The position numbers and the translations under genes were made by a program. The notes beneath the pieces were generated by a model. The model was not told the DNA's origin, searched no databases, and saw only the letters and a list, made by a program, of their open reading frames with translations. Positions 1 through 64,000 of a stretch of DNA of 64,000 bases are shown piece by piece. Each line of letters starts with the position of its first letter. Positions within the stretch are counted from its first letter, which is position 1. Origin of the DNA: Alphaproteobacteria bacterium (GTDB taxonomy: Bacteria > Pseudomonadota > Alphaproteobacteria > UBA828). The stretch covers positions 160,001-224,000 of the forward strand of contig CAXXVO010000009.1 in assembly GCA_963422645.2 (NCBI GenBank), written 5' to 3'.

Positions 1-16
1 TTAGGCGGGCCAGGCC

Positions 17-1072
17 ATGCGTCTCGCACTCTATATCGGGCGAAGATTTCTCTTCCTGATTCCCCAGGTCTTTCTGATCTCGTTCATCACCTTCGTGCTG
101 GTGCGCCTGCTGCCGGGCGATCCGGCGCGGCTTTCGCTAGGCCCGCTTGCGCCCGAATCCTCGGTCGAGGCGCTGCGCGCCAAGATGTATCTGGACCGGC
201 CCATCCCTGAGCAATACGTGATCTGGCTGGAGAACGCCTTTCAGGGTGATTTTGGCGAATCCTGGGTCAACAACACGGAAGTGGCGGACGATCTGATCAG
301 CCGCATTCCGGTGACCCTGGAGCTCATCTTCCTCTCACTGTTCGTCGTCTTCCTGGTTCTGGTTCCGCTCGCCATCATTACCGCGAGCCGCACCAGAAAC
401 TGGATCGTGCGGATCTTCCAGAACGCCACCTTCGGCTACGGCATGCTGGCCGGTGCGCTGCCGGACTTCCTGCTCGGCCTGGTGCTGATCTTCTTCCTCT
501 TCGCCGGCGCGGCTGGGCTGATGCCGGCGGAGATTCTGCCGGGCCCGGAGGGCCGGCTCGGCATCCTCGACTTCGAGCCGCCCTTCGTGACCGGCTCGAT
601 CCTGATAGATGCGGCGCTGGCCGGCGACTTCGAAATCTTCTGGTCGGGCTTCATGCACCTGATCATGCCGGTCTTCACCCTCGCCTTCGTTTACGGCGCT
701 CCGATCTTCAAGATGCTGCGGAGCCAGATGGAGGGCGCGCTCAAGGCCGACTACACGACCTATGCGGAGGCCGTGGGCCTCGCGCCCACGATCGTGCTCA
801 CACGGGCCGCCCGGGTCGCCGCCGGGCCGACGCTGGTGATTACCGGCGTCGTGGTGATGTTCCTGCTCGGCGGCGCGGTCCTGGTGGAGCGCGTATTCAA
901 CTACGTCGGGCTCGGCCAGTACGCGATCAACGGCATCGTCACCGCCGATTACGCGCCCATTCAGGGCTTCGTCTGCTTCGCCGCGATCTTCACGATGCTG
1001 GTCTATCTCGCCGTGGACCTGATCCACTTCGCGATGGACCCCCGCATCAAGATCGGCGGAACCCAGGCCTAG
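17..1072 (+). CDS. ABC transporter permease, DppB/OppB family
   Basis: N-terminal RRFLFLIPQV...LPGDPA, multiple TM segments, EAA-like loop (DYTTYAEAVGL), C-terminal VDLIHFAMDPRI. Confidence 0.9.
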   Translation: MRLALYIGRRFLFLIPQVFLISFITFVLVRLLPGDPARLSLGPLAPESSVEALRAKMYLDRPIPEQYVIWLENAFQGDFGESWVNNTEVADDLISRIPVTLELIFLSLFVVFLVLVPLAIITASRTRNWIVRIFQNATFGYGMLAGALPDFLLGLVLIFFLFAGAAGLMPAEILPGPEGRLGILDFEPPFVTGSILIDAALAGDFEIFWSGFMHLIMPVFTLAFVYGAPIFKMLRSQMEGALKADYTTYAEAVGLAPTIVLTRAARVAAGPTLVITGVVVMFLLGGAVLVERVFNYVGLGQYAINGIVTADYAPIQGFVCFAAIFTMLVYLAVDLIHFAMDPRIKIGGTQA

Positions 1073-1118
1073 GGGCGGGTCCCGGAGCCGAAGATGAATA
1101 GGACCAGCATCCCCCTCG

Positions 1119-1208
1119 CGTCATGGCCGGGCTTGTCCCGGCCATCCACAAGAGCGCCCCGGTCTCGCCCGGCACCACTGGATGCCCGGAACCAGTCCGG
1201 GCATGACG
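1119..1208. repeat. CGTC-type REP-like palindromic element (alphaproteobacterial)
   Basis: CGTCATGGCCGGGCTTGTCCCGGCCATCCAC ... GGATGCCCGGAACCAGTCCGGGCATGACG: two hairpins in inverted arrangement, intergenic. Confidence 0.8.
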
Positions 1209-1267
1209 ATGTGGGGCCAACGGTCCTCTCGCGCATTCGCGGGTTGGGACACTAGGGGCGGCGCGCG

Positions 1268-2998
1268 ATGTTCTGGCTCCGCATCAAGCGCACACTCTGG
1301 GCGCTGCCGAAATGGCAGCTCGCCGTGCTGGTCATGTTCTTCGGGTGGATCTTCCTCACCATCTTCGGCCCCTATCTCGCGCCCTTCCCCACCGAGGTCG
1401 CCGAACCCACCACCCGCCTGCTGCCGCCCAGCGGCACCTACCCCTTCGGCACCGACGAGAACGGCATCGACATCTTCTCCCGCGTGCTGGCGGCGCCCCG
1501 CACCGACGTGGTGATCGGCGTCGTCGCCACCGCGATCTCGGTCTTCATCGGCACGCCGCTCGGCGTCATCGTCGCGCTCTACGAGAGCCGCGGCGGCGCC
1601 GGGTCCACCGCATTCGCCGAGACCTTCATGCGCGTGCTGGAGGTGATCCAATCCTTCCCCGTGTTCGTCTTTGCGATGGTGCTGGTGGCGGTCTTCGGCG
1701 GCAGCGTGACCAACATCATCATCGCCATCGCCTTCGTTAACACGCCAGTGTTCGTGCGCATCGTGCGCTCGGACGTGCTCTCGCTGGTGCAGCGACCCTT
1801 CGCCGAGGCCGCGCGCGCCGTCGGCAACCGCGAGGTGCGCATCGGCTTCCGCCACGTGCTGCCCAACGCCTTGCCGACGGTGATCGTGCAGGTCTCGGTC
1901 ACGGTGGGCTTCGCCATCCTGCTCACCGCAGGCCTGAGCTTCGTGGGCGCCGGCGTCAAGCCGCCGACGCCCGAGCTTGGCGCCATGATTGCGTCCGGCG
2001 CGAAGTTTCTGGAGATCGGGCAGTGGTGGGCCGCGTTCTTCCCCGGCGTCGCACTTGGGCTGATCGTCTTCTCCTTCGGCATCTTCGGCGAGATCATGAC
2101 CCGGGTGATGGAGCCGCGCGCAGTGAGGCGCGAGACCGACCGCCGCCGCGAGCACGCGCTGGAGACGGGCGGCGACGAGCCCGAAGTGCCCGAGGCCCCT
2201 ACCCTCACTCTCTCACACATGAGCGAGCCGGTGCTCGCGGTCGAGCACTTGGGTGTCGTCGCGGTCGACTCGCGCCAAGCGCTGCTGAGCGAAATCCATC
2301 TCGCGCTCGAGGCCGGCCACAGCATGGGGATCGTGGGCGAATCCGGCTCGGGCAAGTCTGTGCTGGTGAAGGCTCTGCTGCAGCTGCTGCCGCCGGAGCT
2401 TGCCGTCACCTCGGGCTCCGTGCGCTACCTCGACCACGACCTGCTCACGATTGGCAAGGGCTCGATGCGGGCGATGCGCACGACGCAGATCGCGGCGATC
2501 CTGCCCAACGCGAAGTCGCAGCTGAACCCGCTCACCAACGTCGGCGACATGCTGCGCAGCGCGCTGCAGGCACACGAGAAGATCAGCGCGAAGGAGGCGC
2601 AAGTTCGCTCGATCCAGCTGCTGGAGATGGTGGGCATCGTCGATCCGGCGCAGCGGCTGAGCGCCTTCCCCCACGAGCTGAGCGGCGGCATGGCCCAGCG
2701 GGTGTGTCTCGCCATGGCGCTGATGTACCGGCCCAAGCTGCTCATCGCGGACGAGCCGACCGCAGGGCTCGACGTGACGATCCAGCGCCAGGTGCTCGAC
2801 CTCACCCGCACGCTTGCCGAGGAGGCCGGCACGGCACGCCTCCTGATTACCGGCGACCTCGGCATCGCCGCGCATTACTGCGACACCGTCGCGGTGATGC
2901 AGGCAGGCAGGATCGTCGAAATTAACGAGACCGACCGTCTGTTCGACGCCCCCCGCCATCCCTATACCCAGCATCTGCTGGAGTGCGTGAGGGTATAG
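1268..2998 (+). CDS. Fused DppC-type permease and DppD-type ATP-binding protein
   Basis: N-half has FGTDENGIDIFSR and TM helices. C-half has Walker A GESGSGKS, signature LSGGMAQR, Walker B LLIADEPT and HPYT. Confidence 0.88.
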   Translation: MFWLRIKRTLWALPKWQLAVLVMFFGWIFLTIFGPYLAPFPTEVAEPTTRLLPPSGTYPFGTDENGIDIFSRVLAAPRTDVVIGVVATAISVFIGTPLGVIVALYESRGGAGSTAFAETFMRVLEVIQSFPVFVFAMVLVAVFGGSVTNIIIAIAFVNTPVFVRIVRSDVLSLVQRPFAEAARAVGNREVRIGFRHVLPNALPTVIVQVSVTVGFAILLTAGLSFVGAGVKPPTPELGAMIASGAKFLEIGQWWAAFFPGVALGLIVFSFGIFGEIMTRVMEPRAVRRETDRRREHALETGGDEPEVPEAPTLTLSHMSEPVLAVEHLGVVAVDSRQALLSEIHLALEAGHSMGIVGESGSGKSVLVKALLQLLPPELAVTSGSVRYLDHDLLTIGKGSMRAMRTTQIAAILPNAKSQLNPLTNVGDMLRSALQAHEKISAKEAQVRSIQLLEMVGIVDPAQRLSAFPHELSGGMAQRVCLAMALMYRPKLLIADEPTAGLDVTIQRQVLDLTRTLAEEAGTARLLITGDLGIAAHYCDTVAVMQAGRIVEINETDRLFDAPRHPYTQHLLECVRV

Positions 2999-3046
2999 TC
3001 CGGCACGAAGGGCGGCGAGACGACAAGCGAAGCGGACGAGACGACC

Positions 3047-4240
3047 ATGACGCGACATGTGGAGATCGCGGGCGGCGGGTTTACCGGGCTCGTCATGGGA
3101 ACGGCGCTGGCCCAGGCCGGCTGGACCGCGCGGGTTCACGAGCGCACGGAGGAGATCCGCGCCTTCGGTGCCGGCATCTGGATCTGGGACAACGGCGTGC
3201 GTGTGCTCAAGGCCATCGGCGCGGCGGACGACGCGCTGGAGGGCTGCACCGAGGCGCCGACCTACATCAGCCGCGACGCCAGGGGCCGCTACATCGACGA
3301 GGTGCCCTTTGCGCCCATCACCAGCACCGACCGCTCGCGCATGTTCTGCATCACGCGCCAGCGGCTCCTGAGCGCGATCCTGGGCGCGGCACAGCGCGCG
3401 GGCGTGGAAATCATCACCAGCTCGCAGGCGACCGGCGCGCGGCCCGAGGGTGTGCTGATCACCGAAGGCGGGCGCGAGTGGCCGGCGGACCTGGTCATCG
3501 GCGCGGACGGGATCAACTCGAACGTGCGGGACTCGCTGGGCCTGTTGAAGAGCCGCAAGCCCCACGTGGATGGCGCCATCCGCGTACTCGTGCCGCACGA
3601 GCCGGGCTATGCCGATACCGAAGAGGGCCGCACCATCCGCGAATGGTGGAAGGGCTACCGGCGGGTGCTCTACACGCCCTGTAACCGCGAGGTGTTCTAC
3701 CTCTGCTTCACCATGCTCGCGCGGGACAATGAGGCGAGCCAGATCCCCCTGCCGCGGGCGGTCTGGACCGAGGCCTTTCCGCACCTCGAATCGATGATCG
3801 GCCGCGTGCCGGACGAAGGACGCTACGACCGCTTCGAGACCATCAAGCTCAACGCCTGGAGCAAGGGCCGGGTGGCGATCGTGGGCGATTCGGCGCACGC
3901 GATGTCGCCGGGGCTGGGCCAGGGCTGTGGCACGGCGATCTCGAACGCCCTCTCGCTCTCCAACATGCTGCGCGAATCCGACGACATCGAGAACGTTCTG
4001 AGGCGCTGGGAGAAGCGCCAGCGCTCGATCTCCGAGCACACGCAGCTCTGGTCGACCATCACCTGGCCGCTCACGCTCTGGCCCCACTGGGCGGCGCGGA
4101 TCTATTACAACATGCCGATCCTGCATCCCTGGATGCTGGAGCAGCGGCGCAAGCCGTCGGAGTTCTACGCCTACGGCACCGAGACGCAGGTGCGCTGGAT
4201 GCCGCCTCATATGCGCCCAGAGGCCGAGGCGGCCGCGTAG
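3047..4240 (+). CDS. FAD-dependent monooxygenase, 2-methyl-3-hydroxypyridine-5-carboxylate oxygenase (MHPCO)-like, copy 1
   Basis: GGGFTG Rossmann motif, IRAFGAGIWIWDNG, ADLVIGADG, RVLYTPCN, RYDRFETIKL and VGDSAHAMSPGLGQG, which parallel the MHPCO sequence as recalled. Confidence 0.8.
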   Translation: MTRHVEIAGGGFTGLVMGTALAQAGWTARVHERTEEIRAFGAGIWIWDNGVRVLKAIGAADDALEGCTEAPTYISRDARGRYIDEVPFAPITSTDRSRMFCITRQRLLSAILGAAQRAGVEIITSSQATGARPEGVLITEGGREWPADLVIGADGINSNVRDSLGLLKSRKPHVDGAIRVLVPHEPGYADTEEGRTIREWWKGYRRVLYTPCNREVFYLCFTMLARDNEASQIPLPRAVWTEAFPHLESMIGRVPDEGRYDRFETIKLNAWSKGRVAIVGDSAHAMSPGLGQGCGTAISNALSLSNMLRESDDIENVLRRWEKRQRSISEHTQLWSTITWPLTLWPHWAARIYYNMPILHPWMLEQRRKPSEFYAYGTETQVRWMPPHMRPEAEAAA

Positions 4241-4266
4241 AAGAGACGGCTCGGCGCGAAGAGACC

Positions 4267-5460
4267 ATGACGCGACACGCGGAGATCGCAGGCGGCGGGT
4301 TCACCGGCCTCACCATCGGTGCGGTGCTCGCCCGAGCCGGCTGGACGGTGCGCGTGCACGAGCGCACGGCGGAGATCCGCGCCTTCGGTGCGGGCATCTG
4401 GATCTGGGACAACGGCGTGCGTGTGCTGAAGGCGATCGGCGCCGCCGACCACGCGCTCGACGGCTGTACCGAGGCGCCGACCTACATCAGTTGGGACGCC
4501 AGGGGCCGCTACATCGACGAGGTGCCCTTCGCGCCCATCACCAGCACAGACCGCTCGCGCATGTTCTGCATCACCCGCCAGCAGCTCTTGAGCGCGATCC
4601 TGGGCGCGGCGGAGCGCGCAGGCGTCGAAATCGTCACGCGCTCGACGGCGACCGGCGCGCGGCCGGAGGGCACGCTCATCACCGAGGACGGGCGCGAATG
4701 GCCGGCGGACCTCGTCATCGGCGCGGACGGAATCAACTCCAAGGTGCGCGACTCTCTCGGCCTCTTGAAGAGCCGCAAGCCCCACGTGGACGGCGCCATC
4801 CGCGTGCTCGTGCCGCACGAGCCAGGCTACGCCGACACCGAGGAGGGCCGCACGATCCGCGAGTGGTGGAAGGGCTATCGCCGGGTGCTCTACACGCCGT
4901 GTACCCGCGAGGTCTTCTATCTGGCCTTCATCATGCTCGCGCGCGACACCGAGGCGTCGCGGCTGCCCCTGGCGAAAGCGCTCTGGACCAAGGCCTTCCC
5001 GCACCTCGAATCGATGATCGACCGGGTGCCGGACGAGGGGCGCTACGACCGCTTCGAGACCATCAAGCTGAAGGCCTGGAGCGCGGGCCGGGTGGCGATC
5101 GTGGGCGATTCGGCGCACGCCATGTCGCCGGGGCTTGGCCAGGGCTGCGGCACGGCGATCTCCAACGCCCTCTCGCTCGCCAACATGCTCCAGGAATCCG
5201 ATGACATCGACCGGGTGCTCGCGCGCTGGGAAGCGCGCCAGCGGCCGATCTCCGAACACACGCAGCTTTGGTCGACGATCACCTGGCCGCTCATTCTCTG
5301 GCCGCACTGGGCGGCGCGGATCTATTACAACATGCCGATCCTGCACCCCTGGATGCTGAAGCAGCGGCGCAAGCCGTCCGAGTTCTACGCCTACGGCACC
5401 GAGGGTCAGGTCCGCTGGATGCCGCCCTACCTGCGCAAAGAGGTAGGAACCGTGGCATAA
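4267..5460 (+). CDS. FAD-dependent monooxygenase, MHPCO-like, copy 2 (tandem paralog)
   Basis: Same length (397 aa) and motifs as 3047..4240, highly similar throughout. Confidence 0.8.
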   Translation: MTRHAEIAGGGFTGLTIGAVLARAGWTVRVHERTAEIRAFGAGIWIWDNGVRVLKAIGAADHALDGCTEAPTYISWDARGRYIDEVPFAPITSTDRSRMFCITRQQLLSAILGAAERAGVEIVTRSTATGARPEGTLITEDGREWPADLVIGADGINSKVRDSLGLLKSRKPHVDGAIRVLVPHEPGYADTEEGRTIREWWKGYRRVLYTPCTREVFYLAFIMLARDTEASRLPLAKALWTKAFPHLESMIDRVPDEGRYDRFETIKLKAWSAGRVAIVGDSAHAMSPGLGQGCGTAISNALSLANMLQESDDIDRVLARWEARQRPISEHTQLWSTITWPLILWPHWAARIYYNMPILHPWMLKQRRKPSEFYAYGTEGQVRWMPPYLRKEVGTVA

Positions 5461-5514
5461 CAGGCCCCGGCAGGCGAGCGACCAAGCGCTTGCGATGTGC
5501 GGGAACATCGGCTC

Positions 5515-5826
5515 ATGAGCGACGACGATGATCGTGTGGAGTCTATGCTGAACCCGCCGCACCTGGGTGAACTGATCCGCGAAAGCATGGAAGAGGTCGG
5601 CTGGAACGTCACGGAGACGGCGAGCCGCATCGGCTGCGAGCGTGGGACATTATCGCGTCTGCTGAATGGCAGAGCTGGCGTCTCGGCAGCCATGGCCCTG
5701 GCCCTGGAAGACATCGGCTGGGGCACGGCCGAGCACTGGATGCGGATGCAGGCGAGCTACGAACTGGCGCAAGCGCGGCGGCAACGGGCCGTTGCTCTTC
5801 AAGCAGCGGGGAGCGGGGTCGCCTGA
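5515..5826 (+). CDS. higA: HigA-family antitoxin (XRE HTH), no adjacent toxin
   Basis: NPPHLGELIRE...TLSRLLNGRAGVSAAMALALE...AEHWMRMQASYEL, a typical HigA/VapI pattern. The start could be 5515 or 5545. Confidence 0.8.
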   Translation: MSDDDDRVESMLNPPHLGELIRESMEEVGWNVTETASRIGCERGTLSRLLNGRAGVSAAMALALEDIGWGTAEHWMRMQASYELAQARRQRAVALQAAGSGVA

Positions 5827-5884
5827 AGTCGGCTTCAGCGTCTCTGCGTTGGCCGCCGCGGAGCGCTAATCCGCAGAGGGTGGA

Positions 5885-8251
5885 TCAGGCGCGGCGCCGT
5901 GCCTGGTCGACGCAGGCGAGTGCGGCCATGTCGAGGATGGCGTCGGTATCGATCCGGTGCTTGGCGTAGAGCGCCGGAATGTCGCCGGATTCGCCGAAGC
6001 CCGTGACGCCGAGCGGATAGGCGCGGTGGCCGGCGACCGTACCGAGCCAGGAGAGCGCCGCCGGGTGGCCGTCGAGCACGGTGATGAGAGCCGCGTCGGG
6101 CGGCAACCGGCCGAGCAGGGCTTCGGCGTGGGTCGGCGGCACCGCCTCGCCCCTTGCGCGGGCCTGGGTCGCGTCCATCAAGTCGCCGTAGAGCCGGTCG
6201 GCAGAGGTGACGGCGAGCAGACCAACGCCCGGTATCTCGTCGGCCAGCGCCGCGTGGGCCTCCTGCGCCTCGGGCCCGATGGCGCCGGAGAAGGCCAGCG
6301 CCAAGGGGGCGTCCGGCGCGGGCTCCACCAGCCAGTAAGCGCCAGCCAGCAGATCGCACCGGAGCGCCGCGTCGATCTCGCGCTCGGGCTGGTCGATGGT
6401 GCGGGTGGAGAGGCGGCAGTAGAGCGCGCCGCCGTCCGGCTCCTGCAGGTGGCCGAAGCCCCAGAGCATGATCTCGGCGACCTCGTCGGCGAAGGCCGGC
6501 TCGAAGGAGATGAGCCCCGGCTGGCCCATGCCTAGCAGCGGCGTGCCGACCGACTGGTGCGCGCCGCCCTCGGGCGCGAGCGTGATGCCCGAGGGCGTGC
6601 CGGCCAGCATAAAGCGCGCGTCCTGATAGCAGGCGTAGTTCAGCGCATCGAGGCCGCGCGCGATGAAGGGGTCGTAGACCGTGCCCACCGGCAGCAGCCG
6701 GGCGCCGAAGAAGTCGTCGCTCAGCCCGAGCGCGGCGAGCAGGAGGAAGAGGTTGTTCTCCGCGATCCCGAGCTCGACGTGCTGGCCGTTCCGACTGAGC
6801 GTCCACTTCTGCATCGAGACCACCTTCTCGGAGCGGAAGACGTCCTCGCGGTCGGCGCGGTCGAAGATGCCGCGCTGGTTCACCCAGCCGCCGAGATTGG
6901 TCGAGACCGTGACATCGGGCGAGGTGGTGACGATGCGTTCGGCGAGCGGGCCCTCGCCCTTGCCGAGCTCGTTGAGGATGCGGCCGAAGGCCTCCTGCGT
7001 GGACATGCGGGGGCCGGGGCGGAAGGGCAGCGCGTCGGGCAGCGGCACGGCCAGCGCCGAATGCCGGCCCGGCTTGCGGTTGAAGGGGGCTGCCCCGATG
7101 AACGCCTCCAGGGTCTCATCGTCGAGCCCGAGGCCCGCGAAGCGCGACCATTCGGCGCCTTCGTCCACGTCCATCGCGGCCCGAAAATCGACCATCTGCT
7201 CTTCGTTCATGATGCCGGCGTGATTGTCCTTGTGGCCGGCGAAGGGCAGCCCGAAGCCCTTGATCGTGTACGCGATGAAGCAGTGGGGAAGGTCAGAATC
7301 GACCTCGCGCAGCGCCTCCAGTACCGCCTCCATGTCGTGGCCCGCGAGGTTGGTCATCAGATCCTGCAGGCCGCCGTCGTCGTAGTCCGCGAGCAGCGCC
7401 TTCATGCCTGCGACGTGGCCGATGTCCTGGCCGAGGCGTTCGCGCCAGGCGGCACCGCCCTTGAAGGTGAGCGCGCAGTAAAGCTCGTTGGGACAGTCGT
7501 CGATCCACTGGCGGAGCGCTTCGCCGCCGGGCTTGGCGAAGGCCGCCTGCTGGCGGAGGCCGTATTTGAGGATCACCACCTTCCAGCCGACCGCCTGGAA
7601 GAAGTCCTTGATCTTCTGAAACAATCGATCGGAGACGACACGGTCGAGGCTTTGGCGGTTATAGTCGATGATCCACCAGAGGTTCCGCACATCGTGCTTC
7701 CAGCCCTCCAGCAGCGCCTCGAAGACGTTGCCCTCGTCGAGCTCCGCGTCGCCCATGACGGCGATCATGCGGCCGAGCGGGCGCTGGTCGGGCGAGAGCT
7801 TGTGGGAGCGCACGTAGTCCTGGACCATGGAGGCGAAGAGCGTCATACCCACCCCGAGCCCGACCGAGCCGGTGGAGATGTCGACGTCGTCGCTGTCCTT
7901 GGTGCGCGACGGGTAGCTCTGGGCGCCGCCGAAGGCCCGGAAGTCTTCGAGCTTCTCGCGGGACTGATTGCCGAAGAGGTACTGGATCGCGTGGAATACC
8001 GGGCTCGCATGGGGCTTTACGGCGACCCGGTCGTTCGGCCCGAGCACGTCGAAGTAGAGCGCCGTCATCAGCGTCGCCACCGAGGCGCAGGACGCCTGGT
8101 GACCGCCCACCTTGAGCCCGTCGCGCACGGGGCGCAGATGGTTGGCGTTGTGCACCATCCACGACGACAGCCACAGCACCTTGCGCTCGAGCGCGTTGAG
8201 GCAGGCGAGGGTCTCCGGCGCGACGGCCGGCCTGTTGACGAGCTGGCTCAT
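5885..8251 (-). CDS. Transketolase-like / pyruvate dehydrogenase E1 (AceE-type) ThDP enzyme
   Basis: KVGGHQASCAS, ThDP motif GDAELDEG...N, EGGAHQS; 788 aa. Confidence 0.85.
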   Translation of the reverse strand: MSQLVNRPAVAPETLACLNALERKVLWLSSWMVHNANHLRPVRDGLKVGGHQASCASVATLMTALYFDVLGPNDRVAVKPHASPVFHAIQYLFGNQSREKLEDFRAFGGAQSYPSRTKDSDDVDISTGSVGLGVGMTLFASMVQDYVRSHKLSPDQRPLGRMIAVMGDAELDEGNVFEALLEGWKHDVRNLWWIIDYNRQSLDRVVSDRLFQKIKDFFQAVGWKVVILKYGLRQQAAFAKPGGEALRQWIDDCPNELYCALTFKGGAAWRERLGQDIGHVAGMKALLADYDDGGLQDLMTNLAGHDMEAVLEALREVDSDLPHCFIAYTIKGFGLPFAGHKDNHAGIMNEEQMVDFRAAMDVDEGAEWSRFAGLGLDDETLEAFIGAAPFNRKPGRHSALAVPLPDALPFRPGPRMSTQEAFGRILNELGKGEGPLAERIVTTSPDVTVSTNLGGWVNQRGIFDRADREDVFRSEKVVSMQKWTLSRNGQHVELGIAENNLFLLLAALGLSDDFFGARLLPVGTVYDPFIARGLDALNYACYQDARFMLAGTPSGITLAPEGGAHQSVGTPLLGMGQPGLISFEPAFADEVAEIMLWGFGHLQEPDGGALYCRLSTRTIDQPEREIDAALRCDLLAGAYWLVEPAPDAPLALAFSGAIGPEAQEAHAALADEIPGVGLLAVTSADRLYGDLMDATQARARGEAVPPTHAEALLGRLPPDAALITVLDGHPAALSWLGTVAGHRAYPLGVTGFGESGDIPALYAKHRIDTDAILDMAALACVDQARRRA

Positions 8252-8351
8252 GGGGCCTCCCCTCCGCCAAGTCTAGCGCAGACGCACCGTCGCGGCCATC
8301 GCGGCGCCGGAACACGCCGGTGAGCAGGATGGCGCGCGACGAGATGACCCG

Positions 8352-9011
8352 ATGAGCGCGCGCCTTCGCGGCGACGACGCGGCGGCGCGGGAGGCCGCCG
8401 CCATCACGCTCGCGGAATACGACAGCATGGCGGAGGCCTACCGCCGCGGCACGGCCGACCACGACGTGAGCCAGAACATCGGGGCCCTGCTCGACGCCAT
8501 CGCGGGCGCACCGCCCTACGCGATTCTCGATCTCGGCTGCGGGCCGGGCCGCGACCTGCGCGTCTTCACCGAACTCGGGCACGAGGTCACGGGGCTAGAC
8601 GGTGCGGCCGAACTGGTCGCCCTCGCCCGCGCGAAGACCCACTGCCCGGTGCTGCTGCAGGACTTTCTGGCCCTCGACCTGCCATCCGCGCAATTCGACG
8701 GGATCTTCGCCAACGCCTCGCTCTTCCACGTGCCGAGCAGCCAGATCGCGCGCGTGCTCGCCGACCTCGCGGCGGCGCTGAAACCCGGTGGCGTGCTCTT
8801 CTGCTCGAATCCGCGCGGCGACAACCAGGAGGGCTGGGTCGGCGGCCGCTACGGCTGCTTCTACGACCTGGAGACCTGGCGCGCCTACTGCACGGCCGCC
8901 GGCTTCGCCGAGCTCCACCACTACTATCGGCCGCCTGGCCGCCCGCGCCACGAGCAGCCCTGGCTCGCGACCGTCTGGCGCAAGCCCGAGGCCATCCAGA
9001 CGACAGCCTGA
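8352..9011 (+). CDS. Class I SAM-dependent methyltransferase
   Basis: ILDLGCGPGRD, FDGIFANASLFH. Confidence 0.85.
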   Translation: MSARLRGDDAAAREAAAITLAEYDSMAEAYRRGTADHDVSQNIGALLDAIAGAPPYAILDLGCGPGRDLRVFTELGHEVTGLDGAAELVALARAKTHCPVLLQDFLALDLPSAQFDGIFANASLFHVPSSQIARVLADLAAALKPGGVLFCSNPRGDNQEGWVGGRYGCFYDLETWRAYCTAAGFAELHHYYRPPGRPRHEQPWLATVWRKPEAIQTTA

Positions 9012-9039
9012 CCTGATCGACCTTCACCGGGAGAAAGCC

Positions 9040-10038
9040 ATGCGAGTACAGATCATCCCTGCATGGGGCGGGGCCGAGAACTTCGAGGCCGCGACCCTGC
9101 CCGATCCCGTACCGGGCCCCGGCGAGGTGCTGGTGCAGATCGCCGCCAGCAGCGTCAACCCCGCCGACTACAAGCTGCGCCAGGCCGGGCCGCCGATCGC
9201 GCCCGAGCTGCCGGCGGTGCTCGGCTGCGACGCGGCGGGGCGCGAGCTGGCGGTGGGCGACGGCGTGGAGGGCTTCGCGCCGGGGGATGATGTCTATGGC
9301 TGCGTCGGCGGCGTGCGCGGGGTGCCGGGCTGCTACGCAGAGATGATCGCGGCCGACGCGCGGCTGCTCGCGCCCAAGCCTGCGTCGCTCACGCTCCGCG
9401 AGGCGGCGGCGCTGCCGCTGGTCACCATCACCGCGTGGGAGGGGCTCGGCCGGGCAGGCGTGCGCGAAGGCCAATCGGTGCTGGTTCACGGCGGGGCGGG
9501 CGGGGTCGGCCACGTGGCGATCCAGCTCGCGAAGGCGCGGGGCGCCGTGGTCTCCACCACCGTCTCCTCGGAGGCGAAGGCGGCGCTGGCCCACAAGCTC
9601 GGCGCCGATCACACCATCGACTATCGGGCCGAGTCGGTGGACGACTACGTCGCGCGGCTCACGGAAGGCACGGGCTTCGACGTGGTCTACGACGCCACCG
9701 GCGGCAGCGACATCGCCGCGTCCTTCCAGGCGGCGCGGCTCAACGGGCAGGTGGTCGCCATCGTCTCGCGATACGACGCCAACCTTGCGCCCATGCACAT
9801 CAAGGGGCTCACGCTCCACGTGGTGTTCATGCTCCTCCCGATGCTGCACGATGTGGACCGCGCCGAGCACGGGCGCATCCTGCGGGAGGCCGCAGCGCTG
9901 GCCGTTGCCGGCAGGCTCCGCCCGCATCTGGACCCGCAGCGATTCGACCTCGCCTCGGTCGCCGACGCCCACCGCCACCTCGAAAGCGGGCACGCCGTGG
10001 GCAAGGTGGTGATCGACGTGGCGGAGGGTCTGGCTTAG
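9040..10038 (+). CDS. Zn-independent MDR / NADPH:quinone oxidoreductase family
   Basis: SVNPAD, LGCDAAG, VHGGAGGVG, GKVVI. ATG at 9040 follows GGAGA. Confidence 0.85.
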   Translation: MRVQIIPAWGGAENFEAATLPDPVPGPGEVLVQIAASSVNPADYKLRQAGPPIAPELPAVLGCDAAGRELAVGDGVEGFAPGDDVYGCVGGVRGVPGCYAEMIAADARLLAPKPASLTLREAAALPLVTITAWEGLGRAGVREGQSVLVHGGAGGVGHVAIQLAKARGAVVSTTVSSEAKAALAHKLGADHTIDYRAESVDDYVARLTEGTGFDVVYDATGGSDIAASFQAARLNGQVVAIVSRYDANLAPMHIKGLTLHVVFMLLPMLHDVDRAEHGRILREAAALAVAGRLRPHLDPQRFDLASVADAHRHLESGHAVGKVVIDVAEGLA

Positions 10039-10239
10039 CCCGCATTTCTTACACCGGACGATGGTGCGGTGGACGGCGGGGGTGGAGGGCGCAACATGCC
10101 GGCATGAGACGTGTGACCCTTGTGACAGGACCGATCCGGCGACCCGGACGTTGCAGGCGTATCGCAGGTGCCTCAATCTGCCCCTCGAACAACTGCGATT
10201 AACCCCCCTCCGCGGCCCGTTTTGCACCGCTTTGGCCCG

Positions 10240-10335
10240 CCATGAGCCACTTTGAGCCGCTCGCTTCGGACCACCTTGGGTCACTTTGGACCACTTTGAG
10301 CCACCTTGAGCCGGAATAAGCCGGAATAGGCCGCC
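10240..10335. repeat. Degenerate ~10-bp tandem repeat tract
   Basis: Units GAGCCACTTT / GGACCACCTT / GGGTCACTTT / GGACCACTTT / GAGCCACCTT / GAGCCGGAAT / AAGCCGGAAT. Confidence 0.6.
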
Positions 10336-10437
10336 AAAACATGTTTGGGCTTGTCCGCTCCGGGCCGGCGGCGCTCACCGGTGGCCTGAGGTTAGGCCGA
10401 AGCCTTACAATGGAGCGATCGAACAGGACGGCGGACC

Positions 10438-11475
10438 ATGATCTTTCGCCAGCTCTATCACATGACCTCGGGCACCTATACCTACCTGCTGGGTGGCCGC
10501 GCGGGCGGCGAGGCGCTCATCATCGACCCCGTGCAGGAGCAGGTGGAGCGCTACCTCGCGCTGCTCGACGAGCTCGATCTCAGCCTCGCCAAGGTGGTGG
10601 ATACCCATGTCCACGCCGACCACATCAGCGGCATGCCGGATCTCCGGGACCGCACGAAGTGCGTCACCGTCATAGGCCGGGAGGCACCGGTGGACGTGGT
10701 CTCGATGCGGGTCGGCGACGGCGATCCGGTCGAGATCGAGGGCGTCAGCCTGCGCGCGCTGCACACGCCGGGCCACACGGCCGAGTCCTACAGCTTCGCC
10801 ATGGAGGACCGGGTCTTCACTGGGGATACCCTGCTGATCCGGGGCACCGGCCGCACCGACTTCCAGAACGGCGATCCGCTGCAGCAGTACGACTCGCTCT
10901 TCAACAAGCTGCTCACGCTGCCCGACGAAACGCTGGTCTACCCCGGCCACGACTACAAGGGTGACACGGTCAGCACCATCGGCGAGGAGCGGCGCTTCAA
11001 CCCGCGCCTGCAGGTCGCCTCGCCCGCCGACTATGCGGCGCTGATGAAGGGCCTCAACCTCGCCAACCCCAAGATGATGGACGTGGCGGTGCCGGCGAAC
11101 CTGCGCGTCGGCCGCGGCCAGGCGGACGAGGCGCACCCGGAGTGCGCGATGACCGCGCAGGAAGTCATGCACGGCCAGCGGCCCGACGACATCCTTGTCG
11201 ACCTGCGGGAGGAAGGCGAGCGCGAGCGGGAAGGGGCGATCCCGAATTCCGTTCACGCACCCTACGGCCAGCTCACAGGCATGATCGGCTCGGGCGGGGC
11301 ATTGCGCGCGCTGGCGGCGCGCCCCGGGCATCGGCTGGTCTACTACTGCGCCTTCGGCGAGCGCTCGGCGATGGCGGTCGACGCCTCGCGCGAGAGCGGG
11401 CTGGGGAACGTCTGCCACGTGATCGGCGGCATCGCCGCCTGGCGAGAGGCCGGCGGCACGACCGAAGAGTGCTGA
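10438..11475 (+). CDS. Persulfide dioxygenase (ETHE1-like MBL fold) fused to rhodanese
   Basis: THVHADH, TPGHT, FTGDTLLIRGTGRTDF, YPGHDYKG; C-terminal rhodanese YCAFGERS. Confidence 0.88.
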   Translation: MIFRQLYHMTSGTYTYLLGGRAGGEALIIDPVQEQVERYLALLDELDLSLAKVVDTHVHADHISGMPDLRDRTKCVTVIGREAPVDVVSMRVGDGDPVEIEGVSLRALHTPGHTAESYSFAMEDRVFTGDTLLIRGTGRTDFQNGDPLQQYDSLFNKLLTLPDETLVYPGHDYKGDTVSTIGEERRFNPRLQVASPADYAALMKGLNLANPKMMDVAVPANLRVGRGQADEAHPECAMTAQEVMHGQRPDDILVDLREEGEREREGAIPNSVHAPYGQLTGMIGSGGALRALAARPGHRLVYYCAFGERSAMAVDASRESGLGNVCHVIGGIAAWREAGGTTEEC

Positions 11476-11560
11476 CCCTGCACCGGTATCGGCCGGGACC
11501 TGCGCTTGCCCGCAACCGTCACTCCATGTTTCAGTCCGGCCGGGTCATGGGGGGAGCGGA

Positions 11561-12673
11561 ATGAAGCTCGGCATGTTCATGATGCCGGTGAACGATCACC
11601 GGCGGGACACCCACACGGTGCTCAAGGAGGACGTGGAGATCGCGGTCGCCTGCGATCGCCTCGGCTTCGACGAGTTCTGGATCGGCGAGCACTACACCAC
11701 GCTGAGCGAGCCGGTGACCTGCCCCTTCATGTTCCTCTCCAACCTGATCGCGCGCACCGAGCGCATGAAGCTCGGCACCGGCGTGGTCAACCTGCCCCAG
11801 CGCCACCCGGTGCAGACCGCCGCCCACGCCGCGCTGCTCGACCACCTGAGCGACGGGCGGTTGATCCTGGGCGTGAGCCCCGGCGGGCTGGTCAGCGACT
11901 TCGAGATGTTCGGCGTGACCGACCTCCAGGTTCGCCGTGAGATGGCGGGCGAAGCCATCGAGACCGTGCTCAAGCTCTGGTCCACCGAGCCGCCCTACGA
12001 CATCCGGGGCAAGTACTGGACCCTCAGGCTCGAGGACTATCACTGGCCGGACCTCGGCGTCGGCGCCATGATCAAGCCCTACCAGAAGCCGCATCCGCCG
12101 CTCGTGGCCTCGGCCATGAGCCCGGATTCTGGCGGCGTGCGTTCCGCCGCGGCGCGGGGCTGGGGCGTGATCTCAGCGAATTTCGTGCCGGAGTCCACCA
12201 TCAAGAACCACTGGCAGGGCTTTTCCGACGGCTGCGCGCGGGCCGGCCGCGAGCCCATGCCGGCCGACTGGCGCGTCGCCCGCTCGATCTTCGTTGCCGA
12301 GGACGATGCCTGGGCCAAGGCCTATGTGCGCGACCCCGAGGGGCCCTTCGCCCACTACTACGGCTATTTGGTGACGCTGGTCAGGCGCGCCGCCTTCCAC
12401 GCCATCATGAAGAGCGGGCCTGAGATGGCGGACGAGGACGTGACGCCGGAGTACGCCTGCGACGCCTTCTCCGTCGCTGGCGATCCGGACTCGGTGGCCG
12501 AGCAGATCCTCGCGCTGCGCGAGGAGGTGGGGCCCTTCGGCACCATCCTGATGACGGCGACCGATTGCCTGAACGAGACCCACAAGGCGCACCAGCTCAG
12601 GTCGATGCGGCTCATGGCCGACGAGGTCATACCCAGGCTCCGGCGCGCCCTCGGCGACCGGGCGGCGGCTTAG
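11561..12673 (+). CDS. LLM-class (luciferase-like) flavin-dependent oxidoreductase
   Basis: GFDEFWIGEH, KLGTGVVNLP, LDHLSDGRLILG, KPYQKPHPP. Confidence 0.88.
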   Translation: MKLGMFMMPVNDHRRDTHTVLKEDVEIAVACDRLGFDEFWIGEHYTTLSEPVTCPFMFLSNLIARTERMKLGTGVVNLPQRHPVQTAAHAALLDHLSDGRLILGVSPGGLVSDFEMFGVTDLQVRREMAGEAIETVLKLWSTEPPYDIRGKYWTLRLEDYHWPDLGVGAMIKPYQKPHPPLVASAMSPDSGGVRSAAARGWGVISANFVPESTIKNHWQGFSDGCARAGREPMPADWRVARSIFVAEDDAWAKAYVRDPEGPFAHYYGYLVTLVRRAAFHAIMKSGPEMADEDVTPEYACDAFSVAGDPDSVAEQILALREEVGPFGTILMTATDCLNETHKAHQLRSMRLMADEVIPRLRRALGDRAAA

Positions 12674-12723
12674 GCCGCAGCATCGGCGCCGAACGCGGCC
12701 GGCGCACCGGTCCACCAAGGCAC

Positions 12724-13389
12724 ATGCGGACGCGGGTCAAGATCTGCTGCATCTCGAGCGTCGCTGAGGCGCAAGCCGCCGTTGCCGCCGGCGCCGATGC
12801 CATCGGGCTGGTGTCGGCGATGCCGAGCGGGCCGGGGGTGATCGAGGAGGGTCTGATCGCCGCGATCGCCGCCGCCGCACCGCCGGCCTTGGGGACCTTC
12901 CTGCTCACGTCGAAGCTGGAGCCCGCCGCCATTACCGCCCAGCAGCGCCGCTGCGGGGTCAACACGATCCAGCTCTGCGACGCTCTCGACGCGAGCGCCT
13001 ACCCGGCGCTGAGAGAGGCGTTGCCCGGCATTGCGCTGGTGCAGGTGATTCACGTGCGAAGCGAGAGCGCGGTCGCGGAGGCGCTGGACGTGGCCCCCAT
13101 GGTCGACGGACTGCTGCTCGATTCCGGCAATCCGACCGCCCCGGTGAAGGAGTTGGGCGGCACCGGACGGGTCCACGACTGGGCGCTGAGCCGGCGTATC
13201 GTGGTGGAGGCCCCCTGCCCCGTCTTTCTCGCCGGCGGGCTCAACCCCAACAACGTGACCGAGGCAATACGCCACGTGGGCCCTTACGGGGTCGATCTGT
13301 GCACAGGCGTCCGCACCGAAGGCGCCCTCGATGCCGCGAAGCTCGCCGCCTACATGGGCGCGGTTGCCACGGCGGACGCGGGGCGATGA
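12724..13389 (+). CDS. trpF: Phosphoribosylanthranilate isomerase family, outside a trp operon
   Basis: RVKICCI, LLLDSG, GGTGRVHDW, LAGGLNPNNV, GVDLCTGV. Confidence 0.8.
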   Translation: MRTRVKICCISSVAEAQAAVAAGADAIGLVSAMPSGPGVIEEGLIAAIAAAAPPALGTFLLTSKLEPAAITAQQRRCGVNTIQLCDALDASAYPALREALPGIALVQVIHVRSESAVAEALDVAPMVDGLLLDSGNPTAPVKELGGTGRVHDWALSRRIVVEAPCPVFLAGGLNPNNVTEAIRHVGPYGVDLCTGVRTEGALDAAKLAAYMGAVATADAGR

Positions 13390-13474
13390 CTCCCAAGTTC
13401 GCGCAAAAGCACGTATTGATGGATCAACAGTCACAGTCTCGGCCCCTTGAATGGCCGCTTCGGGGAGATGGACC

Positions 13475-13728
<254 letters not shown>

Positions 13729-13835
13729 TGTTGTTAAGCGTGGAAAAGTGACCCCCTATTGGGGGTGATCGGCGTCCAAAATTGACCCCCTTGGATTTGT
13801 GTCCATGAACACACCTCGTCGTTTGGACGGACGGG

Positions 13836-15362
13836 GTGGTGGGGGAGATGCTGGTTGTGGAAACGATCGCGAAGATCCGTCGGGATCATCTGGTGAAGGG
13901 CGTTCCGATCAAGAAGCTCGCCCGGGATTTGAGGGTTTCCAAGAACACGATACGCAAGGTGGTGCGGGGCGATGCGACCTCGCACAGCTACGAGCGCAAG
14001 ATCCAGCCGATGCCGAAGCTTGGGCTGTGGGTGGAGGAGCTTGAGCGCCAGCTGAAGGCCAACGAGAAGAAGGCACGCAAGGATCGGCTGTCTCTTCTGC
14101 GGATTCATGAAGACCTTGTGTCGCTGGGCTACAAGGGCGGCTATGACGCGGTTCGCCGCTATGCCAGGGCCTGGCGGCGCCGGTGGCGGCTGTTGTCGCC
14201 GGCGCAGGCCTATGTGCCGCTGATCTTCGATCCCGGCGAGGCCTACCAGTTCGACTGGAGCCACGAGTACGCGCGTCTGTCGGGCGCGACGACCAGGGTG
14301 AAGGCGGCGCACATGCGGCTGTGCCACAGCCGGATGTATCTGGTCCAGATCTTTCCCCGCGAGAGCCAGGAGATGGTCTTCGAGGCGCACGAGCGTGCCT
14401 TCCGCTTCTTCGGCGGGGTCTGCCGGCGGGGCATCTACGACAACATGAAGACGGCGGTGAGCACGATCTTCGTGGGCAAGAAGCGGGACTACAACCGCCG
14501 CTTCCAGGAGCTGTGCTCGCACCATCTGGTGGAGCCTGTGGCGTGCACGCCAGGGGCTGGCTGGGAGAAGGGGCAGGTCGAGAAGCAGGTGGGTGACCTT
14601 CGCGGCCGCCTGTTCGTGCCCATCCCGCGGGGCCGCTCCTACGCCGAGATCAACGAGTGGCTGATGGATCGGTGCATCGAGGACGCCAAGAAGCATCCGC
14701 ATCCGACAATCCCGGGCAAGACGGTGTGGCAGGTGTTCGAGGAGGAGCAGCCCTTCCTGATGGCGTATCGCGGCCCCTTCGACGGCTTCCATGCCAGCGA
14801 GGTGTCGGTCTCGAAGACCTGTCTGGTGCGCTTCGACAACAACCAGTACAGCGTCGCGGCCCGCGCCGTCGGCCGGCCGGTGGACGTGCGGGCCTATGCC
14901 GATCGGATCGTCATCCGCCAGGACGGCGAGACCGTTGCCGAGCACCCCCGCAGCTTCGGGCGCGGCCGGTTCGTCTACGATCCGTGGCATTACGTGCCGA
15001 TCCTGACGCGGAAGCCCGGCGCGCTACGCAATGGCGCGCCCTTCAAGGACTGGCAGTTGCCCAACGCGCTCGGCCGCCTGCGAACCCGGCTCGCGGGCCA
15101 CGACGACGGCGACCGGCAGTTCGTCAAGGTGCTCGCGGCGGTGCTGGAGGACGGACTGGAGGCGGTTGAGGCGGCCTGTGCCGAGACGCTCGACTGCGGT
15201 GCCTGCAGCGCCGACGTGGTGCTCAACATCCTCGCCCGGCAGCGCCAGCCGGCACCGCCGGCAATCATCCCGACGCCCGAGGGCCTGCAGCTTCGCCACA
15301 AGCCGGTAGCCGACTGTCAGCGCTACGACAGCCTGAGGGAGGCCGGTCATGGAGCGTCATGA
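13836..15362 (+). CDS. istA: IS21 transposase IstA
   Basis: [26 protein letters not shown]. The start may be the ATG at 13848. Confidence 0.95.
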
Positions 15363-16077
15363 TGTGCTGGAGATGATGACCCAGCTGAAGCTCGCAGGTA
15401 TGCGCGCCGCTTACGACGACATCCTTGCCGACGGGCTCAAGCGCCGCCATCCGGTGCAACAGATCATCGGTACGCTGCTGCAGGTCGAGATCGCCGACAA
15501 GAGGGCCCGCTCGATCAAGTACCAGATGGCCTCCGCCAAGCTGCCGACGGTCAAGGAGCTGGCCGACTTCGACTTCGCCGCCTCGCCGGTCAACGAGCCC
15601 CTGATCCAGGAGCTCGCCGGCGGCGGCTTCCTCGAGGGCAAACGCAACATCGTGCTGGTCGGCGGCACCGGTACCGGCAAGACCCATCTCGCCGTCGCCA
15701 TCGCGCGGTCCTGCATCCGCAAGGGCGCGCGCGGCCGGTGCTACAACGTCGTCGACCTGGTCAACCTCCTCGAGGCCGAGCTTCGCGCCGGACGCCAGGG
15801 CCGCACTGCAGACCAGCTCGTCCGCCGCGACTTCGTCATCCTCGACGAGCTCGGCTACCTGCCCTTCGCCCAGGCCGGTGGGCAGCTGCTCTTCCATCTG
15901 ATGAGCCGGCTCTACGAGCGCACCTCGATCGTCATCACCACAAACCTCGCCTTCGGCGAATGGCCATCCGTCTTCGGCGACCCCAAGATGACCACAGCGC
16001 TGCTCGATCGCCTCACCCATCATTGCGAGATCATCGAGACCGGCAACGAGAGCTGGCGCTTCAAGAACCGCTCCTGA
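15349..16077 (+). CDS. istB: IS21 helper ATPase IstB
   Basis: [35 protein letters not shown]. Confidence 0.95.
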
Positions 16078-16279
16078 CCCGCCGCCGGCCTCCCTTGCGG
16101 CCCGGTTGCCCCGGTGGGCCAACAGGGACCCCCCACGCGGCTTCGCTCCGCGTAGCGCAGGGCGCCACACGAAGCCGCGCGGGTCCCCCCTATTGGCTAC
16201 CGGGACAACCTCCGCCGTGCCACTCAGGGGGGTCAATTTTGCACGCCGATCGGGGGTCAGTATTGAAAGCCGATTGACA

Positions 16280-16446
16280 GTCTCGGCGTCGTCGGGCGAT
16301 TGCGGCCCTTCGTCGGCACGGGGAGACGGCGGGGGAACCGGCGTCTCCTCGGCCTGCGGTCCCTCTTCCTGGGCGGCGGCCGGCAGGGAGAGGAACAGCG
16401 CGAGCGCGGCGAGGAGAAGGCTGCGCCGCAGCGAGGTAAGCGTCAT
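16280..16446 (-). pseudogene. 5' fragment of a secreted protein truncated by IS21, possibly a SLAM-type outer-membrane protein
   Basis: Clear Sec signal MTLTSLRRSLLLAALALFLSLPAAA followed by a Pro-rich linker that ends at the IS21 end. The SLAM identity is inferred only from its position downstream of the lipoprotein. Confidence 0.5.
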
Positions 16447-16478
16447 CGAGGGACCTTGGACTGCGCGCGGAGGGTCGG

Positions 16479-16507
16479 AAAAAGAGGGGCGGCCCGAGGG
16501 CCGCCCC
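16479..16507 (-). terminator. Rho-independent terminator after the lipoprotein gene
   Basis: On the minus strand a GGGGCGGCCC-TC-GGGCCGCCCC hairpin is followed by TCTTTTT. Confidence 0.75.
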
Positions 16508-16539
16508 GTGCACTCCGGTCATCTCCGGTTCGTCAGTTG

Positions 16540-16879
16540 TTACTCGTCCTTTGTCGCGCCGAAGGCGCCGACAACGGCCGTGACTGGGTTTTCGTCAGCG
16601 TCGCTATCATCAGGATCCGCAGTCTCGGCCCAGAACTGCCCGGCCACACCGCTCGGGGCGATAGCATCCCCAGCCGCATCGGCGGCCGGCCCGAAGAACA
16701 TACCGTTCCACATTCCGGTCCAGGACACGCCGTCCGCCGAGCCGGTGGTAGCGGTAGCCCCAATGACCATATCGGTATTTCCATCCTGGGTCGTACCACC
16801 AAAGTCGAATGTGCCCAGCTCGACGACCCAGTCGTTCTCGCCACGACCTTGCGGATTTGCCATGTCCCCGGTATCGGCC
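16540..16879 (-). pseudogene. C-terminal part of a TbpB-like beta-barrel surface lipoprotein, split by IS4
   Basis: WNGMFFGP...PSGVAGQF...VVGAFGATK C-terminus. It joins in frame with 22179-22300 across the 10-bp TSD (GADT|GDMA). Confidence 0.7.
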
Positions 16880-16969
16880 CAATGGCATTCACTTAGCGGT
16901 TTTCGACTGTTCACTTAAGGAGTCGTGTTCTTGCGCTGTCGGTTGCGTGCGTTTCTGTCGTTCAGGTGT

Positions 16970-18472
16970 TCAGGCGACGGCCCGCTTTGCGCGTGCCCAC
17001 TTGCCGCGGGGTTTGCGCGACCTGCGTTCGCAGGACCGGCCGGGGCGCGGGCGCTGACGCGCCTGGTTGATGCAGGAGAGGACATGGCTGAGGGTTTCGG
17101 CGACCATCGCCGTATGGCGCAGCAGCAGCGCTTCGAGGTTGCGCGCGACGGTGGCGAGGCCGTTGCTGAAGTTGGCTTTCATCGCCGGCTTGCCGTCGGC
17201 AGGGCGCTCGGCGTCGAGGCTTGCGTTGCTGCGGTTGGTGAAGAGCCGGGTCATGGCGATGAGGTTGAAGTGGGCGAAGAGCTCCTGGCGGACGCCGCGC
17301 TCGGTCTGGCTGTGGAAGGCCTCGACGGCCATGGCCTGTTTCGAGGTCTTGTAGAGTTCCTCGATTCCCCAGCGCGCGTGATAGAGCTCGGCCAGTTCCG
17401 CGACGCTCCAGGCCTTGGGGTCGAGGAGGGTGGTGGCGAGGATGAAGACCGTGCTGCCGATGCGGTAGCGGACCAGTCGCAGGCGCAGCGGGGTGGCGTC
17501 GACGTGCGGCGTCTTGCGGCGCAGCTTTCTCAGGGTGTCCTTTCCGGGAGCGACGGTGATCGGCGCGTCCGTGCGGCCGTCGGCGATGAAGGCGTCGAGG
17601 GCGGCGCCTGCCTTCTTCTTGATCCGGAACACGGGGTGCAGGCCGCGGGCGACATGGGCGTGCAGCATCTCCCAAGAGTAGTAGCCGCGGTCATAGACCA
17701 CGATGTCGTTGGCCGAGAGCGCCTTGAGGTGGGCGAGGGCGGCCCTTCTTTCGTCGCCGTGCGCGACCAGGTCGAAGTCCACCGGGATGTTCGCGTGCAG
17801 CCGGTAGAGGCAACTCAGCAGGCCCTGCGGGTAGTGGGCCGCCTCGGAGGGCGTGCGGTAGCCGGCCTTGAGCAGCGGCCGCGGCAGGTTGAGCTTGGAG
17901 CCGTCGACCGCGAACACGCGGTGGCCCTTCCAGGCCGGGCCGTCGGCGCGCTTGAGGATCTCGGCGTGCAGCGTCTTGAACACCGCCTCGTCGACCTTGG
18001 CCCGCGCCATGCACATCGCCGAGGCCGAGACCGGCGCCGGCTGCGGCAGTGCGACGCCCAGGACCCGGCACTGCTCCCACAGCCCGGCCAGCGTCGTGGC
18101 GTAGCCCGCGCGGCCGTTCGAGAACGCCAGCCGGAAGATGAAGAGCATGACGAGAAGGGTGTCGAGGACCCGCCGGCGGCTCTGCCACACCCGGTCGTGA
18201 TCGGCGGCCACCGCCGCCAGTGCGCCGATCAGGTCCTGCCACAGCGCCACGAAGGGATCGTCCGGCGCCAGCGCTGCCGGCCGTGTCCTGTTCCCGCGCC
18301 GCGCCGGCCGCGGGCCTTCGAGCAGGATCGAGCGGAAGTCCGGCGTCAGCGGGTAGACGTAGACGCTTTTGCGGGTCTTGCCCTTGCCGCCCCCGGTCTC
18401 GCCGAGACAGCGCCAGTTGGCCGCGCGGTAGCAGGCGCCGTCGAAGAGGCTGGGGTCCACGAAGGTCTCCAC
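16970..18472 (-). pseudogene. 3' part of the DUF4338-IS4 transposase fusion (end of DUF4338 plus IS4 DDE domain)
   Basis: ETFVD...GACYRAANW..LGET (DUF4338 tail), then AVDGS, YDRGY and YHARWGIEELYK (IS4 YREK motif). Confidence 0.85.
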
Positions 18473-18924
18473 GAACGTCACAGACTACTATCTTGCAGGC
18501 TTCCGAGGCTCCTGAGCCCGTTCGCATTCGACGCTACAAGCATCCTTTCGACGGTGAGGCGATCGAGATTCTCGATCGGCGCAAAGGAGGTTACGGGGGC
18601 CGGACTCTGAAGGTTCGGATGCCGGACGGCAGCTGTTGTTGGATACCAGCGGCATGGACGAGCCTTGGAGCCCGTCCCGAGGATGCACCACGCCTGATCG
18701 GAGAGTTGTCTGATTTCCTCACCCTCCTTAATCTTCTGAATGACCTTGATGAGAGGGAACTCAGGCGCGATGGATGCGGAGCAGGAGTTGGCGCTGATCG
18801 CGCTGATGGAGTGGGAGGAGCGCCGGGACCGGTGGCTGGCGTTTCCGGCTCCGGACCGGGATCGCGTCGTGCAGGGTCTGGCCGATCTGATGGTTCGGAT
18901 TGCGGATCGGGAGGCGGCCGATGA
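18473..18924 (+). CDS. DUF5372 (Y4bD/Y4pK)-like accessory ORF, lacking an N-terminal ATG and RBS in the integrated state
   Basis: HPFDG...PDGSCCWIPAAWT motif. The frame is open from the element boundary and its TGA overlaps the recombinase ATG. A possible TTG start lies at 18493. Confidence 0.55.
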
Positions 18925-18961
18925 CGGTCGATCCGTCGAAGATCACCCAGCGTCATCTTGA
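18770..18961 (+). CDS. Small (63 aa) accessory ORF of the recombinase element
   Basis: ATG after GAGAGGGA; helical W...P..DRDRVVQGLADLMVRIA; overlaps the recombinase start. Confidence 0.5.
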   Translation: MDAEQELALIALMEWEERRDRWLAFPAPDRDRVVQGLADLMVRIADREAADDGRSVEDHPASS

Positions 18962-21101
18962 GCGTCTTGCAGTTGTCTACGTTCGCCAGTCGACACCCTT
19001 GCAAGTGAACGCGCACCAGGAATCGCAGCTGCGCCAATACGCGCTTGGCGAGCGTGCCCGGGAGATTGGCTGGCCGGCCGAGCGGATACGGACGATCGAC
19101 GCCGATCTTGGCGAGAGCGCAAGCGAGAAGGCGCGCGGCGAGCGTGGCGGCTTTCGGGAGATGTGCGACCTGATCGCCCGGGACCATGTCGGGGGCATCT
19201 TCGGGATTGAGGTTTCGCGGCTCGCCAGGAACACGATGGAATGGTTTCAGCTTCTCGATCTATGTCGCAGGCACGACACGGTTCTGGTTGAGGACTGCCA
19301 CATCTACTGCCCGAGCCGGGACGACGACTCCCTTGTCCTGGGGATCAAGGGAACCGTGAGCGCCGCTGAGCTGTCTCTTATTCGCGCCCGGATGGAGGGC
19401 GGAAAGCGGAACAAGGCGCTTCGTGGCGAGTTGTACTCGCGCGTTCCGATCGGATTTGTGCGGGATGGCTCGACTTTGCGGAAGGATCCGGATGCCCGGG
19501 TTCAGGCGGCGATTGCAACGGTCTTTGCGCGTTTTCGGCAAGCCGGTTCGGCCCGCCAGGCGACGATGCTGCTGCGTGAGGCGGGCGAGGATGTTCCCTC
19601 TCGCCGGCACCCGGGGGCAGCATTGGAATGGGGCCCGGCGCGCTATGAACGGGTGTACCGCATCCTCACCAACCCGGCGATGGGCGGCGCCTATGCCTAC
19701 GGCTTCAAACGCGGCGTTGGTCACGGTGCGCCGCTGCGGCCGGTCCAGGAGCGCTGGGATATTCTTCAGCCGGAGAAGCATGAGGGATATGTCAGTTGGG
19801 CAGAATGGCTTGAAGTACAGGAGCAGCTGGCCCGCAACCACATGGCTCCGGACGGAGCCCGCGGCGCGGCGCGGGAAGGGTCGGCTCTGCTCCAGGGTCT
19901 CGCGGTCTGCGGCGGCTGCGGATTGCCGATGACCGTCTACTACAGCAAGACGGGCTGGGGGTATGAGTGCCGCAAGCGCGATGCTGCGCGCCGGCGCGGC
20001 GGTTGTTGGTCGACAGGCGGCAAGCGCGTTGATGCGGAAGTTGCCCGTCTGTTTCTCGATGCGGTCACGCCGGCGGGGGTGGAGGCGGCCCGGCAGGCGG
20101 CTTGTGATGTTGCTGAACGCGGCCTGCGCGCGTTGCGCCGTTGGGAGCTGGATCTTGAGCACTGCCGGTACGAGGCGCGGCTTGCCGAGCGGCGCTACAA
20201 GCAGGTCGATCCCGACAACCGTCTGATTGCGGCAACGCTGGAGCGCGAGTGGGAGAAGGCGCTTCGCGCCGAGAAGGCTGCACAGGAAGCGCTTGAGGCG
20301 GCACGGGCGCGTCAGCCCGCGGCCCCTGCCCCGGCGGTTTTCGAGGGTCTCGGCGCGCGCCTGTCGCAGGTCTGGGGGGCGTCGTCGACGACCATGCGCG
20401 AGCGCAAGCGCCTGCTCGCCTGCCTCCTCGACGAGGTGACGATCGAGCTTGCGCGACAGGAGCGTGAGATCATGGCAACATTGCGCTGGCGTGGCGGGCA
20501 GATCGACGAGATCACTTTGCCGATGCTCGCGGGCTCTCCGACACCCCGGCGCGATGAGCGCAGCACGGTCGAGCTCGTGCGCAAGCTGTCATGCTTTTAC
20601 AACGACCGGGAGACCGCGAAGGTTCTCACCCGCCAGGGACGGCGCACAGCACGGGGTCTGGATTTCACGGCCGAGCTTGTTGGCAGCCTGCGTCGCCGCC
20701 ATGGCATTGCGCCCTACCAGCCCGACGGGGACGAGCCGGTGCTCATGGGCGTTGCCGATGTGGCGAAGGAGATCGGAGTCTCGGATGACACCATCTATCG
20801 CTGGATCCGCGAGGGGCTGGTTCCGGTTGCCCAGCCCGATATCGAAGGTGCTCCTCTTCGGATCCGGATGACCCCGACCTTGCGCGAGCGCTTTCGTGAG
20901 GCGCCTCCGGAGGGGTTTGTTCCCCTCGCTGTGGCAATGGATCGTCTGGGTGTCACGCGGCAGACGGTCTGGGAACGGATCAAGGCGGGCAGGCTGGACA
21001 GCTGCCATGTGACCCGCGGCAAGACGCGCGGACTGTATGTGCGTTTGCCGGTCGAGGACGAACTGCCGCTGCTGCGCGGGCTCAACGGTGATGGGGGGTG
21101 A
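18921..21101 (+). CDS. Large serine recombinase (resolvase + recombinase + Zn ribbon + coiled coil + C-terminal HTHs)
   Basis: YVRQST catalytic Ser, EVSRLAR, CGGCG...YEC zinc ribbon, VDPDNRLIAATLE, MerR-like HTH VAKEIGVSDDTIYRWIREG. GGAGG RBS before 18921. Confidence 0.9.
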   Translation: MTVDPSKITQRHLERLAVVYVRQSTPLQVNAHQESQLRQYALGERAREIGWPAERIRTIDADLGESASEKARGERGGFREMCDLIARDHVGGIFGIEVSRLARNTMEWFQLLDLCRRHDTVLVEDCHIYCPSRDDDSLVLGIKGTVSAAELSLIRARMEGGKRNKALRGELYSRVPIGFVRDGSTLRKDPDARVQAAIATVFARFRQAGSARQATMLLREAGEDVPSRRHPGAALEWGPARYERVYRILTNPAMGGAYAYGFKRGVGHGAPLRPVQERWDILQPEKHEGYVSWAEWLEVQEQLARNHMAPDGARGAAREGSALLQGLAVCGGCGLPMTVYYSKTGWGYECRKRDAARRRGGCWSTGGKRVDAEVARLFLDAVTPAGVEAARQAACDVAERGLRALRRWELDLEHCRYEARLAERRYKQVDPDNRLIAATLEREWEKALRAEKAAQEALEAARARQPAAPAPAVFEGLGARLSQVWGASSTTMRERKRLLACLLDEVTIELARQEREIMATLRWRGGQIDEITLPMLAGSPTPRRDERSTVELVRKLSCFYNDRETAKVLTRQGRRTARGLDFTAELVGSLRRRHGIAPYQPDGDEPVLMGVADVAKEIGVSDDTIYRWIREGLVPVAQPDIEGAPLRIRMTPTLRERFREAPPEGFVPLAVAMDRLGVTRQTVWERIKAGRLDSCHVTRGKTRGLYVRLPVEDELPLLRGLNGDGG

Positions 21102-21290
21102 CCATGCCCGGACCGTCAGGCAAAACGCCCGATGCAGATCCGCACCTCCAACGTGCGATACTGGAAAATCACGTCCGGCACGATGTAAAGGTCGCCGCGG
21201 CGGCAACAACGGAATCCAAACCGCCTTTTCTATCAATGCGGTAGAAACGCCCGCCCACCTGCACAACGGAGAAGCATTATGAAGCCTTCA

Positions 21291-22008
21291 TCTCCACCAG
21301 AACCGGGCGCGCTCCGAAGCGCGCCTCCCAGTCGCCGGGCAGCTGGCGCAGCGCCATCGACAGCGCTTTCGACGCCAGGTTGTCGACCCGGACCCAGGGA
21401 AAGATCAGGAAACGCGTGTGACCCACGACCAGATCGAGGTGCTTGCGGAAGCCTTCCGCCGGCCACCCGATCCACTCGTCGCGGCAGGGCAGCGTGCGCG
21501 ACGCCCGGGCAAACAGAAGGCAGCCCAGAGGCCGCCCGTGGCGGTCCAGGAGAAAATAGCGCAGATGCGCGCCGACCAGACGATGCAGCCCGAGATAGTG
21601 GTGGCGCGCGACGAACTCGTTCCACAGCCCGCCCTCCTCCTTGCCCGCCGCAATCGACAGGCGCAGCGGCATCAGCGCGGCCAGGTCCTCCGCGATCGCC
21701 GCGGCCGGCGCCGTCCGCTCGCTCCGGGCCATCGCCTCCTGCGGCCCCCGCACCTGCGCCTCGTCCCGCGCCGGCAGGGTCAGGATGCCCAGCCGCTCCA
21801 ACTCCTCCAGCATCCGCAGGCAGACCGCGACACGGTTCCGCCCGCTCGGCGCGCGCCAGTTCAAATGCTCGCAGATCGTGTGCCCGAGCTCGTTGCGGCT
21901 GATCGCCGGAAACAGCGCCACCGTCTCCTGGATGTCGGCAATCTGCCGGCGGGTCAGACGTCTGCCGAAAAAGGTCGTCGACTTCAGCGCGGTGATGCGG
22001 GGGTCCAT
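21291..22008 (-). pseudogene. 5' part of the DUF4338-IS4 transposase fusion (DUF4338/DruA-like domain)
   Basis: LWNEFVARHHYLG, RDEWIGW, RFLIFPWVRVDNLAS, W..RFGARPVLVE. Confidence 0.85.
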
Positions 22009-22039
22009 GGGCCGGCTCCACTGACAGGGGGACAGCCAC

Positions 22040-22068
22040 AGTGTGCCAAAGCACACGCCGCCGGTCAA
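22040..22068 (-). promoter_or_regulatory. Putative sigma70 promoter of the IS4 fusion gene
   Basis: Minus strand TTGACC-N17-CACACT, about 30 bp upstream of ATG 22008. Confidence 0.45.
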
Positions 22069-22178
22069 TCCCCCTCGTGCGGGAAACGCCGAGACCGACA
22101 ATCCACACAAGAAATCAACTCGTTACGACACCACCAAAAAAACCCCGGAACAATCTTCGCGCCAAATGAATGCCATTG

Positions 22179-22692
22179 GGTATCGGCCCCCAGAGCCACG
22201 CCATCGGTGCCCCGGAAGTTGTCGATGCGGCCGGAGATCATGTAGTCGACGTCCGGAGTGTTCGGGTCCACGCCATCGCTCGCCTTGTCGAAACCCGCTG
22301 TGCGAGACGTCAGCCGTTCCGGCTCCGAGTGTCTGGCTCGACCACGTCGCGACGATCGTGTCGGCACTGTTCGTGAGGGTGACCGTGCAGTCGTAATCGC
22401 TGTCGCACATGAACGTCACGCCCGCCCGCTCCGCGGTCATGCCGGCGGTAATCGGCACGTCGGTGGTGTCGCCGTTGAGCGGCAACGCCTCCAACAGCGC
22501 CGCGTGTTGCAAGGCCGTCAACATGATGTCCCCCGAGGCGGGCACGGGCACGGGCTCCATGGGCTCCATGGGCTCGACCATCGGCTCTGCCGGGTCGTCC
22601 CCACCACTGTGGACACAGCCGTACATGACGGCGGTGAGGGCGACGATCGAGCACGCCGCCATCAAACTGCGAGTCAGCTTCGTCTTTTTCAT
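22179..22692 (-). pseudogene. N-terminal part of the surface lipoprotein, with a frameshift or internal deletion near 22305
   Basis: Signal peptide with lipobox-like MYG-C and a Pro/Glu linker (EPMEPMEP). The frame switches at ADVS / TAGFDK. Confidence 0.7.
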
Positions 22693-23262
22693 GGCTCCGA
22701 GGCTCTCCTTTGAAGAGGCCTCAATCTATAGGTCCCTCCCGAGGCCGACCTTCTATTGTTCTATCGCGCCAATCCCACGCCGGAATGCACACCAGTGTAT
22801 TAACTCGCCGTTTTCGCGACTCTTTTTAGCCTCCCCGCCGTGACGACCCTGGAGCTTTCGCACCACAAACACGCCCTCGAACGCACTTCGACATGATGAC
22901 GGTCGCTTGCGTAATGATGACGGCAGTACTGCGTTCAACCTCTGTTGGTTTCCTTCAACGACCGCTCCCTTCACCCGGGAGCGCTCCCACCCCTATGCCC
23001 TGCGGGCATAAATTTTGCCCAAATCGGCATTTTCATTTTTTCCCATAAGCCACTAATCGGCACGGTCCTGCTCGTGGCGCAGCCGGCTTCCTCGGCCGGC
23101 TAGCAGGACATCGGCGGACATTGCGTCAGAGACGTCACGGATCCCGCCGGTGAGACCGATGCGGCGCCGGCTTCGTTTGCGTAGCCGCAATGACCGGCGC
23201 CGCGCGCCCGATCCGTCCGCGCCACCGCATCCGCATCTCGACAATGCCGGGGCCAGCACGCC

Positions 23263-24444
23263 ATGACCAAACGCACCGACCTCACCATCTCCAAGCGAAC
23301 CGTCGACTCGCTTTCCGCCGAAACTCGGGACACGGTCTACTGGGATCGTGACCTGCCCGGCTTCGGCGTCCGCGTCTACCCCTCAGGACGAAAGGTCTAC
23401 GTCGTCCAGTCTCGCGCGCGGGGCGCGCCCAAGCGTGTCTCCCTGGGCCGCCATGGCGAGATCACTCCGGATCAGGCGCGCAAGGAGGCCGCTGTCGTGA
23501 TCGACCGCATCAAGAGGGGCATGGACCCGATGAACCCGCCGCCTGCGCCCGAGATCACCGTCGCCGATCTCGCCGAGCGATACATGAGTGGCCATGTGGC
23601 CCTGAACTGCAACGCCCACACCGCCGGCATCTATCGGGGCTCGCTTGAGAACCACATCCTGCCGGCTCTCGGCGCGATGCCGATCAGCGCGGTCGACGGC
23701 GGGCATGTGTCGGCGCTGCACTACGGGATGCGCGACACCCCCCGTGCCGCCAACCGGGCGCTTATGATCCTGAAGAATATGTTCTCCCTGGCGGTGGCCT
23801 GGGGCCTAGCACCAGAGGGCAGCAACCCCTGCCGGGCGGTGCGCAAATACAAGGAGCGCAAGCGCGAGCGCTTCCTGACGGTGGAGGAGTATCGTCGACT
23901 GGGCCGGGCGCTTACCGAGGCCGAAGCGAATGGCACGGTCTCGCCCTACGCGGTGGCGGCGCTACGTCTGCTGATGCTGACCGGGTGCCGACTGACCGAG
24001 GTCCTTACCCTGCGATGGGACGATGTGGACCGGACGGCGGGGGAGTTCCGGCTGCGTGCCGGCAAGACCGGGGCGCGCATGGTGCCGCTGACGCCTACCG
24101 CCGAGCGGGTGCTGGCGGGCATCCTCAGCGTTCCGGGCAACCCTTGGGTGATCGTAGGCAAGACACCTGGGGTCCGTCTGTCGAGCCTGACCCGGGAGTG
24201 GTATCGGCTTCGGGCGCTGGCCGGGCTTGAGGACGTGCGCATCCACGACTTGCGGCATTCCTTCGCCAGCCGCGCGCTGGCGCTGGGCGAGAGCTTGAGC
24301 ATGATCGGCGGGCTGCTCGGCCATGCGGGCCTGGAGAGCACGGCGCGCTACGCCCATCTGGCGCGGGACACGGAGAGGGCTTCGGCGGCCAGGGTCGGCG
24401 CCAGCATCGGCGCCGACATCATGGCGGCGGCCGGCAGGGAATGA
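23263..24444 (+). CDS. Tyrosine integrase with Arm-DNA-binding domain, copy A
   Basis: WDRDLPGFGVRV, TGCR, KTG, HDLRHSFAS, LLGH, TARYAH. Confidence 0.92.
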   Translation: MTKRTDLTISKRTVDSLSAETRDTVYWDRDLPGFGVRVYPSGRKVYVVQSRARGAPKRVSLGRHGEITPDQARKEAAVVIDRIKRGMDPMNPPPAPEITVADLAERYMSGHVALNCNAHTAGIYRGSLENHILPALGAMPISAVDGGHVSALHYGMRDTPRAANRALMILKNMFSLAVAWGLAPEGSNPCRAVRKYKERKRERFLTVEEYRRLGRALTEAEANGTVSPYAVAALRLLMLTGCRLTEVLTLRWDDVDRTAGEFRLRAGKTGARMVPLTPTAERVLAGILSVPGNPWVIVGKTPGVRLSSLTREWYRLRALAGLEDVRIHDLRHSFASRALALGESLSMIGGLLGHAGLESTARYAHLARDTERASAARVGASIGADIMAAAGRE

Positions 24445-25700
24445 GGCCGGTTGGGGTGGCGAGGTTGCAAGGGCGGTCGATCACGCAGCGCACGGTCGAG
24501 GCGCTATGGGTGGCAAAGGACACTGTGTTCTGGGACGCCGCGCTGCCTGGATTCGGGGTGCGGGCTTATCCGTCGGGGTCCAGGTATTACATGGTGCAAG
24601 CGAGAGGGCCGGATGGTTCGAAGAGGGTGACGCTGGGCCGTCACGGAGTAATCACCGCCGATGAGGCGCGCCGGCGGGCGGCGGTGATCATCGCCCGCAT
24701 CAAGGCGGGCGATGACCCCATTGCCTCGCCGACCGTGGCGACGCCTGGAGACGAGGCGACGGTGGCGGCTGTCGCGGCGCGTTATCTGCGCGAGCATGTG
24801 GCGGTACGCTGCAAGCCGACGACGGCGGCTGAATACAGGCGGGTGGTCGACATGCACCTCGTGCCGGCGCTCGGAGAGCTGGCGATCACGGCGGTCGGGC
24901 GGACGCATGTTGCCGACCTGCACTACGGGCTGCGCGACCGGCCGTCTACGGCGAACCTGGTCGTCGCGACCCTGTCGCGACTCATCGAGGCAGCGGCGGC
25001 CTGGGGAGTGGCGCCGGCAGGGAGCAACCCGTGCCGACACGTGCGGAAGTACCGGGTGGGCAGGCGGGAGCGGTTCCTGACGGACGCGGAGTTCCGTCGG
25101 CTCGGTCGGGTGCTGAGTGACTTGGAAGCCGAGGGGCGTGTGACGACGCATGCGGCGGCGGCGATCCGCCTGCTGATGCTGACCGGGTGCCGGCGCAACG
25201 AGATCCTGACCCTGCGTTGGGAGGACGTGGACCTGGAAGCGAAGGAGCTTCGGTTGCCAGACAGCAAGACGGGTCCTCGAGTGGTTTCCCTGTCGCCGGC
25301 GGCGGCGGCGGTTCTGGCGGCACTGCCGCGCGTTGCCGGCAATCCCTGGGTGATCCCCGGCCGCAAGCCTGGCGCGCGGCTGTCGGACATCTCCAAGCAC
25401 TGGTCCCGAGCGCGAAGGCGTGCGGGTCTTGAGGACGTGCGCATTCATGACCTGCGCCACTCCTTCGCCAGCCGTGCGCTGGCGCTCGGTGAGAGCCTTC
25501 CGGTGATTGCCAGACTGTTGGGGCACGCCCAGGTTCAGACCACGGCGCGCTATGCACATCTGGCGCGGGACTCGGTCAAGGCGTCGGCGGCCCGTGTCGC
25601 GGCCAGCATCGGGGAGGATATCCTGCCTGCGGACTTCGGGCTGGATGCCGCCCCGGCGCCGATCGGGTCCGATGCCGTCTCTCCGGGCCGAGGGCTGTGA
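24441..25700 (+). CDS. Tyrosine integrase with Arm-DNA-binding domain, copy B
   Basis: Same catalytic R-K-H-R-H-Y motifs; ATGA overlap with copy A. Confidence 0.92.
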   Translation: MRPVGVARLQGRSITQRTVEALWVAKDTVFWDAALPGFGVRAYPSGSRYYMVQARGPDGSKRVTLGRHGVITADEARRRAAVIIARIKAGDDPIASPTVATPGDEATVAAVAARYLREHVAVRCKPTTAAEYRRVVDMHLVPALGELAITAVGRTHVADLHYGLRDRPSTANLVVATLSRLIEAAAAWGVAPAGSNPCRHVRKYRVGRRERFLTDAEFRRLGRVLSDLEAEGRVTTHAAAAIRLLMLTGCRRNEILTLRWEDVDLEAKELRLPDSKTGPRVVSLSPAAAAVLAALPRVAGNPWVIPGRKPGARLSDISKHWSRARRRAGLEDVRIHDLRHSFASRALALGESLPVIARLLGHAQVQTTARYAHLARDSVKASAARVAASIGEDILPADFGLDAAPAPIGSDAVSPGRGL

Positions 25701-25719
25701 GGGCCGGGCTGTGAGATTC

Positions 25720-27260
25720 TATGGGGTGGGCGACGAGGTTGCATCACGTCGCCTTCGACTGACCTGAAGAAGGAGACCGCCCCATGTCTGGAACGAATGA
25801 CCTGAGCCGCTCGCCCGTCGCCCTGGACGAGGGTAGCACGTTGATCGTGGTGGTCGAGATGAGCCAGTCGAGCTGGCTCGTCGCCGGCCTGCTGCCCGGC
25901 ATCGGGCGCCGCCCGCTGAAGAAGCTCTGGCGGTCGACGAGGACGCGCTGTTGTCGCTTCTGCAGCGTTGGCGGGATGAAGCGGCGAAGGCGGGGCACCC
26001 GATCAAGCGCATCTGCGTGGCCTACGAAGCCGGGCGCGACGGCTTCTGGCTGGCGCGCTGGCTGCGAGCGCGGGGGATCGAGGCCTATGTGATGCACGCG
26101 AGCAGCATCCCGGTGAAGCGGGAGCACCGCCGCGCCAAGACGGACCGGCTGGACTGCCGCCTGCTGAAGCGCGCCTTTGTGGGCTGGCTTCGCGGCGAGG
26201 CCGAGCATTGCTGCATGGTAGCGATCCCCTCGCCTGCGCAGGAGGACGCCCGCCGCGCGCATCGCGAACGCGAGAGCCTGGTGGGCGAGCGCACGCGGGT
26301 GGTGAACCGGATGAAGGCGACGCTGGTCCGGCTCGGCATCCGAGGCTTCAATCCAGCGCTTCGCAAGGCGCCGGAGCGTCTCGAGGGTCTGCGCACGCCG
26401 GAGGGCGCGGCGATCCCGCCCAACACGATGGCCGAGCTGCGCCGGGCCATGGCGCGGCTTCGCTTCGTGACCGAGCAGATCAGGGAGATCGAGACGGCAC
26501 GGCTGGAGCGGCTGGCGCGGGCGCCGGGCGAGCGCCATCACGCGATGGTCCGGCAGCTGTCCCGGATCCACGGTCTCGGCATCGAGACGGCGGACATGCT
26601 GGTCGCAGAGGTGCTGTCGCGCGACATCCCCAACCGGCGGGCGCTGGCGCGCTATGGCGGGCTGACCGGCGCGCCGGACGAGAGCGGCAAGCGACGACGG
26701 GAGAAGGGCCTGGCACGGGCCGGCAACGCCCGCGTGCGGCGCGCCATGATCCAGCTCGCCTGGCGCTTCCTCAGCTTCCAGAAGGACAGCGCGTTGGCGC
26801 ACTGGTATGAGCAGCGCACCGCCGGCGGGCGCAGCGACGTGCGCAAGACCATGATCGTGGCGCTCGCGCGCAAGCTGCTGATCGCCTTGTGGCGCTTCGT
26901 CGCCCAAGGCGTCGTGCCGGACGGCGTCGTCTTCAAGGGCGCCGCATGAGCGCTGCCCCCACCACAGGCCGGCCGGGCACGAGCTGCCCCGTCCGGCCGT
27001 GAGCGATCCGAGGTGGCGGCACCCCGCCCCGGCCCTTGGCCCTCGTGCCGCAGGAGAGAATGGGCCCGCCGCCTCGGAGCTCGGCCGCCGATGCGTATCA
27101 CTGCATCATGGTCCGGGTCGCAGACGACCCAACCGAATACAAGGGTGCGGCGCCCAAGCGGCGCCCGCGGCAGAGCTCCCCTCGGATCAGACGCCCGAAA
27201 CCCACACCGATGCCTAAACCCAGGAGCACACATCGATCCGCTTGACAAAAAATCCCCATA
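25720..27260 (+). mobile_element. IS110-family (IS1111-like) element
   Basis: Short IRs TATGGGG / CCCCATA, TTGACA near the right end, about 310 bp non-coding downstream of the transposase. Exact ends uncertain. Confidence 0.75.
25784..26949 (+). pseudogene. IS110 transposase, frameshifted near 25925
   Basis: VVEMSQSSW, YEAG, RAKTDRLD, GLTGAPDESG, GNARVR, VALARKL. An extra CT in AAGCTCTGGCG breaks KKLAVDEDAL. Confidence 0.85.
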
Positions 27261-27591
27261 AAAGGGCCGGGCGGTGGAGCGGCGCATCATGGGGCGGCAA
27301 GCACTGCGCTATATGTTAAGGAGACACCAGCGGCCCGGAGCAGTAGCCGGCGGGTGCGGTCGAGACGGTCGGTTTGGCGGGATCGCTTCTGAGCACCGGG
27401 TCATCGCCATCCGGCGCGGCAGGGCCTGGGTGCTTGACCACCCGCGATGCAGTGGATCGCCTCCGGCGCCGATCGACACCTTAGGGTCTTGCGGGGACAC
27501 CCCGATTGGACGAGCACATGGACCCGCCGGGCAACCGGCTCCGGGTTATGCGGCGCGATGTGCTTTGACCGGCGGTGTACGAGGGATTTCC

Positions 27592-29480
27592 GTAACTGCC
27601 CAGGTCGTCTGATTTGTCATTTTGGGCCAGTGGATTGAGGCGTTTCTCGTTCGGAGTTGGTGGAAAGGGCTTGACGGGAATTTCGGGAAATGACTCAACA
27701 ACGACATGAGCAATCCCGAGTCGCCGCGCGGCCCTTCGACGGGAGCAGCGCCCGAAACGCCCGCGCAGAAGATCGCCCGCCTGGAGGAGGAGAACGCCCG
27801 GCTTCGGGAGGAAAATGCCTGGCTTCGGCAGCAGAACGCGCGGCTGGAAGAGCAAGTCGCGCGTCTCGTCGAGCGCATCGAGGAGTTGGAGCGCCGTCTC
27901 GGCCTCAACAGCGGCAACAGCGGCAAGCCGCCTTCGAGCGATGGGCTGAGGAAGCCGAATTCGAAGCGGCGAACCCGAAGCCTGCGCGGCAAATCGGGCC
28001 GCAAGCCCGGTGGCCAGCCCGGCCACAAGGGCAAGACGCTGCGCCGCGCCGATCACCCGGATCGGGTGAAGGATCACGTCCCGGCTTCCTGCAAGGGATG
28101 CGGTTCGCCGCTTTCGGACGCGGCCAGGGCGGGAACGCCCGTCGCCCGCCAGGTGTTCGATCTGCCCGAGCCGAGCCCCCTGGAGGTGACCGAGCACCGG
28201 GCGCATGCCAAGTGCTGCGGGCATTGCGGGACGGTGACCCGGGCGGCGTTCCCCGACGGGGTGTCGGCGCCGGTGCAGTACGGCCCGCGCATTGCCGGGG
28301 TGGCGGTCTACCTTCAGCACGCTCACTTCCTGCCGGAGGATCGGCTGTCGCAGGTGATGGCCGAGCTCTTCGGCGCGCCGGTGACGGCTGCGACGTTGGC
28401 GACGATGAGCGAGAGGGCGGCCGAGCGGCTTGCGGGACGCGGCCTTGCACATACAGGACCTGGCGGCGGGCACGGCGCGGGTGAAACACATGGACGAGAC
28501 CGGCTTGCGGATCGGCGGTCAGACGCAGTGGCTTCATGTGATCTGCACGCCGCTGCTGGCGGCGTACCGGGTCAGCGGCAAGCGCGGCGCCCTGCTCTCG
28601 GGTGTCTCCGGCATCGTCGTGCACGATCACTGGAAGCCGTACTTCGCGATGGAAGGGGTGGAGCACGGCCTGTGCAACGCCCATCACCTGCGGGAGTTGC
28701 AGGCGCTGGTGGACATCGAAGGGGAGGCTTGGGCCCGGCGGATGCAGCAGCTCCTGCGCCGAGCCAATCACGCCGCCCGCATCGCGCTGGACAAGGATAT
28801 CGCCGTTCCGGCGAGGCTTGTGGCGCTGATCGAGCGCCGATACGACGAGATCATCGCCGATGCGCTGGCCTTTCACGAGAGCCAACCACCGTTCTCGCCT
28901 GGCAAGAGGAAGAAGCGCCGGAAGCGAAGGATCGGTCACAATCTGGCCTTGAGGCTGCGCGACCACAAATGCGCGGTGCTCCGGTTCCTGATCGACCTCG
29001 AGGTCGGGTTCACGAACAACGAGGCCGAGCGCGACCTTCGGATGATGAAGCTGCGCCAGAAGATCTCCGGGGGCTTCCGGTCCGCGCAGGGGGCCGAGAA
29101 CTTCGCCATCCTGCGCAGCGTCATCACCACCGCCAGAAAGCAGGGCTGGAATATCATCGAAGCCCTGACCAGCCCATCGGATCGGCTCATCGCCACCGTC
29201 AAGTGCGCGTAAGCTCACCTGGCACGGGTTCTCCAACAGCGGAGCCATTCTCATAAACGATCATGGTCGACGCCGTGCTGGACCACCCCATAGAATGAAA
29301 ATCGGTGCCCGTCGCGCGGGCGGACTTCGGGCCACATCGGGGTAGCTTACCGGTCGCAGTCCGCAAGAGGGGCATCGTGAGCTGTGAAACCCGGCGACCC
29401 CAGAGGAGCACACGGGCGTCGCGTGGGTAGCGTTGTGCCGAATCCCAGAGAATTTTCACAGCAAGAACCTGGGCGGTTAC
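27592..29480 (+). mobile_element. IS66-family element (single-ORF type)
   Basis: TIRs GTAACTGCCCAGG / CCTGGGCGGTTAC; 8-bp TSD GGATTTCC at 27584-27591 and 29481-29488. Confidence 0.93.
27706..29212 (+). pseudogene. IS66 TnpC transposase, frameshifted near 28435
   Basis: Coiled coil + NSGKPPSSD, GGQPGHKG, Zn finger, then in a second frame DETG, CNAHHLREL, TNNEAERDLR. Confidence 0.88.
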
Positions 29481-30105
29481 GGATTTCCTTGCGGCAAATT
29501 TGCGGAGGGCCTTGATTTTTGGGCTTGCATTGGCGGCTTGCTTGTGGCGTGCTTGTTGGACGGCACACTGGACGGCAAGGAGGATGCCGTAAGGATGTGC
29601 ATGGAGGCTGCGGCGACACGGGGCGGAGACCCTGGACGGCCTTGGGTGGGTTCCATGGTTTCCCGGCATGACGGGCGGCGGAGACTGTCTGCTATGGTTC
29701 GGGGTATCTCTGGGAAGGACCTCTTGGAGGTACTGTGTTGATTTGCAACGCTATGGACATTGCCCGAGTCGTTATGTACGCTGGCGGTTGGAGTTCAACA
29801 ATGCGAGGCCTCCGGGCGAGGCCTCTTCAAAGGAGAGCCTCGGGGTAGGGAATAAGGTACGCCCCGTGATTTCCAAGTGAAGTCAGCCACTTAGCCACAG
29901 AATCCACCCCTCTCATCGGCCCCCGGAATCGCCCGCCGTAATCACTGCGCAAGCGAGTGAATTCCAACTCCAGCGTAGCCCAGCGTACGCCTGTCGTGCC
30001 GAACCCGCTTCGCAAACCCGGAATGTAAGCGTTCCGAGAAGCCGTGGAGCGGGGCCTGCGCTTAGCGGCACGCCAACGTGCGGCCGATCATGACCGAGTG
30101 AGATT

Positions 30106-30987
30106 CTAACGGTTCAGGGCACGTTTCCAATCCCGTCGCAGAGGCCTTAGCCAGATGTCTTTCCTGGGTTTGTCGTAGAGCTTGTCCCGGTCGTAGCGCC
30201 CACGCCCCTGGGTGGTCCCGACGGGGATCCAGCCCGAGGCCCTGTAGACGGCGCCGGTGTAGCGCGGGGTCTCGACGAAGGTCTCGATGAGCACGGGCGT
30301 GGTGTTGTAGCGCTCGGTCCAGTCCTCAGGCAGGCGGCGGCGCACGAGAGCCAGGATGTGTGAGCCGAGGTTGGGAATCTCGATCCACGGCAGAATCAGG
30401 AACCTGGGGTTGTCCACCACCAGGGGGAGGTTCTTCTCGCGCTTCTGCGCCGTCCATCCGATGAAGTTGTCGCGCGGGGCGAGCTTCCAGGCGGCGGTGG
30501 AGAAGCCAAGCATGGCCAGCGGCCAGCCGTTGCGATCATGGACGGCGTAGCGCATCTGGGCGCCGACCAGGGTCTTGTATCCGAGGTAGTGGTAGCGGGC
30601 GACGAACTCGTTCCACAGCTTGCCCTCGCGCGTCTCGCGCACGACGGTGCGCAGGTCGAGCGGGCGGACCTCGCCGAGGGTGGTCGGTGCCGGGAACAAC
30701 GGCGGCTCGGTTTCCGGTCCGAAGACGATGGGTCTGGGCCGGTGCTTCCGCCCCCTCGGCGGCGGCAGGGCGATCACGCCGTCGCGGTCCATGGCGAGCA
30801 TGGTGACCCGGGCCATCATGTCCTTGAGGCCGCCGTCGGGCTTGAACCAGCCGATGCGCCGGCAGAACTCTCTCGACAGGGCCGCTCGGGTGGGCTGCGG
30901 ATCGGTGGCGATCAGGGCGCGCAGCAGCGCCATCTCATCGGCGGTGAAGTCGCGTCCGTAGTAGCGGCACTCGACGGCGCCGCTCAT
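30106..30987 (-). CDS. Stand-alone DUF4338 (DruA-like) protein
   Basis: LWNEFVARYHYLGY, RDNFIGW, RFLILPW..IPNLGS, ETFVE...GAVYRASGW..VGTTQGRGR. Its ATG overlaps the TnpC stop (ATGA). Confidence 0.85.
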   Translation of the reverse strand: MSGAVECRYYGRDFTADEMALLRALIATDPQPTRAALSREFCRRIGWFKPDGGLKDMMARVTMLAMDRDGVIALPPPRGRKHRPRPIVFGPETEPPLFPAPTTLGEVRPLDLRTVVRETREGKLWNEFVARYHYLGYKTLVGAQMRYAVHDRNGWPLAMLGFSTAAWKLAPRDNFIGWTAQKREKNLPLVVDNPRFLILPWIEIPNLGSHILALVRRRLPEDWTERYNTTPVLIETFVETPRYTGAVYRASGWIPVGTTQGRGRYDRDKLYDKPRKDIWLRPLRRDWKRALNR

Positions 30988-31406
30988 TTCGGCGCCATGA
31001 ACTCGCGCTTGCGCTCCTCGCTCATCGACCATGGCAGCCACGGCTCGAGGTCCTCGGGCGGCTGTCGACCGTTCTCGGCGCAGGCCTTCAACCACGCCTC
31101 CAGCCAGCGCAGCACGTCAATGCCGTTCATCGAGAGCGTGCCGACGACCGAGTACATCATCGCCGTGAACTCGGCACCCTTCTCGCTGTCGGAACCGAAG
31201 CTGAGCCCCCGCCCTATTGCCGGAGCGCGCAAGACCCTCTCGGCAAAATTATTCGTCAGAGGCACTTGCGGGTGGTCGACGAAGACGCACAGCCCCTCGC
31301 GATGGTTGAGAAGCGAGCGCAGTGCCTTGCCTTCGCGCGCGTGCTCCGGCAGAGCGGCCAGCTCTGCCTTGGCGTGAGCAAACAGGCTGTCGAGCGCCTT
31401 CTTCAG
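30984..31406 (-). pseudogene. IS66 TnpC C-terminal fragment
   Basis: PLTNNFAERVLR...FGSDSEKGA...YSVVGT...WLPW. Confidence 0.8.
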
Positions 31407-31513
31407 TGTTGTTAAGCGTGGAAAAGTGACCCCCTATTGGGGGTGATCGGCGTCCAAAATTGACCCCCTTGGATTTGTGTCCATGAACACACCTCGTCGT
31501 TTGGACGGACGGG

Positions 31514-33040
31514 GTGGTGGGGGAGATGCTGGTTGTGGAAACGATCGCGAAGATCCGTCGGGATCATCTGGTGAAGGGCGTTCCGATCAAGAAGCTCGCC
31601 CGGGATTTGAGGGTTTCCAAGAACACGATACGCAAGGTGGTGCGGGGCGATGCGACCTCGCACAGCTACGAGCGCAAGATCCAGCCGATGCCGAAGCTTG
31701 GGCTGTGGGTGGAGGAGCTTGAGCGCCAGCTGAAGGCCAACGAGAAGAAGGCACGCAAGGATCGGCTGTCTCTTCTGCGGATTCATGAAGACCTTGTGTC
31801 GCTGGGCTACAAGGGCGGCTATGACGCGGTTCGCCGCTATGCCAGGGCCTGGCGGCGCCGGTGGCGGCTGTTGTCGCCGGCGCAGGCCTATGTGCCGCTG
31901 ATCTTCGATCCCGGCGAGGCCTACCAGTTCGACTGGAGCCACGAGTACGCGCGTCTGTCGGGCGCGACGACCAGGGTGAAGGCGGCGCACATGCGGCTGT
32001 GCCACAGCCGGATGTATCTGGTCCAGATCTTTCCCCGCGAGAGCCAGGAGATGGTCTTCGAGGCGCACGAGCGTGCCTTCCGCTTCTTCGGCGGGGTCTG
32101 CCGGCGGGGCATCTACGACAACATGAAGACGGCGGTGAGCACGATCTTCGTGGGCAAGAAGCGGGACTACAACCGCCGCTTCCAGGAGCTGTGCTCGCAC
32201 CATCTGGTGGAGCCTGTGGCGTGCACGCCAGGGGCTGGCTGGGAGAAGGGGCAGGTCGAGAAGCAGGTGGGTGACCTTCGCGGCCGCCTGTTCGTGCCCA
32301 TCCCGCGGGGCCGCTCCTACGCCGAGATCAACGAGTGGCTGATGGATCGGTGCATCGAGGACGCCAAGAAGCATCCGCATCCGACAATCCCGGGCAAGAC
32401 GGTGTGGCAGGTGTTCGAGGAGGAGCAGCCCTTCCTGATGGCGTATCGCGGCCCCTTCGACGGCTTCCATGCCAGCGAGGTGTCGGTCTCGAAGACCTGT
32501 CTGGTGCGCTTCGACAACAACCAGTACAGCGTCGCGGCCCGCGCCGTCGGCCGGCCGGTGGACGTGCGGGCCTATGCCGATCGGATCGTCATCCGCCAGG
32601 ACGGCGAGACCGTTGCCGAGCACCCCCGCAGCTTCGGGCGCGGCCGGTTCGTCTACGATCCGTGGCATTACGTGCCGATCCTGACGCGGAAGCCCGGCGC
32701 GCTACGCAATGGCGCGCCCTTCAAGGACTGGCAGTTGCCCAACGCGCTCGGCCGCCTGCGAACCCGGCTCGCGGGCCACGACGACGGCGACCGGCAGTTC
32801 GTCAAGGTGCTCGCGGCGGTGCTGGAGGACGGACTGGAGGCGGTTGAGGCGGCCTGTGCCGAGACGCTCGACTGCGGTGCCTGCAGCGCCGACGTGGTGC
32901 TCAACATCCTCGCCCGGCAGCGCCAGCCGGCACCGCCGGCAATCATCCCGACGCCCGAGGGCCTGCAGCTTCGCCACAAGCCGGTAGCCGACTGTCAGCG
33001 CTACGACAGCCTGAGGGAGGCCGGTCATGGAGCGTCATGA
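31514..33040 (+). CDS. istA: IS21 transposase IstA
   Basis: Identical to 13836..15362. Confidence 0.95.
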
Positions 33041-33755
33041 TGTGCTGGAGATGATGACCCAGCTGAAGCTCGCAGGTATGCGCGCCGCTTACGACGACAT
33101 CCTTGCCGACGGGCTCAAGCGCCGCCATCCGGTGCAACAGATCATCGGTACGCTGCTGCAGGTCGAGATCGCCGACAAGAGGGCCCGCTCGATCAAGTAC
33201 CAGATGGCCTCCGCCAAGCTGCCGACGGTCAAGGAGCTGGCCGACTTCGACTTCGCCGCCTCGCCGGTCAACGAGCCCCTGATCCAGGAGCTCGCCGGCG
33301 GCGGCTTCCTCGAGGGCAAACGCAACATCGTGCTGGTCGGCGGCACCGGTACCGGCAAGACCCATCTCGCCGTCGCCATCGCGCGGTCCTGCATCCGCAA
33401 GGGCGCGCGCGGCCGGTGCTACAACGTCGTCGACCTGGTCAACCTCCTCGAGGCCGAGCTTCGCGCCGGACGCCAGGGCCGCACTGCAGACCAGCTCGTC
33501 CGCCGCGACTTCGTCATCCTCGACGAGCTCGGCTACCTGCCCTTCGCCCAGGCCGGTGGGCAGCTGCTCTTCCATCTGATGAGCCGGCTCTACGAGCGCA
33601 CCTCGATCGTCATCACCACAAACCTCGCCTTCGGCGAATGGCCATCCGTCTTCGGCGACCCCAAGATGACCACAGCGCTGCTCGATCGCCTCACCCATCA
33701 TTGCGAGATCATCGAGACCGGCAACGAGAGCTGGCGCTTCAAGAACCGCTCCTGA
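33027..33755 (+). CDS. istB: IS21 helper ATPase IstB
   Basis: Identical to 15349..16077. Confidence 0.95.
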
Positions 33756-33957
33756 CCCGCCGCCGGCCTCCCTTGCGGCCCGGTTGCCCCGGTGGGCCAA
33801 CAGGGACCCCCCACGCGGCTTCGCTCCGCGTAGCGCAGGGCGCCACACGAAGCCGCGCGGGTCCCCCCTATTGGCTACCGGGACAACCTCCGCCGTGCCA
33901 CTCAGGGGGGTCAATTTTGCACGCCGATCGGGGGTCAGTATTGAAAGCCGATTGACA

Positions 33958-34580
33958 ACCAGCACGCGCCCGCGCCGGCTCCTGATGTCGAGCCCGGCGA
34001 CGATGGCGTGGCGCTTGCCGTCGGCGCAGATCACGTCGACCGTGGTCGAGTCCAGCTCCCAAAGCTGATTGAGGCGCACGACGTGGGCGGCCGCGTCGCC
34101 GCCGGCCGGCTTGCGGTGCGAGCGGTGGCGGTCGGGATTGGCAACGGCGCTCACCTCGAAGGCGTGCCGGCGCCGCCAGTCGGCGAGCCAATGGCTGATG
34201 GTCGATCGCGCCGGGGCGTTGGCCGAAGCGGGCCTCAAGCGTGCGGTGGCAATGCTCGGCGGTGAGGTGCGAGGGATTGTGCGTGGCGAGCGCTTCCAGG
34301 GTCTCGCGCACGCGGCCTGCGATCTTCGGCGGCCGGCCGGTGGGCTTGCGGTCGAGCAGGGCGCGCACGCGGGCGCCTTCCGGCAGGCCCTTGACCTTGG
34401 CCCGCCAGCGGCCGACGACGGCGGCGGAGACCCCGGCCTCGTCCGCCGCCGTGGCATCGGCGGCGGCGCGCGGAATGCCAACGGCGATCAGGTCCTCGGC
34501 GCGGCGCAAGGCGGCGAGAGGGTGGCGGGCCTGGTCGCGCTGCGCCTCGGTGGCGCGCTCCCGGGCGTGATCGTGCGCGA
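33958..34580 (-). pseudogene. Mu-like phage transposase (MuA-type) fragment, frameshifted and cut by IS21
   Basis: HTH region VSAAVVGRWRAKVKG, then NQLWELDST...DGKRHAIVAGLDIRSRR, the start of the integrase core. Confidence 0.65.
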
Positions 34581-34783
34581 GCTATTCCGGGGCCGATTTT
34601 TCGGCCGATTCGGGATCTATTCCGCCCCCTTTTTCCCGCCGTTCGACGCGACTTTCGGCGCCAATTCGACGAAGTTTTCGGCGGGCTACAATGAGAGGTA
34701 GAGAGAGACTGGGGGAGGTGGGGAATCCCTGCGCCGTTGCCGGCGCTGCCCCGCTTGCCTATGGTGCCTTCGGTTCACCGAGA

Positions 34784-34860
<77 letters not shown>

Positions 34861-34899
34861 ACCTTTTCACAGGCTTAGCCGCCTCTCGCTTTCCGCCCT

Positions 34900-36635
34900 T
34901 TGCCGTGAAACAGATTCTGGCGAGGGACGCGCGGTGACGCTCCAACCCCGAGGTCACGGCGTTGGCTGAGACCGCCAGGGTCGGCGCGGCGGAGACGAGC
35001 GGTGGACTTCCCCGATGTGGTCCGAAGCGGTCCCGCGTAGCCGGCTGACGAGATGCGGGCCGCTCAGGCGGCCTTGAGTTCCGCGCCTACGGGCTCGATG
35101 TAGCCGTAGCGGCGGAGCATGCGGATCCACCGAGGAGCGTTGCGCTTGACCATCAGAGCGTCGTAGTCGGCCGTGCGGTCGTAGTAGGGCCTGCCGGTCT
35201 TGAGCACCACATAGATGATGCGCAGCATCTTGTGAGCGCCGGCGACGATGGCGCGCTTGTAGCCGCGCCGGGCGGCGAGGGCGCGGTGATGAGCCTCGAA
35301 CTGGCACCCCTTGGTTCGGGCCGCGCCGTGGGCACACTCGACGAGGCAGGCGCGCAGGGTCTTGGAGCCCATGCGGGTGCGTGCGTTGCGGCGCTTGCCC
35401 CCGCTCTCGTTGTTGCCGGGGCAGAGCCCGGCCCAGGCGGCGAAGTGCTCCTTGGAGGCGAACACGCCGATGTCGGGGCCGATCTCGATGAGGATGGTCG
35501 AGGCGGCGGTGCGGTCGATGCCGGGGATGGTGGTCAGCAGACGGAGCTGCTCCTCCCACGGTGTCATCTGCCCGTCGATCTTCCTGGTGTAGGACGCGAT
35601 GCGCGCCTCAAGCGCGTCATGCTCCTCCAGCAGGTCGTTGAGCATGAAGCGGTCGTTGTCGCCCAGGCTCAGGGTGAGCGCCTCGCCGAGCCCCTCCAGC
35701 TTGTTCGCAACGTGGCTGGTGAGCGAGGCGAGGATGACCTCGCGCGCCGTCCCCTGCGCCAGGCCGTCGAGGATCTTCCGGCCGTTGACGCCGAAGACGT
35801 CGGAGAGGATGCCGCCGATGCGCGCACCGGCGCGGTCGATGATCTTCTGCACGCGGTTGCGCACGGCGGAGCGCTGCCTGACCAGGACGCGGCGCTGGCG
35901 GCTCAGTGCGCGCAGCTCCCGGAACGGCTCAGGCGGAACGTGGGAAGGCGTGCAGAGCCCGAACTGGCACACGCAGGCCAGCCACACGCTGTCCGCCACG
36001 TCGGTCTTGCGCCCCTTCAACTGCTTCACCTGACGCGCATGCACCAGGATCGCCTCGAGCCCGGCCGCCTCCAGGGCCGCGAAGGGCGCCTGCCAGTAGA
36101 CCCCGGTCCCTTCCATCACCGCAGCCTCGACGCCGTGACCGGTCAGCCACGCGACCATCTCCTCCAGACCGCTCGGCAGCGTGCCGAAGCAGCGCGTCTC
36201 CACCACCGGCTCACCCTCGCCCTCACAGAGGCGAACCGTCGCGGTGATCTCCATCTTGTGCACGTCCAGACCCGCCGCGCGCGGCCGGACGACGTGCAAG
36301 CCTTCCGTCTTCATCGCCTTCCTCCTCATTTGCGCTCTCGCCACGGCGGCGTACGATCACGCCGTGGCATCGCCACGGTGGAGGCGGGGACAGCGGTCGG
36401 AAGAACACGCATCCGACGAGCGGGTGCGGTGCAATTTGCCGCGCGTCCACGGCCACGGGCCGGGTACAATACGGGGTGCGGAGCCGGCCGCCGGAAGCAG
36501 TTTTGTCATCGGGAACTACGTCACCGATATAACGACGCTCACACGTCCCCACCTCCGCCAATACCCATCCTGACACGGCAAATGGGTGCAAGCGCAAGGA
36601 AAACGTCAGCCGAACCGCTCCTGTTTCATGCCACG
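34900..36635 (-). mobile_element. IS110-family element just downstream of tRNA-Arg
   Basis: Sub-terminal IR TGAAACAG (34906-34913) / CTGTTTCA (36621-36628) flanks the transposase. Ends approximate. Confidence 0.65.
35064..36314 (-). CDS. IS110 transposase (intact)
   Basis: [52 protein letters not shown] before ATG 36314. Confidence 0.93.
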
Positions 36636-37087
36636 GGGTGGCTCAGAACCGCGGGGACCATGACTGTTTTGCCGAATAGCTGTCCAGTCGGACAGAAACT
36701 CCGAATTCGGCCGGCCGGACGCGCGCCGGTGCGCTGTCCCCTAGGTCGTACCTCGGTGCGACGGGCGGGGACATGTCAGGCGGGGGCGTTGAGGAAGTAC
36801 CCGCTAGTCACGTGACTCCAAAGTTCGTGGCATAAATTTTGTTCGACCCTGAGGCAAAAGCGCTTGAGGGCGGCGCCGCCAGCGGCCGGCCCATAGCGCG
36901 TGCCATCGCGACGCCCTCCATTGTCACACCCAGATGGCCACTACGAAGGAAACTTACTTCAGTGCCAGATGGCTAGAGCGCGTCCGACTTTGACGGACGC
37001 GCAACAGGCCGCGACTGCGGCCCGCCGCCAATGCGGCGCGCCCGCGCAGGCGCCGGCCCCAGGCCGGCTGCCGTGAGCGATGAAGAT

Positions 37088-37999
37088 CTAAAGATGCGCC
37101 TTGGGTCCCCGGCCGCCACCTTGCATCGCCTCGCGGCGGGCGATGTAGATGCCGCTGGTGACGATCAGCGCCGCGCCCAGCCAGGTCCACACGTCGACGA
37201 CATCGCCGAACCAGAGGAAGCCGATCACCGCGGCGCCGATCAGCTGGCCGTAGTCGAAGGGGCCGACCACCGAGGCGCGGCCGTACTGATAGGCCTTGAT
37301 CACCAGAAAGTGCCCGCCACCGCCGAACACGCCGAGGCCGATGAAGGCCCCCCAATGGACGAGCTCCGTCGGCCAGGTCCAGAAGAAGGGCCCGGCAGCC
37401 GTGGTCGCCACCAGCGCCACGATGATCGTGTAGATCGCGGTGGTGCGGTAGTCGTCCTGAGCCGCAAGCTGGCGGGTCTGGATCTGGAAAAGCGCGTAGG
37501 CGGCTGCGGCGCCCAGCACCAGCAGGAAGGACCAGTGGATGATCTCGCCGCCGGGCCGGAAGATCACCGCCGCCCCGGCAAAGCCCACCGCCACGGCGGC
37601 CCAGCGTCGGGGGCCCACCCGCTCCCCCAGCATCGGCACCGAGAGGGCGACGACCATGAGCGGCGCCGTGAAGAAGGCCATCGTTATGGCCGTGAGCGAC
37701 ACGTGCGAGAGCGCGGTGATGTAGAGCACCAACGCAACGAGCTGCAGCGCGGAGCGGATGAGCTGGAGGCCCGGCCGGTTGCTGCGCAGGATGCGGAGCC
37801 CGCCATAAGGTACAAAGAGCCCGAGCATCCATACCATGTGGACAACCGAGCGCATCCACATGATCTGCACGATCGAATAGTCGTTCGACAGGAGATACTT
37901 CACCAACGCATTGAGCAGAGGAAAGACGACGATCGCAACGAGGCACATGAAGAGGATGCCCCGGAAGGAATCGTCGATGCGGGCGGGGGCGATGGTCAT
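37088..37999 (-). CDS. DMT/EamA family transporter
   Basis: About 10 TM segments; LGERVGPRRW, ASVVGPFDYGQL. Confidence 0.88.
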   Translation of the reverse strand: MTIAPARIDDSFRGILFMCLVAIVVFPLLNALVKYLLSNDYSIVQIMWMRSVVHMVWMLGLFVPYGGLRILRSNRPGLQLIRSALQLVALVLYITALSHVSLTAITMAFFTAPLMVVALSVPMLGERVGPRRWAAVAVGFAGAAVIFRPGGEIIHWSFLLVLGAAAAYALFQIQTRQLAAQDDYRTTAIYTIIVALVATTAAGPFFWTWPTELVHWGAFIGLGVFGGGGHFLVIKAYQYGRASVVGPFDYGQLIGAAVIGFLWFGDVVDVWTWLGAALIVTSGIYIARREAMQGGGRGPKAHL

Positions 38000-38031
38000 C
38001 GTGCTGTTTTAGCCCGGAACTCTTGCCGGGG

Positions 38032-38925
38032 TCAGGTGGCCCTCTGCCTTAGACGCGCTTCCCGGTGGGCGATGTAGAGGCCGCTCGCGATGATCACGGC
38101 GGCGCCGACCCAGGTCCAGGCGTCGGGAACTTCGCCGAAAAACGCGAAGCCGAAGATGCTGGCGCCTACCAGCTGGCTGTAATCGAAGGGGCCGACCAGC
38201 GAAGCCTCGGCGTACTGATAGGCCTTGATGATGAAGTAGTGGGCGAGACCGCCCACCACGCCGAGCGAGAGGAAGAGCAGCCAGTCCACCGTGTTCCTGG
38301 GCATTTCCCAGAAGAAGGGCACCGCGACCGTGGCCACGATGAAGGCGGCGAGGATCGTGTAGACCGCCGTCGTGCGCGGATCGTCGTGGCCCGCGAGCTT
38401 GCGGGTCTGGATCTGATAGATGGCGTAAAAGAACGCACCGCCGAGCACGAGCAGCGCACCCCAGTGCACCGCATCGGCGCCGGGGCGGAGGACGATCAGG
38501 ACACCGGCGAAGCCGACGAAGACCGCAGCCCAGCGGCGCGGCCCCACGCGTTCGCCGAGGAAGGGCACCGAGAGCGCCACCAGTATCAGCGGCCCGGTGA
38601 AGAGCACCATCGTGACGGTCGTGATCGGTGTCCAGAAGAGCGCGACCCAGATCAGCGTGAAGGTCACGAGCTGGGTCAGCGAGCGAATCGACTGCAGCCA
38701 CGGGCGGCGGCTCGCGAAGAGCCTCGGCCCCATCGCCGGCATGAAGAGCACCACCATGAAGCCCAGGTGCACGACGCAGCGGAACCAGATGATCTGCACC
38801 ATGTGATAGTCGGCGATGAGCGCCTTCACGAGGGCGTTGAGCCCCGGCAGCCCGAATCCCGCGGCCATGCACATGTAGAGGACGCCGACGAGCGGCGCGG
38901 CCGAGGCGGATTGCGGGGGGACCAT
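38032..38925 (-). CDS. DMT/EamA family transporter (tandem paralog)
   Basis: Same motifs: LGERVGPRRW, ASLVGPFDYSQL. Confidence 0.88.
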   Translation of the reverse strand: MVPPQSASAAPLVGVLYMCMAAGFGLPGLNALVKALIADYHMVQIIWFRCVVHLGFMVVLFMPAMGPRLFASRRPWLQSIRSLTQLVTFTLIWVALFWTPITTVTMVLFTGPLILVALSVPFLGERVGPRRWAAVFVGFAGVLIVLRPGADAVHWGALLVLGGAFFYAIYQIQTRKLAGHDDPRTTAVYTILAAFIVATVAVPFFWEMPRNTVDWLLFLSLGVVGGLAHYFIIKAYQYAEASLVGPFDYSQLVGASIFGFAFFGEVPDAWTWVGAAVIIASGLYIAHREARLRQRAT

Positions 38926-39325
38926 GCGACCTTCTAGCCCGGATTTCTTGTCGAGATCAGGGCCTGCGCCTCATTCAGGGCAGACAAGCAGGCTGGAGTC
39001 CCAGAAAACCGGTCGTGTTTCGTTTCAAAACAAGGGTTTACGCGAAACTGGGTTTGTTTAGAAAATTTCATGGTTGCCGCGCCCTGCCTGCGCCCGGCGG
39101 GACACCGCCGCGCGCGGGTACGCGCGCTGAATCTGGACAGGAGCGCCCGGCAACCGGCGGGAGTCCGCCATTGACGGGAACCGGGCTGCGAAGCAGTCCG
39201 GACGGCGCGACCGCGCCGCGCGCGTAGCGCGGAGCCAAGCGAGCGGAGCGAGCACCCGGCGATTGAGGGAACTATCTAAAAACCCGCCCGCCGTTGAGGG
39301 AACCTATTAAACCACCGCCCGCGCC

Positions 39326-40075
39326 TCATTCCGGCCCGAGGGACAGGATCGATGTGGGCCCGGTGCGGAACACCCGCGGCGCAATTTCTGGCCAGGATTC
39401 GCCGGGCTCGGCTTCGGGGCGGGATTCACCGGGATCAGGTGGGATTAGGCTGGATGGCCGGGATTCCGCCGGATTCCACGGGTCCACCGGCACCGATGTG
39501 ACGGTGCGCGGCGGCCGGGGCGGCGGGGGCGGGTCGCCCTCCACCGCCGCGCGGATCATGGCGACGGTTTCCGACGAGAGCCCCCCCTGGGGCTTGGCCT
39601 GGCCGGCGCTCTGCGCCGCCTTCTTCACCGCCTGCTCCCGGTCCGCGCGGAGCTTGTCGGTACCCTCGATGCGCTTGAGAGTGAGGGCGAGGCGGGCGAG
39701 CTCCTCTGTCGAGGCGGGCTCTTCCCGCTTGCTGAGGTCGGCCATGGTCGAGAGCACCATGGTCCGCAGGGTCTCGATCAGGAACAGCGCCGTGCGGCCT
39801 TCGGGGCGCTCGCCGAGCGCGTCCACCCACGCCTTGATGGTGCGGTCGGTCTCCTCTTGTTTGCGGATCAGGTCGCGCATGTTCTTGGCGTAGCGGCCGA
39901 CGGCGGAGCGCGAGCATGTCTCGCCCCCGGCCCGGATGCGGGCGGCGATCTCGTCGATGGTGGCGCCGTCCGCGATGGCCGCATCGACGGCCTCGCGCAG
40001 CTCGGGCGCCAGGCGGTCGATGGAGGAGCGGCCGAATGCCGGGCCGGTCGGGGTCTTGGGGGCTTCGTTCTGCAT
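39326..40075 (-). CDS. Mu gp27-like (DUF3486) protein with a low-complexity tail
   Basis: GRSSIDRLAPELREAVD...TIDEI...SRSAVGRY pattern. Alternative start at 40111. Confidence 0.7.
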   Translation of the reverse strand: MQNEAPKTPTGPAFGRSSIDRLAPELREAVDAAIADGATIDEIAARIRAGGETCSRSAVGRYAKNMRDLIRKQEETDRTIKAWVDALGERPEGRTALFLIETLRTMVLSTMADLSKREEPASTEELARLALTLKRIEGTDKLRADREQAVKKAAQSAGQAKPQGGLSSETVAMIRAAVEGDPPPPPRPPRTVTSVPVDPWNPAESRPSSLIPPDPGESRPEAEPGESWPEIAPRVFRTGPTSILSLGPE

Positions 40076-40163
40076 GGCGGGGCTGTGCTCGCGGGCTGGT
40101 TCCGGGGTCATTCCGCAATGCTGCCCCGCCCCGCACGCACCCTCCACCGCACCATGGTCCGGG

Positions 40164-40350
40164 GTCGCTCGCGCCCGAAGGCTCGCGAGCGCGGAAGTAG
40201 AGTCACGCGCGCCCGTAGGGTCGCGAGCGCGGAAGTAGAGTCGCGCAAGCCCGTAGGGTCTCGCGCGCGGAATATAGAGTCGCTCGCGCCCGAAGGCTCG
40301 CGAGCGCGGAAGTAGACTCACGCGCGCCCGAAGGGTCGCGAGCGCGAGAC
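40164..40350. repeat. Tandem array of five ~38-bp hairpin units
   Basis: Unit GTCGCTCGCGCCCGAAGGCTCGCGAGCGCGGAAGTAGA and variants at 40164, 40202, 40240, 40279 and 40317. Confidence 0.9.
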
Positions 40351-40381
40351 ACATGGCCGGGGGTTGCGACCGCTCCAGCCG

Positions 40382-40652
40382 CTAGCCCGCATTTTTCACC
40401 AGGGTCACGGCCTGCGTCGTGCCCAGGCGTTCGATCCGCTAGGAGCGGGCCGAAAAGCGTATCAGGGAATACGGTTGAGGCCCGCGACGACGCGGGCGGA
40501 CGCCTGGGCGCGACCCGAAGGGCGGCGCTCTCCGGCCGACAGCGTGCGTCGCGACCCTTGCCCGATGCACCACATCGCGCTGCGCGCCGCTCCTACTCTG
40601 TCGGCCGGAGAACGCCGCGCAGACCATGACCGTGGTGAGAAATGCGGGCTAG
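40382..40652. mobile_element. MITE-like element, copy 1
   Basis: TIR CTAGCCCGCATTTTTCACCAGGGTCA / TGACCGTGGTGAGAAATGCGGGCTAG; an inverted homolog lies at 61917..62214. Confidence 0.8.
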
Positions 40653-40656
40653 GCGT

Positions 40657-42279
40657 TCAGGCGGCGGCGGGCGCTTCGGCGGGGAGCGGCGGCTTGCCCA
40701 GGATCATGTCGGCCGCCTTCTCCGCGATCATGATGGTGGGGGCGGCGGTGTTGCTGCTGGTGATGAGCGGCATGACCGAGGCGTCGACGACCCGGAGCCC
40801 CTCCGCGCCGCGCAAGCGCAGCTCTGCGTCCACCACGGCGCGCTCGTCGCGCCCCATGCGGCAGGTGCCGACCGGGTGCCAGACGGTGGTGAGGTTGGCC
40901 CTGATCCAGGCATCGATCTCGTCGTCCGACTGCGCCTGACTGCCCGGCGCGATCTCGTCGCCGCGGTAGGGGTCGAAGGGCGCCTGGGCCATGATCCGCC
41001 GCGCGAAGCGCACCGCGGCGCGCATCACCCGGCGGTCGGTCTCGGCGCTCAGCGTGTTGGCGTGGATTGCCGGCGCCGCGTGAGCGTCTGCGGCGGCGAT
41101 GCGCACCTCCCCGCGGCTCTCGGGCCGGAGCTGGTAGCAGTGGGTGAGGAAGCCGTGCCGGCCCTGCTTCTTGCGGGTCACGTCGAGGGTGAGGCCGGGG
41201 ATGAAGGTCACCTGCAGATCGGGCGCATCGAGCCCCTCGCGGCTGCGCGCGAAGCCGCCGGCCTCCAGCGCGATCGAGGTGCCGGGGCCGGTGCCGAAGA
41301 GGTAGGCGCGGAGGCAGGCGAGCGCCGCGCGGTCGGGCCGCAGCAGGTCGTAGAGCGCCACCGGCTGGGTGCAGGCAACTTGCACGTAGACGCCCGCGTG
41401 ATCCTGCAGGTTGCGCCCGACATCGGGGCTTTCCGCCACGACGTCGATACCGAGAGACTTGAGATGCTCCGGCGCGCCAATTCCCGAGAGCTGCAGCAGT
41501 TGGGGCGAGTTGATCGTGCCGGCTGAGAGGATCACCTCGCGGCGCGCGCGGATCTCGCGCCGCTGCCCCCCTTGCCGGTAGGCGACGCCGACGCAGCGCC
41601 TGCCTTCGAAGAGCAGCCGCTCGACATGGGCACGGAGCACGACGCGCAGATTGCTTCGCTCCCGCACCGGCAGGATGAAGGCATGGCCGGTGTTCACCCG
41701 CCGCCCCCGGTCGACGCAGAAATCCTGCCGGCCGACGCCCTCCTGCACCGCGCCGTTGAAGTCGTCGTTGCGCGGCAAGCCATACGCCTCGCAGGCCTCG
41801 AGGAAGACGCCATAGAGCGGGTTTTCCGAGGCGGCGCGGTTCACGCGGAGCGGGCCGTCGCTGCCGTGATAGGCGTCGCGGCGGGAGCCGTGCCCCTCGG
41901 CCCGCTTGAAGTAGGGCAGCACGCTCTCGTAGTCCCAGCCGTCGAGTTCGCGCTGGCGCCAGCCGTCGTAGTCCATGCGGTTGCCGCGCATGTACATCAT
42001 GCCGTTGATGGCGGACGTGCCGCCCAGCACCTTGCCGCGCGGCCAGGGGACGCGGCGGCCGTCGAGATGGGGCTCGGGCTCGGTCTCGTAGCCCCAGTTG
42101 ATCGAGCGCATGAAGTAGACCAGCCCCGCCATCAGCGGGATGTGGATGAAGGGATGGCGCGCCTCGCCGCCGGCCTCCAGCAGCGCGACGCTGGTCCCGG
42201 GCTCGGCCGAGAGCCGGTTGGCCAGCACACAGCCGGCGGTGCCGCCGCCGATCACGACGAAATCATGCTCGTCCGCCAT
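40657..42279 (-). CDS. GMC-family oxidoreductase (choline dehydrogenase-like)
   Basis: GGGTAG, PRGKVLGGTSAINGMMYMRG, GRNLQDH, WHPVGTCRMG, NTAAPTIMIAEK. Confidence 0.9.
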   Translation of the reverse strand: MADEHDFVVIGGGTAGCVLANRLSAEPGTSVALLEAGGEARHPFIHIPLMAGLVYFMRSINWGYETEPEPHLDGRRVPWPRGKVLGGTSAINGMMYMRGNRMDYDGWRQRELDGWDYESVLPYFKRAEGHGSRRDAYHGSDGPLRVNRAASENPLYGVFLEACEAYGLPRNDDFNGAVQEGVGRQDFCVDRGRRVNTGHAFILPVRERSNLRVVLRAHVERLLFEGRRCVGVAYRQGGQRREIRARREVILSAGTINSPQLLQLSGIGAPEHLKSLGIDVVAESPDVGRNLQDHAGVYVQVACTQPVALYDLLRPDRAALACLRAYLFGTGPGTSIALEAGGFARSREGLDAPDLQVTFIPGLTLDVTRKKQGRHGFLTHCYQLRPESRGEVRIAAADAHAAPAIHANTLSAETDRRVMRAAVRFARRIMAQAPFDPYRGDEIAPGSQAQSDDEIDAWIRANLTTVWHPVGTCRMGRDERAVVDAELRLRGAEGLRVVDASVMPLITSSNTAAPTIMIAEKAADMILGKPPLPAEAPAAA

Positions 42280-42349
42280 GCTTCCCCCTGCATAGACGCG
42301 AGGTCTGCCTTAGACTGCGCCGCCCCCACCCTTCAGCACGGACCCCGCC

Positions 42350-44305
42350 ATGGCCTTCGACACCCTGTTCAGCCCGATCACCGTGGGCGCTCGCCAATTG
42401 CGCAACCGCATCGTCCATGCCGCCACCGTCACCGGCCTCGGCAAGGACCGCGCCGTGACCGACCGCTTGATCGCCTACCACGCGGCCCGGGCGCGCGGCG
42501 GCACCGCGATGATCGTGACCGAGCTGATGAACGTTCACCCCACCAGCAGCGGCGCGCCGATTCTGGTGAGCATCCACGACGAAGCCAACCTGGGGGGCCT
42601 CTCGCGCTGGGCCGAGGCGGTGGAGCGCCACGGCTGCCGGCTGATCGGCCAGCTCGGCCACATCGGCCGCCAGCAGCTCTGGGGCCTCGATTCCGTGCCG
42701 CGCAGCGCGTCCTCGCAACCCGAGACGCTCTATTGGAACAGCGCCCGGCCGCTCGGCGAAGACGAGATTCCGGGCATCGTCGCCGGCTATGCGGAGAGCG
42801 CGGAGCGGCTGAAGCGCGCGGGCTTCAGCGGGGTCGAGCTGCACGGCGCCCACGGCTATCTGATCGCGCAGTTCCTCTCGCCCGCCTGCAACGACCGGAG
42901 GGACGGCTACGGCGGCAGCCTCGAAGGCCGCACCCGCTTCATGCGCGAGGTGATGGCAGCGGTCCGCGCCGCCTGCGGCGACGACTTCATCGTCGGCATC
43001 AAGCTGCCGGCGGACGAGCGCGTGCCGGGCGGCATCGACCCCGACGAAGCGGAGCGCATCGCCCGCGCGGCCGCGGCCGAGGGCGTGCTCGACTATCTCG
43101 CCTTCAGCCAGGGCGCGTTCGGACCTGCGTTCGATACCCATCTGCCTGACATACATTACCCGCCCCGGCCCTTCCTGCCGCTTCACACGCGGCTTCGCGC
43201 AGCCGGCGGCGGGCTCCCGGTGATCGGCCTCGGCCGGATCGAATCGGCCGAAGCGGCAGAGACGGCGCTTGCCGAGGGCGCCTGCGACTTGGTCGGCTTC
43301 AGCCGCCTGTTGATATCGGACGCCGATTGGCCGCGCAAGACGGAGGCCGGCCGCGCCGGCGACGTCCGCGCCTGCACCTTCTGCAACTATTGCTGGGGCG
43401 AGATTCACGCGGGCAAGCCCATCCGCTGCTTCCAGAATCCCGTGCTGGCGAGCGCGGACGAGACCGATTGGCGGCCGCCACCGGCCGATGAGCCCAAGCG
43501 CTTGGTGGTGGTCGGTGCCGGGCTCGCCGGGCTGGAGGCCGCGTGGATCGCGGCGGCCCGTGGCCATGCGGTCACCCTGTTCTCGGCAAGCGCCGAGCCC
43601 GGCGGCGCGGCCCGCATCGAGGCCCTCCTGCCGGGCCGGGCGGAGGTGATGAAGACCGCCGAATTCCAGCATCGCAAGGCCGCAGAGGCAGGCGCCGAAT
43701 TCCGCTTCGGCGAAACCGCGACGACGGCGGCGGTGATGGCGTGCGAGCCCGACGCGGTGATCCTCGCCGCGGGCTCGCAGATGCGCTGGCCGCCGGCGCT
43801 CGTCGAGGGCGCCAAGGCGGTCGATCTGAGGCAAGCCGTCGCAGCGCTGGCCGAAATCGATGTTCCGCCGTCGCCGGGCACTGCGGTGCTGCTCGACATG
43901 GACCAGACACCCGCCGTCTATGGCGCAGTGGAGTTGTTGGCGCAGCGCTTCGCCCGCGTCGTCCTGCTGACCCCGGCGGCGGAGAACGCCCGCTTCGTCA
44001 ACCTGATGTCGCGCATGGGGGTCGAGCGCAGGCTCGCGCAACTCGGCATCGACGTGCGCCGGCTCACCGAGCCGATCGGGCGCCAAGGCGAGCGCGTCAC
44101 CTGCCGCCACGTGATCACCGGCGCCGAGACGCTGATCGAGGATGTCGCGCTGTTCACCTATGCCACACCCCGTGCCGCGCGGGGGGAGCTTGCGGACGAT
44201 CTGGCGGAAGCCGGGGTTCCCGTCACGCTCATCGGCGACTGCCTGCTACCGCGCGACGCCGCGTCCGCCATCCACGACGGCCACCGCGCCGCGCTTGCCC
44301 TGTGA
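42350..44305 (+). CDS. NADH:flavin oxidoreductase (OYE-like TIM barrel + 4Fe-4S + FAD domain)
   Basis: ELHGAHGYLIAQFLSP, NDRRDGYGGS, CTFCNYC, VVGAGLAGLEAA. Confidence 0.9.
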   Translation: MAFDTLFSPITVGARQLRNRIVHAATVTGLGKDRAVTDRLIAYHAARARGGTAMIVTELMNVHPTSSGAPILVSIHDEANLGGLSRWAEAVERHGCRLIGQLGHIGRQQLWGLDSVPRSASSQPETLYWNSARPLGEDEIPGIVAGYAESAERLKRAGFSGVELHGAHGYLIAQFLSPACNDRRDGYGGSLEGRTRFMREVMAAVRAACGDDFIVGIKLPADERVPGGIDPDEAERIARAAAAEGVLDYLAFSQGAFGPAFDTHLPDIHYPPRPFLPLHTRLRAAGGGLPVIGLGRIESAEAAETALAEGACDLVGFSRLLISDADWPRKTEAGRAGDVRACTFCNYCWGEIHAGKPIRCFQNPVLASADETDWRPPPADEPKRLVVVGAGLAGLEAAWIAAARGHAVTLFSASAEPGGAARIEALLPGRAEVMKTAEFQHRKAAEAGAEFRFGETATTAAVMACEPDAVILAAGSQMRWPPALVEGAKAVDLRQAVAALAEIDVPPSPGTAVLLDMDQTPAVYGAVELLAQRFARVVLLTPAAENARFVNLMSRMGVERRLAQLGIDVRRLTEPIGRQGERVTCRHVITGAETLIEDVALFTYATPRAARGELADDLAEAGVPVTLIGDCLLPRDAASAIHDGHRAALAL

Positions 44306-44432
44306 TCGCTACGTGAGCGAGTTCGCGGGGCGGCACAACATCCGGGAGAAGGACACCGCCGAGCAGATGGGCCACATCGCAGAAGGCATGGTGGGGAAGC
44401 GGCTGCGCTACCGGGAGTTGGCGCAGGGGTGA
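44306..44432 (+). pseudogene. IS1595-family transposase C-terminal remnant
   Basis: RYVSEFAGRHN...GKRLRYREL, a typical IS1595 C-terminus, directly abutting the OYE stop. Confidence 0.7.
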
Positions 44433-44487
44433 CGGGATCAAGGGGTTGGGAGTAACTCGCGGCTCGCCATCAGCTCAACGATCACCC

Positions 44488-45108
44488 TCATTGTTCCACT
44501 TCTGCCTGAAGCTCAGGCAGTTCTAGCCACTGCAAGTTCTGGAGCCCTTCATAGAATGACCTCGCCATCGCAAGAGGAAGAGTCTTGCGATTTGTCAGAA
44601 GGAGGTTATCCATCATTCGTCTCATGTCAGCGAGGGCCTGCTTCAAGTCTGTTCTTTTCTGATTTCCTAGCGAGGATGTTCGTGATTCGATCGCGACTTC
44701 AAAAGCAGTCTCGAATTTTGTAAAGAGAGCAAAGCGCACAGCATCCGATGGGATAGGTGGCCGACCCTCTTCTGGAGGGGAAAAAGTTGGAGCGGAGAAG
44801 ATTTTCTCGAAGTGAGTTGAGATAAGCCTTTGGATGTAATAAATCTGTTCTTCTCCCTCATCTTCTCCGATGTCCCCCTCATCCGATGTCTTCCCCGCCT
44901 CATGTCTCTTAATCTGTAAATCCTCCTTTTTCATATGCATTCCGTATAGCGCCATCGGAAAAGCAATGAACCCTGCGGCGACGGTAAAGATGTTCCTTGC
45001 CGCCTCCAATGTGGAGGTGTTCTCTGTGACTATAACGTCGAGATGAGCAAGAGTTCCTAGAGCAGCGACAAAAATGCAGGTTGACCAAACGACCACAAAG
45101 ATGAACAT
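44488..45108 (-). CDS. Hypothetical membrane protein (two N-terminal TM segments), low GC
   Basis: 206-aa ORF in an AT-richer segment; no recognised family. Confidence 0.55.
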   Translation of the reverse strand: MFIFVVVWSTCIFVAALGTLAHLDVIVTENTSTLEAARNIFTVAAGFIAFPMALYGMHMKKEDLQIKRHEAGKTSDEGDIGEDEGEEQIYYIQRLISTHFEKIFSAPTFSPPEEGRPPIPSDAVRFALFTKFETAFEVAIESRTSSLGNQKRTDLKQALADMRRMMDNLLLTNRKTLPLAMARSFYEGLQNLQWLELPELQAEVEQ

Positions 45109-45111
45109 TGG

Positions 45112-45417
45112 CTATGACTTGTCTACATCCCACTTGCTTATTCCAGCGAGCTTCGCGCTATAAAAGTTCACATGACCACACGATTTGCATACCAATAGTG
45201 CAAGTGGATAGGTTATCCCGTTCAAGCTCCACTCTTCTTCATTGGGATCCCATCGTGGGCAAGTCACCAAGGCAGGTGTGATCTCAACAGAGTCGGACTT
45301 GCATTCTCTGCAGCGCCTGCTTCCATGAACCTTGCGCCTAAGAAATCTTAAGAAAGTATCTCGCCAGTCATTAGTGGTCGGCTTGAGTGTGTCGTCTGTC
45401 ACGCTCATGCTGCCCAC
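45112..45417 (-). CDS. Hypothetical Zn-ribbon protein
   Basis: CRECKS ... CKSCGH pairs; tightly spaced with its neighbours. Confidence 0.55.
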   Translation of the reverse strand: MGSMSVTDDTLKPTTNDWRDTFLRFLRRKVHGSRRCRECKSDSVEITPALVTCPRWDPNEEEWSLNGITYPLALLVCKSCGHVNFYSAKLAGISKWDVDKS

Positions 45418-45599
45418 ACCTCCTTCACGATGAAGGTGTCGCGCAGAAATTCATTTCCGCAGATGGCGTCGGGCCGACTGGCAGGTGCCAGCATATAGAC
45501 ATTAGAGGAAAGGGAGTCTTCGATGAGCGAATCAGGCGGCTGATCGTCATCATCCGTTAATTCGTCATCATTACCCTTGATAGCATCACTTTCGTTCAT
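45405..45599 (-). CDS. Small acidic hypothetical protein
   Basis: GGAGA RBS upstream; overlaps the next ORF. Confidence 0.4.
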   Translation of the reverse strand: MNESDAIKGNDDELTDDDDQPPDSLIEDSLSSNVYMLAPASRPDAICGNEFLRDTFIVKEVWAA

Positions 45600-46029
45600 G
45601 ACACATCTCCCGTTGCTACAGGGAGCGTGCCCGCGCTAAGCTGCGCTTCTCGATTCGTCGCAGCGGCGGGGCTTCATCCCCGTTGGAAGTTACATGGGGC
45701 GGAGGCAGCCTGGCGGGGCTTGCCTCCGTTTCCCTTTAGAGGCGAAGTCTGTGCCTCCATCCGATCTCTGTCAATGCGGGAGCCGGCATTTCCCCGATAT
45801 CCCCATGTTTCACAGCGGTCGGCGCATCCCAACGTCAAACCTGGCTCCCGCCAAACGCGGCGGTCAGATCGGATTGTCGTTACAGGCTCCAAATGACGAG
45901 GCTCGGGATCGTCCCGACCTGCGGGCTGCCGTGTGTGTGCGAGAACAAGTGTGCGCGGTCGCGCTGGGCGAGGCAATGGACTAAGTGATAGGTGGGGAAC
46001 GACGAAGCTGGAAGCCAGGATCGCATCCC

Positions 46030-46236
46030 ATGCCAGATAACTCTTCAGCCAAGGGTCAGCCGACCCCTGCGGCCAAGCCCGTGGTGCGCGTGCGCCCCTT
46101 CAGCTACCAGCCCAGCAAGCACGAACTGGAGGAGCCGGTCATCCTCCGCAAGCCCGATGGCTCTGCGCCTACGGTGGACGAGGTGGTTTCGGCTGTTCAA
46201 CGCCCGGTCAAGGTGGTCGAGGACCCGGACGCTTAG
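46030..46236 (+). CDS. Small hypothetical protein near the probable IS1595 right end
   Basis: VRPFSYQPSKHELEEP; followed by GGCACTCTCGTATATAATC. Confidence 0.45.
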   Translation: MPDNSSAKGQPTPAAKPVVRVRPFSYQPSKHELEEPVILRKPDGSAPTVDEVVSAVQRPVKVVEDPDA

Positions 46237-46367
46237 CCGTCCCTGTGGCACTCTCGTATATAATCGTAACTGCCCAGGTCTGATTCTGCCGAGCACTCGG
46301 ACGTGATGGATTGATGGTTCTGACCAGCCAGGGGTCAGGCGGCGCTTTCCCGGAGCAGCGCAGGATT

Positions 46368-47909
46368 TCAGAAGCGCAATACGGGGATCAGCTGGATTGG
46401 ATCGGGGTGCGCCAGGGTTTCGAGGACATTCCAGCGCTGTTTTCGAGCGGTGGCGATGACGGATCGCAGGTTTGCGAAGTCGCGGGCGCCTTGTATCGAG
46501 CGGAAGCCGCCTGAGATTTTCTGGCGCAGCTTGCCCATTCGGAGGTCGCGCTCGGCCTCGTTGTTGGAGAAGGGGGTTCGCGGATCGGTGAGGAAGCGCA
46601 GGCACCCCTCCTTGTACTTCTGGAGTCGGAGGGCGAGGTTGTGACCGATGCGGCGCTTTTGTCGTCCGCGCTTTCCGGTCTGGAGCGGTGGCATTTCTTC
46701 GTGAGAGGCGATGGCACGTTCGAGGATGCGGTCCCAGGCTCGCGAGATGCGGGCCACCAGTGAGGCGGGCACGTCGCGGTCGTTCTTGTGGGCGAAGCGG
46801 GCGGCTCTGTTGGCACGGATGAGGAGCCGGTGCGTGCTCGTTGCCCAGTCTTCCTTCTCGATCTCGATGAGGGCTTGGAGCTCGCGCAGGTGATGGGCGT
46901 TGCAGGCCCCGTGGCGCACGCCCTCGAGAGCGAAGTAGGTGGCGTAGTCGTCATGGATGACGATGCCGTTGAGCTTCTCGTCGATGTGGCTGCGCCCGGT
47001 GGCGACGCGCAGGATGGTGAGCAACGGGGTGCACAGCACATGGAGCCAATGGGTCCGGGCGGCGATGCGGATGCCGGTCTCGTCGAGGTGTTTGACTGGG
47101 GCTGCGGTGCGGATGATCTCCGCGAGGCGATCGAGGAAGCCCTCGAAGCGCCGGGCGGTGCGCCTTCCCATGGCGACGATGGTGGCTGTTGAGAGCTTGA
47201 CCGCGAAGAGGTCGCTCATGACCTCGGCGACCCGCTTCTCGGGAATGAACTGAGCGTGCAGCAGGTAGGTCACCCACGCGGTGATGCGCGGCCCGTATTG
47301 GACCGGTGCGCTCACGCCGTTCGGGAAGACGGCTGTCGTCACGGTGCCGCAGGCAGCGCAGAGGCAACGATGGCCGCGATGTTCGGTGACCTCGAGGGGC
47401 TGCGGCTCGGGCACATCGAAGACCTGCCGGCAGACGGGGGCTCCGTGACGGTCAGCGTCCGACAGCGGCGCGCCGCAGCCCTCACAGGCGGACGGATCAT
47501 GATCGACGACATGGTCGGGCGTCGCGGTCCGCTCCAGGGTAGTTCCCTTGTGGCCCGGCTGGCCGCCACTGGGCCTGTCGGACTTGCCGCGCTGGCTCCG
47601 GGTGCGCTTCTCCCGGTCACCGCTCTTCTTCTTCAGACCGTCGCTGGCCGGCGGCTTGGAGCTGGTGGTGCTGTCGAGCGCGGCGCTGCGCTCGAGTTCG
47701 GCGATCCGCTCGCGCAAGCGGGCGTTCTCCCGCTCCAGCGCGTCGTTCTCCTTGACCAGGGCCGCGCTCAGGCGCAGCAACCCCTGGCCCCATTCCCGAA
47801 TGGCTTTGACGGCGGTCATTGCGAAGGATTGTGGGGTGAAAAGGTCCTGCAGGCACGCGAAGGCCTCGTCGTGGGCAGCGAGGTCCTCGTGCCAGCGCGA
47901 CACTGTCAC
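46368..47909 (-). CDS. IS66 TnpC transposase
   Basis: SSKPPASD, GGQPGHKG, DETG, CNAHHLREL, NNEAERDLR. The probable GTG start overlaps the methylase stop. Confidence 0.88.
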   Translation of the reverse strand: MTVSRWHEDLAAHDEAFACLQDLFTPQSFAMTAVKAIREWGQGLLRLSAALVKENDALERENARLRERIAELERSAALDSTTSSKPPASDGLKKKSGDREKRTRSQRGKSDRPSGGQPGHKGTTLERTATPDHVVDHDPSACEGCGAPLSDADRHGAPVCRQVFDVPEPQPLEVTEHRGHRCLCAACGTVTTAVFPNGVSAPVQYGPRITAWVTYLLHAQFIPEKRVAEVMSDLFAVKLSTATIVAMGRRTARRFEGFLDRLAEIIRTAAPVKHLDETGIRIAARTHWLHVLCTPLLTILRVATGRSHIDEKLNGIVIHDDYATYFALEGVRHGACNAHHLRELQALIEIEKEDWATSTHRLLIRANRAARFAHKNDRDVPASLVARISRAWDRILERAIASHEEMPPLQTGKRGRQKRRIGHNLALRLQKYKEGCLRFLTDPRTPFSNNEAERDLRMGKLRQKISGGFRSIQGARDFANLRSVIATARKQRWNVLETLAHPDPIQLIPVLRF

Positions 47910-48574
47910 GAACCCTCGTCGGCCTCGACGGCCATGATCGCGGCCAGCACCGCCAGGCGTTCGCCCGCCGGCATGGCCTCGTAGCGCCGGCCCCAGTTGG
48001 CCGCCTTGCGCTTGATGCACTGGCGCTCGGTGAAGTTCCGGCCGGCGAAGCTCGCCCAGTGCACCCGGTCAGGCGCGAAGTTGAACCACACGACCTCGGT
48101 CCGCACCTGGGCCTGGGTCGTCACCTGCAGCGCCAGCCGGCGCCAGCCCGCCAGCAGCTCGTCATAGAGCGCAGACGGGTGGCCCGAGACCATCACCTGG
48201 CAGGGCAGACCCTTGAGCAGTTCGAGGAGCGCGACGTGGTCGGCCTCCTCGTACTCGAAGCGGTAGCGCTGCGACGAACGCCGGGTCGCGTGCAGATAGG
48301 GCGGATCGCTGTAGACCAGCTCCGGGCCCAGAAACGGGAACGAGGCCAGGAAGGAATGGGCGCAGCCGTGCACCAACTCCACCGGGTAGTCGCAGCCAAA
48401 GGCCTCAAGCGCCCGCTCGTCGCGGTCGATCCCGATCGAGCGCATGGCCGCAGGCTTGCGCTTCATCAGCGCCCCGCCCCCAAGATGGCTCTCGATATAG
48501 ACAGAGTGCGGCGGCATCAGCGCAATCAGCGCCTGGCTCAGACCGGTCGTCGCCTTCGACCCGAAATACCCCAC
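47906..48574 (-). CDS. Compact Dam/D12-class N6-adenine DNA methyltransferase
   Basis: YFGSK, YIESHLGGG (motif I variant), DPPY (motif IV); 222 aa. Confidence 0.82.
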   Translation of the reverse strand: MGYFGSKATTGLSQALIALMPPHSVYIESHLGGGALMKRKPAAMRSIGIDRDERALEAFGCDYPVELVHGCAHSFLASFPFLGPELVYSDPPYLHATRRSSQRYRFEYEEADHVALLELLKGLPCQVMVSGHPSALYDELLAGWRRLALQVTTQAQVRTEVVWFNFAPDRVHWASFAGRNFTERQCIKRKAANWGRRYEAMPAGERLAVLAAIMAVEADEGS

Positions 48575-48620
48575 CGGCTGCTCCTCTCATGCGAGAGTGC
48601 AACCCATAGGCGAGATAACC

Positions 48621-51135
48621 TCAGACTTCCTGACCTCGTGATGCTGGCTGTTCTGGGCAGCGTGCCGGGAACTCCTTGAATTCTGATACATTTCGGTTGT
48701 TTCAGGCGGTTTTTCGCTGGGTGTCGCGCCCGAGGTCTGATATTATAATTTGATACCAATTGCACGGTCTCAACCATGCCCAGTACCCTCCCAATGTGCC
48801 CTCCAGAGGCGGTCTCGATCGGCAACAGCTGCTTCGCCGTCCTGATCTCGGACGACACCTTCACCTACTTTTCCAACCTCATTCCCTTTGACAGCCACGC
48901 CGCCGATGACCGCACGGCCATGCTCTTGCGGATCGGCCGCCTCGCGGCGATCAGCGCGGTCTCGCCGCAGGAACTGGCTGACGCTTTCGCTGTCTCGCGC
49001 GCGACGGTGCAGCGCGCACGACGGCGCTACCTGGCCGAGGGCGAAGCGGGGTTCATGAAGCCCCGGCGCGGTCGCGGGCCGTCGGTGTTCACTCCGGAGT
49101 TGGCGGAGAAGGCGACGGCGTTGCTGGCATCGGGCCTGAGCGGCTCTGCGGCGGCCCGGGTTCTCGGCGTGTCAGCGCCATCGGTCAACAAGTGGCGCCG
49201 TCAGGGACTGATCGGCAACACGGAGGCGGATGGGGAGCCCGGACGCTCAGCGCTGGCTGCGCCGCCTGACGCGGGTGCGGCTCCTGAAGGCCGTGTCGAT
49301 GAAGAGAGTACCGGTGCCCCGGGGCCGGAGACGGCGCCGGGGCTGGAAGCGCAGCCGCAAACGGATCGCAGCGCGCGCGATCGGCGGGACCGGCAGGCGC
49401 CGATGGGGCGTGCGACTTGCGATGTTCCGGCTCGGGTTCTGGCCAGTTGTGGACAGGCGGGGCCGGTCGAACCGCAGTTCGCCGCCGCCGCCCGCGGTGT
49501 CCGCTTCGGCGGCGTGCTCGCCGCCCTGCCGGCCCTGCTGAAGGAAGGTCTTCTCTCCGAGACCGGTCTCCTGCCATTGCTGCCGAAGGGCTATTACGGC
49601 TTGCCTACGATCCTGCTCTTCCTGGCCTTCATGACCTTGGCGCGGGTGCGCAACCCCGAGAGCCTGCGCTACCAGGCGCCGGGCGAATGGGGCGCCATTC
49701 TCGGCCTCGATCGCTGCCCCGAGGTCAAGACGCTGCGCCGCAAGATCGCTCTCATCGCCGACGACGAGGCCGGCGTGCGGGCGTGGCAGCTCGCCCTTGC
49801 CAGGCGCTGGCAGGCGCCGACGAGCCGGAGCTCTGGGCGACGCTGGCCATCGACGGGCACGTCAAGGTCTACTCCGGCCGCAAGGGGCGCTTGCCCAAGC
49901 ACTTCGTCTCGCGCGAGAAGCTGTGCCTGCCGGCGAGCGCCAGCTACTGGATCAACGCTCTGGGCGGCAAGCCGCTGCTCTGTCTGCACAAGCCGCTGGA
50001 CCCGAAGATGGTCGCGGCCATCGAAGCCGACGTGGTGCCGGCGCTGCAGGAGCTTGGGATCGTTGGCGCCGGGGCGCCGGACCTGACCGCCGAGCATCCC
50101 GGCCAGCCGGCGCTCACCCTGGTCTTCGACCGCGAGGGCTGGAGCCCGGATCTGTTCCGCCGGCTGGCGAGGCGCGGCGTCGCCTGCCTGACCTGGCACA
50201 AGAACTTCAGGGGCGAGGACTGGCCGGCCGAGGACTTCGGCGCGATGACCGTTCCCATTCACGGACCGGCGGCGGACGGCAGCGCCACCATGCGGCTGGC
50301 TGAGAAGCCGGTGACGTTGCCGAACGGCTTCAGGGTGCGCCAGATCCGCCGCCTGCTCGACAACGGCCGTCAGGTGCCGCTGATCACCACCGATCCGCAC
50401 AAGCCGATGGCTGAGGTTGCGGGCGCCATGTTCTCGCGCTGGTCGCAGGAGAACTTCTTCAAGTACATGCGTGACGAGTTCAATCTCGACGCCCTGCCGA
50501 CCCACGAGCTCGAGCCTCTCGATCCCGCCGCCATGGTCGTCAACCCGCTGCGGCGGGCCTATGACAAGGCAATCCATCGCCTCGACCGCCAGCTTGGCCG
50601 CCTGCGCAACCGCATCGCCGACACGGCCCGGAAGAAGCAGCCGACGGCGGAACTCAGGAGGGAAGTCAGGGACCTCCAGGATGTCCGCGACATCGTCAGG
50701 GCCAGCCGCAGGGAGACGCCCAAGCACTGCCGGGCCGGCGACCTCGACGAAGCCGAGCAGCTCGATGCCTTGCCCGCGCGCGAGCGCCTCCTCCTCGACG
50801 TCATCCGGATGATCGCCTACCGCGCCGAAACCCGCATGATGCTTCCCGTCATGCAGGCGCAGGGCCACAAGCCCCATCCCCGGAAACTGCTTCAAGCGCT
50901 GCTCACCGCCGATGCCGACATCCTGCCGGATCCTGGCAATGGCCTCCTGCGGGTCCACATTCTTGGCCTCGCAAACGACGCCTGCGACCGTTGGATCGAT
51001 GCGGTTCTGAGCGACCTGAACGCCACCGAAACGGTCTTCCCCGGCACCCGTCTGCGCATAGTCTACGACATCGACGGGGCCTCGGAATCCGCGCGGCTCG
51101 TGTCACCTAAAATCAGCAGAGGTCAGGAAGTCTGA
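48621..51135 (+). mobile_element. Unclassified IS-like element with 17-bp TIRs
   Basis: TCAGACTTCCTGACCTC / GAGGTCAGGAAGTCTGA. The transposase stop lies in the right TIR; no TSD seen. Confidence 0.8.
48776..51135 (+). pseudogene. Large HTH + DDE transposase, frameshifted near 49815
   Basis: N-terminal HTHs; IDGHVKVY, VFDREGWS, RWSQENFFK in the second frame. Confidence 0.75.
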
Positions 51136-51244
51136 AGCTATACAGTCAAGCGGGGATCAACGACGCGCCGACGGCGAAACGGCACCGACGGCAAGCAACA
51201 TCAGCACGCACTCAGAACTGGCGGCGGGGTACCTGGGTAGTTAC

Positions 51245-51750
51245 AGCATGATAAAGAAGTGGCGCGGGTCCACCGGCGCCATTTGCCCGCGGCGGATCCA
51301 CTCTTCCACCACGTGGGCGCGCTGGTCGGTGACGTCGCGGATGTGCTGGCGCTGGTGCCGCTCCAGGAACTGGGCACCGCGCAGGATCTCGTTGGCGAAG
51401 AAGCGGGACTCGGTGGCGTGGCGGCGGGAATACTCGAGTTTCGCGCGAATGTAGGCGGCGATGGCCTCACGGGGTTCGTGCTCAGGGACGATATGCTCGA
51501 AGGCGCGGTCCCATCCCTCGATCAGGCGCTCGATCACGGCCGTGTAGATGCTCTCCTTGGTCGGAAAGTAGTAATAGACGTTCGTCTTGGGCAGGCCGCT
51601 GACCTTCGCGATTTCCTTGATGTGCGTGCCGTGAAAGCTCTTGTCGGCAAAGAGGCCGACGGCGGCGCGCAGGATTCTCTCCTCGTTGCGGGCCCGGATA
51701 CGCAGCGTCGGCGCCGCCGCCCCCGCATTTGCCTGCGCTCTCTTCGTCAT
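51245..51750 (-). pseudogene. RutR-like TetR regulator, C-terminally truncated by IS66
   Basis: IRARNEERILRAA...KTNVYYYFPTK, YIRAKLEYSR...SRFFANEILRGA, VDPRHFFIML, then the IS end supplies the stop. Confidence 0.82.
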
Positions 51751-51839
51751 GGATATCCCTCGCACTCTACGCCGGCGAGACCCACAGCCGGCGCCGTTCG
51801 CAGTCTAGCCCCGCATCCAGGCTGGGTAGAGAAAATACT

Positions 51840-51887
51840 TGACGTGCGTGTCAGGTTACCAAATCGTGGAACATGACACGCGTGTCA
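51840..51887. promoter_or_regulatory. Two TGAC-N6-GTCA palindromes, probable RutR-family operators
   Basis: TGACGTGCGTGTCA (51840-51853) and the perfect palindrome TGACACGCGTGTCA (51874-51887), between the divergent tetR and the operon. Same core spacing as the E. coli RutR box TTGACCAnnTGGTCAA. Confidence 0.65.
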
Positions 51888-51918
51888 GCTTTTTGAGACC
51901 GTGGAGCGGTTGGACGCC

Positions 51919-52773
51919 ATGGCGGTGCAACTGAGAACGGCGCTGCGGGAGACGCTGGAAGGCTGGCAGACTGACGTCGATCCGCTTTGGCGTGATGTGG
52001 TCCGCGATGTCGACCTGGCGTTCGACGATGTGGACCCCGCGCTCGAACTCGAGCCCTGGGAGCCGATCTTTCCTGCCCGTCGCGGCCGGACCTTTCCCGG
52101 TGCGCCGGCCGGCGCGCACATGCTGCGCGCCTTCGACCGGCTCGCGCCTGCGGCCGTGCGCTGCGTGATTTTGGGCCAGGATCCCTATCCCTGCCCGGCC
52201 TTCGCCACCGGCCGGGGTTTCGAGGCCGGCAACGTCACGTGCTGGCGGGAGCTCGACAAGATGTTCTCCCCCAGCGTGCGTGCGGTCATCCAGCTCATCG
52301 TGGCCGCCCGGACCGGGGAGGCCCATTACGCCCAGAGCTTTTCTCGATGGCCAGCGACACTGGCGGCCATCGAGGACGGCGCGATCGACCTGGAAGCGCC
52401 GGGCGCCCTTGCCGATCGCTGGGTGGCGTCGGGCGTATTGCTTCTCAACACCTCGCTCACGCTTTCGCGCTTCCAGCGCGAGGGCGATCCGCATCAAGTG
52501 CGGGGGCATCTGCCACTCTGGCGACCGCTGATGGTCCGGGTGCTCGACCATCTCGCGGGGAGGAGAACGCCGGTCGTCTTCATCGGCTTCGGCGACGCGG
52601 CGGCCGAGACTCTCGTGGCGGCGGGCCTCAGCGGGCCAGATGCAGGCGATACGGAGCGTGTCATCCTCCGCCCGCACCCGGCCTCGGCCGACGAGATCCT
52701 CGCGCAGGAGAACCCGTTCACACTCTGCAACAGGCGCCTCCAGGCCATGGGCGCGGCAGCAGTGAACTGGTAG
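51919..52773 (+). CDS. Divergent family-1 uracil-DNA glycosylase-like protein
   Basis: VILGQDPY, GVLLLNTSLT, HP motif, C-terminal F..CN..L...G...VNW. GGAG lies upstream of ATG 51919. Confidence 0.8.
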   Translation: MAVQLRTALRETLEGWQTDVDPLWRDVVRDVDLAFDDVDPALELEPWEPIFPARRGRTFPGAPAGAHMLRAFDRLAPAAVRCVILGQDPYPCPAFATGRGFEAGNVTCWRELDKMFSPSVRAVIQLIVAARTGEAHYAQSFSRWPATLAAIEDGAIDLEAPGALADRWVASGVLLLNTSLTLSRFQREGDPHQVRGHLPLWRPLMVRVLDHLAGRRTPVVFIGFGDAAAETLVAAGLSGPDAGDTERVILRPHPASADEILAQENPFTLCNRRLQAMGAAAVNW

Positions 52774-52776
52774 CCG

Positions 52777-54438
52777 ATGCCGCGTGCACGGGCAGCCGAT
52801 TACATCATCGTGGGCGCCGGCTCGGCGGGCTGCGTGCTGGCGAACCGGCTCTCGGCCGATCCCGAATGCTCGGTGCTGCTGATCGAGGCCGGAGGCAAGG
52901 ATCGCAATCCCCTGTTCCGCCTGCCAATGCTGATGGGAAGGCTGTTCCACTCCGGCATCTACAACTGGCGCTATCACACCGAGCCGGTGCCGAGCCTGGG
53001 CGGCCGCTCGCTCTACTGGCCGCGCGGCAAGGTGCTGGGTGGCTCGTCCACCATCAACGGCATGGTTTACGTGCGCGGCAATCGCCACGACTACGACCGG
53101 TGGGCCCAAATGGGCCTCACCGGCTGGTCCTACGAGGACGTGCTGCCCGCGTTCCGCCGCTCCGAGGGGCATATCGAGCGCGACGACGCCTATCACGCCA
53201 CTGGCGGCGAGCTCACCGTCTGCCGCGCGCGCGGCGCCAACCCGCTCTTCGACACATTCGTCGAGGCGGGCCGCGAGGCGGGTCATCCCGTCAACGACGA
53301 TTTCAACGGGTCCGGGCAGCAGGGCTTCGGCCGCTATGACTTCACCATCAGGCGGGGCAGGCGCTGTTCCGCCTCGACGGCCTTCCTGCGCCCCGTCCGA
53401 CATCGCCGCAATCTGGCGATCGCCACCGATTGCCTGGTGCGCCGCGTGGTTGTCGAGGGTGGCCGCGCCACAGGGGTCGAGGTCTCTGACGGTGCCGGCG
53501 TTCGGACCATCCGCGCCGAGCGCGAGGTCATCCTCTGCGGCGGCACGGTCAACTCGCCTCAAATTCTCATGCTCTCCGGCATCGGGCCCGGCGACGAGCT
53601 GGGGCGGCACGGCATTCCCGTGGTCCACGAGCTCCCCGGCGTCGGACGCAACCTGCAGGACCATGTCGACTGCGTCCTCGCCTACACCTGCACCGAGCCC
53701 ATCACCCTCTACCGGGACTTGCGGGCCGACAGGCTCATCCGCTCGGTGGCCGAAGGGCTACTATTCGGCCGCGGTATGGCCACGACCTTCCCTTATGAGG
53801 CGGGCGCCTTCCTCAAGAGCCGGGCGGAGATGGTGGCGCCGGACATCCAGGTGCACTTCATGCCGGCGCTGGAAAGTGCGGCCAACCTCCACGTCCCCAA
53901 TCCCTTCAGGAAGGCACCGGTCGAGGAGACCCACGGCTTCAGCATGCGCGTGGGCCCGGTCAATCCCGAGAGCCGGGGCTGGATCGGCCTCGGCTCCGCC
54001 GATCCAGCAGCGCCGGCGCTGATCCAGCCCAACTACCTGCACGACGAAGCCGATTGCCGGACGACGATCGCGGGCATCCGCATGGTCCGCGACGTGATTG
54101 CGCAGTCGGCCTTCGATTCCTATCGCGGCCGGGAGCTTGCCCCCGGCGAGGCGGTGCAAAGCGACGCCGAGCTCACCGCCTGGCTCCGCGCCAACGCCAT
54201 GACGACCTTTCATCCGGTTGGCACCTGCCGCATGGGCACGGACCCGATGGCCGTGGTGGACGCCCGCCTCGCGGTCCGCGGCATCGCGGGGCTCAGGGTC
54301 GCCGATGCGTCCGTGATGCCGGTCATCGTGAGTGGCAACACCAACGCGGCCGCCATCATGATCGGCGAGAAGGCGGCCGAATTCATGCAGGGTCTTGCCC
54401 AGCCTGCATCCGCCGCAACGGGGGAGATTGGGACATGA
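52777..54438 (+). CDS. GMC-family oxidoreductase
   Basis: GAGSAG, PRGKVLGGSSTINGMVYVRG, FHPVGTCRMG, GNTNAAAIMIGEK. Confidence 0.9.
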   Translation: MPRARAADYIIVGAGSAGCVLANRLSADPECSVLLIEAGGKDRNPLFRLPMLMGRLFHSGIYNWRYHTEPVPSLGGRSLYWPRGKVLGGSSTINGMVYVRGNRHDYDRWAQMGLTGWSYEDVLPAFRRSEGHIERDDAYHATGGELTVCRARGANPLFDTFVEAGREAGHPVNDDFNGSGQQGFGRYDFTIRRGRRCSASTAFLRPVRHRRNLAIATDCLVRRVVVEGGRATGVEVSDGAGVRTIRAEREVILCGGTVNSPQILMLSGIGPGDELGRHGIPVVHELPGVGRNLQDHVDCVLAYTCTEPITLYRDLRADRLIRSVAEGLLFGRGMATTFPYEAGAFLKSRAEMVAPDIQVHFMPALESAANLHVPNPFRKAPVEETHGFSMRVGPVNPESRGWIGLGSADPAAPALIQPNYLHDEADCRTTIAGIRMVRDVIAQSAFDSYRGRELAPGEAVQSDAELTAWLRANAMTTFHPVGTCRMGTDPMAVVDARLAVRGIAGLRVADASVMPVIVSGNTNAAAIMIGEKAAEFMQGLAQPASAATGEIGT

Positions 54439-54761
54439 TCGTCGAGCATCGCACCTACACCTTCCGCCCCGGCGCGGTGGACGGTTGGCTCAAGAAATAC
54501 GAAGCGGAAGGTCTGCCCATCCAGAAGCGCCATCTCGGCCACTTCGTCGGTCTTTACGTCTCCGAGATCGGACGCCTGCACCGGATCGTCCTGATCTGGG
54601 CTTACGAGAGCCTGGCCGATCGCGAGCGTCGGCGGGCCGCGATGACCGCGGACCCCGCGTGGCAGGCCTTCATTCAATCCGTCTGGGCGCTCGACGCGAT
54701 CCAGGAGCAGGACGTGATGGTGATGAACCCGGCGCCGTGCTCGCCGCCCATCGGCAATTGA
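54435..54761 (+). CDS. NIPSNAP family protein
   Basis: EHRTY...WAYESLADRERRRAAM..DP.W. Confidence 0.85.
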   Translation: MIVEHRTYTFRPGAVDGWLKKYEAEGLPIQKRHLGHFVGLYVSEIGRLHRIVLIWAYESLADRERRRAAMTADPAWQAFIQSVWALDAIQEQDVMVMNPAPCSPPIGN

Positions 54762-54837
54762 ACGGTTCGCCCGTGGGGTCTGCCCACGAATTCCGGCCTG
54801 GCGCAGCGGGCGCCCGAGAGAGAGAAGGAGAAACGCC

Positions 54838-55911
54838 ATGTCGAACAAGCCGACGTTGAAGGATCGGAGTGCGATGCATGCTCTCGTCAGCCGCCGCCGC
54901 TTTCTGGCGGCTACCGCCGGTGTCTCTGCGATCGTCGGCACGGGTGCTGCGTTGCCCTTTGCGGCGCGCGCGGACACCGGGCTCGTCGCCCTGGTTCACA
55001 CCCAGGCGGCTGGCGACAACGGCCCCATCGATTCCATGATGGGACGGCTCAACCAGCTCTCGGAGGCGCAAGGCTTCGAGACCCGAGCCATCTACGCCCA
55101 GGACCCGGCGACCTACGAGACCGTGCTCAGGACACTCGGCGATGCGGGTGCTTCCATCGTGCTCGGCACATTCCCGGTCATTTCCGAGGCATTCAAGGCG
55201 GTGGCCCCGCTCTATCCCGACACCAGGTGGATTCAGCTTTTCGGCGACCCCGTCGACCCGCCGATCGCGAACCTTGTGACGGTTTCCTACGACTACTACC
55301 TGGGCTGCTATCTGTCGGGCATCTTCGCCGCCCAAGTCTCGCAGTCGAAGCAGATCGGCTATATCGGCGGCATTAGCATTCCGCCGCTGAATGCCGACTT
55401 CAACGCGCTCAGAGCAGGCGTCCACGCGGTCAATCCGGACGCCACCGTTACCGCCGCGTTCGCGGGCTCCTTCCAGGACCCGGCCAAGGGCTTCGAGATC
55501 GCGAGCCAGATGTTCCTGGACGGGATCGACTATATCCAGACCGATTCCGCCGCGACCGACGGCGGTATCATCCAGGCAGCCAACGAGCGCGAGGGCGCCA
55601 TGGTCAGCGCGCTCGACCCCGCTCAGTATCCGCTGGGACCCGGCTCGGTGATTGGAGTGGTCAGCCTCGACTTCGGCCAGTCGCTCCATAACGAGACCGG
55701 CGCGGCGCTCGCCGCCGACTGGCAGGGCGGGCGGCATGTGCCGACCGGCCTCGGCAGCGGCGTGATCGACTTCCTGCGCTCGCCGCTCTATCGGGAGCAG
55801 GGGCCGGCGGCAATCGTCGCCCGGGCCGACGAGGCGTGGCCCGCAGTCGAGGCGGCGCGGGCGGGTATCCTCGACGGATCGGTCACGGTGCCGTTCAATA
55901 CGGAGCTCTGA
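54838..55911 (+). CDS. BMP-family (nucleoside-type) ABC substrate-binding protein with Tat signal
   Basis: SRRRFL Tat motif; YLSGIFAA, IGYIGG, GSFQDPAKG. Confidence 0.82.
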   Translation: MSNKPTLKDRSAMHALVSRRRFLAATAGVSAIVGTGAALPFAARADTGLVALVHTQAAGDNGPIDSMMGRLNQLSEAQGFETRAIYAQDPATYETVLRTLGDAGASIVLGTFPVISEAFKAVAPLYPDTRWIQLFGDPVDPPIANLVTVSYDYYLGCYLSGIFAAQVSQSKQIGYIGGISIPPLNADFNALRAGVHAVNPDATVTAAFAGSFQDPAKGFEIASQMFLDGIDYIQTDSAATDGGIIQAANEREGAMVSALDPAQYPLGPGSVIGVVSLDFGQSLHNETGAALAADWQGGRHVPTGLGSGVIDFLRSPLYREQGPAAIVARADEAWPAVEAARAGILDGSVTVPFNTEL

Positions 55912-55946
55912 TCGCCCGTCCTGATGAGGAGGTCCCTTCGGGAGAC

Positions 55947-57530
55947 ATGACGGCGGCGGACCCGCCGGCCCTCCAGTGCCGCGGGATTCGCGTTACATAC
56001 GGCGAGGTCACGGCGCTCGCCGAGCTTGAGATCGCCTTCGCGCGCGGTGCCATTCATGCCGTGGTCGGCCAGAACGGCGCGGGCAAGACCACCTTCGCCC
56101 GCGTCGCAGCCGGTCTCATTCGGCCCGATGCAGGCTCGCTCCATATCGACGGGCACCCGTTGCGTCTCGGCCGTGTGGCCGGCGCGCGTGCGGCAGGAGT
56201 CGAGCTGGTTCACCAGAGTTTTGCGCTGCCGCCCTCCTTTACCGTGGCGGAGGCGCTGGAGTTCGGTGCCGGCGGCGGTATCGGCCCCTACAGCCGTCGG
56301 CAAGTTCTCTCGCGTTGCCGCGAGCGCCTCGCTGCCCTCGATCTCGACGTCGATCCCCGCCGGCGCATCCGCGACCTGCCGGTGGAGGTGCAGCAGGGAG
56401 TGGAGATCGCCCGCGCGCTAGTCACCGATGCGCGGCTCCTGATTCTGGACGAGCCCACGGCGGTGTTGCCGCCCTCCGGCATCGAGGTGCTCTTCGAGCG
56501 TATCCGCAGCCTCAAGCGGCACGGGGTCACGGTGATCCTGATCCTCCACAAGATCCGTGAGGTGCTGGCGGTTGCCGACACGATCTCGGTGTTGCGCGGG
56601 GGCCGGCTGGTGGCGGGTCCCATCCCGCGCGAAGGCGCCGACGAAACGAGCATCGCCGAGATGATTATCGGTGGCGCGGGCGCCGCCTCCATCGGCGCCG
56701 ACGACACGGATGCGCTGATCGGCACAACGCCCGTCCGGGGATCCGCTGTTCGCGGTGCGCGCTTGGGCGGGAAGTTCGTCCGAATGCCGGAAGCGATCCT
56801 CGAACTGGCGGGTGTGAGCACGGTGAAGGAGCCGGAGGAGTCGCCGCTCGACCGGGTCTCCCTCACGGTCAGGCCGGGGGAGATCGTCGGGGTCGCCGGG
56901 GTTCAGGGCAACGGCCAAGGGACCCTGGTAAAGGCGATCGCCGGCCTCGCCGACATGACGGGCGGGGACATCCATCTGGGTGGCGCGCGCGTAAGCCGCA
57001 TGAGCCCCGCCTCCCGTCGCGCGCTGGGCCTGCGCGTCATTCCCTTCGAGCGCAACAGCGAGGGACTCAGCCTCACCAGCGCGCTGTGGGAGAACTGGTC
57101 CGTTCGCGACCTGATGCAAAGGCCGTTGTTCAGTCTCGTCGATCCGACAGCTCTGCGCCGGCGCTGCGACGAGGCTCTCAAGGCCTGGGGCGTGCGCTAT
57201 GCGTCGGCGACACAGAGCGCAGGCGCTCTTTCCGGCGGCAACGCGCAGAAGGTGATCCTCGCGCGCGAGATCGACGAAGACGCGCGCCTGATCATCGCCG
57301 CGCAGCCCGCGCGCGGGCTCGATATCGGTGCCACCGCCTTCGTCTGGTCGGCACTGCGGGAGGCAGCCGAAGGCGGCTGCGGCGTGCTGCTGATCTCGTC
57401 CGATCTCGACGAGCTCTTCGACGTCAGCCATCGCCTGGTGGTGATGCTCTCAGGCCAGATCGCCGGCGAGTTCGCACCGCCCTACGACATCGCCGCGGTG
57501 GGCCGTGCCATGACCGGGGCGTCCGCGTGA
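55947..57530 (+). CDS. CUT2/nucleoside ABC ATPase (two ABC domains)
   Basis: GQNGAGKTT, ILDEPTAVL, GVQGNGQ, LSGGNAQK, QPARGLD, ISSDLDE. Confidence 0.9.
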   Translation: MTAADPPALQCRGIRVTYGEVTALAELEIAFARGAIHAVVGQNGAGKTTFARVAAGLIRPDAGSLHIDGHPLRLGRVAGARAAGVELVHQSFALPPSFTVAEALEFGAGGGIGPYSRRQVLSRCRERLAALDLDVDPRRRIRDLPVEVQQGVEIARALVTDARLLILDEPTAVLPPSGIEVLFERIRSLKRHGVTVILILHKIREVLAVADTISVLRGGRLVAGPIPREGADETSIAEMIIGGAGAASIGADDTDALIGTTPVRGSAVRGARLGGKFVRMPEAILELAGVSTVKEPEESPLDRVSLTVRPGEIVGVAGVQGNGQGTLVKAIAGLADMTGGDIHLGGARVSRMSPASRRALGLRVIPFERNSEGLSLTSALWENWSVRDLMQRPLFSLVDPTALRRRCDEALKAWGVRYASATQSAGALSGGNAQKVILAREIDEDARLIIAAQPARGLDIGATAFVWSALREAAEGGCGVLLISSDLDELFDVSHRLVVMLSGQIAGEFAPPYDIAAVGRAMTGASA

Positions 57531-58573
57531 GCGGCATGAGCATCCGCGCGGGCGCGGTAGTCCGCACTCTCGCCTTCATCGTGATTGCGCTCGCGCTCTG
57601 CGGCGTCGTCTTCGAGCTGGCCGGCTACTCCGCGCTTCTGATGTTCGAAAGCGTCGTCGAGGGCGCCTTCCTGCGGGCGGGCGGCTGGGCGCAGAGCCTG
57701 CGTTGGGCCTTGCCGCTCTTCATCACCGCGACCGGCGTCGCGATCTCATTCCGCTGCGGCTTCTTCAATATCGGTGCGCAGGGCCAGTTCTATGTGGGCG
57801 CCGTCTGCGCCGCCTTTGTCGCCGAGGGGCTCGGCGGCGCACCGGCCGCCCTCGTGCTGCCGGCGACCTTCCTCGCTGGCATGGCGGGCGGAGCGCTGTG
57901 GGCGCTCTGGCCGGGGTATCTCAGGCTTCGCTCCGGGACCGACGAGGTCATCACCACCTTGATGGGCAACTTCATCGCCACGCTCGTGCTGGTCTACGTC
58001 ACCTCGGGCCCGCTCAAGGACCCCTCCGGCACCGGCCAGCAGGCGGCGAGCCCGCTGCTGCCCGCGGCCTATCGGATCAGCGATTTCCAGGGCATCTCGC
58101 CCGCGATCATCGGCATCGCGGTGGCCGTCGCGCTCGCCATGTGGGTGCTGGTCAACCGCACGCCCTTCGGCATGCTCGCGAGCCTCGCCGGGCGCAACCC
58201 GACCATGGTGCGCTTCCAGGGGGCGCGGCTCTGGACTCTCGGCCTCTCCAGCTTCCTGATTTCGGGCGCACTGGCGGGGCTTGCCGGCACCATCGAGCTC
58301 CTGGGCCCGACCGGGCGCATCGCGAGCGGCTTTCTGCCGGCCCACGGCTTCACCGCGGTGCTGATCGCGCTGGTCGCAAACCTTTCAGTGCTCGCGACGG
58401 CGGTCGTCAGCATGTTCTTCGGCGGCCTTGCGTACGCCGCGCTCTATCTGCCGATCCTGGCCGGGCTGCCGGCCGCTGCCATCGACATCTTCAACGCCTC
58501 CGTCGCGCTCTTCATCACTGCCAAGTCTGGGTTGCTGGATCGCCTCCTGCGCATGGCCAAGTTGCCGACATGA
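57527..58573 (+). CDS. Nucleoside-type ABC permease 1
   Basis: FNIGAQGQ, EVITTLM, ISGALAGLAG. Confidence 0.88.
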   Translation: MSGMSIRAGAVVRTLAFIVIALALCGVVFELAGYSALLMFESVVEGAFLRAGGWAQSLRWALPLFITATGVAISFRCGFFNIGAQGQFYVGAVCAAFVAEGLGGAPAALVLPATFLAGMAGGALWALWPGYLRLRSGTDEVITTLMGNFIATLVLVYVTSGPLKDPSGTGQQAASPLLPAAYRISDFQGISPAIIGIAVAVALAMWVLVNRTPFGMLASLAGRNPTMVRFQGARLWTLGLSSFLISGALAGLAGTIELLGPTGRIASGFLPAHGFTAVLIALVANLSVLATAVVSMFFGGLAYAALYLPILAGLPAAAIDIFNASVALFITAKSGLLDRLLRMAKLPT

Positions 58574-59472
58574 CCGAGTTCCACGAGTTCATGGTGGCGA
58601 TCCTGCGCTCCGGCACGCCGCTGGTTTACGTCACCATGGCAGGCGTCATCGCCCAGCGCGCAGGCGTCTGGCACCTCGGCCTCGAAGGCGTGATGATCAT
58701 CGGCGCGTGCGCAACGATCCTCGGCATCGTGCTGACCGGTTCGTTCCCGGCTGCCATCGCGATCGCCTGCGTGCTCTGCGTCGCGGCCTCGGTCCTGCTC
58801 TGGTTCGTGATCGAGAAGCTGGGCGCCAACCCAATCATCGCAGGCCTGGGCCTCACGGGACTCGGAATCGGTGGGACGGCCTTGGCCGTTCAGTCGCTTT
58901 TCGGCAGCCTCGCTGCCGTGACCGCACCCTTCGGCGTGCCCCGGCTCGGTGCGTCCTTCGGCACTTACGGCGCGCTCTCGATCTTCGTTCTGATGATGCC
59001 CTTCGTCGTCTGGGGCATGTGGGTGCTGCTGCGCCGCACCCGCTACGGCCTGCGGCTTGCCGCCGTTGGCGAGCATCCGCTCGCAGCACGCAGCGTCGGC
59101 ACCAGCCCGGCCAATGCGAGGCTCATCGCGCTGGGGGCCGGCGGCATCCTCTGCGCCATCGGCGGGGCCGAGCTCGCGGCAGGCGGCCTCACCATCTTCG
59201 CGCAGAACATGACCGCAGGCCGCGGCTTCATGAGCTTTGCCGCCGTCATCTTCGGCGCGGGGCATCCCGTCGGCGCGGCCTTCGCTGCGCTCTTCTTCAG
59301 CCTGGTGGGCGTCGCCGGAATCAGGCTGCAGCTTCTATTCGGCGCAAGCATCCCGCACGACGTGCTGCTCTCGCTGCCCTATATGGCGACGATTGCCGGG
59401 GTATGGATCAGCGGCCGGATGCGCGGCGGCGCCAAGGCCGCTACGCAGGCCTCGGAACTTCGCGACTATTAG
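58570..59472 (+). CDS. Nucleoside-type ABC permease 2
   Basis: GLEGVM, GLRLAAVGEHP.AA, AGRGFM, LPY. Confidence 0.88.
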   Translation: MTEFHEFMVAILRSGTPLVYVTMAGVIAQRAGVWHLGLEGVMIIGACATILGIVLTGSFPAAIAIACVLCVAASVLLWFVIEKLGANPIIAGLGLTGLGIGGTALAVQSLFGSLAAVTAPFGVPRLGASFGTYGALSIFVLMMPFVVWGMWVLLRRTRYGLRLAAVGEHPLAARSVGTSPANARLIALGAGGILCAIGGAELAAGGLTIFAQNMTAGRGFMSFAAVIFGAGHPVGAAFAALFFSLVGVAGIRLQLLFGASIPHDVLLSLPYMATIAGVWISGRMRGGAKAATQASELRDY

Positions 59473-59521
59473 CGCGGAGTGCTCTTCACAGCCGTGCCGA
59501 GAGAACGGGGGACGGCGCAAG

Positions 59522-60544
59522 TCAGGTCGTGACGACAATCTTTCCGCGCTGCACGTTGGTTTCCATGTACCGGTGTGCGTCCACGATCTGCTCCAGGGGG
59601 AAGGTCCGGTCAATGATGGGCTTCAAGGCGCCGGAGGCCACCTCATCATGCACGAAGGCGAAACAGGCGGCGCGCTTCTCCGGCAAGCGCATCGTGTCGT
59701 ACAGGCTGTGGAACTTGAAGAAGAGCCGCTTTGCGAGCATCGGCAGGACGGGAATGTCGATCGGCTCGGTGCGCAGGTTGCCGTAGTTGACGATGAGCCC
59801 GTAGGGCTGCGCCGCCGCGACGAGATCGCCGATGAAGGCGCCGCCCACCGGGTCGTAGGCGATGGTGAAACCCTGGCCGCCGGTGATCTCCTTCACGCGG
59901 GTTTCGAGGTCCTCCTCTTCGGTGGCGATGACGTGATCGGCGCCGGCGCCGTGCAGAAATTCCGCTTTCACGGACCTGCGCGTGGCGGCGATAACCATGG
60001 CGCCGGCATTCTTCGCGATCTGCAGCCCGGCGAGCGCGGCGCTGCTGCTTGCCGCCGTGACCAGCACGATGTCGTCGGACGACACGCCGGCGTGATCGAC
60101 GAGCCCGCCCCATGCGGTGCCGTACTGGCACCAGATTGCACCCGCCTCGATCGCCGAAATCCCGTCAGGATTGCGGGCGATGCAGAACGCAGGCACCACC
60201 GCACTCTCACCGTAGAGGCCATACTTCATGACCGAATCGCTGGTCCAATTGCCCCACTGGTCCCACGAATTGAAGGGAACGGCACCGGCGCGGTCGCCGA
60301 TGGAGAAGCCCGAGACGCCGGGGCCAAGCGCATCGATCACACCGCTCGCCTCGATCCCGATGCGGGAGGGGAAGGTGGGGTTGGAGATGTAGGCACCGTT
60401 CCGGAACATGATCTCGGCCCGGTTGAGGCCGATCGCCTCGATCTTGAGGCGGACCTCGCCCTCGCCAGGTTCTTCGAGCGGCTCGTCGTGAACTTCCAAG
60501 ACCTCGGGGCCTCCGTGACTGGCGAACCGAACGATGCGGGGCAT
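59522..60544 (-). CDS. MDR / quinone oxidoreductase family
   Basis: GGPEVL, GLNRAE, G.EASG, TAASSS, GKIVV. Confidence 0.85.
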   Translation of the reverse strand: MPRIVRFASHGGPEVLEVHDEPLEEPGEGEVRLKIEAIGLNRAEIMFRNGAYISNPTFPSRIGIEASGVIDALGPGVSGFSIGDRAGAVPFNSWDQWGNWTSDSVMKYGLYGESAVVPAFCIARNPDGISAIEAGAIWCQYGTAWGGLVDHAGVSSDDIVLVTAASSSAALAGLQIAKNAGAMVIAATRRSVKAEFLHGAGADHVIATEEEDLETRVKEITGGQGFTIAYDPVGGAFIGDLVAAAQPYGLIVNYGNLRTEPIDIPVLPMLAKRLFFKFHSLYDTMRLPEKRAACFAFVHDEVASGALKPIIDRTFPLEQIVDAHRYMETNVQRGKIVVTT

Positions 60545-60901
60545 GCGGCTGACCTTTCCCTGTGTTGAGCCTGTGCTGGCGTCGCGCTTGCGGCTCCGAT
60601 CATAGGGCTAGCTGTGAATTCTGGCCACGGCCGTGGGATTGTTGGCGGTCCTAGAGCCGCCAGATTTTTCGGGACGTGGTGCGCGCGCTCCGGCAAGTCT
60701 TGGACGGAGAGCATCCGAGGCAGGGGGACTGGGTCTAACGCGACAATCCCACGTCATGATATGCCTCACCGCTATATGCATGACGTAATCGCCATGTAAA
60801 TCGTTACTCACGGCACGAACGTCTGCAACAGACATATACATATTAGTTATATATTCCCACAAAACGATGTGTATAGAAGAATATCTTCCATAAGAATGGA
60901 T

Positions 60902-60916
60902 ATAACTTTACGTTAT
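60902..60916. promoter_or_regulatory. Probable LysR-type binding site
   Basis: ATAAC-N5-GTTAT palindrome (T-N11-A) in the AT-rich divergent intergenic region. Confidence 0.5.
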
Positions 60917-60990
60917 GTAATTTACGTATTTGGGTATAACGTTTTGAAAGTCCGTTGCGCCCCTTCGATTATGCTTGTATCACCTAAGTT

Positions 60991-61920
60991 ATGCCCAAAT
61001 CCGGCTCTTATCGGATGCCGCCGACGTCTGCGTTGGTAGCCTTTGAATGCGCCGCCCGGACCGGCAGCTTCGCTGCGGCCGCCAAGGAGCTGGGCATGTC
61101 GCAGCCCGCAATCAGTCGCCATATCGCAAACCTCGAGGAGCGGAATGGCGCGAAGCTGTTTGATCGATCCCGGACCGGGGTGAGGCTGACCGAAGCCGGA
61201 CGACGCTTCCATACGGGCGTTGCTCCCGCACTCGGCATGATCACCAAGGCTGCCTCCGAGATCGCGACGGCTTCAACGGGCGAACAAGTGGTGATCGCTT
61301 GCTCCGACCCGGCGTCGCACTACCTGCTGCGGCCACGACACAACGAGCTTCGCGAAGCGCTCGGCGAGCGCACTCAAATACAGCCCGTGATTTTCCATCG
61401 ATACGCGCGAAACCTGCCACTCGATCCGGTTCCCGATGTGGTCTTGGACTGGGAGTCCACCATCGGAGCGGAGGATCACGTGGTGCTTTTCAGGGAGGCG
61501 GTGAGGCCCGTTTGCGCAGCCGGGTTCGCCGCAACCCACGCGGATACCCTGGGTGGACCCGTCAGCGGCTGGGACGGACTGACGTTTCTCGAACCGGGCG
61601 GCACCGGCGGGAGTTGGGCGTCTTGGAAAGATTGGTTTCAAGCGTTTGGGCACCCTGAGCCTGCATCTCGTTTCATGAGCTTTGACAACTACGTCTATTC
61701 GCTGGAGGCGGCCGTCGAGGGGCAGGGCATCGCACTCGGCTGGAGGAACTTCGTCGATCGGCATCTTGAAACCGGCGCCCTCGTTGCGCTCGGCGATGGC
61801 TATGTCGAGAGCGACAACCACTTTTGCGGTGCGCTCACTGAACAGGGACGTGTCAGACCCATCGCACGAATGTGCCTCTCGTTTTTCGAGCGAAGTGCGT
61901 TTCTCCACGAGGACGCCTAG
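60991..61920 (+). CDS. LysR-family regulator (GcvA-like)
   Basis: FECAARTGSFAAAAKELGMSQPAISRHIANLE; AAVEGQGIALGW. Confidence 0.9.
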   Translation: MPKSGSYRMPPTSALVAFECAARTGSFAAAAKELGMSQPAISRHIANLEERNGAKLFDRSRTGVRLTEAGRRFHTGVAPALGMITKAASEIATASTGEQVVIACSDPASHYLLRPRHNELREALGERTQIQPVIFHRYARNLPLDPVPDVVLDWESTIGAEDHVVLFREAVRPVCAAGFAATHADTLGGPVSGWDGLTFLEPGGTGGSWASWKDWFQAFGHPEPASRFMSFDNYVYSLEAAVEGQGIALGWRNFVDRHLETGALVALGDGYVESDNHFCGALTEQGRVRPIARMCLSFFERSAFLHEDA

Positions 61921-62214
61921 CCCGCACTTCTCACCAGGGTCATGGTCTGCGCGGCGCTGTCCGGCCGATAGGGTAGGAAAGCTGTGCAGCGCGATGTGGG
62001 GCATCGGGCAAACAGCTTGACGCACACTGTCGGCCGGAGAGCGCCGCCCTTCGGGTCGCGCCCAGGCGTCCGCCCGCGTCGCGCGTTCCACGCGCGCGGG
62101 AGCGCACGATGCGCGCCTCAACCGTATTCCCTGATACGCTTTTCGGCCCGCTCCTGGCGGATCGAACGCCTGGGCGCGACGCAGGCCGTGACCGTGGTGA
62201 GAAGTGCGGGCCAG
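61917..62214. mobile_element. MITE-like element, copy 2 (inverted relative to copy 1)
   Basis: CTAGCCCGCACTTCTCACCAGGGTCA ... TGACCGTGGTGAGAAGTGCGGGCCAG. The interior is the reverse-complement homolog of 40382..40652. Confidence 0.8.
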
Positions 62215-62403
62215 ATAGCGCCGCAGCGCGATGCGCCGCCCTTGCCCTTTGCTCCTGCGAGACTGCGCTGCCGAATTCTCTTCAAGTCGACGATGTGCGA
62301 TGCACCATGTGCCTCGCGCACGCCAGGCGCAAAGCGCATCGACCCCATTGATTTGTGTAGGATACACGCTTGCTAAAAGCGCATGCCTGATGGGCATAAT
62401 GGT

Positions 62404-64000
62404 GTAACTGCCCAGGTACCCCCTCTCTCTTATGGAACAAGCCAGTTCCTTTTGCGTCAACGCCCCCACGCCGCGGGGGTGCCTACTCTCTTGAGCGCGA
62501 GAGGATGATGAACGCCGCGTCGCGAACAAGATGAGAGGACAGCGATACTCAGGATGAGCCGGAGAAGTTCAGGAGCGCAGTATAGGGATCAGCTGCATCG
62601 GTTCCGGGTGCGCCAGGATTTGCAGGATGTTCCAGCCTTGCTTTCGAGCGGTGACGATGACGCTGCGCATTCCGGCGAAGTTGCAGGCGCCTTGCAGGGA
62701 GCGGAAGCCGCCTGAGATCTTCTCATGCACTTTGTTCATACGGATGTCACGCTCCGCCTCGTTATTCGTGAACGGCGTGCGCAGGTCGGTGAGGAAGCGC
62801 AGGCAGCCCTCCTTATGCTTTTGAAGGCGGCGCGCGAGGTTGTGGCCGATGCGGCGTTTCTTTCGCCCTCGCTTTGCGATCTGGAGCGGCGGTTGGGCCT
62901 CATGGAAGGCGATGGCTTCTTCGAGGATACGGTCCCATGCCCTTGAGATGCGGGCCACCAGGGAGGCGGGGACTTGACGGTCTTTCTCACGGGCGAAGCG
63001 GGCGGCCCTGCGCGCGCGCTGAAGCAGGCGGTGCATGCTCGCCGCCCATTCCTCCTTCTCGATGTCGATCAGGGCCTGGAGTTCGCGCAGGTGATGTGCG
63101 TTGCAGGCGCCGTGGCGGACGCCCTTGATGGTGAAGTAGGGGGCGAAGTCGTCGTGGACGAGGATGCCTTTCAGGTTCTTTTCGACATCGCCGCGTCCCT
63201 CGCCGATGCGCAGGACGGTGAGCAACGGGGTGCACAGCACATGGAGCCAGCGGGTACGGGCGGCGATACGCAGGCCGGTCTCGTCGAGGTGCTTGACCGG
63301 CGCCTGCGTGCGGATCAGATCGGCGACATGGTCGAGGAAGCCCTCGAAGCGCTGCGCTGTGCGCCGGCCCATGGCGGCGATCGTGGCAGTGGAGATGGAC
63401 ACCGCGAAGATGTCGCTCATGAGTTCGGCCAGACGCTTCTCGGGCACGAACTGGGCGTACAGCAGGTAACTCACCCAAGCGGTGATGCGAGGGCCGTACT
63501 GGACCGGGGCGGTGACGCCCGGCGGGAAGGCGGCTCGTGTCAGCGTGCCGCATGCGCCGCAGAGGCAGCGATGGGCGCGGTGTTCGGTGACCTCGAGAGG
63601 CTGCGGCTCGGGTACGTCGAAGACCTGCCGACAGGCGGGCGCGCCTTGCCGGTCGGCGTCCGAGAGCTCGACGCCACAGCCGGAACAGGTGGAGGGGTGG
63701 TGATCGACGACACGGTCCGGGCTGTCGCTCCGCGCGAGGGTGGTTCCCTTGTGGCCGGGCTGGCCGCCACTGGGCCCGCCGGACTTTCCGCGCTGGCTTT
63801 GGGTGCGCCTCTGGGCTCCGCTTTTCTTCTTGAGCCCGTCGCTGGCGGGGGGCTTGCTGCTTGTGGTGCTGTTGAGGGCCGCGCTGCGCTCGAGTTCGGC
63901 GATGCGCTCGCGCAGGGCCGCGTTCTCCTGCTCGAGTGCGGCATTTTCCCGGGCGAGCGCGGTGGCTGATCGCAGCAGCCCCTGCCCCCATTCCCGGACG
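62404..64000 (-). mobile_element. IS66-family element, runs off the window
   Basis: End GTAACTGCCCAGGT at 62404; TnpC is closely related to 46368..47909. Confidence 0.85.
62569..63999 (-). CDS. IS66 TnpC transposase (5'-partial)
   Basis: The frame continues to the window edge (WGQGLL...SSKPPASD); DETG, CNAHHLREL, NNEAERD. Confidence 0.85.
   Translation of the reverse strand, partial: VREWGQGLLRSATALARENAALEQENAALRERIAELERSAALNSTTSSKPPASDGLKKKSGAQRRTQSQRGKSGGPSGGQPGHKGTTLARSDSPDRVVDHHPSTCSGCGVELSDADRQGAPACRQVFDVPEPQPLEVTEHRAHRCLCGACGTLTRAAFPPGVTAPVQYGPRITAWVSYLLYAQFVPEKRLAELMSDIFAVSISTATIAAMGRRTAQRFEGFLDHVADLIRTQAPVKHLDETGLRIAARTRWLHVLCTPLLTVLRIGEGRGDVEKNLKGILVHDDFAPYFTIKGVRHGACNAHHLRELQALIDIEKEEWAASMHRLLQRARRAARFAREKDRQVPASLVARISRAWDRILEEAIAFHEAQPPLQIAKRGRKKRRIGHNLARRLQKHKEGCLRFLTDLRTPFTNNEAERDIRMNKVHEKISGGFRSLQGACNFAGMRSVIVTARKQGWNILQILAHPEPMQLIPILRS

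What the first reader, a model, noticed from the sequence alone, without database searches (positions are those of the whole stretch)
18466..21297. Serine-recombinase element whose first gene is completed only when the element circularises
Seen in the sequence: a 2818-bp element with no TIRs, bounded by a 7-bp direct repeat TCTCCAC. It encodes a DUF5372-like ORF, a 63-aa ORF and a large serine recombinase with extra C-terminal HTHs. The DUF5372-like frame is open from the left boundary and has no ATG or RBS before its conserved motif. The right end carries GGAGAAGCATT-ATG (21279) pointing outward. Joining the ends through one copy of the repeat gives ATG AAG CCT TCA TCT CCA C|GA ACG TCA CAG, an in-frame 156-aa protein MKPSSPRTSQTTILQ...HPFDG, whose TGA overlaps the recombinase ATG (18921-18924). 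Established: IS3/IS21/IS110 circles assemble promoters across their junctions, and serine recombinases need directionality factors. Inference: here a coding sequence is assembled at the junction, giving an excision-state switch that expresses an accessory protein and may translationally couple to the recombinase only in the circle. A chance frame match has about 1 in 3 odds, so cross-element conservation is the real test.
Basis: partly seen in the sequence, partly recalled or inferred. Interest (0 to 1): 0.85.

Follow-up and report, generated by a model that had tools for sequence, protein, structure and literature searches.

The report
Mobile element gene completed by circularisation
A small mobile element driven by a serine recombinase keeps the ribosome-binding site and start codon of its first gene at its far end, so that gene is whole only when the element is cut out as a circle, and the same layout recurs in related elements across many bacterial phyla.

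Summary
The element (window 18466-21297) is a multicopy, site-specific insertion. The same genome holds 10 left ends, 11 right ends and 13 empty target sites. It sits antisense in the transposase gene of another IS. Its first ORF is DUF5372-like and has no ATG. An SD plus ATG at the right end is in frame across the joined ends.

The same split layout occurs in at least three other lineages. Among 57 DUF5372/recombinase elements with a scored right end, 57 have a right-end start codon, 56 are in frame and 56 are open. Start codons relocate by exactly one codon. All but one leader length difference is a multiple of 3. Eleven integrated copies have no canonical start at all.

Folding predicts that the protein docks at the junction of the zinc-ribbon domain and the coiled coil of the recombinase, where directionality factors bind (score 0.71, best control 0.00).

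No circle junction and no expression was observed, so the state switch remains an inference. I rate this a new variant of known junction-dependent expression. I found no paper describing it.

The parts
18466..18472 (+). Left copy of the repeat TCTCCAC (attL core region). The crossover lies within TCTC (18466-18469); CAC belongs to the element.
   Evidence: 13 empty sites; left ends constant in 10 of 10 copies; right ends read TCTCGAT in 3 of 11.
18470..18540 (+). P' arm of attP plus the leader codons of ORF1. It contains no ATG. TTG 18493 is the only in-frame canonical start.
   Evidence: TTG not conserved in L028; the leader there is 9 nt longer, still in frame; residues 1-18 have low pLDDT, 57-71.
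18466..18924 (+). DUF5372-like ORF1, decapitated in the integrated state. Its stop TGA 18922-18924 overlaps the recombinase ATG.
18541..18765 (+). Folded part of ORF1: an SH3/Tudor-like beta barrel and a C-terminal helix, predicted to contact the recombinase.
   Evidence: mean pLDDT 82.5; no significant PDB match, best E 0.022.
18770..18961 (+). 63-aa ORF of no known family. It overlaps the tail of ORF1 in another frame and is conserved in L028/L174.
   Evidence: (GC3 0.73-0.87).
18921..21101 (+). Large serine recombinase, 726 aa, with C-terminal HTH domains.
   Evidence: Resolvase E 8.5e-17, Recombinase E 2.4e-10, HTH_17 E 4.9e-10; invariant Ser24 and Cys330/333/350/362.
21102..21267 (+). Non-coding spacer between the recombinase stop and the right-end SD. 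It is unusually long compared with relatives and is a possible promoter location.
   Evidence: no sigma-70 consensus found; no Rfam match.
21268..21290 (+). Outward-facing translation start: GGAG (21268-21271), a 7-nt spacer, ATG 21279 and the first four codons. This is the P arm of attP.
   Evidence: An equivalent start is present in 57 of 57 scored relatives.
21291..21297 (+). Right copy of the repeat (attR core region). The bases after TCTC are target DNA.
16970..18481 (-). Distal part (DDE_Tnp_1) of the interrupted transposase gene of the host IS.
21277..22110 (-). Proximal part (DruA-like domain, PF14236) of the same interrupted transposase gene. The element sits in its V-E-T-F-V codons.

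Best explanation
The feature is an IS-like element moved by a large serine recombinase.

Shown by sequence:
- It inserts site-specifically, antisense, into a conserved motif of another IS's transposase gene.
- Its attP site lies inside the 5' end of its own first gene.
- The Shine-Dalgarno sequence, the start codon and the first five codons are in the right end (P arm). The rest of the DUF5372-like gene starts at the left end (P' arm).
- The integrated copy therefore carries a decapitated gene.

Inferred:
- Excision joins the ends, as any serine-recombinase attL x attR reaction must, and recreates a complete translatable gene on the circle.
- The product is a small beta barrel with a C-terminal helix. 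It is predicted to bind the recombinase at the junction between the zinc-ribbon domain and the coiled coil. That is the site used by recombination directionality factors.
- The element thus makes a directionality-type cofactor only while it is a circle.

My preferred reading, which is inference only: the recombinase alone excises rarely, and the circle-only cofactor then pushes the enzyme towards integration. This would be the protein-level counterpart of the junction promoter of Tn4451.
For: 1. Mobility and ends. There are 16 matches in the own genome, including 7 places that hold nearly the whole query (1-2829 or 1-2832 of 2832) at 100% rounded identity. There are 13 empty sites and four different left-flank sequences sharing only the target motif.

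2. Own junction. The ATG at 21279 is in frame with ORF1 across one copy of the core.

3. Independent lineages with other geometry.
- G005: the flanks plus 8 nt rebuild an IS3 transposase C-terminus only under the model that puts the junction in frame.
- G229: rebuilding IS66 TnpB leaves one possible core, TA, and this puts the junction in frame.

4. Main family, 86 loci examined.
- 1 locus had no DUF motif, 16 had under 3400 nt downstream, and 12 gave no right arm by the score.
- Of those 12, 10 have a truncated recombinase or none, and 2 show a right arm by eye.
- 57 were scored. Of these, 57 have a start (36 ATG, 20 GTG, 1 TTG), 56 are in frame and 56 are open.
- The core dinucleotide is equal at both ends in 51 of 56, across eight different dinucleotides.
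- There are 47 distinct junction peptides, 45 of them open and in frame.

5. Three whole-element contigs begin at the core and end with the start codon plus 14 nt plus the core.

6. The start moves by exactly one codon in L122, L171 and L167, where the usual position reads CAG, CAG and TAG.

7. An SD-like 4-mer lies upstream of the start on the right arm in 42 of 46 distinct elements. On the mirrored left arm it occurs in 8 of 46.

8. No conserved internal start.
- The Val codon two positions before the His of the motif is GTG in only part of the family.
- 11 of 47 distinct integrated copies have no ATG, GTG or TTG between the upstream in-frame stop and the His codon.

9. Leader lengths are 59 nt (most), 56, 71 (own and G314) and 80 (L028). 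All differences are multiples of 3, apart from one locus at 60 nt.

10. The recombinase stop lies over or within a few tens of nt of the right-end start in relatives.

11. Complex prediction.
- Score 0.71, best of 3 controls 0.00.
- The mark was reached by 58 of 80 solved complexes and 2 of 110 mismatched pairs. These counts hold only roughly, because my own alignments were used.
- The runs agree in at least 78% of contacts, and the partner pLDDT is at least 64.
- The interface covers recombinase residues 331-335, 381-394 and 466-528.
- Known directionality factors are predicted, or seen, to bind at the DBD2-coiled-coil junction (PMC12286644, passages read).
Against: - Nothing here shows a circle, a junction transcript or the peptide.
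- Within one family a fixed attP spacing keeps the frame automatically, so the 57 loci are not 57 independent tests. I count four deep lineages.
- The TG of the start codon is part of a half-site motif (TGA) shared by both arms. Only its first base and the SD are arm-specific.
- One lineage (G231b and L090) has no right-end ATG and may use an internal GTG. There the recombinase ORF itself crosses the junction.
- The relative in G314 has an in-frame internal ATG five codons before the His codon. That copy has no recombinase beside it.
- L155 is out of frame by one base and L124 has a stop.
- The window's own ORF1 is below Pfam's cut-off, and only one element of its lineage has both ends available.
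- A canonical excision-promoting factor made only after excision would be paradoxical, so the direction of action is open.
- No promoter was recognised.
Confidence: 0.72

Rival explanations
1. ORF1 is translated in the integrated state from an internal or non-canonical start (TTG 18493, ATT at 18526, or the Val GTG in relatives). The right-end SD-ATG is only part of the recombinase binding site and is in frame by descent.
For: - The arms form an imperfect inverted repeat sharing GGTGCAGT..TGA.
- Spacing is nearly invariant: the left-arm motif sits 46 nt before the His codon in almost all loci.
- The Pfam DUF5372 profile starts at that Val.
- G314 has an internal ATG at the position where the window has ATT.
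- G231b lacks a right-end ATG.
Against: - The Val codon wobbles among GTG, GTA, GTC, GTT and ATC.
- 11 of 47 distinct integrated copies have no canonical start at all.
- TTG 18493 is not conserved in L028.
- The start relocates by one codon in three loci.
- The SD is arm-specific, 42 of 46 against 8 of 46.
- Lineages with different spacing are also in frame.
- Leader length differences are multiples of 3.
Confidence: 0.15
2. The frame match in the window is chance (1 in 3) and ORF1 is a decaying remnant without function.
For: - The Pfam hit is weak (18.3 bits).
- There were no homologues in the word-based protein search.
- The tail of the frame looks non-coding.
Against: - All element copies in the genome match at 99-100% identity, and every left and right end is identical.
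- The protein folds confidently (pLDDT 82.5).
- It aligns with bona fide DUF5372 proteins (E about 1e-21 for relatives), sharing invariant His, Pro, Gly, Asp and Gly residues.
- It passes the complex test.
- The relatives show the same split layout.
Confidence: 0.05
3. The right-end SD-ATG serves outward expression into flanking DNA, as with IS-borne outward promoters or fusion proteins, and not the left ORF.
For: In the integrated state the start does read into the flank. In relatives the recombinase stop overlaps it, so ribosomes arrive there.
Against: - The flank is the antisense strand of a transposase gene in the window and in every relative whose target I identified.
- No outward ORF is conserved.
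- The start is in frame with the left ORF in 56 of 57 loci.
Confidence: 0.03

Closest known systems
Tn4451/Tn4453 and their large resolvase TnpX
   Same: A large serine recombinase moves a discrete element through an excised circle, and joining the ends creates an expression signal that exists only in the circle. I saw the title of Lyras and Rood 2000 in the reference list of PMC13023037; the details are recalled.
   Different: - In Tn4451 a promoter for the recombinase is assembled. Here an SD, a start codon and five codons are joined to a start-less coding sequence.
- The gene completed here is an accessory protein, not the recombinase.
- No junction promoter was recognised here.
Junction promoters of IS circles or dimers (IS911, IS2, IS30, IS21, IS110/IS492)
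   Different: - Those use DDE or DEDD transposases and assemble -35 and -10 boxes.
- Here the recombinase is a serine recombinase and a reading frame is assembled.
SSV-type 'suicidal' integrases of archaeal viruses and plasmids
   Same: The recombination site lies inside a gene of the element, so integration splits that gene and only the circular form has it whole (PMC8371274, passages read).
   Different: - Those are tyrosine recombinases that split their own gene. That review says they are found exclusively in archaea.
- Here the elements are bacterial, the recombinase is a serine recombinase, and the split gene is the partner protein.
- Only the start signals and five codons are separated from the rest of the gene.
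- In the G231b variant the recombinase ORF itself does cross attP, by its last few codons.
Recombination directionality factors of large serine integrases (gp3 of phiC31, gp47 of Bxb1, SprB of SPbeta)
   Same: A small protein encoded beside the recombinase is predicted to dock at the junction of the second DNA-binding (zinc ribbon) domain and the coiled coil. That is the site described for known factors in PMC12286644 (passages read).
   Different: - No direction of action has been tested.
- Expression would be gated by the topology of the element rather than by a phage programme.
- The fold is SH3/Tudor-like with no significant PDB match.
IS607 family (serine-recombinase insertion sequences)
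   Same: A small multicopy element moved by a serine recombinase, without terminal inverted repeats or target duplication (recalled).
   Different: - IS607 transposases are small, with an N-terminal HTH and a C-terminal catalytic domain.
- Only a 26-residue HTH stretch of the window's protein touches that model (22.7 bits, cut-off 110).
- Here the catalytic domain is N-terminal and the protein has 726 residues.
Excisable elements that interrupt genes (skin/SpoIVCA, fdxN/XisF)
   Same: A large serine recombinase element sits inside a gene that is restored by excision. XisF is the best NCBIfam hit.
   Different: - The score is 68 bits against a cut-off of 375, so this is not an equivalog.
- The interrupted gene is another mobile element's transposase.
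- The element is multicopy.

Membership tests
Large serine recombinase (integrase/transposase type) | N-terminal resolvase catalytic domain with the nucleophilic serine | tested here: met
   PF00239 E 8.5e-17 at residues 17-170. Ser24 in Y-x-R-Q-S is invariant in 31 of 31 aligned recombinases.
Large serine recombinase (integrase/transposase type) | Recombinase domain followed by a zinc ribbon domain | tested here: met
   PF07508 E 2.4e-10. PF13408 scores 24.1 bits, just under its cut-off of 25.3, but Cys330, 333, 350 and 362 are invariant.
Large serine recombinase (integrase/transposase type) | Coiled-coil motif inserted in the zinc ribbon domain | not tested
   I infer it at about residues 395-465 from the sequence pattern and the conserved P431/N433/R434 turn. 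No structure of the recombinase was predicted on its own.
Large serine recombinase (integrase/transposase type) | Conservative exchange at a 2-bp core, with no target duplication | tested here: met
   The dinucleotide is equal at both ends in 51 of 56 relatives, across eight dinucleotide types. The window's own copies share only TCTC. This is comparative evidence, not biochemical.
DUF5372 (PF17342) | Score above the Pfam gathering cut-off | tested here: not met
   The window's ORF1 scores 18.3 bits against a cut-off of 25. Relatives L015 and L130 score 74 bits.
DUF5372 (PF17342) | Shared core motifs and gene neighbourhood with bona fide members | tested here: met
   His26, Pro27, Gly30, Asp54, Gly55, Leu87 and Leu90 are invariant in the 8-row alignment. 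The position before a large serine recombinase and the end geometry are the same.
Element with junction-dependent expression (Tn4451, IS911 type) | Circular or tandem intermediate with abutted ends | tested here: inconclusive
   No abutted ends are present in the assembly. Public runs were available only as contigs, which cannot show rare forms.
Element with junction-dependent expression (Tn4451, IS911 type) | Promoter assembled from a -35 box in one end and a -10 box in the other | tested here: not met
   No sigma-70-like site lies in 18300-21450. In relatives the recombinase ORF runs up to or over the right-end start, leaving no room for a promoter.
SSV-type suicidal integrase | attP inside the recombinase's own gene; tyrosine recombinase | tested here: not met
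   attP lies in the accessory gene and the enzyme is a serine recombinase.
Recombination directionality factor | Binds the recombinase at the junction of the zinc ribbon domain and the coiled coil | tested here: met
   This is a prediction only: score 0.71, best control 0.00, interface at residues 331-335, 381-394 and 466-528.
Recombination directionality factor | Switches the direction of recombination | not testable with these tools
   Recombination assays are needed.
IS607 family | Small serine recombinase with an N-terminal HTH and a C-terminal catalytic domain | tested here: not met
   NF033518 scores 22.7 bits against a cut-off of 110, on the HTH only. The domain order is the reverse.

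The most novel reading that the evidence does not exclude
DUF5372 proteins are a widespread, undescribed class of directionality cofactors for large serine recombinases. Their synthesis is gated by the topology of the element, because attP is built into the 5' end of the gene. The integrated element cannot make the factor; the excised circle must. The factor would act in the opposite sense to phage RDFs, favouring integration. This would give a minimal IS-like element a built-in one-way cycle. The same elements specialise in inserting into conserved codons of other transposase genes.
Probability: 0.35. Interest if true: 0.92.

Novelty: new variant of a known kind. Interest (0 to 1): 0.85.

Why it matters
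It would be a simple way for a mobile element to sense its own state, because a gene exists only when the DNA is circular.

- It assigns a testable role to a domain of unknown function. DUF5372 appears in none of the roughly 8.4 million texts searched.
- It shows that current gene calls and the Pfam model for this family probably start too late, because callers only see integrated copies.
- It extends the split-by-integration principle, so far described only for archaeal tyrosine integrases (PMC8371274), to bacterial serine recombinases.
- It points to a large natural set of recombinase, cofactor, attP and attB quartets with short defined sites. Such sets are what genome-engineering work on serine integrases looks for.
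- The targeting of conserved codons in IS3/rve, IS66 and DruA-DDE transposase genes is itself notable: a parasite of parasites with a safe and abundant landing site.

Tried and rejected
Attempts that led nowhere, or whose blanks cannot count as evidence:
- Circle junction in public runs. The look-up of sequencing runs listed 18 runs, none on record as RNA. I laid X1, X2, X4 and X5, all of them Logan contigs. The only joint at the element ends was the empty site, and there was no go-back joint. Contigs cannot show rare forms, so this is no evidence either way. No RNA holder was listed, so expression could not be examined.
- No abutted ends in the own assembly.
- Word-based protein search with ORF1: 6 candidates, none with E <= 0.001.
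- Metagenome scan with the alignment of the window's own lineage: 362 stretches, 1 relative (L174), which matches L028 in the parts compared and is too short to hold a right end.
- Promoter scan: 0 sites.
- Rfam at E <= 0.1: 0 matches.
- NCBIfam: nothing for ORF1, the 63-aa ORF or the L015 protein.
- Foldseek against PDB: no match with E <= 0.001. The best matches were SH3, PetP and Tudor domains at E 0.02-0.2.
- An exact-flank empty site in G005 was not found. I used reconstruction of the target gene instead.
- My first guess for the G229 core, an 8-nt match, was rejected because it left stops in the rebuilt TnpB. The TA core was the only solution.
- My first count script had an off-by-one error and was replaced.

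Literature. Eight searches found no paper on DUF5372, on serine-recombinase elements that target transposase genes, or on a coding sequence assembled at attP. Subscription journals and supplements were not searchable.

Papers, and how much of each I saw:
- PMC13023037: passages and reference list.
- PMC8371274: passages.
- PMC12286644: passages.
- All others: search listing only.

- The look-up of encoding contigs is declared closed and was not called.
I then used the narrower alignment A2.
I resent the query without that term.
- Complex prediction was unreachable once. The same request was resent and answered.
- The search of protein representatives, the protein-atlas search, search_dna_similar and the listing of cluster members were not used.


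Full report
WHAT IS THERE

The stretch 18466-21297 is bounded by TCTCCAC at both ends. On the + strand it carries three genes:
- a DUF5372-like frame that is open from the first base;
- a 63-aa ORF at 18770-18961;
- a 726-aa large serine recombinase at 18921-21101, with Resolvase, Recombinase, zinc ribbon and HTH_17 hits.

The element interrupts a minus-strand gene. The two halves of that gene are a DruA-like domain and a DDE_Tnp_1 transposase, so the target is the transposase of another insertion sequence.

THE ENDS ARE REAL

A search of the own genome gives 16 matches. Seven places hold nearly the whole query (1-2829 or 1-2832 of 2832) at 100% rounded identity. A BLAST with 300 nt of flank on each side finds 13 places where the flanks abut through a single TCTCCAC, which are empty sites. 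Extracting all ends gives 10 left and 11 right ends.

- The left junction always reads TCTCCAC, after four different flank sequences.
- The right junction reads TCTCCAC in 8 of 11 copies and TCTCGAT in 3 of 11.

The exchange therefore happens inside TCTC. CAC is element DNA, and the repeat is an att core rather than a target duplication. The best dyad axis of the joined ends is the second TC, with 11 of 24 positions matching. The empty-site joint is also present in 4 of 4 public runs laid on the region.

- The DUF5372-like frame has no ATG before its conserved His codon at 18541. Its only in-frame canonical start is TTG 18493, which has no purine-rich stretch in front.
- The right end has GGAG (21268-21271), seven bases, then ATG 21279 and four codons before the core.
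- Joining the ends through one core in a script gives one open frame of 156 codons.
- One reservation concerns the tail. Beyond about 18745 this frame overlaps the 63-aa ORF, and its GC3 there is 0.37-0.50 against 0.73-0.87 for the other frame. The 63-aa ORF is conserved in the nearest relative.

THE TEST ACROSS ELEMENTS, NEAR RELATIVES

Recombinase homologues at E <= 1e-30 occur in 11 of 61 related genomes, counting the own genome. Nine of the 20 other genomes of the same genus have one. Several of these elements are multicopy, so ends could be read from copy comparison.

G020
- Three copies in three different flanks start and end with CG.
- The right end carries an SD and an ATG 14 nt before the core.
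- The junction is in frame with a bona fide DUF5372 ORF (Pfam E 6.5e-21).

G005
- The copies share extra bases with their flanks.
- Translating the flanks shows that only the model with 8 nt of target between them rebuilds an IS3-type transposase end (Y-N-x-x-R-P-H).
- That model places the exchange in TTGTA and puts the right-end ATG in frame with the left ORF.

G009
- This element has no DUF5372 gene. Its first gene, an HTH protein, has an ordinary internal ATG, and there is no right-end start. It serves as a useful contrast.

Four more loci
- L012, L013, L014 and L023 show the G020 layout, each with the same dinucleotide at both ends.

THE TEST ACROSS ELEMENTS, FAR RELATIVES

A profile of eight such ORFs finds matches in 10 of 401 genomes sampled across the class.

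- G231a, from another bacterial family, keeps the layout although its first codons differ.
- G229 is inserted in IS66 tnpB. Rebuilding that gene leaves a single possible core, TA, and the junction is then in frame.
- G231b, which is the same element as L090 of G195, is the exception. It has no right-end ATG and a possible internal GTG, and the recombinase ORF itself crosses the ends.

A scan of one genome per species with the G020-group alignment matched 184 stretches. Of these, 124 were confirmed and 80 loci were kept, from many lineages of Proteobacteria, Acidobacteriota, Gemmatimonadota, Planctomycetota and others.

Ends were confirmed in two ways.
- Copy comparison in a Longimicrobiales genome and a Thermoanaerobaculia genome gives elements of 3357 bp with core TT. 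Their right-end starts are ATG and GTG respectively.
- Three contigs of 3333, 3333 and 3395 nt are the element itself. They begin at the core and end with the start codon plus 14 nt plus the core.

COUNTS FOR THIS FAMILY

86 loci were examined: the 80 from the scan plus six from earlier calls.

| Outcome | Loci |
|---|---|
| No DUF motif by my pattern | 1 |
| Fewer than 3400 nt downstream | 16 |
| No right arm above the score | 12 |
| Scored | 57 |

Of the 12 without a scored right arm, 10 have a truncated recombinase or none. The other two, L167 and L173, have a right arm by eye.

Among the 57 scored loci:
- 55 have a start at the usual position and 2 at the next codon (36 ATG, 20 GTG, 1 TTG);
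- 56 are in frame; L155 has one extra base;
- 56 are open; L124 has a stop;
- the dinucleotide is equal at both ends in 51 of 56, with eight different dinucleotides. This validates the inferred geometry independently of the frame.

These 57 loci give 47 distinct junction peptides, of which 45 are open and in frame.

IS THIS MORE THAN AN INHERITED ACCIDENT?

Within one family the fixed spacing of attP preserves the frame. The weight therefore rests on features that spacing does not explain.

(a) Four deep lineages with different geometry and leader length are all in frame: the window's own lineage, G005, G229 and the main family. With the window as the discovery case, three further hits at 1 in 3 each give about 0.04.

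(b) Leader lengths between the core and the His codon are 59 nt in most loci, 56 in L162/L167/L171, 71 in the window and G314, and 80 in L028. G213 and G424 are one codon longer than G005. Every difference is a multiple of 3, except L155 at 60.

(c) In L122, L171 and L167 the usual start position reads CAG, CAG and TAG, and the next codon is GTG, TTG and ATG.

(d) The two arms share GGTGCAGT..TGA, but an SD-like 4-mer precedes the start on the right arm in 42 of 46 distinct elements. On the mirrored left arm the figure is 8 of 46.

(e) There is no conserved internal start.
- The Val codon before the motif is GTG, GTA, GTC, GTT or ATC.
- 11 of 47 distinct integrated copies have no ATG, GTG or TTG anywhere between the upstream in-frame stop and the His codon.
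- The window's TTG is absent from L028, which sits in the same target motif.

On the other side, the TG of the start belongs to a motif present in both arms. G314 also has an internal ATG where the window has ATT, although that copy has no recombinase next to it.

WHAT THE PROTEIN MAY DO

With a 46-row alignment, AlphaFold gives the window's protein a mean pLDDT of 82.5. The model has three parts:
- an unstructured leader (residues 1-18, which is the part encoded by attP);
- a four-to-five-strand barrel;
- a helix at residues 81-100.

Foldseek finds only weak SH3, PetP and Tudor likeness, with best E 0.022.

A complex prediction with the recombinase passes.
- Score 0.71, best of 3 controls 0.00.
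- The mark was reached by 58 of 80 solved complexes and 2 of 110 mismatched pairs. These counts are only rough here, because my own alignments were used.
- The runs agree in at least 78% of contacts, and the partner pLDDT is at least 64.
- The contacts are the protein's His-Pro motif and C-terminal helix against recombinase residues 331-335, 381-394 and 466-528. These flank what I take to be the coiled coil.

A 2025 paper states that directionality factors bind the coiled coil and/or the second DNA-binding domain, and that AlphaFold-multimer places known factors at that junction (PMC12286644, passages). A prediction supports binding; it does not show it.

HOW IT MOST LIKELY WORKS

Shown: the start signals and the body of the gene are at opposite ends of the element, and they are in frame across the core.

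Follows from the chemistry of serine recombinases: attL x attR recombination yields a circle with the ends joined at one core.

Inferred: only that circle can produce the protein.

In relatives the recombinase stop lies over the right-end start or a few tens of nt before it.
- Many main-family recombinases end by reading through the right arm itself.
- In G005 the stop is 16 nt before the start. In G229 it is 27 nt before.
- The message for the protein must therefore begin inside the element and run through the recombinase gene and across the junction.
- The window is unusual in having a 177-nt spacer (21102-21278), which might hold a promoter, though none was recognised.

A factor made only after excision cannot be the trigger of excision. 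I therefore favour a factor that drives integration or blocks the reverse step. This would be analogous in purpose to the junction promoter of Tn4451. It is the weakest link in the argument, and I give it about 0.35.

Alternatives are a canonical excision factor acting in trans on other copies, or a repressor.

COMPARISON WITH WHAT IS KNOWN

- Junction-dependent promoters are established for Tn4451 (title seen) and for several IS families (recalled).
- Genes split by integration are established for archaeal SSV-type tyrosine integrases. A review says these occur only in archaea.
- I found no description of a coding sequence assembled at the attP of a bacterial serine-recombinase element, of DUF5372, or of such elements targeting transposase genes. 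This rests on eight searches, listed under Tried and rejected. Subscription journals and supplements could not be searched.

VERDICT

- Function and direction remain to be tested.
- The feature is a new variant of junction-dependent expression, found in a widespread element family that I could not find described.

Noticed in passing
window 16970-18481 and 21277-22110 (minus strand); 13 further copies in the own genome: The host IS encodes a transposase with a DruA-like (PF14236) N-terminal domain fused to DDE_Tnp_1. It is itself multicopy, with 13 uninterrupted target sites.
   Followed up: partly
L016/L033 (G005), L057 (G213), L093 (G229), L058 (G395), left flanks of L094-L173: Related elements insert into conserved codons of other transposase genes. 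Targets are the IS3 Y-N-x-x-R-P-H motif, IS66 TnpB, and in most of the main family a motif reading N-(I/V)-F-(V/I)-E-R on the opposite strand. They are always antisense to the target gene.
   Followed up: partly
L083-L087 (G231) and L090 (G195): In this variant lineage the recombinase ORF runs to the very right end. Its stop codon is supplied by the left end in the circle, or by flanking DNA when integrated. The same element occurs in genomes of two different bacterial families.
   Followed up: partly
L017/L026/L034 (G009): These are multicopy serine-recombinase elements without a DUF5372 gene. Their first gene is an HTH protein with an ordinary internal ATG, and there is no right-end start.
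   Followed up: partly
L096, L098 (one genome); also L124, L143, L168: The left and right core dinucleotides differ in 5 of 56 loci. This would be expected if copies had recombined with one another or mutated.
   Followed up: no
window 21099-21191: After the recombinase TGA the same frame stays open for 30 more codons. Its GC3 is 0.76 in the 21100-21160 windows, falling to 0.62-0.48 near the TAA at 21189-21191. This may be a recent nonsense change or read-through.
   Followed up: no
own genome C8:597731-599908, C13:39278-41455, C5:429204-431383, C8:743582-745761: Some copies of the element are damaged. Two have an in-frame TAA in the recombinase, and two have the recombinase split near residue 484. 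Several others are interrupted by further insertions.
   Followed up: no
Pfam PF17342 against L015 and L130: Position 1 of the DUF5372 profile aligns to the Val two residues before the His-Pro motif. Gene callers can start there at GTG in integrated copies, so the family model probably lacks the true N-terminus.
   Followed up: partly
L015 693-1187 and the equivalent ORF in main-family loci: In the main family a homeodomain-like HTH protein (HTH_32, HTH_23) lies between the DUF5372 gene and the recombinase. The window's lineage has the unrelated 63-aa ORF in that position.
   Followed up: partly
window 18505-21088, runs X2, X4 and X5: Public runs hold diverged variants of the element, with clustered substitutions at for example 19942-20003 and 20508-20620. 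No variant was reported in the right-end 200 nt.
   Followed up: no
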